Virus record (IMG/VR): IMGVR_UViG_3300017785_004784
Location: 1-24,245 of that record
Direction: 5' to 3' (one strand)
Origin: a virus
Lineage: Duplodnaviria; Caudoviricetes
DNA length: 24,245 bases
How positions within the stretch are numbered: the stretch's first letter is position 1; each line of letters begins with the position of its first letter. Below are positions 1-24,245 of the stretch, piece by piece. Position numbers and translations under genes: made by a program. The notes beneath the pieces were generated by a model. The model did no database searches. It was not told the DNA's origin and worked only from the letters and a program-made list of their open reading frames with translations.

Positions 1-421
1 CGCTAGTTGTAGTTAGTACACTTAATTCATAACCCACAGTGTCATTAGTTAGTACGATAGTTGGCGCACCAGTTGGCGTAATCTCGCCTAGTAAAATTAC
101 TACCCGAACAAAGTCAGAATCGCCTACATTAGAAACAACTAACTCGTCTGATAATTGAGTGTTCACCAAATCATTTAACGAACTAGCATCAATTACAAAC
201 GTTTCAAATCCGGTTAGAGCTTCAATAAGGTCTAATGTTGAGTTAATGCGAGAAGTAATTGCCGAGCCTAAATTAGACACCGCAAGCAGACTGGACTTTG
301 TTCCGTTGGCTAATAAAGCTAAATTGCCTGCGGTAATGACATAATCAGCGTCGCCTCCCGACGAGCCATCTGGTGCTGGATCTGGTTCAGGTTGTTCACC
401 TGGAAATGGAGCACCTGGCAT
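1..421 (-). CDS. Hypothetical protein downstream of portal, probably virion-associated (partial, runs off left edge)
   Basis: ATG at 421, 2 nt after portal stop; open to position 2: MPGAPFPGEQPEPDPAPDGSSGGDADYVITAGNLALLANG...; not in ORF track because it has no stop in the window. Confidence 0.75.
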   Translation of the reverse strand, partial: MPGAPFPGEQPEPDPAPDGSSGGDADYVITAGNLALLANGTKSSLLAVSNLGSAITSRINSTLDLIEALTGFETFVIDASSLNDLVNTQLSDELVVSNVGDSDFVRVVILLGEITPTGAPTIVLTNDTVGYELSVLTTTS

Positions 422-423
422 AA

Positions 424-2982
424 CTAATCCTCATTTTCATCTTCGTCATCTTGTATTGATAACGTAGTGTTTCCCATGTCGTCTGTGCCGATCATACCTT
501 TACGTCGTCCAGCTTTAGGTATGATGTTTTGTATAACTATCGGCTTTTGTTCTTGCTTAGGCTGTTCGATGGAACGATTTTGTATTGTTTCCATGCTCAT
601 CCTAACTCGCTCCAGTTGCTGTTCTGACGCCAATCGTCGCTCTTCCATAAGCTTCTCTGACTCGGCCAAACGAATCCGCATTTGCTCAAGCTCAAGTTTT
701 TGAATCTCAAGAATTTGAGCCATGCGATTAGTTTCTTGTTGAATTGCTTGTTTGTTAGCATCCGACTGAGACATTGCCTGGACTTTAAGCATATCAACCT
801 GAACAGAACTTTGCTTAACCTGTATCTCTTGTTGAGCCAGGGCAAGTTCCTGCTGTTTAAAATATTCATCAGTTTGCTGCTTCTGTACTTCCAACTGCGA
901 AGCAAGTTGATCCCGTTGCATCTTGAGTTGTTGGTCTTGGTAAGCAAGCTGATTCTTTGTAGCCTTGTCCTGCATTTCCATCTGCATGACCTGAATCTTA
1001 GCTTGTGACTCCACCTGAGCTATTTGGAGACGCCCCTGTACCTCAAGCGTTGTAGGGTCCGGCGGCGGCGGCTGTTTAGCAGCTTCTTCCTTAGCTTTCG
1101 CAATTTCTCCAACTTGCTGCATAGCCTTTGTGAAAATACCATCGAGTTCCTTGCCTCCTTTCATGCGTTTAATCATGTTTTGGAACAGGGAGATACTGAA
1201 GTCCAAAAGCGGTGGGTACTGGTCTACTAAGCCTCTCATCTGATCAAAGAACTGACCTGCCTGTTCGATAAGCATGGCACCGTCTTGCTGCTGTTGCTGC
1301 TGGTCGATGGCAATCATGCTGTCAGTAGCAATCTGGATGCGGTAGCTACGCTTCTTGTTGTCACGAAGCAATCCGATGATCTGCTGCTTCATTTCATCAA
1401 TCTTTTGCAGTGGATCTGGAGCAGGAGGTGGAGGTGGTGCCATTGGCGGCATACCTTCTGGGGTCATCTCTGGCATTGGAGGGGCTGGTGGAATGTAGAT
1501 CGTCGGCTCGATAAGAGCATCAGCATCACCGATGTCAAGGATTGTTTCTGGCTCAAACTGTTCCGCAACAATCGTGCCAAGGTTGCTTATGGCATCTGAT
1601 ATAAACTTGCTGAACATGTTTTGGCGTACAACCAAACCGAGGGATGACCATTGATTCTCCAGTCGATTAGCGGTTGCTGACTTATATTGTTCGCTTGTAC
1701 CACGAAGCAAATCAGAAACTTTCAGCGTTTCGTAAAGCTGTTGAAGTGCTGCGCTACGAGCGCCTTGAAGCACGTTAAGAGCGTTTACAAATGGCTCGAC
1801 TGGATAGAACTCTACTCCTGCTTGCAAGCCACCACGGCCCTTATAGGACGGCCAGTTAATGATTGGAGTACCCTTCAGGTCGCCAGCAAATAACTGCTCA
1901 ACGGTTGGTCCCATTGCAGCGTCGTACAGGAAGTTAGTACGGATAGCCTGGGTTACGGCATGGATACGAGTGGTAAGCCGCTCAACCTCAAGAATCTGGT
2001 CACGAACGTGAGCATAGTCAGAAACAGGAACTACTGAGTCTGGGTCTGCTGACTGACGGATAACCGAGCAAGGATAGAACTTCTCAAACTTAGTAGGTGG
2101 TTCAGACGATTCAATAATAGCCTTTTCGCCTGTCTTTTGAAGCCAATACACCTTGTTAGTAGCTTCGCACCAAATCTCGTGTAGTTCTGCTTTACCCTCA
2201 AACTTATCCTCTTTACGAGCCAAGTCTTTCTTCATGACCTCTGGAAACGAGTCATAAACGAGGTCATTAGCTACATCACGGCCAAAGAGTTGTTCTGCCT
2301 GACTGCGGTCGAGGAAAGCACGACGAGACTGCCATTCGATTTCATCTTCGCTTCGGGCATCGGAGCAGTTGTAATCGTTGTATTGGATAACGTCGAGCAA
2401 CGCTCTTTCACGAACCTTACGCTCAACCTCCATTGAAGCCATAAGAATGTTGCCTTCGCCTTCCTCAAGGATGTCGGTATCGCCTGTGTATGGTCGACCG
2501 CTACCGTCAATAATCTGGCCTGACGGGTCTTTGATTACCGCCATTTCCTCCAAAACGGTCTCAAACTTGGCAGCGTATCTCGCCCACAGAACGCTCTGAC
2601 CAGTAAGCAAAAACTGTAATGCTGCGTTATAACCAACCTTATCGAAGTCGAAATGCGTATCCATGACGAACTGTGTGTTTCGTTCAAGGATTACGCTACC
2701 AAGCTCATAAGGTAAGCCACCTGTTCGCTTACGAAGGTTTACTTCCGCTTTAGGGGTAGAAGAGTAATAAGCAGGAAGCAAAGTATTGATACAATACCAC
2801 CAAACATTAAGTCGTCGCTCGGCATCATTCAGGATTCCTACCTGTTTTTGAGCGTTATAAACCCGAATTGACTCTTCGGCGGTTTCTATAAATTTACGGC
2901 GACGTTCTTCGGATTGAGTGATTTGAGCCTTCCACCAGCGAGGACTGTACTTTTGGATGAGAGGCTTAATCTTAACACTCAT
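424..2982 (-). CDS. Portal protein (P22-like, long C-terminal coiled-coil barrel)
   Basis: 852 aa directly after TerL (ATGA overlap); portal-like 'SATAN' segment; Q/E-rich helical C-terminus. Confidence 0.85.
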   Translation of the reverse strand: MSVKIKPLIQKYSPRWWKAQITQSEERRRKFIETAEESIRVYNAQKQVGILNDAERRLNVWWYCINTLLPAYYSSTPKAEVNLRKRTGGLPYELGSVILERNTQFVMDTHFDFDKVGYNAALQFLLTGQSVLWARYAAKFETVLEEMAVIKDPSGQIIDGSGRPYTGDTDILEEGEGNILMASMEVERKVRERALLDVIQYNDYNCSDARSEDEIEWQSRRAFLDRSQAEQLFGRDVANDLVYDSFPEVMKKDLARKEDKFEGKAELHEIWCEATNKVYWLQKTGEKAIIESSEPPTKFEKFYPCSVIRQSADPDSVVPVSDYAHVRDQILEVERLTTRIHAVTQAIRTNFLYDAAMGPTVEQLFAGDLKGTPIINWPSYKGRGGLQAGVEFYPVEPFVNALNVLQGARSAALQQLYETLKVSDLLRGTSEQYKSATANRLENQWSSLGLVVRQNMFSKFISDAISNLGTIVAEQFEPETILDIGDADALIEPTIYIPPAPPMPEMTPEGMPPMAPPPPPAPDPLQKIDEMKQQIIGLLRDNKKRSYRIQIATDSMIAIDQQQQQQDGAMLIEQAGQFFDQMRGLVDQYPPLLDFSISLFQNMIKRMKGGKELDGIFTKAMQQVGEIAKAKEEAAKQPPPPDPTTLEVQGRLQIAQVESQAKIQVMQMEMQDKATKNQLAYQDQQLKMQRDQLASQLEVQKQQTDEYFKQQELALAQQEIQVKQSSVQVDMLKVQAMSQSDANKQAIQQETNRMAQILEIQKLELEQMRIRLAESEKLMEERRLASEQQLERVRMSMETIQNRSIEQPKQEQKPIVIQNIIPKAGRRKGMIGTDDMGNTTLSIQDDEDENED

Positions 2983-4394
2983 ATCTTAGCTCGTTTCTGT
3001 TGTGACCGCATTTGGGCAATATACGCCTGTAATTTAATCTTACCCTTGTTAAAGACTTCCGCTGGTTGTTCCCACTTAGCGTCTACCAGGCGTCCTTTGC
3101 AGAGGTACCGTAAAGCATCGCAAGCATGATCATTACCAGTAGAATCCGCATCTTCAGGGTTGCGTTTGTCTATTGACAGTGATGGTAGTGTTTCCAGCAA
3201 ATATGGGCAACTAGCAAATATGTAGAGGAGCGGAGGGTTAGACACCAATCGTTGCCGTATTTGCGACCAGCCAGATATGCGGTCATTGTCAGCGGCTCGG
3301 AACGAGGGAAACTTATATTTGGCGAAGACCTGTGTAAACTGGTCGGCAATGCTTGGACCCCCTTCGTGGTTAAATATACTTGGGTCGGCAAAGGCTAATG
3401 GATTTTCTCCGACAGAAATTGCTCCAATTCGATTTGCCTGATCAACGTTATCAACTCCTTTTCCCCACATCTCACGGTATATGACGATGGCTCCTTTTTG
3501 GTACGGAACCTCGTTTCCAGCATCATCACGACCTGAACTGACAGCGCCCCAGATAGCAGCAAAAGGGCTGCGGTAACCCCAATCATACCCCATGTATCGG
3601 GGCCAGTGTTTAGGGATATTGAAAGGACTAATGATATGTTTAGAAGAAAACTCAGGAAAATAACTGCCTTCATGGATTTCAAAGTCTCCTTCAAGCCATG
3701 CACGAACAAGCTCTGGCGAGCCTACCATGTGCAGTCGGTTGATATACTCAGGGTCACGAGCGAGCAGAATCTGGTTATCGTGTACCCTACTCGGAATATA
3801 AATGTAGTCAAAGCTACTTCCGTTGGGTAACTGTTTTTGTAGGATTTTCATCCCTTTTGGCGCTGGCTTAATAAACAGCTCTTTAAGCCAACCGTGACCT
3901 ACGCCGCCTGGGTTAAAGGTAAGTATAACCTGGCCACCGCCCTTACCTCGCAACGCTCCAAACAACTTCCATATACAGCTTGGGTCGGAATAGTTACCTG
4001 CCTCCTCTATCGCCGCATGGCTAAGATTCTGTCCTTGATACTTTTCAGCATCTTGGTCGTTAGCCAACGGACGAAACCGCAACCGACCGCCGTTAGGGAA
4101 CGTAAACTGCTTTTTCTGGTCCTGCCAGTGAGCTTCTAGGGGTAGGTAAATCTGCTTTGCCCGTTCGATGAGGTCATCCGCTTGAGGGAGTTCTTTTCTA
4201 AAAAATATCGCATTGAAGTCACTGCCGAATTGCTCCTGAGCTATGGCAAACTTGCCTAATACGCCGTCAGTTTTACCTCCACCTCGTGCACCGCCGTAGC
4301 CTATAAGGGTTATAGGGCAGTGGATCAGAGCTTCTTGAGGACCGGACTGGGGAGCCCATACAACCTGCTCGTTAGCCTGTAACTCAGCATCCAT
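2979..4394 (-). CDS. terL: Terminase large subunit
   Basis: Q-motif PQSGPQ, Walker A GGARGGGKT, Walker B AAIEEAG, TFNPGG coupling motif, RNase H-like nuclease GYDWG...DHACDALRY. Confidence 0.95.
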   Translation of the reverse strand: MDAELQANEQVVWAPQSGPQEALIHCPITLIGYGGARGGGKTDGVLGKFAIAQEQFGSDFNAIFFRKELPQADDLIERAKQIYLPLEAHWQDQKKQFTFPNGGRLRFRPLANDQDAEKYQGQNLSHAAIEEAGNYSDPSCIWKLFGALRGKGGGQVILTFNPGGVGHGWLKELFIKPAPKGMKILQKQLPNGSSFDYIYIPSRVHDNQILLARDPEYINRLHMVGSPELVRAWLEGDFEIHEGSYFPEFSSKHIISPFNIPKHWPRYMGYDWGYRSPFAAIWGAVSSGRDDAGNEVPYQKGAIVIYREMWGKGVDNVDQANRIGAISVGENPLAFADPSIFNHEGGPSIADQFTQVFAKYKFPSFRAADNDRISGWSQIRQRLVSNPPLLYIFASCPYLLETLPSLSIDKRNPEDADSTGNDHACDALRYLCKGRLVDAKWEQPAEVFNKGKIKLQAYIAQMRSQQKRAKI

Positions 4395-4545
4395 TCTTTA
4401 ACTCGTTACATTCAGCCCAGAACTCTTCCCAATTAAGCTCGTATAACTCCTTAACGAACTCCTTTTCGCACTCAATACAGAGGTTTGTAGTTATATCCCA
4501 CAGTGAGCCACATTCGGGACACTTCCAATGACCGCTATTGTCCAT
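4384..4545 (-). CDS. Small zinc-ribbon protein (53 aa)
   Basis: Read manually: MDNSGHWKCPECGSLWDITTNLCIECEKEFVKELYELNWEEFWAECNELKNGC; two CxxC motifs; overlaps both neighbours. Confidence 0.7.
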   Translation of the reverse strand: MDNSGHWKCPECGSLWDITTNLCIECEKEFVKELYELNWEEFWAECNELKNGC

Positions 4546-4720
4546 CGTCACCTACCATTACAGCGTTATCGCCGTATATGCGCTCTACCTTACAGTTAGG
4601 GTTTTGGCAGTAAAAGTAGAAATCTATGCCGTCCTGAACGCTGGCGGTAGAGACGTGGTTGCACCAAGGACATCGGCGTGTAGTTTCTGTCTCATCCTTC
4701 ATGCGGTGTTCTATGCCCAC
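4535..4720 (-). CDS. Small zinc-ribbon protein (61 aa)
   Basis: CPWC...CQNPNC; GTG start overlaps upstream stop. Confidence 0.7.
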   Translation of the reverse strand: MGIEHRMKDETETTRRCPWCNHVSTASVQDGIDFYFYCQNPNCKVERIYGDNAVMVGDDGQ

Positions 4721-5030
4721 TATTTTATAACCTCTTCATCTCCAGGCATTGAATTAAACGGTCTCCATGCCACAGGAGCGTCATAACCATCGGAATTTGG
4801 CAGTGACCAATTATTATCAATGTATTTCCCAAGCACTACCTTTTTCTTATCCCCGTTCTTAATTAGGGCATAAAGCAACTCGTTATTGGATGGCATTTCT
4901 TGCGAGCATAATTTCCACGGATTTTGTTGTTCTGTCATCTCAAGCCTCCAAAGCAATGCACAACTAAAAATAAACCAAATTAACATCGGTAATAATGGCA
5001 AATGGTCCTTCATGCGGTGTTCAATGCCCA
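4695..5030. repeat. 25-bp direct repeat (24/25 identical) at 4695-4719 and 5006-5030
   Basis: TCCTTCATGCGGTGTTC(T/A)ATGCCCA, encoding the shared N-terminus MGIEHRMKD on the - strand. Confidence 0.95.
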
Positions 5031-5031
5031 T
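4720..5031 (-). CDS. DUF551-like small protein; probable internal start at 4938 (MTEQQNPW...)
   Basis: W..cs.emP ... PVAWRP pattern typical of DUF551; GGAGG RBS before ATG 4938; N-terminus MGIEHRMKD duplicated from the downstream gene. Confidence 0.65.
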   Translation of the reverse strand: MGIEHRMKDHLPLLPMLIWFIFSCALLWRLEMTEQQNPWKLCSQEMPSNNELLYALIKNGDKKKVVLGKYIDNNWSLPNSDGYDAPVAWRPFNSMPGDEEVIK

Positions 5032-5399
5032 TACTTCTCCTCCGGTGGTTTAGGCAGCGGCATCCAGTAAGTAACTCTGTCTAAATCGGTATGGGAGCGG
5101 TGATAAAAACGATCTTTGCCGTTAAATACACCTATCTCTTGAAAGTTAATTCTTTCACTTTCCTTGTCCCATTCATCGATAAAATCAACGCAGAAGATGC
5201 AGTCTTGACCTTCCTCCGGCAACTGCTCCTTAACGCTGACCCACCCGCTAGAAGGGTTCACATCAACCATCTTCTCCATGTGGAGGATATGCTCGCAACT
5301 ATCCTGCTTTTCCGGAGAGTTCATTACATTGTCGGCGTCAGCAACCTCATCCTTTGGTGGTATTATGTAAGGGTCTGGAACATAAAATGGTTTTGTCAT
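5031..5399 (-). CDS. DUF551 domain protein
   Basis: WVSVKEQLPE...VTYWMPLPKPP signature. Confidence 0.8.
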   Translation of the reverse strand: MTKPFYVPDPYIIPPKDEVADADNVMNSPEKQDSCEHILHMEKMVDVNPSSGWVSVKEQLPEEGQDCIFCVDFIDEWDKESERINFQEIGVFNGKDRFYHRSHTDLDRVTYWMPLPKPPEEK

Positions 5400-5587
5400 A
5401 GTCCCTCATCTCCGTGTATTGCGGTATGTTTCCAGTTTTCTAATTCTATCTCTAGTTCACTAATCTTCGTTTTGTACTCATCCTTTGCGGCTTGGTAGCC
5501 AGCGAGAAATGCGTGTTTAGTCCAATAAGCTGATTCGTTATCATAGCGGATATACTCCTCTGCCAACTCTTCAGGTGTTTTAGTCAT
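5396..5587 (-). CDS. Hypothetical phage protein (AFLAGY-motif type)
   Basis: MTKTPEELAEEY...AFLAGYQAA plus coiled coil; overlapping junctions. Confidence 0.75.
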   Translation of the reverse strand: MTKTPEELAEEYIRYDNESAYWTKHAFLAGYQAAKDEYKTKISELEIELENWKHTAIHGDEGL

Positions 5588-5795
5588 CGACTGCCCTCAC
5601 AAACTTAACTTCCTTAAATCCCTTGGCCTTCAAATCACACATCCAGACAAGTTTATTGTGGCCTTTTGGCATAGGCTCAAGGCTTGTTTCGCACCAATAA
5701 AGGATATGACACTTGGTTTTATCGCTACTAAACGAGCCTTCTACGATTTCCCCGTCGGGTGTTTCAATAGCCCAAAACTCAAGTGTTTTAGTCAT
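5575..5795. repeat. 13-bp direct repeat at 5575-5587 and 5783-5795
   Basis: GTGTTTTAGTCAT (ATGACTAAAACAC on - strand) at two adjacent gene starts. Confidence 0.85.
5580..5795 (-). CDS. Hypothetical phage protein
   Basis: ATG 5795 preceded by AAGGTGG; MTKTLEFWAIETPDG... Confidence 0.65.
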   Translation of the reverse strand: MTKTLEFWAIETPDGEIVEGSFSSDKTKCHILYWCETSLEPMPKGHNKLVWMCDLKAKGFKEVKFVRAVDD

Positions 5796-5802
5796 AACCA
5801 CC

Positions 5803-6054
5803 TTACTTTTCGCTTAAAAGATCACAAAGTTTGTCTTTTAACTCTAAGTATTTATTTGCATATTGTGACATTGCAGCGTCATACCCCTCCTGCCATTGAC
5901 GTGGTTGCTCAAGTTGAGCTTGCAAATATCCAGCTAAGTACGACTGCTCTAAGTGATATACAAACGATTCAAGTAATTCTTTATGATATTGAGTTTTACC
6001 AACGTATTTTTTAGCTTTTTCTAATATCTCTCGTTCGTTTTGATTTTTACTCAT
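5803..6054 (-). CDS. Hypothetical phage protein (YLAGY motif)
   Basis: ATG 6054 after GGGGAAT RBS; MSKNQNERE...SYLAGYLQA. Confidence 0.7.
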   Translation of the reverse strand: MSKNQNEREILEKAKKYVGKTQYHKELLESFVYHLEQSYLAGYLQAQLEQPRQWQEGYDAAMSQYANKYLELKDKLCDLLSEK

Positions 6055-6415
6055 ATTCCCCACTTCCGGTTATCTTTACTGTTTGTTTTTTAAGTGAGCG
6101 TCTATAGCCGCTGTACGAGCTTCCTGTGCTTTTTCTCGGTCTAACTCTACCTGTCGTTCAGCTAAAAAAACGTGCACATACAGAGCTTCAAGCGAGTCAA
6201 AACGAGCTTTATGCCAACTAAGCCATATACGCTTAAACATACCTACTAAACCGCTATATGGGGATAACTGGTCCTTTAACTTCTGGCTTTCACAAAACCC
6301 AGCCTTAAACGCTAAACGAACTGCTCTGTAGTCGTCGTTTTTTAGACACCACTGCGATGCAAACTTTTCAGCCTTATCGCTTAACTCACGGTTCATATTC
6401 CCCACTTCCGGTTAT
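6051..6415. repeat. 23-bp perfect direct repeat at 6051-6073 and 6393-6415
   Basis: TCATATTCCCCACTTCCGGTTAT, covering RBS plus start codon on the - strand. Confidence 0.97.
6076..6396 (-). CDS. Hypothetical phage protein (AFKAGF motif)
   Basis: ATG 6396 after GGGGAAT RBS, ATGA overlap with upstream gene; flanked by a 23-bp direct repeat. Confidence 0.7.
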   Translation of the reverse strand: MNRELSDKAEKFASQWCLKNDDYRAVRLAFKAGFCESQKLKDQLSPYSGLVGMFKRIWLSWHKARFDSLEALYVHVFLAERQVELDREKAQEARTAAIDAHLKNKQ

Positions 6416-6635
6416 ACTCAGCCTCAGTTATCTGGTTAGCCTTTAAATCGACTAACCCACGGCACCACCTACCACCACATGGCACCGCTTCAAACTCAGT
6501 CACGACGATAGTAGCCTTCCCGCAACCTGGACATACGAAATACCACGTTCTGTACGTTTCTGCTATATTCTTATTCTTTGTTAAGGAATTTTTCGGCAAA
6601 CTCTTCTTTGGATAACGGTTTTGCACTAACGACAC
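6393..6635 (-). CDS. Small zinc-ribbon protein; start uncertain
   Basis: CPGC...CGGRWC; 5' part overlaps the terS 3' end. Confidence 0.6.
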   Translation of the reverse strand: MSLVQNRYPKKSLPKNSLTKNKNIAETYRTWYFVCPGCGKATIVVTEFEAVPCGGRWCRGLVDLKANQITEAEYNRKWGI

Positions 6636-7035
6636 TTCTCACCTCACCACTATGCTGGATAAGCTGTGTTTCATTCCAACCAAGCTTAGTCTTAATCAAG
6701 TGAAGCAATATAGCCGTATTCCCATTCAACGCCTCCCCCATAGCCACCGTAGCGAGCCCCTTACGCATCTCACCCTCACCATCAGCGTACTCATCGGCAT
6801 AGTACTTATCCAGAATATACGGGCTTATACGAGCCGCTATAGCGACATTCCCACGAGTTAATCCCATCCGTGCCATATCCCTAATCTGAGCTCCTAAACG
6901 CTCACATTTAGTATGCGAAGGACTCTGCTTATGTATGACAGGAGCTTCATTTTGAACATTTAGATCGAAGTTTTCCCCGTTTTTGACGACTTCTACCTCA
7001 ACTATTTTCGTATCTAACTCATCCATATAACTCAC
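6571..7035 (-). CDS. terS: Probable terminase small subunit
   Basis: HTH-like segment (MARMGLTRGNVAIAARISPYIL), helical core, GNTAILLHLIKTKLGW motif; first gene of the packaging operon. Confidence 0.7.
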   Translation of the reverse strand: MSYMDELDTKIVEVEVVKNGENFDLNVQNEAPVIHKQSPSHTKCERLGAQIRDMARMGLTRGNVAIAARISPYILDKYYADEYADGEGEMRKGLATVAMGEALNGNTAILLHLIKTKLGWNETQLIQHSGEVRSVVSAKPLSKEEFAEKFLNKE

Positions 7036-7638
7036 TAATAAAAATAATTTAAAAATACCCTCTTGACAAAGTGTGATGTAACCCCCCCTAATAGGGAAGT
7101 CCTTTTCTTACACCCCCCTTCTAACGCAACTTCACCTACACAAAGAATTACCTCACTTCTCGTTACGTTCTTTCTCTATTCTATTATAAAAAAACATTAT
7201 TAATCTTATAAATATATTTCAGATCTCTACTACGTTCTCTGCTTAGATTCATTCTTTCCTGCCAGTCGTTACTTTCTCCTACCTTACGCCAAGCAAAGCT
7301 ATACCTATACTATACCAACAGCCTCGCTATGCGGGTCGCCGCCTGGGGCGTCGATCCATAACCTCGCTTGGCGGTATATTTTTCAACTCTTCAAATAACT
7401 CAACTTCAGTTCAAATCGTTTCCAAAATCAAAAACTCTATTACTAGATTTGTAGAACCCTGTTTGAGAAAGGGTAGGGAATTTTATATGTGGAGTGAGAT
7501 ATAGCTATAACCGGTACCCTCTTCGTTTTCAAATTCGTTTCAAAAACGAAAACTCTAATAGAGGAATCTCAATAACATACTGGAATCACTAACCTAATTC
7601 TTTACTTAACTAGTTTTCTAATTCTCGTTAGGTAGTAA
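7036..7638. other. Large non-coding region upstream of terS (candidate packaging/terminus or origin region)
   Basis: No ORF >=60 aa; AT-rich, G-poor + strand; imperfect 30-bp repeat 7410-7439/7528-7557; isolated GC-rich hairpin ~7333-7358. Confidence 0.5.
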
Positions 7639-7923
7639 CTATGCGCACTCACTCATTAATTTCATGAAGTCTCTGTCACTCATACCGCTTACCTCACGCA
7701 ACGCTAGTATTTCTGCGAGGTGATACATACGCTTTACCCGCTCACGGTAGCACCAGGCATGGTGTGACATACCGAATAGAGCAGCTGCCCTACGTTGTGT
7801 AAGCCCCATGGTGTAACGTATACGCCTATAGAGGTTATCCTTAGGGTAAGGCATAGCATGACGATAGCTACCTACCCACCACTTATCATTCACAAACTGT
7901 CTATCTATTGCACGTTGCCGCAC
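7639..7923 (-). CDS. XRE-family helix-turn-helix regulator (alternative start ATG 7854)
   Basis: YRRIRYTMGLTQRRAAALFGMSHHAWCYRE matches XRE HTH pattern; divergent from the early operon. Confidence 0.8.
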   Translation of the reverse strand: MRQRAIDRQFVNDKWWVGSYRHAMPYPKDNLYRRIRYTMGLTQRRAAALFGMSHHAWCYRERVKRMYHLAEILALREVSGMSDRDFMKLMSECA

Positions 7924-8108
7924 GTTATATACCTAACCTTATATAATTAGAATCATACATCATACTTAATACTATACGGTAACAGGTAACACTCACACAA
8001 CCATGAGAGGGTTACAGCACTGTCACGACTTGTTTCAGCATGACGAAACTGACCCCACTTTTATTCACAACTTTCTCAAGATTATTTCATCTTATGCCGA
8101 ATCATATA

Positions 8109-8137
8109 TTGACTGTAGTACATCATACATGTATAGT
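8109..8137 (+). promoter_or_regulatory. Sigma70-type early promoter with overlapping inverted repeat
   Basis: TTGACT(8109-8114)-17 bp-TATAGT(8132-8137); ATCATAC 8122-8128 / GTATGAT 8136-8142. Confidence 0.8.
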
Positions 8138-8184
8138 ATGATTATTGAGTGAGTGATTAACGCTCACGATTAAGGGGAAACAAT

Positions 8185-8373
8185 ATGAACATCGAGATAG
8201 ACGACAACATTGCAGAGGGTACGGAATACGAGATCAAGGTTAACGGCCGATCCGTGTTCATTGGCGTGGCTGAGTACGACGGTGATGCCGATGATACTGC
8301 CAACCGTATCGCCTTTTCGTTGTACGGGGAGAGCTTGCACACAAAACTAACTATCACGGTATCAGCACTGTAG
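8185..8373 (+). CDS. Small acidic early protein
   Basis: AGGGGAAAC RBS, 62 aa, first gene after promoter. Confidence 0.75.
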   Translation: MNIEIDDNIAEGTEYEIKVNGRSVFIGVAEYDGDADDTANRIAFSLYGESLHTKLTITVSAL

Positions 8374-8452
8374 TGCCTAGTGTATCCGTAGACTCCCCAT
8401 GAGTAGGGAGTTTATCGGTAACATTGGGTTACCTGTAACGATAGGAGACAAC

Positions 8453-8575
8453 ATGAATAAAGCACGACTACGACAAGACTATACTTTATCGGGATGCTGG
8501 ATTACGGATCTAATTTGCGGGGTGTTCATTGGCTTGGTTTCATTCGTAGGATTAGTTTTGTTTTTTTCATGGTAA
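8453..8575 (+). CDS. 40-aa single-pass membrane peptide
   Basis: AGGAGACAAC-ATG; MNKARLRQDYTLSGCWITDLICGVFIGLVSFVGLVLFFSW. Confidence 0.65.
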   Translation: MNKARLRQDYTLSGCWITDLICGVFIGLVSFVGLVLFFSW

Positions 8576-8639
8576 TACTTGCATCCTATGTGGGATGTGT
8601 GGCATCATACAGTGAGTAGTTAATTTTTAGGGGAAACAT

Positions 8640-8792
8640 ATGACGATCAAAGTAGGTGACAGAGTACTGACGAAAGTAGGGTCCGGCGTAGTAGTAGCGA
8701 AGCGCAAAAAACCACTCGGAAGCTATGTAGTTTATGACGTTTTGATCGATGGCAAGGTGTGGACTTGTAGAAACGTATATTTAGACAAGTAA
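8640..8792 (+). CDS. 50-aa SH3/KOW-like beta-barrel protein
   Basis: AGGGGAAACAT-ATG; MTIKVGDRVLTKVGSGVVVAKRKKPLGSYVVYDVLIDGKVWTCRNVYLDK. Confidence 0.75.
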   Translation: MTIKVGDRVLTKVGSGVVVAKRKKPLGSYVVYDVLIDGKVWTCRNVYLDK

Positions 8793-8855
8793 GGTTTACA
8801 GGGTATCCCACGGGGTACCCGATAGACCGGAATTCACCGGTGATAGGGGAAACAT

Positions 8856-9176
8856 ATGGCAGATCGAATAAATAAAAAGATGGTCGAAACACAATTCATC
8901 AACTTGTGTGACGCAATGGGGAAGTGAGTTGCTACTCATTACAAGGATGTAGGGGCATGGCGGTTGGATTATCAACGATGCTACGGCGGTTTCTGTATTG
9001 TGGAATTGACGGAGCACGGGGAGTCTCTCCCATATGGTCACGGGCGATATAAGGCAAGCGAGATGTTTAATATGCTCCAATTCGCACTACGTTCGATAGC
9101 TATCGACCGTTTGGATGGAGAAACCTTCACCGGCTCATTTTGGCCAACTGATAAGATTACCAACGCTAGAAACTAA
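8856..9176 (+). pseudogene. 106-codon early gene interrupted by one in-frame TGA (8925-8927)
   Basis: AGGGGAAACAT-ATG at 8856; MADRINKKMVETQFINLCDAMGK*VATHYKDVGAWRLDYQRCYGG... continues in frame into track ORF 8964-9176. Confidence 0.75.
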
Positions 9177-9187
9177 TAGGGGACACC

Positions 9188-9508
9188 ATGAAAGCGATAT
9201 TTTTCACACTAGCAATGATTCCAACCGTCGCAGCGGCTCAATTTGACGATGTGGACGCCCACGATGCCCCACAAGGCTCCATCTATGGCAACCCTAACCC
9301 TGTAATCATCCAGCCTGGTGTCCCCGTTCCAAGGGACAGAGGACCATGGGGAACCGGCTATAGCGTTGTCACCGAAACCAGGGAGCGGCCTGATGCTTGG
9401 GGTCGATTTTTAGGCGAGCGTGACGCTACGACGACGACAACCACGCAAAGGGTGGTTCCTAACGATGCCTTGGGTCAACCGATCAAAGGCATGGAACTCC
9501 CCTGGTAG
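9188..9508 (+). CDS. Secreted hypothetical protein
   Basis: Signal peptide MKAIFFTLAMIPTVAAA|Q; AGGGGACAC RBS. Confidence 0.8.
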   Translation: MKAIFFTLAMIPTVAAAQFDDVDAHDAPQGSIYGNPNPVIIQPGVPVPRDRGPWGTGYSVVTETRERPDAWGRFLGERDATTTTTTQRVVPNDALGQPIKGMELPW

Positions 9509-9584
9509 TGAGTGCCCTACCTAGTGATAGGTGGGGTGCTGATTGCCAGTTCGGGATCTGTTTAACGCTAAAATGGGGGAAACC

Positions 9585-9773
9585 ATGAAAAAGTATATTT
9601 GTTGTGCTGTGGTGTTGTTGTGTTCCGGTTGTACTGGAATCGAGCTTGGTGGACGTCTCGGAGTTTACCGAGTCGACGAACGTCAGGAGTCGAGCCGGAC
9701 TAACGTAGAGAATAAAGTCCCGCTTAAATGCTACTTCGTAAGCTGTTCTGAACCGACTAACGACATCAAATAG
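9585..9773 (+). CDS. Small lipoprotein
   Basis: GGGGGAAACC-ATG; MKKYICCAVVLLCSGC lipobox-like signal. Confidence 0.7.
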   Translation: MKKYICCAVVLLCSGCTGIELGGRLGVYRVDERQESSRTNVENKVPLKCYFVSCSEPTNDIK

Positions 9774-9781
9774 GTGACATC

Positions 9782-9949
9782 ATGATAGATCAGATCAAAC
9801 AACTACTCTTTACGCCTACGGGTATCATCGTTTCGTTGCTCCATGTAGCGTTTTTTGTTGGTGCTGTAACCTGCTGGATCGGTATTCAGACTCAAATCCT
9901 TGGGAATGACCCAATCGAGCAGGTGCAACAACTAGGGAAACGACGATGA
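9782..9949 (+). CDS. 55-aa membrane protein
   Basis: AGGTGA RBS; MIDQIKQLLFTPTGIIVSLLHVAFFVGAVTCWIGIQTQILGNDPIEQVQQLGKRR; ATGA overlap with next gene. Confidence 0.75.
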   Translation: MIDQIKQLLFTPTGIIVSLLHVAFFVGAVTCWIGIQTQILGNDPIEQVQQLGKRR

Positions 9950-10449
9950 AGCCGGTTCAGGGTAGCCCTGCCGATCCAGGTTGGATCGGTGGGGTTGTTA
10001 TAATCGCCGTGGCGGGTTGTGCTGTAAGATTACCCGCTGACCTATCCTACCACACCCTTCGCTTCTTTGGACTCAATAGCGGCCATTCCAGAGCCGTTAT
10101 AAGCCAAGAGGTGACTAGAGCCGCTGATGCTTATGGCCTGGATCGGAACGTGTATCACGCCGTGATACAGGTCGAGAGTTCTGGGAACGTAACAGCGGAG
10201 AGCCCCGCAGGTGCTCGGGGATTGTCTCAGGTTATGCCATTTAACGCCAAGCGGTGTGGCTGGCATCCAGATCGGCTATGGGACCCAACTCACAACGTTC
10301 GGTGTGGCGCTCGTATATTGTCGGAGGAGTTAGAACGAACCGGCAACATCCGAGACGCTCTCACCGTGTACAACTGTGGCAAAATTAACTGCAAGGAGGG
10401 GAAAGAATACGCTAGAAAGGTACTTTCACTAGCTAAACAATTAGGCTAG
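9946..10449 (+). CDS. Membrane-anchored lytic transglycosylase (SLT domain)
   Basis: AVIQVESS (catalytic E), GARGLSQVMP, NVRCGARIL, ALTVYNCG motifs; N-terminal hydrophobic segment ending VAGC. Confidence 0.9.
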   Translation: MKPVQGSPADPGWIGGVVIIAVAGCAVRLPADLSYHTLRFFGLNSGHSRAVISQEVTRAADAYGLDRNVYHAVIQVESSGNVTAESPAGARGLSQVMPFNAKRCGWHPDRLWDPTHNVRCGARILSEELERTGNIRDALTVYNCGKINCKEGKEYARKVLSLAKQLG

Positions 10450-10483
10450 TAAGATGTAAGATGTAATTTTATTGGAGACAACC

Positions 10484-10864
10484 ATGAATATATTCAAAAA
10501 ACTATTTAGACCGACACCGCCAACCGAGTTGATTGAACTAAAAGCAACCAAGCATTGTACTCGATGCAAAAAAACGCTCGAAACAGTGCAGTTCAACAAG
10601 TGCTCAAGAGCACCTGACGGGTTGCAGTATTGGTGCCGCAAGTGCCAGGGCGGTTTTGACCGCTCGCGCCTTAAAAAGAAGAAAAAGTTCCTTAGTCGAG
10701 TGCCTAAAACTAACTTCGAGAAAGCTACAATATCTCTGAACATTCCAGCGGTGCCACAAGCTCAGTACAGGCAGCTTGTGGAGCTTGCCAAGGCTCGAAA
10801 ATGGCCGATGGAAAAGCTCTACGCTCAGATGGTAACGGATTTTTTAACACTTCACACAAAATAA
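10484..10864 (+). CDS. Zinc-finger protein with possible C-terminal ribbon-helix-helix
   Basis: KHCTRCK...DGLQYWCRKC; C-terminal ISLNIP...YRQLVELAKARKWPMEKLYAQMVTDFL; GGAGACAACC-ATG. Confidence 0.7.
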   Translation: MNIFKKLFRPTPPTELIELKATKHCTRCKKTLETVQFNKCSRAPDGLQYWCRKCQGGFDRSRLKKKKKFLSRVPKTNFEKATISLNIPAVPQAQYRQLVELAKARKWPMEKLYAQMVTDFLTLHTK

Positions 10865-10874
10865 GGGGAAGTAA

Positions 10875-11726
10875 ATGAACGATAAAGCACTAATAACACA
10901 AAACAACGTGGAGATGCTAAATACACTCCGCAATACCGTTGCACCAGGGTTGACCGATAGCGAGTTTGCACTATTTGCGGAGATCGTTAAGTCAACCGGC
11001 CTAAATCCTGTCACTAAAGAGGTGTGGGCGATTAAAGCAGGTGGAAGGCTTCAGCTCATGACAGGGATCAACGGATTCCTGCGCATCGCTAATTCTCACC
11101 CCATGTTCGATGGTATGGAAGTTGAGTTTGACAAGGACGGGGATCGTATCGTAGCGGCAACCGCTAAGGTTTACCGCAAGGATAGACGCTTCCCAGCCGT
11201 GGCAACCGCTTTTATGGCCGAATATGGCAAGCCTACGCCAATCTGGAAGCAGATGCCGTCGGTTATGCTTGCCAAATGCGCTAAGTCTCTCGCAATCCGT
11301 GAGGCTTTTGTGCAGGAGTTAGGCGGTTTGTACACTCAAGAAGAGATGCCGGCTGAATTTGCTCCCCCACGAGCTACAACCATCCCTAAAGAGGCTTTAA
11401 TCGTCTCTGAAAAGACTGGCAAGGTCATCGGGACCAAGGTTGAGGCCAAGGTTGAGCCTGTCGAGGACATTGTAGACGTAGAAACTGGGGAAATCTTAGT
11501 TGAAGAGGATGATTTACCTGACTCTATGCAGGTTAAGCCAAAAGCTAAGAAATCGAAGGCTACGACGACCTACTACAACCTGGAAACGCTACAGGGTGAC
11601 AAGCTCGTCATCGCTGAAACGTACCTAGTGGCCAACAACGCCAAGCGGCTGACGGAGACACATTGGAAGTCACCTATCCGGCTTGAGAAACTGACTACCT
11701 GCATTGATGAGGCTTTCAATGAGTAA
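10875..11726 (+). CDS. bet: Phage single-strand annealing recombinase (Bet/RecT family)
   Basis: TGLNPVTKEVWAIK, GINGFLRIA, WKQMPSVMLAKCA..LAIREAF..ELGGLYTQEEM. Confidence 0.92.
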   Translation: MNDKALITQNNVEMLNTLRNTVAPGLTDSEFALFAEIVKSTGLNPVTKEVWAIKAGGRLQLMTGINGFLRIANSHPMFDGMEVEFDKDGDRIVAATAKVYRKDRRFPAVATAFMAEYGKPTPIWKQMPSVMLAKCAKSLAIREAFVQELGGLYTQEEMPAEFAPPRATTIPKEALIVSEKTGKVIGTKVEAKVEPVEDIVDVETGEILVEEDDLPDSMQVKPKAKKSKATTTYYNLETLQGDKLVIAETYLVANNAKRLTETHWKSPIRLEKLTTCIDEAFNE

Positions 11727-11922
11727 CGATATACCACCGGCTGACTACTGCCGACCACGCTTTGACAGTCCGAGACCTGGCTATAAGCGGCACACCATCT
11801 TCATTAACGTGGATCTGTTGTGGCGCTGTAAGTCAGTGTGCTCAAAGGATAAAATCAGCTTCACCACGTTGCTGGAGGAGGCTTTGCGTAACCGTATTAA
11901 CTATCACGGGAAACTAAAATGA
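11719..11922 (+). CDS. Ribbon-helix-helix-like DNA-binding protein
   Basis: KRHTIFINVDLLWRCKSVC...ISFTTLLEEALR strand-helix-helix pattern. Confidence 0.65.
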   Translation: MSNDIPPADYCRPRFDSPRPGYKRHTIFINVDLLWRCKSVCSKDKISFTTLLEEALRNRINYHGKLK

Positions 11923-12176
11923 TTAGTCAGATAACACAGGACGCAATCACCTTTAGTGAGTCGTTTCTACCACATCCGAACAGGAACCAAGACCTGACGG
12001 ACTACCAAGCAGCATACGAGGAGGGAGCCAAGCAGGTGCTTCGTTACCTTCAACAGTTTGCTGGTAGGGTAAACGCTATGGTGCCGCCGATTAAGTCCAC
12101 TGGCTTCCAGGATGGACAGGTTGACGGCATCCTATGGACGGTGGAGCACGTCAGCACACTTTTCGGGATTGAATAA
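11919..12176 (+). CDS. Hypothetical protein
   Basis: ATGA overlap, GGGAAAC RBS; last gene of the + operon. Confidence 0.7.
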   Translation: MISQITQDAITFSESFLPHPNRNQDLTDYQAAYEEGAKQVLRYLQQFAGRVNAMVPPIKSTGFQDGQVDGILWTVEHVSTLFGIE

Positions 12177-12210
12177 TAAAAAAGCCGGTCAGGGGGAAAC
12201 TCTGACCGGC
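12176..12210 (-). terminator. Intrinsic terminator
   Basis: GCCGGTCAG-(9 nt)-CTGACCGGC perfect 9-bp stem (12184-12210) followed on the - strand by TTTTTTATT. Confidence 0.85.
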
Positions 12211-12250
12211 CACGACAAAATCAATGGAGACAAACCTATGAACGTGTCTC
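12176..12250 (-). ncRNA. Candidate ~75-nt antisense sRNA complementary to early-gene translation-initiation regions
   Basis: Own promoter and terminator; two hairpins carrying CGUUCAUAGGUUUGUCUCC and GUUUCCCCCU, complementary to repeated RBS motifs of + strand genes. Confidence 0.65.
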
Positions 12251-12254
12251 CCCA

Positions 12255-12283
12255 AACTTACAGCATTATCCAAGCAGCGTCAA
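12255..12283 (-). promoter_or_regulatory. Sigma70-type promoter for candidate sRNA
   Basis: TTGACG (12283-12278)-17 bp-TAAGTT (12260-12255). Confidence 0.65.
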
Positions 12284-12556
12284 AGTCCAATTCTCACTCG
12301 GCGCACACCTTTTAGGCTCGCTTTTAAGCGATGAATTAGCCACCAGTTGTCCGTAGTCGCAGAAGAAACGTTTATTGCGTCTGAGGCCATTCTCGCCAGC
12401 CTCGTAGTCCACTAGGAAAACATTCCCGTCAGCATCCACAGCCTTAAACGTGCCGGTGCGGTTGCCCTCATGCGTTGAAATAGGAGCATACTCCGGCAAA
12501 ATGCTGTAAAGGCGTTGGTGCAGGTCAGTGATAATAGGTTTATGCTTGTTTAACAT
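12266..12556 (-). CDS. Hypothetical protein
   Basis: 96 aa, AAGGAG RBS, overlaps upstream HTH gene. Confidence 0.7.
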   Translation of the reverse strand: MLNKHKPIITDLHQRLYSILPEYAPISTHEGNRTGTFKAVDADGNVFLVDYEAGENGLRRNKRFFCDYGQLVANSSLKSEPKRCAPSENWTLTLLG

Positions 12557-12728
12557 GACGCTCCTTCAACCAGGCTTCAATCTCAGCAATTTTTACCCGA
12601 CGGTGGGTTTTAAGTTTCAGATGTGGACACCCAGCTTTTAACCAACTGCGGATCGTCATATCAGAAACGCTAAAATAGGCCTTTGCTGCCGTTATCGTGA
12701 CGTAATTGTTTTTTTCTTCATCGGTCAT
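12540..12728 (-). CDS. Excisionase-like (MerR-superfamily) winged-helix protein
   Basis: YVTITAAKAYFSVSDMTIRSWLKAGCP...RRVKIAEIEAWL. Confidence 0.85.
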   Translation of the reverse strand: MTDEEKNNYVTITAAKAYFSVSDMTIRSWLKAGCPHLKLKTHRRVKIAEIEAWLKERHVKQA

Positions 12729-12762
12729 AAATTACCTTGCGGTTTCTGTAAGGTTCTTGTAG

Positions 12763-12791
12763 ATACTAAGTGCTTTTGTAGTCTTTATCAA
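12763..12791 (-). promoter_or_regulatory. Sigma70-type promoter in divergent intergenic region
   Basis: TTGATA (12791-12786)-17 bp-TAGTAT (12768-12763). Confidence 0.55.
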
Positions 12792-12800
12792 GGGGGATTT

Positions 12801-13121
12801 ATGGCTGGACCGACAAAATCGTGGCGAAACAAGGGAGTTGATATAGCGGCTTGGACTAATGAGAAGGGTCAAGTGTCGTTTACACTTCGTAAGCAGTATT
12901 TGAACAAGCAAACTCAAACTTGGACGGATACTAAATACCTATATCAAGATGACCTTAGAAACTTAATTGACCTCCTTCAACAGGCAGTCGCCTGGAATAG
13001 TGGCAACGCCGCTGACCGTGAGGAACACAAATGGGCTGCTGTAGAATCTGGCTCTCTCAGCGCAGTAGTCAAAGACACTGTGAAAGCAGTTAAGTTTGAA
13101 GATGACGATATACCTTTTTAA
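12801..13121 (+). CDS. Probable single-stranded DNA-binding protein
   Basis: Beta-rich N-terminus with aromatic residues and SSB-type acidic tip FEDDDIPF. Confidence 0.7.
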   Translation: MAGPTKSWRNKGVDIAAWTNEKGQVSFTLRKQYLNKQTQTWTDTKYLYQDDLRNLIDLLQQAVAWNSGNAADREEHKWAAVESGSLSAVVKDTVKAVKFEDDDIPF

Positions 13122-13129
13122 AGGACTTT

Positions 13130-13390
13130 ATGAAACTTTATAGTCTTTTTAGGGTAATAGACGGCAAGTGGGAGATAGTTTTGCACATACTGCGAAATGA
13201 TGACTGGAAGTTTCAGTATGAACCACGACCTGAACTTAGAGCGTTAATTGATGAACACTACGATGTAACTCCAGATGTTATGGCCAAGTTGTTGTTGGAT
13301 AACGTTTTACATTGCGAAGTTGTAGAGATTCATCACATGTCAGGTCAGGGTATTGTAGTGAGGCGATGCGATGATCAAGCCAGTGAGTGA
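13130..13390 (+). CDS. Hypothetical protein
   Basis: AAGGA RBS, operon spacing. Confidence 0.7.
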   Translation: MKLYSLFRVIDGKWEIVLHILRNDDWKFQYEPRPELRALIDEHYDVTPDVMAKLLLDNVLHCEVVEIHHMSGQGIVVRRCDDQASE

Positions 13391-13559
13391 GCTATTTAAG
13401 GATCAGTTGTGGCGTAAGTTGGAAGCACAGCACAAGGCGTCTGTAGAGCGAGGTAAGATAAACCCAGCCACGATTAGTCAGGACGCCGCCATCGTACGGT
13501 GGAGCAGTGAGGTATTAACTCAGGAACGCCTGAGAAAGGAGACAAAAAATGAACGCTGA
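13371..13559 (+). CDS. Hypothetical protein
   Basis: GAGG RBS, overlaps both neighbours. Confidence 0.6.
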   Translation: MIKPVSELFKDQLWRKLEAQHKASVERGKINPATISQDAAIVRWSSEVLTQERLRKETKNER

Positions 13560-14157
13560 TATACCCCCACTCAAAGTTTGGATTAGAAGGGAGTACCTTA
13601 CAAAAGGCGAGGAGTCAGGATTTGAGGAGGGGGTAGCGTTTGCGGTGCAGTCCATGAAAGGCAGAGCGCTGCACTTCCACGTTCTGCTAAAATCGGGTGC
13701 TCATTTTCGTCATGTCCCTTTACACTGGTTATGTCACAATGCTCCTGTAGTAACCGAGGAGCGGCCACTTGAAGCGTTACAGCTTTGGGACTGCTTTAGT
13801 TACAAGCCAGTAGTTACAGTTTTTGACCTGCTAAGAGACTATCAATGCGAGGCAATACTCCGTGACAAGACTAAGTATAACGCCACTTATTATTGCACAG
13901 TGGATTGGCTGCCTGATTGTGATTCTCAGTCTGGCTGGTTGTTACATCCCGACCAAAATAAATGCGCCCATATACTTCTGTTGGAAAACGGACAAATTGG
14001 ATGTCTGCCAACCAATAGAGTCCTCTTCAAAGACGGGTTCTATATCGGAAACGTTCCAGACGCTGCCACCCGCAACTATAAAACCGTGGACGTTGTTTTC
14101 ACCGCCGAAACCTGTGAGCGATGGTCAGTAGCAGACAAAGAGGAGACTTATTACTAA
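13549..14157 (+). CDS. Phage hypothetical protein (QLWDCFSY motif)
   Basis: 202 aa, AGGAGA RBS; motif pattern recalled from aquatic phage proteins of unknown function. Confidence 0.75.
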   Translation: MNADIPPLKVWIRREYLTKGEESGFEEGVAFAVQSMKGRALHFHVLLKSGAHFRHVPLHWLCHNAPVVTEERPLEALQLWDCFSYKPVVTVFDLLRDYQCEAILRDKTKYNATYYCTVDWLPDCDSQSGWLLHPDQNKCAHILLLENGQIGCLPTNRVLFKDGFYIGNVPDAATRNYKTVDVVFTAETCERWSVADKEETYY

Positions 14158-14537
14158 TGCAATACAGCACAGACAAAACACAACATGAACGATGGCAGGA
14201 TGATTTAGTTCATTTGGACGACCTTGCCGCTCAATTTATGATTGAAAACTATTCATCAATAAAAAAAGGTAGTCATTACGACGCTATCAAAGATGGGTTC
14301 CTCGTTGGATATAGGTTAGGTAAGCAAAACATAGTTATTGATGAGGCTGATTATATCCATACTCAATGGACTCAGTTACGAATTGCTCGGTTTCGTTTAG
14401 AGCAGTACGAAACAAGGCTTGAGGCAAAAGAATCAAAACTACACACGTTCCATGCTCATGTGCGCCGCAAACTTAAAGAGCTTAAAAAGTTAAAAAGCGT
14501 TTTGAAAGAAACGTTTACAATTAAGCAGGTAGACTAA
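14157..14537 (+). CDS. Hypothetical coiled-coil protein
   Basis: TAATG coupling at both ends; GAGGAG RBS. Confidence 0.7.
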   Translation: MQYSTDKTQHERWQDDLVHLDDLAAQFMIENYSSIKKGSHYDAIKDGFLVGYRLGKQNIVIDEADYIHTQWTQLRIARFRLEQYETRLEAKESKLHTFHAHVRRKLKELKKLKSVLKETFTIKQVD

Positions 14538-14890
14538 TGGTAAACAGTAGAGCCAAAGGCGCTAGAGGCGAGCGAGAGCTGGCCAATAAGCTAAAAGAGC
14601 ATGGGTTTGAAGCTCGTAGAGGCCAGCAGTTCTGTGGCTCCAACGGCGACCCAGATGTAGTGTGCACCGAATTAAGCGAATACCACATCGAATGTAAAGT
14701 TGTTCAGTCGCTCAACATCGACAAGGCAATGGCGCAGTCGCTCAATGACTGCAAGGACAAAACCCCAATATGCGTACACCGGAAAAACCACAAACCATGG
14801 CTAGTTACAATGTTCCTAGAGGACTGGTTAGCTCTAGTAAAAGCAAACCTTGGTCAGACGTTGAATCCGAACCAGGACCAAACGAAATAA
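14537..14890 (+). CDS. Holliday junction resolvase-like PD-(D/E)xK nuclease
   Basis: SRAKGARGERE...GDPDVV...HIECK motif. Confidence 0.88.
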   Translation: MVNSRAKGARGERELANKLKEHGFEARRGQQFCGSNGDPDVVCTELSEYHIECKVVQSLNIDKAMAQSLNDCKDKTPICVHRKNHKPWLVTMFLEDWLALVKANLGQTLNPNQDQTK

Positions 14891-15180
14891 ACACTCCCGA
14901 AGCCATTATGTGGCTGGCCGTTATCGACAAAGCCATTACGGATTACGTTGCGCCAACACCAGACTTATCAGCAACGTACGCACAAGGTTTAGATTGGTTT
15001 TTTTACGAGCGAAAGTCAGTTCCGTTCAACCTGGCCTATATTTGCGATATGCTGTTCGATGACTCATCCAAGGTATCAGCGATTCGTGCAAGGGTCACAC
15101 GATTAAAAAATAACCCAGAGGAGCTTAAACGCTTCGTAAAGAAACGATACAACCTACGAATCAACAGTAGGTTTTTTTAG
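14770..15180 (+). CDS. Hypothetical protein (start uncertain), possible late regulator
   Basis: WLAVIDKAITDY...DWFF...LAYICDML pattern; last + strand gene, convergent with lysis cassette. Confidence 0.6.
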   Translation: MRTPEKPQTMASYNVPRGLVSSSKSKPWSDVESEPGPNEINTPEAIMWLAVIDKAITDYVAPTPDLSATYAQGLDWFFYERKSVPFNLAYICDMLFDDSSKVSAIRARVTRLKNNPEELKRFVKKRYNLRINSRFF

Positions 15181-15362
15181 CGCTTTTTCTTGTCGATCAG
15201 ACTCCAAGCCTGACTAACGCCGTACAGTACAGCGCCACCAACTACAGGCTCCGCAGCCCGAACAAGGTTGTGAGCATCAGCCTCCGACACTCCAACTGTA
15301 AGCAAGCCACCAGCAGCAAGGGTCAACAGGTGCCGAATAAGGGAAGCAAGAAATACCGGCAT
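15177..15362 (-). CDS. Putative holin
   Basis: 61 aa, two hydrophobic segments, IRHLLT..GG and WSL..KKKR basic tail. Confidence 0.7.
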   Translation of the reverse strand: MPVFLASLIRHLLTLAAGGLLTVGVSEADAHNLVRAAEPVVGGAVLYGVSQAWSLIDKKKR

Positions 15363-16150
15363 AAAATTCTCCGTGTTCTCATAAACGTGGCGCTACCGTA
15401 TTTACAATCCCGACGCCGTGGATCAACAAACTCACCCCGTATACAATTCATCCAGGGCTCCCAGTAATAGGCTAAATCACACTTAGCGTATCGGTCTACC
15501 CATTTCTTTACGTCGATTGTACGGCCATCTGTACCATCCATATCGGCTATACACGGCTTAGACAGATTAGGACTTTCTCCGTGGAACTCACAAACGTATC
15601 CCTTGGCGCAGCGTTGCCGGTGAGGACTGTCAACAGGAACACACTGAGGCAAAGCAACAGATACCCGATGTAATAAAACTCTTCTGGCACTTTCATTTAG
15701 GTCACACTCCAAACAAGGACTGACGTAACATGTCAGGTTAGTAGAGCTGCTAAACATCACAGCCAGGTCATTTAACTGCTTATCAAAGTATCCCATCAGC
15801 TTTTTATCGTTACGAAGCACTGCACGACTGGCAGAGGCTGGCGTATGCCCGTAGAACGCCTCATAACGGCCACAGCGACGATTTCTAAGGCATGGGCCAT
15901 TAGAGAGATGGACCCGAACAACCTTTGGCCTGGAGTCAGCTATAAGCCTTTTAGGGCACTGGCACTCAGTTCCGAATGTATTGGTTAGCCAGGATAGTTT
16001 GAGCGTCTCATGGCCACGGTACATCTTAACCGTCGCATTACAGTTCCAGTCCTTGTGGCACATAGCCAGCAAACTTGGTGCTGCCGTGGCTAGTGGTGCG
16101 TATATCAATACTAATAGTATCGATATGAACACCACTTTAAACGGTCTCAT
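15323..16150 (-). CDS. Exported cysteine-rich protein of unknown function
   Basis: Signal peptide MRPFKVVFISILLVLIYAPLATA; 18 Cys in 275 aa. Confidence 0.75.
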   Translation of the reverse strand: MRPFKVVFISILLVLIYAPLATAAPSLLAMCHKDWNCNATVKMYRGHETLKLSWLTNTFGTECQCPKRLIADSRPKVVRVHLSNGPCLRNRRCGRYEAFYGHTPASASRAVLRNDKKLMGYFDKQLNDLAVMFSSSTNLTCYVSPCLECDLNESARRVLLHRVSVALPQCVPVDSPHRQRCAKGYVCEFHGESPNLSKPCIADMDGTDGRTIDVKKWVDRYAKCDLAYYWEPWMNCIRGEFVDPRRRDCKYGSATFMRTRRILCRYFLLPLFGTC

Positions 16151-16389
16151 TTTTCCAGCACCCTATCGAGTTTCTTATCCATGCGCTCGATCTGAGACTG
16201 AATGTTGTTAAGTTCAGCCTTGAGGATCTGAACTTCCATTGTCACCTGATACTTGGATTGCTCAAGCTCATGAAGCGAGTTTTTAACCGCACGATAATCC
16301 ATGCCAACGATGGAAATCACCACGCCAATGATGGCTTTCACAGCAAGGTCAAACCAATACTTGAGTTGTGTAAAATCTCCGTCCGTCAA
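16147..16389 (-). CDS. Small membrane protein with coiled coil (lysis-cassette associated)
   Basis: TM LAVKAIIGVVISIVGM followed by heptads ending MDKKLDRVLEK. Confidence 0.7.
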   Translation of the reverse strand: MTDGDFTQLKYWFDLAVKAIIGVVISIVGMDYRAVKNSLHELEQSKYQVTMEVQILKAELNNIQSQIERMDKKLDRVLEK

Positions 16390-16805
16390 TGTACCCTCCC
16401 GCCGCCATAAGCATCTATAACTACTATTTCTGCTTCGGGAGTGTTCCCCATAAGTTCCATGAACTTTTGGAACGCCGATTTGCTTGCTAATATCGCTGAT
16501 TCACTGCCAAGTTTGCCAAACTGCAAACCGACTAAGATACAACCATGCGTGTCCTTATGCGTATTGCCAGCGTGAATTAATATATGGCTACGCTCAGGGA
16601 CATCCATTATTTGGTAGGTTAAACCAAACTTAGGACTACGATGTAGTTTTAGTTTGTAACGACCAACTGGGATACAGCTAATTAACTTTTCGTTGTATCG
16701 CCAGGGATCCTCCAGCGTTACTAACTCAGGAGAGCCGTCGATACAGAGGACGCCCATGGTAGCGCCGTTATGCTCTGTAACTCTGACTAACCTAAGCTGC
16801 TTCAT
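16386..16805 (-). CDS. DUF5675-family protein (candidate endolysin)
   Basis: LRLVR..ATMGVL..TLEDPW...SCIPVGRY...VPERSHILIHAGN...THGCILVG; ATG 16805 overlaps upstream stop. Confidence 0.85.
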   Translation of the reverse strand: MKQLRLVRVTEHNGATMGVLCIDGSPELVTLEDPWRYNEKLISCIPVGRYKLKLHRSPKFGLTYQIMDVPERSHILIHAGNTHKDTHGCILVGLQFGKLGSESAILASKSAFQKFMELMGNTPEAEIVVIDAYGGGRVH

Positions 16806-17041
16806 GTTGGTGGTACCGGAAACACCCACAACTTAGGATCTGCACCCTGCTGCGGAAGGTCTCGTAGCTCCTGGCGATACACTGCCCAATCCGATTTATT
16901 AGCGAGATCAACGTCTGGGAGTTGAGTGTAATCACTGCTTTGCAATTCGTGGTTGCACCATTGTTTGATCCAAGCAATTATTTCTGCATTGCTTACTAAT
17001 TCAGGCGCAAGCCATTCTGGTAGTGTTGTTTGCCAATCCAT
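16802..17041 (-). CDS. Phage tail (fibre) assembly chaperone
   Basis: LQSSDYTQLPDV...WAVYRQELRDLPQQ...WVFPVPP signature; follows tail fibre. Confidence 0.85.
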   Translation of the reverse strand: MDWQTTLPEWLAPELVSNAEIIAWIKQWCNHELQSSDYTQLPDVDLANKSDWAVYRQELRDLPQQGADPKLWVFPVPPT

Positions 17042-17985
17042 TACACACTCTCATAGTTAAAGTTTAATCGGATATAGGTTCCTGTGCCAGCGGTCCAATT
17101 AGTATTTACCAACACATTTTTTGAAATAACAAAATTGGTTGCTGATGAAAAATATCCAAAGCCGATTGTGGTAGCAGTAGCGTCCAAACATAAACCTGGT
17201 AGAAAAAACATATTGGTTGACGAAATGCTGGATGATGCGTTGACCGGAGATGTTAGGTTTAATCGCGGATTGCCGCCAGTTCCTAAATTTATTTGTACAT
17301 TCATCTCCAAAAAAACGGTTTTGTTTATTTTTCTGAAACGAGTATTAGACGTTGTAATGCTTGAAACAATGTTAGGTGCTTCACCAGTCAAATTGGTTGT
17401 GGTAATGGTGTAATCCAACCATCCACTCGGATCGTTTGCGATCCTCATGTATGTACCATCGTAAACCAATTCAAGAATAGCTCCTGCTACCCACGAACCG
17501 ATAGTCGGCGAGGAATTTAACCCATCGTTGCTAACAATCTGTTTTGTGCCGATAGCATTTATATTTAAAGTATGCGCAGTTGCGCCAGCTCCTGTAGAGC
17601 CTAACCCACTTCCAACGAGCATCCTAAATTTTTGTCCAGCCTTGTACGCTGTAATGGCAGGAGTAGCTGTTGCTGTCTGAGCCGTAGCTGTACCGCCTGT
17701 AGTGCCTAGCCAAATAAAGTCACCATCTTGCACCTGGTCGACTCTAGCAAGCTCTGTTCGTGCCGTAGCAGCAGCAGCGTTGGTGTACTTAAAGCCGCCA
17801 AGGTTAAGGTTACCAGTAGCAGGGTTAGAACCATCCTTGTTAAGGCACTGGTTGATACCAGTGGCGAAGTCATCGTCCTGTGTGTCGTGGCGTCCAGCCT
17901 CAATGCCTATGCCTAGCGACGCATCGCCAACCCAACCGCCAGTTGAGTTGTTGCCCTTTGTATAGTTCCCACCCGACCAAGCCAT
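17041..17985 (-). CDS. Tail fibre / receptor-binding protein
   Basis: N-terminal attachment-type segment (DDDFATGINQCLNKDG), G/T/A-rich shaft, beta-rich C-terminus; AGGAGG RBS. Confidence 0.8.
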   Translation of the reverse strand: MAWSGGNYTKGNNSTGGWVGDASLGIGIEAGRHDTQDDDFATGINQCLNKDGSNPATGNLNLGGFKYTNAAAATARTELARVDQVQDGDFIWLGTTGGTATAQTATATPAITAYKAGQKFRMLVGSGLGSTGAGATAHTLNINAIGTKQIVSNDGLNSSPTIGSWVAGAILELVYDGTYMRIANDPSGWLDYTITTTNLTGEAPNIVSSITTSNTRFRKINKTVFLEMNVQINLGTGGNPRLNLTSPVNASSSISSTNMFFLPGLCLDATATTIGFGYFSSATNFVISKNVLVNTNWTAGTGTYIRLNFNYESV

Positions 17986-17993
17986 GTATCCTC

Positions 17994-20588
17994 CTAAATT
18001 AAACTCAAAACTTTATCGACGTATCGTTGTGTTTCTTTCGGCATATACTTGGAAACGTTCTCCCAAGTTATAGGCTTGTTTTCTTTTTTAACTTTTCTAA
18101 TAGCAGCGTTTACTACTTCAGGTCGTGAGTTGTAAGCAGCAAACAATAACATCGGCTCCTTATACTTGCCGTAGGTATCGTCTAACTCAACAAGCAGTTT
18201 GCTTGCGCCTGTGATTGCTTGCTTTGGATCAAACGAGTTCTTTACGCCTAATGCTTTAGCTGTCGCTGGCATGAGCTGAACTAGGCCTTCTGCCTGACCA
18301 TACTTAGTTTTGGGTCCAACAGCGTCAGGGTTAAAGTTTGACTCTACTTGAGCAATCGCCTTTACCCATTTAGGGTTTATGCCAAACTCCCGTGGAATTT
18401 CATCAAGCAGCGCACTTATCTCTTGCTTGCCAACCTTAACATTTGCCTTTGGCGCATTTGACGACGTTTCAAAGCCTTGGATCTGATTAAACAAATCATC
18501 CACTTCTGGCGAAGTCATAGCGGCAGCGCCAACGCCACCAACGCTTAATAAATCAGACTTCTTCGATGATTTAGTTTCTTCGATAGCCTTGAAACCTGTA
18601 GCTGGCTCACGACCAGCAGTAGTTCCAGTAACTGCGCCAACTTTACCTGCCGCTGTTCTGGTGTTGCGCAATGCTTCTGTCAGCTTGCGTACTTTACCAA
18701 TTGTTTCTAATCCTTGTTCTGGAGCGGAAAACAACAGCCTTGCATAACCTTCATAAAATTCAGGTTTTTTATTGCCACCCAATACTTTAGAAAGCATTTT
18801 ACCGCCTTCTGTAACTGGGTTTTTCATGAACTGCATTGCTTTCTGAATAGCTCCAATGCTTTCTTCAACAGCTTGTTCACGCTGAAGTAACGGAGCTGTT
18901 GGAGATCCTGCAAAGTATTTACGCTGACCTTTAAGAATTGTTTGTTCTACAGTTAATGGTTCAATAATTTTATCAAACTTGTTGCCTAACGCTGCTTGTA
19001 ACTTAGCTCGCAATGCTGGCGAATCAATAAGCTTATTGATTGGGTTGCGCTCATCAGGAGCCGCATCAACGGCACGTTGCAAATACGATCTAACTCCCGA
19101 TTCCCAATCTTCTAACTTGCCAGCCTGAATGAAATCATCCCGCAAACTAGCAATAGTGTCAGCATCAAGCGCAAATACTCTTCCAATAGTACCAGGCTTA
19201 TCGGGACTTACATTTGCCAAAAATCCTATCTTGCTTTGCTCCTTAGCCGTAAGTCCCTTGCTCATCTTAGCAAAGGTTTCTGTTGCGGTGCCGTAGTCCG
19301 GCGACTCGTTTTTTATTGCCTTCATCAAAGCGTTTCTAGCGTCTTGAATTTTGCCAGAAGTGTATTTGTTTTTGACCGCTCTCGCCTTTCCAGCAAGATA
19401 CTGCTGTGCTTGGTGCAATACTTCAGTGCTAGAATCTGGAAGGCTTGCAAGTTCTGGAAGCTCTTTTCGTACGGCTTTGATAGCTCCTTGTATTCTAGGA
19501 TTTTCGGTAATCAGCTTTATGCTTTCATCTTTTGTAAGCTGTGGCGTTTTTTCAAATGCAGCATCGTACAAACCTTTAGTAGCTTCTTTTCTTGCTATTC
19601 CAAGCTCATCAAGTAACGACTTTGCTCCCTGGACTAACTTATTAGCAGCCGCCGTAACGTTACGCTGAGGACTAATCACATCCAAACTTTGTGTAATACG
19701 AGCAGTCGCATCAGCAGCTCTCCCTTCTATAGCCTTTTGAGCAATTTCTATTGAAGCTGGGTAGTTGGCAATAAATTTAGCTTCTTGAAACAAGGATGGC
19801 GATTGTACCGCTTCAGGAATGAATAGCGGTTTGCCCAATTCGCCAGCTCTTATCAAGGCTTGCTCTGCCGCTGGAATAGCTTCTGGTGCTGTTTCAGATA
19901 AGATTTTAGCAAGTTGCATTTCTTGCGCTGTAAATGCTGGTTTGCCACCTAAACCAACGGCTCCACGTTCTGCGCCACCCAATGCAGCTTGAGTAAAAAA
20001 TGGCTGAAGAACATATTCAGAAGCGAGTTGACTCCCTTTGCCAAGTGCGCCGCCTAAAAGGGCTCCGGTTCCTGCGCCAATAGCGCTACCCGCTAAACGC
20101 TCTCCAGGCTGCGCTGATCCTGCACCAACAAGCCCGCCTTGAGCTGCGCCTATTGCAGCTAATTGACCAATGGTAGGAGTTGCTTTGCCAGTGGCACCAA
20201 GCAATAGCTTCGAAGCTAGTCCAGGGGCTGCAACACCAGCGCCAAGCAACCCAGTTCCTAGCCCTGCTGCTATTTCAGAACCTATAGCAACGCCTGGTTG
20301 CGTTTCCATGATGCGTTGTCGCATCGCTGCTTCGTTTGCAAGTTCATCTTGATAAGAACTTCCACCAAATAAACTACGCAATCCCGCAACTGCTTCATCT
20401 CCAAACGAAAATGTAAGCCCTTGAGAAGCTCCGCTTAATGCCGCAGCTAAAGTATCGTAACGATCAACTTTTGCTTGCGCCTCTTTTACAGCGGCTTCGT
20501 TGCGAGCAAATTCGGCCAACTTGTCCGCTGGTATTTGCGGAGTTGAAAACCCTTGAATTTGCTGAAACAACTCTTCTTCTGTAGCCAT
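17994..20588 (-). CDS. Large ejection (internal virion) protein with C-terminal lytic transglycosylase domain
   Basis: G/A-rich hydrophobic N-region (QGLTFSFGDE), helical middle, C-terminal AIAQVESNFNPDAVG...GLVQLMPATA...AAYN...ETQRYVDKV. Confidence 0.85.
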   Translation of the reverse strand: MATEEELFQQIQGFSTPQIPADKLAEFARNEAAVKEAQAKVDRYDTLAAALSGASQGLTFSFGDEAVAGLRSLFGGSSYQDELANEAAMRQRIMETQPGVAIGSEIAAGLGTGLLGAGVAAPGLASKLLLGATGKATPTIGQLAAIGAAQGGLVGAGSAQPGERLAGSAIGAGTGALLGGALGKGSQLASEYVLQPFFTQAALGGAERGAVGLGGKPAFTAQEMQLAKILSETAPEAIPAAEQALIRAGELGKPLFIPEAVQSPSLFQEAKFIANYPASIEIAQKAIEGRAADATARITQSLDVISPQRNVTAAANKLVQGAKSLLDELGIARKEATKGLYDAAFEKTPQLTKDESIKLITENPRIQGAIKAVRKELPELASLPDSSTEVLHQAQQYLAGKARAVKNKYTSGKIQDARNALMKAIKNESPDYGTATETFAKMSKGLTAKEQSKIGFLANVSPDKPGTIGRVFALDADTIASLRDDFIQAGKLEDWESGVRSYLQRAVDAAPDERNPINKLIDSPALRAKLQAALGNKFDKIIEPLTVEQTILKGQRKYFAGSPTAPLLQREQAVEESIGAIQKAMQFMKNPVTEGGKMLSKVLGGNKKPEFYEGYARLLFSAPEQGLETIGKVRKLTEALRNTRTAAGKVGAVTGTTAGREPATGFKAIEETKSSKKSDLLSVGGVGAAAMTSPEVDDLFNQIQGFETSSNAPKANVKVGKQEISALLDEIPREFGINPKWVKAIAQVESNFNPDAVGPKTKYGQAEGLVQLMPATAKALGVKNSFDPKQAITGASKLLVELDDTYGKYKEPMLLFAAYNSRPEVVNAAIRKVKKENKPITWENVSKYMPKETQRYVDKVLSLI

Positions 20589-21826
20589 TACTTTGTTCCG
20601 TAAATAGCAGCCGCTTGTTCTTTTAGTTGTGCAATTTTAGCCGGATCGTTTGTCATTTGTAATTGCGACAATATTTGTTGAAGAGCATCTTTTTTAGAAG
20701 TTTTAGCAGTATCGGCAATCTCGCCCCATGCTTTTGGCTCACCAAGGTATGCAATGTCTTTAGTCGGCAACCCTCGCTCTCTAGCCAATCCTTCGTAGTA
20801 ATCCTTAGTAGTTTTATATCGTTCTGATTGCGCTTGATAAGCACGCTCTGCAATTCTCATAATGCCCTCACGAGTTGGAGCACTTAACCCACCTTCTCCT
20901 GCAAACGCTCGTGAAAGCTCGCCTTTAAGACGATCTGGGATGCTTTGACTTGCCATGATAGCAGCCTGTTCGCCTTCCCGTACCGCCATGCCAGGCTCAA
21001 TAAGTTGAACAGCTCTACGCACAAGCTCTTGTGTCGCAACGGCGTTAGGGTCTTTTACAGCTTTTGCTACTACTTTTGCAGCAGTATCAATCAATGAAAA
21101 GTTTTTAACTTCAGGCAATCCGCTAAATTCTTTTCTTAAATCGTCTGCTCTTTGTAGCTTTTCTTCGTTGAGTTTTTGTTGCGCTGCCAAAGCCTCTCGC
21201 TCTGGCTTAGTCAAAACTTCATAGGCGTCTGGGCTGGTTAATATACTACCGTCAATAGGTGAGGTAGCTGTCCCTGTAATTGTTGTCGGTGCTGTTAGTG
21301 TTGCTGCTAGTAACGCCTCTCGACGTGCTTTGCGCTCTTCGTCAAACTTACCTAGTTGGCTGTATGGAATACCCAATTCCTTGCTTCGCTCAATATCAGC
21401 TTTTAGTGGCTCAAGCGCCATTAACTTAGCTTTTTCTTGCTCAATCAAAAGATTTTGCATTGTGCCTTGCTTGTTAAGAGCTTGCGACAACGTACTAAGC
21501 CTACCGCCTACCCCTGAGCTTATCGCTTCACTTGGCAATGCTGCTAAGAAGTTTGTACGAGCTTCTGGCGTAGTAAGAGCTGACATTTGATTAGCGTACT
21601 GCTGTGTTTGCAGTCCCATATCAAAGGCTTCTTTTCGTGCCTGGTATCCAAGCAATGAAGCTACTAACGCACCACCAAGGGTGACGCCAAGGTTTTGCAT
21701 AGGACTGGCGTATGGATTAACCAGCGTAGGAAGTGCCTGTGCTACACTTTGAGCGCCAATGCCCCAATTAGTATCTAGTGGCGTATACTGTAATCCTGCC
21801 AATGCGTTAGTAAGTTCATCTGCCAT
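20588..21826 (-). CDS. Probable ejection/DNA-injection protein
   Basis: 412 aa helical, N-terminal hydrophobic segment, AVREGE motif; position between pilot-like and large ejection genes. Confidence 0.65.
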   Translation of the reverse strand: MADELTNALAGLQYTPLDTNWGIGAQSVAQALPTLVNPYASPMQNLGVTLGGALVASLLGYQARKEAFDMGLQTQQYANQMSALTTPEARTNFLAALPSEAISSGVGGRLSTLSQALNKQGTMQNLLIEQEKAKLMALEPLKADIERSKELGIPYSQLGKFDEERKARREALLAATLTAPTTITGTATSPIDGSILTSPDAYEVLTKPEREALAAQQKLNEEKLQRADDLRKEFSGLPEVKNFSLIDTAAKVVAKAVKDPNAVATQELVRRAVQLIEPGMAVREGEQAAIMASQSIPDRLKGELSRAFAGEGGLSAPTREGIMRIAERAYQAQSERYKTTKDYYEGLARERGLPTKDIAYLGEPKAWGEIADTAKTSKKDALQQILSQLQMTNDPAKIAQLKEQAAAIYGTK

Positions 21827-21828
21827 AG

Positions 21829-22752
21829 TTAGCTCGGTTTGGTAAGTCTGTTAGCAAATGCGTTTCCAAATGCTTGAGCGCCGCCAGTTACTGCGGCGTT
21901 TCCAGCGGTTTGTCCCCCACCTCCTTGTGGATTCCCATATAGCCCCATTGTGTAAGCAGCATAAGCAGCATCAGCAGAACTGGTTCCTCCTCCTCCGCCA
22001 CGGCTCATTTTAGCAATACGCTCTGCACTAGCTCTGTCACCCCGACGCATAGCCTCTTCAAAATCACGCTGCCTTTGCGCTTCTTGTTGTTGCGCTGAAA
22101 TGCCAGATTGTTGCCCGTAAAGCTCAAGGTAAGGACTAGCCATTTGGCTTGGCAACAATGCGGTGCCAGTTGCTTGAGCAAACCCTTGCTGCTGATAACC
22201 TTGTGCTGCTTGCCATGCTGCGTTCTGTGCGTCCTGACGAGCTGACCCTTGTTGCTCTGCCAACTGCTTAGTCAATGCTTGATACGCTGGAGAGTTAGGA
22301 TCTAACCCACGCTCTACGAGGCTTTGCTGTAGTTGCTCGTTTTGTCGTGCGAACTGCTCTTGGTTCTTACGTTCAAACTGGTTGTAGATCGTATCGTATG
22401 CTCGTTGCATACCTTGCTCAAATTGGGGCTGATATTCTTGCTGGAACGTATTTGGATCAAAGTTACGAACATCGCCAATACTTTCCTGTACCAAACCCTC
22501 CAGACCGCCCTGAATCTGTTGTTGCGGTGTAGGAGCTGCTGGTCCCTGAGTAGTAGGGGTAGAGGCTTTTGGCGCAAACGGATTTTGTTTAGCTGGCACA
22601 AACGGCTTTGCTTGGTTAGCCAAACGCTTACCGTAGCCATCAACCTTGTAGCCTTCTTTGTCTACCCATTGACCATTAAACTGCCAGTTCCCCCGCTTAG
22701 AAAGTGGAGGAGTTTTAGGGTCTTTAGCCATTGCTGTTTTTGCTGGTGCCAT
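21829..22752 (-). CDS. Probable ejection/pilot protein
   Basis: Likely ATG 22752 (MAPAKTAMAK), 2 nt after upstream stop; Q/A/G-rich, LVERGLDPNSPAY segment. Confidence 0.65.
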   Translation of the reverse strand: MAPAKTAMAKDPKTPPLSKRGNWQFNGQWVDKEGYKVDGYGKRLANQAKPFVPAKQNPFAPKASTPTTQGPAAPTPQQQIQGGLEGLVQESIGDVRNFDPNTFQQEYQPQFEQGMQRAYDTIYNQFERKNQEQFARQNEQLQQSLVERGLDPNSPAYQALTKQLAEQQGSARQDAQNAAWQAAQGYQQQGFAQATGTALLPSQMASPYLELYGQQSGISAQQQEAQRQRDFEEAMRRGDRASAERIAKMSRGGGGGTSSADAAYAAYTMGLYGNPQGGGGQTAGNAAVTGGAQAFGNAFANRLTKPS

Positions 22753-22754
22753 AA

Positions 22755-24245
22755 TTATACCTGTCCACCCATATCGTATCGAACCTCGAATCCTAGTATC
22801 TGCATAGTTGAGTTCTTTAGTGAACCGCCAAATCGTACAGCGGCACAATGTCCCTGACCCTTGGTGGCGTATCGGTCAAAGACGTATTCGACCTCTGCTG
22901 ACCACGGACTGCCCCATGGACTACCCCATGGAGTGAACACACCGGCAGGAGTAGAAACTGCCGTAACGGTGGCTGCTCGCCTAAAGTCAGTATCTAAACC
23001 AATGTTTAAGGTTACTCCACGCTTCACCTTCAGAATTGGTCGAATATCCTTAAACGCCTTGTAGTTTGACCGGCTGCCATAGAAGCTAAACGCTGACCGG
23101 CCACTATAGGCTATGGATTGGCTTTCAGTCGCCGTTACAGCATCGGCCTGACCTGTCTCACCCTTCCATACGATACCCGTTGAGGATGCGTAATAGGGCT
23201 TTTGGTTGAACAAACAGCTACTAAAGGCGTGTTCATCGTTATAAAGCTGGAACTGGGTCCAACCCTTAGTATCAATGCTGTAGACTAAGAAACGACAAGA
23301 GTTACCAGTTGTGGGGATGCTGATATATACCCTGCGTCCTTGCGGCCAGAAAAAGCCTGACCACTGGTGGTCGAAACTTAATACAGCGGCGTATTGCGAT
23401 ATAAGCGGGTTTACCTTGTAGCTAACGATTTGAACCGCTGCTTCAGGGTCTGACATAAATAGGCCAGAAATTGGGACAATTCCCTGCTCGCTTATGACCC
23501 AAACATCATTGTTTATTCTAACAAACGCTCTGTATCCAAGCGGTCGTCCAATGTAATACCGAGCTACCAACGCCCAGGATGTAGGGTCTCCAGCATAGGT
23601 ACCGTTGTAGAAAACGATCTCGCCTTCGCTGCTACACGCCCAGAAATAATCTTGACTTGTCATGCTGGTATTGGTGCTAAAGCTGCCAATGCCGACAAGG
23701 TATCCACCCTTGGTAAAGACGTATTGAAAGTCAAAGGATGTGAGGGCAGGCGTTCCAGCAGTTCCAGTTACCTGCAAACCGCCATACCAAACCTTAGCTG
23801 TGTTTTCTTCTACGAAATATAATCGTTCTTTATAGGCGGTAACGTTTATAAGATTAGCAGTTGTAACGCCGGTAAAGGTTACGTCAATAACGTTACCAGT
23901 CCCCGTATAAACCTTGGCGTTATCCACCCCGTTACACATATAAAGGTTGTTGCCGTAGGTTACCGTCTGGAACTCACCGTTTGTAACGGTCGTAGCGCCC
24001 TTAATTGATGTAGACACCCCACCAGTCGTTATCTTGTAAATGTTGCTGCTGGTGGCCGCTATAAGCTGCGTAGTGGCATCTTTAAGCTGTAGTGACGTCA
24101 GGGTCACAATAGGCGTAGCAGCACCTATATTGGCAAACTGCTCGTAGCCAAGACGAACGGTTGGAGCGTTTGCACCTGGAAACACATTAACGAGTTCCAG
24201 AGCAAACGTTGGCTCCATGTTGTCTATTGGACTTACTAGGTCCAA
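22755..24245 (-). CDS. Tail hub / packaged-DNA stabilisation protein (P22 gp10-like), 5' truncated
   Basis: Beta-propeller-like repeats (KERLYF, NNLYMCNG); position immediately upstream of ejection genes. Confidence 0.7.
   Translation of the reverse strand: MDLVSPIDNMEPTFALELVNVFPGANAPTVRLGYEQFANIGAATPIVTLTSLQLKDATTQLIAATSSNIYKITTGGVSTSIKGATTVTNGEFQTVTYGNNLYMCNGVDNAKVYTGTGNVIDVTFTGVTTANLINVTAYKERLYFVEENTAKVWYGGLQVTGTAGTPALTSFDFQYVFTKGGYLVGIGSFSTNTSMTSQDYFWACSSEGEIVFYNGTYAGDPTSWALVARYYIGRPLGYRAFVRINNDVWVISEQGIVPISGLFMSDPEAAVQIVSYKVNPLISQYAAVLSFDHQWSGFFWPQGRRVYISIPTTGNSCRFLVYSIDTKGWTQFQLYNDEHAFSSCLFNQKPYYASSTGIVWKGETGQADAVTATESQSIAYSGRSAFSFYGSRSNYKAFKDIRPILKVKRGVTLNIGLDTDFRRAATVTAVSTPAGVFTPWGSPWGSPWSAEVEYVFDRYATKGQGHCAAVRFGGSLKNSTMQILGFEVRYDMGGQV

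Follow-up and report, generated by a model that had tools for sequence, protein, structure and literature searches.

Why do many early genes of a single phage begin with the same few bases, and why does the complement of those bases recur in a short minus-strand cassette that looks like a small RNA gene? Both questions are raised by a 24,245-nt phage contig, analysed here over its whole length and referred to as the window. Its portal and terminase genes lie on the minus strand, as do its virion genes, and its plus strand carries a cluster of small genes together with an SLT transglycosylase and a Bet/RecT recombinase. The label 'early' for this cluster, which begins at 8185, is presumptive and rests on gene content and on a promoter-like site at its head, TTGACT-17-TATAGT (8109–8137, +), listed by a consensus scan. 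A first-pass annotation had proposed that one trans-acting RNA shuts off translation of about ten of these genes by recognizing standardized start tags. Comparison of positions 8000–13200 with cultured phages by blastn gave no match, the nearest cultured phages by protein reach 41% in the terminase (Pam5) and 27% in the portal, and ten recombinase relatives in the genome collection indicated no host. Positions 7200–8150 form an AT-rich divergent region with outward-facing promoter-like sites, possibly a control region or a genome end.

The predicted RNA cassette in the window

On the minus strand, a predicted sigma-70-type promoter, TTGACG-17-TAAGTT (12255–12283), overlaps the end of an ORF of 96 aa. 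Its −35 element TTGACG occupies 12283–12278 and is followed, after a spacer of 17 nt, by the −10 element TAAGTT at 12260–12255; in close relatives the −35 is kept, the spacer varies, and the −10 reads TAAATT or TACAAT. With the 5' end set 7 nt past the −10, at 12248, the predicted RNA is about 71 nt long (12178–12248, −), the start being accurate to within a few nucleotides. It ends in an intrinsic terminator hairpin (12178–12211, −), supported by folding and by comparison with relatives, in which a stem pairing 12184–12192 with 12202–12210 closes a 9-nt loop and is followed by six U residues (12183–12178). The cassette was thus located where the first-pass annotation had drawn it, with an RNA of about 71 rather than 75 nt.

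Two candidate seeds are carried by this RNA. Seed 1, GUUUCCCC, lies in the terminator loop (12193–12200, −) and has an opening cost of 0.7 kcal/mol, while seed 2, UUUGUCUCCA, is found with GUUCAU, an anti-start-codon stretch, in the 5' part (12225–12243, −), which folds weakly and has an opening cost of about 3.4 kcal/mol. Folding of the window RNA gave a stable terminator with an open 9-nt loop and a 5' fold that varied with the start chosen; the 7-bp 5' hairpin drawn earlier did not form with the start at 12248. Among six sequences the terminator stem showed two-sided changes at 6 of 12 pairs with the loop unchanged. A strict-rule consensus scan listed neither the promoter nor the terminator of the RNA, and support for both is therefore comparative. 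Rfam gave no match at E ≤ 1 in the window, and in the genomes of four relatives one tRNA was all that reached the gathering score; a tRNA gene lies at L357:5530–5602 in relative G003 (loci of relatives are designated by L and a number).

Upstream of the RNA, two minus-strand ORFs (12266–12728), one encoding a 62-aa HTH_17/excisionase-like protein and the other the 96-aa protein of no named family, would read into the sRNA terminator, and the consensus scan listed a promoter-like site for them at 12791–12763. A 106-aa gene (12801–13121, +), which serves as the downstream synteny marker, is tentatively called SSB-like from its acidic C-terminal tail, and its protein matched neither Pfam nor PHROG families; it is not a predicted target of the RNA (−1.5 kcal/mol). 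Judged by its sequence patterns, the cassette has the general features of a trans-encoded sRNA gene, namely a length within 50–550 nt, its own promoter and terminator, and no conserved ORF. We regard it as a real, family-wide predicted sRNA gene with a putative function, and its transcription is read from the pattern of promoter and terminator. One sequencing run, probably of DNA, gave no coverage at the element, a result without bearing on expression.

Start tags and predicted pairing

The 8-mer GGGGAAAC occurs five times on the plus strand of the window (8174, 8630, 8846, 9576 and 12193) and not at all on the minus strand, against 0.24 copies per strand expected from base composition. Four of these lie ahead of ATGs; the remaining one forms the loop of the terminator. 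Similarly, GGAGACAA occurs four times on the plus strand (8444, 10474, 12226 and 13538) and is absent from the minus strand, with 0.28 copies per strand expected from base composition; three copies precede ATGs, and the one at 12226 lies inside the cassette. Taken together, the nine copies of both seed 8-mers are all on the plus strand, seven directly before start codons and two in the cassette.

Pairing was scored as single helices of at least 7 bp with opening costs included, at window starts picked by eye, two or three of which may be misplaced. Mean pairing was −5.4 kcal/mol for early starts, −2.7 kcal/mol for downstream plus-strand starts and −0.9 kcal/mol for minus-strand starts (early versus minus strand, Mann–Whitney p = 3e-4), and none of 300 dinucleotide-shuffled RNAs equalled the real one. 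About −5 kcal/mol or better was reached by 8 of 13 early candidates, by one of eight downstream plus-strand starts (13549) and by none of 21 minus-strand starts.

The strongest seed-1 targets, all on the plus strand, precede the ATGs at 8185 (8174–8181, −9.9 kcal/mol), 8856 (8846–8853, −9.9 kcal/mol, in an ORF that ends after 23 aa here) and 8640 (8630–8637, −9.3 kcal/mol), followed by those at 9585 (9576–9583, −7.2 kcal/mol) and 11919 (11908–11915, −7.2 kcal/mol). A 7-nt seed-1 target precedes the ATG at 9946 of the SLT transglycosylase (Pfam PF01464; 9935–9941, −6.4 kcal/mol), and a wobble-containing one that at 10875 of the Bet/RecT recombinase (10865–10872, −5.0 kcal/mol). Seed-2 targets, likewise on the plus strand, precede the ATGs at 10484 (10473–10488, −6.1 kcal/mol), at 13549, downstream of the RNA gene (13538–13555, −8.0 kcal/mol), and at 8453 (8444–8457), where a single helix gives −4.0 kcal/mol and an extended duplex covers the AUG. 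Of the near matches to seed 1 named in the first-pass annotation, those at 9946, 10875 and 11919 held up, while the early start at 9188 pairs at only −2.0 kcal/mol. The starts at 9782, 11719 and 8569 have no seed match, so that the proposed regulon of about ten genes is retained as some nine or ten plausible targets and does not take in every early gene.

Two further features of these starts were noted. The ORF at 8856–8927, which has a perfect seed-1 start, stops after 23 codons, its ortholog in L049 has 106 aa, and its frame resumes as 8964–9176, which may reflect a pseudogene, an assembly error or read-through. Two small minus-strand genes (starts 6054–6063 and 6396–6405) share a start sequence with a weak seed-1 match of −2.5 and −0.6 kcal/mol, respectively.

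Seeds, tags and cassettes across the phage family

Searches with the recombinase, terminase and SSB-like genes yielded 341 loci, many of them redundant, and 210 sequences with an SSB-like match. Of 181 redundant loci in which the recombinase–SSB interval is complete, 164 contain a terminator-type cassette, defined by a hairpin and a minus-strand U run; L262, which is identical to the window, is left out of these counts. Nine of the 17 loci without a cassette belong to one clade whose genes abut at the recombinase–SSB site, and seven loci resembling class D (see below) lack the minus-strand U run. The 89 distinct cassettes, a set from which four hairpins judged not to be cassettes were omitted (the third of L008, L025, the second of L186, and L261), have predicted lengths of 52–103 nt, mostly 60–73 nt. 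Scored with approximate weight tables and 100 shuffles each, their promoters were better on the RNA strand than on the opposite strand in 82 and beat 95% of shuffles in 44. Relatives grouped with the window share its −35 region and seed-1 loop but vary in spacer and stem.

Several cassettes depart from this arrangement. In five D-like loci (L179, L182, L183, L217 and L315), the cassette, which lies about 130–170 nt before the SSB-like core, still shows the promoter pattern and a hairpin, but its minus-strand U run is gone and a T run is present on the plus side, as if the terminator had been reversed. At L008:4715–4790 (also in L007, L009, L010 and L130) there is a second, tandem promoter–hairpin–terminator cassette. 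Its loop matches none of the early starts, and its target is possibly in the host; similar loop words are present in the 5' hairpins of L006, L203 and L204. A target search with the first tandem cassette of class B gave no start-associated match. A minus-strand gene of about 200 aa lies inside the early region at L153:803–1490, with similar genes in L013, L014, L015, L018, L137 and L182; it is preceded by a hairpin with a plus-strand T run and could be a replication gene under antisense control of its own.

Exposed RNA seeds and early-start tags differ between lineages, and they differ together. In class A, which includes the window, the exposed RNA sequence GUUUCCCC corresponds to the tag GGGGAAAC; the corresponding pairs are CCUUAGUUG and CAACUAAGG in class B, UUAGUCACCU and AGGUGACUAA in class C, UCAUAUAUUCC and GGAAUAUAUGA in class D, CUCCUAGUU and AACUAGGAG in class E, UGUCUCCA and UGGAGACA in class F, AUUACCCUC and GAGGGUAAU in class G, UUGCUAGUCA and UGACUAGCAG in class H, and GGUCUCCAAU and AUUGGAGACC in class J. 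A cross-matrix of 61 RNAs, in 11 seed classes, against the early-start sets of 58 phages with at least seven called starts was computed, with the classes drawn after the start lists had been seen, starts called by our own simple gene caller, and some RNA 5' ends trimmed by rule. The phages' own class scored best in 7 of 11 classes in the raw matrix and in 9 of 11 after double-centring (removal of row and column means), and the diagonal was matched by none of 200,000 permutations of the class labels, in agreement with the covariation that the first-pass annotation called for. Classes I and K, single-member classes with U/C-rich RNAs that pair broadly, failed this comparison, and per phage the own RNA ranked first in only 33 of 58.

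A recombinase tree of 52 rows, in which the L258 branch is very long and unreliable, requires 10 changes for the 11 classes, which is the minimum; the classes are thus roughly clades, and the class is a fair unit for the comparison. Early starts were favoured over minus-strand starts by the own RNA in 45 of 47 phages, extending to relatives the better pairing of early genes that had been anticipated for the window. In four near-complete genomes, −5 kcal/mol was reached by 19 of 45 early, one of 25 downstream and one of 143 minus-strand starts. A generic anti-Shine–Dalgarno effect was ruled out by the cross-matrix and by late starts without a match.

Individual genes also exchange tags. The recombinase start is of the seed-1 type in the window, L003 and L006, and of the seed-2 type in L049, L002 and L087. 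The L006 RNA has lost seed 2 and contains the seed-1 sequence twice; none of the starts listed for it is of the seed-2 type, and the gene orthologous to that at 13549 begins with a seed-1 tag.

The match is nonetheless imperfect. Seeds are 7–13 nt long with modest energies, and roughly half of the early starts that were called are untagged. In class B, CCCC in the RNA faces GGAG in several targets, which gives a C–A clash in the Shine–Dalgarno core. Differences between cassette and target were G–U compatible in 56 cases and incompatible in 61, many of them outside the seed (41 versus 58 without classes D and K); an excess of the former, expected if pairing were under selection, was not seen. 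Seeds were more open than the rest of the RNA in 49 of 49 cases, a largely trivial result, since the rest is terminator stem, which we do not count as support. What is directly observed is that the seeds are complementary to start regions, that this complementarity is confined to early starts, that the cassette occurs throughout the family, and that seed and tag change jointly between lineages. Short exposed seeds that match and covary with several distant mRNAs are what characterizes trans-encoded sRNAs in general. We consider the comparative evidence for seed–target co-evolution and trans action to be strong.

The same matches could arise if the RNA were a cis-acting antisense RNA or a convergent terminator of the sar/OOP type that controls only the overlapping plus-strand transcript or the SSB-like gene, the remaining matches being a by-product of duplicated start sequence. 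Such a role would suit the position of the RNA gene inside the plus-strand early region, the use of the window cassette as the natural terminator of two minus-strand ORFs, and the null wobble result. It is also favoured by relatives: in 20 of 58 (all 12 of class D, class K and 7 of class E) the cassette overlaps the ATG of a plus-strand ORF of 122–140 aa, and part of the match there is therefore trivial. In L016 the plus-strand ORF opened at the cassette ATG ends at the SSB-like stop, and with an overlap of this type the RNA would be a sar-like cis-antisense RNA. The frame of 122–140 aa that runs from the cassette ATG through to the SSB-like stop in L134, L016, L187, L188 and their kin suggests an N-terminally extended SSB-like protein with two possible starts.

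Cis action is hard to reconcile with seed 1, whose place in the terminator loop has no start codon following it and whose sequence stays constant as the stem varies, and with the many relatives that have promoter and terminator but no minus-strand ORF to end. Covariation also persisted when the 21 phages with a plus-strand ORF of at least 60 aa in the cassette, the 20 above and L090, were removed (37 left; 8 of 9 classes, matched by 1 of 200,000 permutations). Opposite the window cassette there is only a non-conserved plus-strand ORF of 25 aa. Translation of this ORF, which would have made the motif an ordinary ribosome-binding site, was ruled out as an explanation, the frame being 7 aa in L004 and L087 and 0–35 aa in most classes, often with no ATG in relatives.

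Inverted and relocated copies bear most directly on the question. An unbiased hairpin search identified them at L015:6843–6896, L137:5692–5745 and L153:1535–1590, in three of nine loci of a clade without the recombinase–SSB copy, the remaining loci being short or the same contig. These cassettes are on the strand of the early genes, immediately ahead of a promoter-like early site, and their seed still matches the clade's own one-base tag variant, GGATATATG (3, 7 and 3 copies in L015, L137 and L153, respectively), where class D loci mostly carry GAATATATG. Of 61 foreign RNAs, one and two, from the sister class D, slightly outscored the relocated RNAs on their own starts (L137 was unscored). Since relocated copies can be neither early starts nor cis-antisense to early starts, they provide the best argument for trans action. 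A single target opposite the RNA, the mark of cis-antisense control, is thus absent in the window, present as the long plus-strand ORF in 20 of 58 relatives, and impossible for the relocated copies. We judge a purely cis-acting role to be unlikely.

A further possibility is that a protein recognizes the tags, be it a phage factor like RegB or RegA or a host factor like CsrA, or that they are repeats in the DNA; the cassette would then be a decoy on the sense strand or the remnant of a gene start. T4 RegB inactivates early mRNAs at GGAG (PMC1702504), both window seeds contain GGA, and G in the cassette versus A in the targets is the commonest difference (47 of 117). Tags, however, are wholly different between lineages, several of them without GGA, which also ruled out a CsrA-type GGA sponge. 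The promoter and U-tract indicate the antisense strand, which folds better in 42 of 55 RNAs; the relocated clade has the complement, not a sense copy, on the early strand; and a scan of 36 window proteins named none of this kind. A protein or DNA-repeat explanation is therefore very improbable in our estimate.

Proposed function and comparison with known systems

We propose that the sRNA is a trans-acting, multi-target translational repressor of the phage's own early genes that serves delayed shut-off in the lytic cycle, a reading to which we assign a probability of roughly two in three. A host-type promoter belonging to the RNA itself would drive its transcription, and the HTH/96-aa message might also contain it as its 3' end. 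The RNA would then act in trans through seed 1, in the terminator loop, or through seed 2, in the 5' part, whose duplex can reach across the AUG. Pairing would cover the Shine–Dalgarno site and start codon, block 30S entry and jointly lower translation of the early set. Repression is the expected outcome because RNAs covering a ribosome-binding site are established to repress; activation was judged unlikely, as the seeds cover the Shine–Dalgarno bases themselves. The role we infer is that of a delay timer, in which host polymerase would make the RNA from the onset of infection and its accumulation would silence the early genes later in the lytic cycle. A tyrosine integrase was found in none of five near-complete relatives (33–37 kb), and a lytic timer thus fits better than prophage maintenance. 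Either by origin or as a second function, the RNA is probably cis-antisense to the start of the SSB-like gene, which it overlaps in some lineages.

Trans action on the same tags might instead have exclusion or immunity as its main job, with the RNA in an infected or carrier cell silencing incoming phages that bear the same tags, and seed switching creating heteroimmune groups. Seeds and tags have switched together about ten times, as expected of competing specificity determinants, and P4 CI RNA and P1 C4 RNA serve lysogeny control (PMC4825925, PMC8201110). The lack of an integrase in the near-complete relatives speaks against such a role, as does the window's only candidate repressor, a weak HTH ORF (7639–7923, −) with a Pfam E-value of 0.013, below the cut-off. 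We hold exclusion as the main job to be quite unlikely.

If delayed shut-off is correct, one RNA governing its own early set via standard tags would be a compact alternative to protein shut-off in the style of T4 RegB. It would also offer a directly testable answer to why many phages repeat an early-gene start sequence, a point left open for the start-associated sequence (SAS) repeats in 2011 (PMC3203893). The phage regulatory RNAs described in sections 1–4 of PMC12197685 target either a single overlapping gene of the phage or genes of the host. A wider and doubtful extension would be an RNA-only address code, in which lineage-private tags of 7–13 nt on early starts are read by one mobile, reprogrammable sRNA gene, giving protein-free early shut-off and orthogonal exclusion groups, and in which start-associated repeats elsewhere, such as SAS, are tags of such RNAs. 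About nine naturally occurring seed/tag pairs, partly orthogonal to one another, are available in the family for a specificity matrix and as parts for synthetic translational control.

C4 antisense RNA is matured from a precursor by RNase P and blocks a ribosome-binding site through short loop seeds, and P1/P7 heteroimmunity acts through c4. Like the RNA described here, P1/P7 C4 is a phage-encoded, structured antisense RNA that regulates phage genes (PMC8201110). C4 controls ant in the immI region, whereas about ten separate early starts are matched here, and unlike C4 the window RNA has its own predicted promoter and terminator on the strand opposite its targets. The C4 covariance model (RF01695, the Rfam accession given in PMC2864571) matched neither the window nor four relatives, so that the likeness to C4 drawn in the first-pass annotation stands as a functional one. 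An immI-type region with icd and ant was not found; the neighbours are the recombinase, the HTH_17 protein and unnamed genes, and no antirepressor was named among the 36 proteins scanned.

P22 sar and lambda OOP and aQ share with this RNA a small size, an own promoter and an antisense position within a phage transcription unit, and sar blocks initiation of ant translation (PMC12197685). Class D and K relatives, and some of class E, overlap the start of a long plus-strand ORF in the manner of sar. However, sar, OOP and aQ have one overlapping target each, whereas many non-overlapping starts are matched here, and the matches survive inversion and relocation of the gene. P4 CI RNA likewise pairs at more than one site (seqA and seqC) and restrains lytic genes (PMC4825925), but it is processed from the transcript that it controls and causes premature termination. 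The window RNA is a predicted primary transcript whose sites are translation starts, and its own predicted promoter and terminator, opposite the targets, set it apart from same-strand processing and seqA/seqC termination.

Shared tags are known from two further systems. Cluster K mycobacteriophage SAS are repeated start tags with conserved bases beyond those complementary to 16S rRNA, for which the authors did not decide between an RNA and a protein as the binding partner (PMC3203893). SAS belong to a different phage group and sequence, their 13-bp consensus differing by eye from the tags here, and no matching RNA is named in the accessible text of that paper (PMC3203893). T4 RegB also shuts down early phage mRNAs via a shared tag, GGAG (PMC1702504), but is a protein nuclease with one fixed motif, whereas here the reader would be an RNA and the motif differs by lineage. 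Among the phage sRNAs covered by sections 1–4 of one review (VpdS, PreS, 24B_1, sar, OOP, aQ, DicF, STnc6030 and sas), none is described as repressing many early starts of its own phage (PMC12197685). No paper found in literature searches describes such a system in its title or the opening of its abstract, with subscription papers mostly outside the scope. Relevant to novelty may be a table in PMC12197685, which has 38 uncharacterised phage sRNAs, and Additional File 1 of PMC2864571. Judged from its sequence, the RNA departs from C4, CI and sar in their defining properties and would work like the trans-encoded anti-RBS sRNAs.
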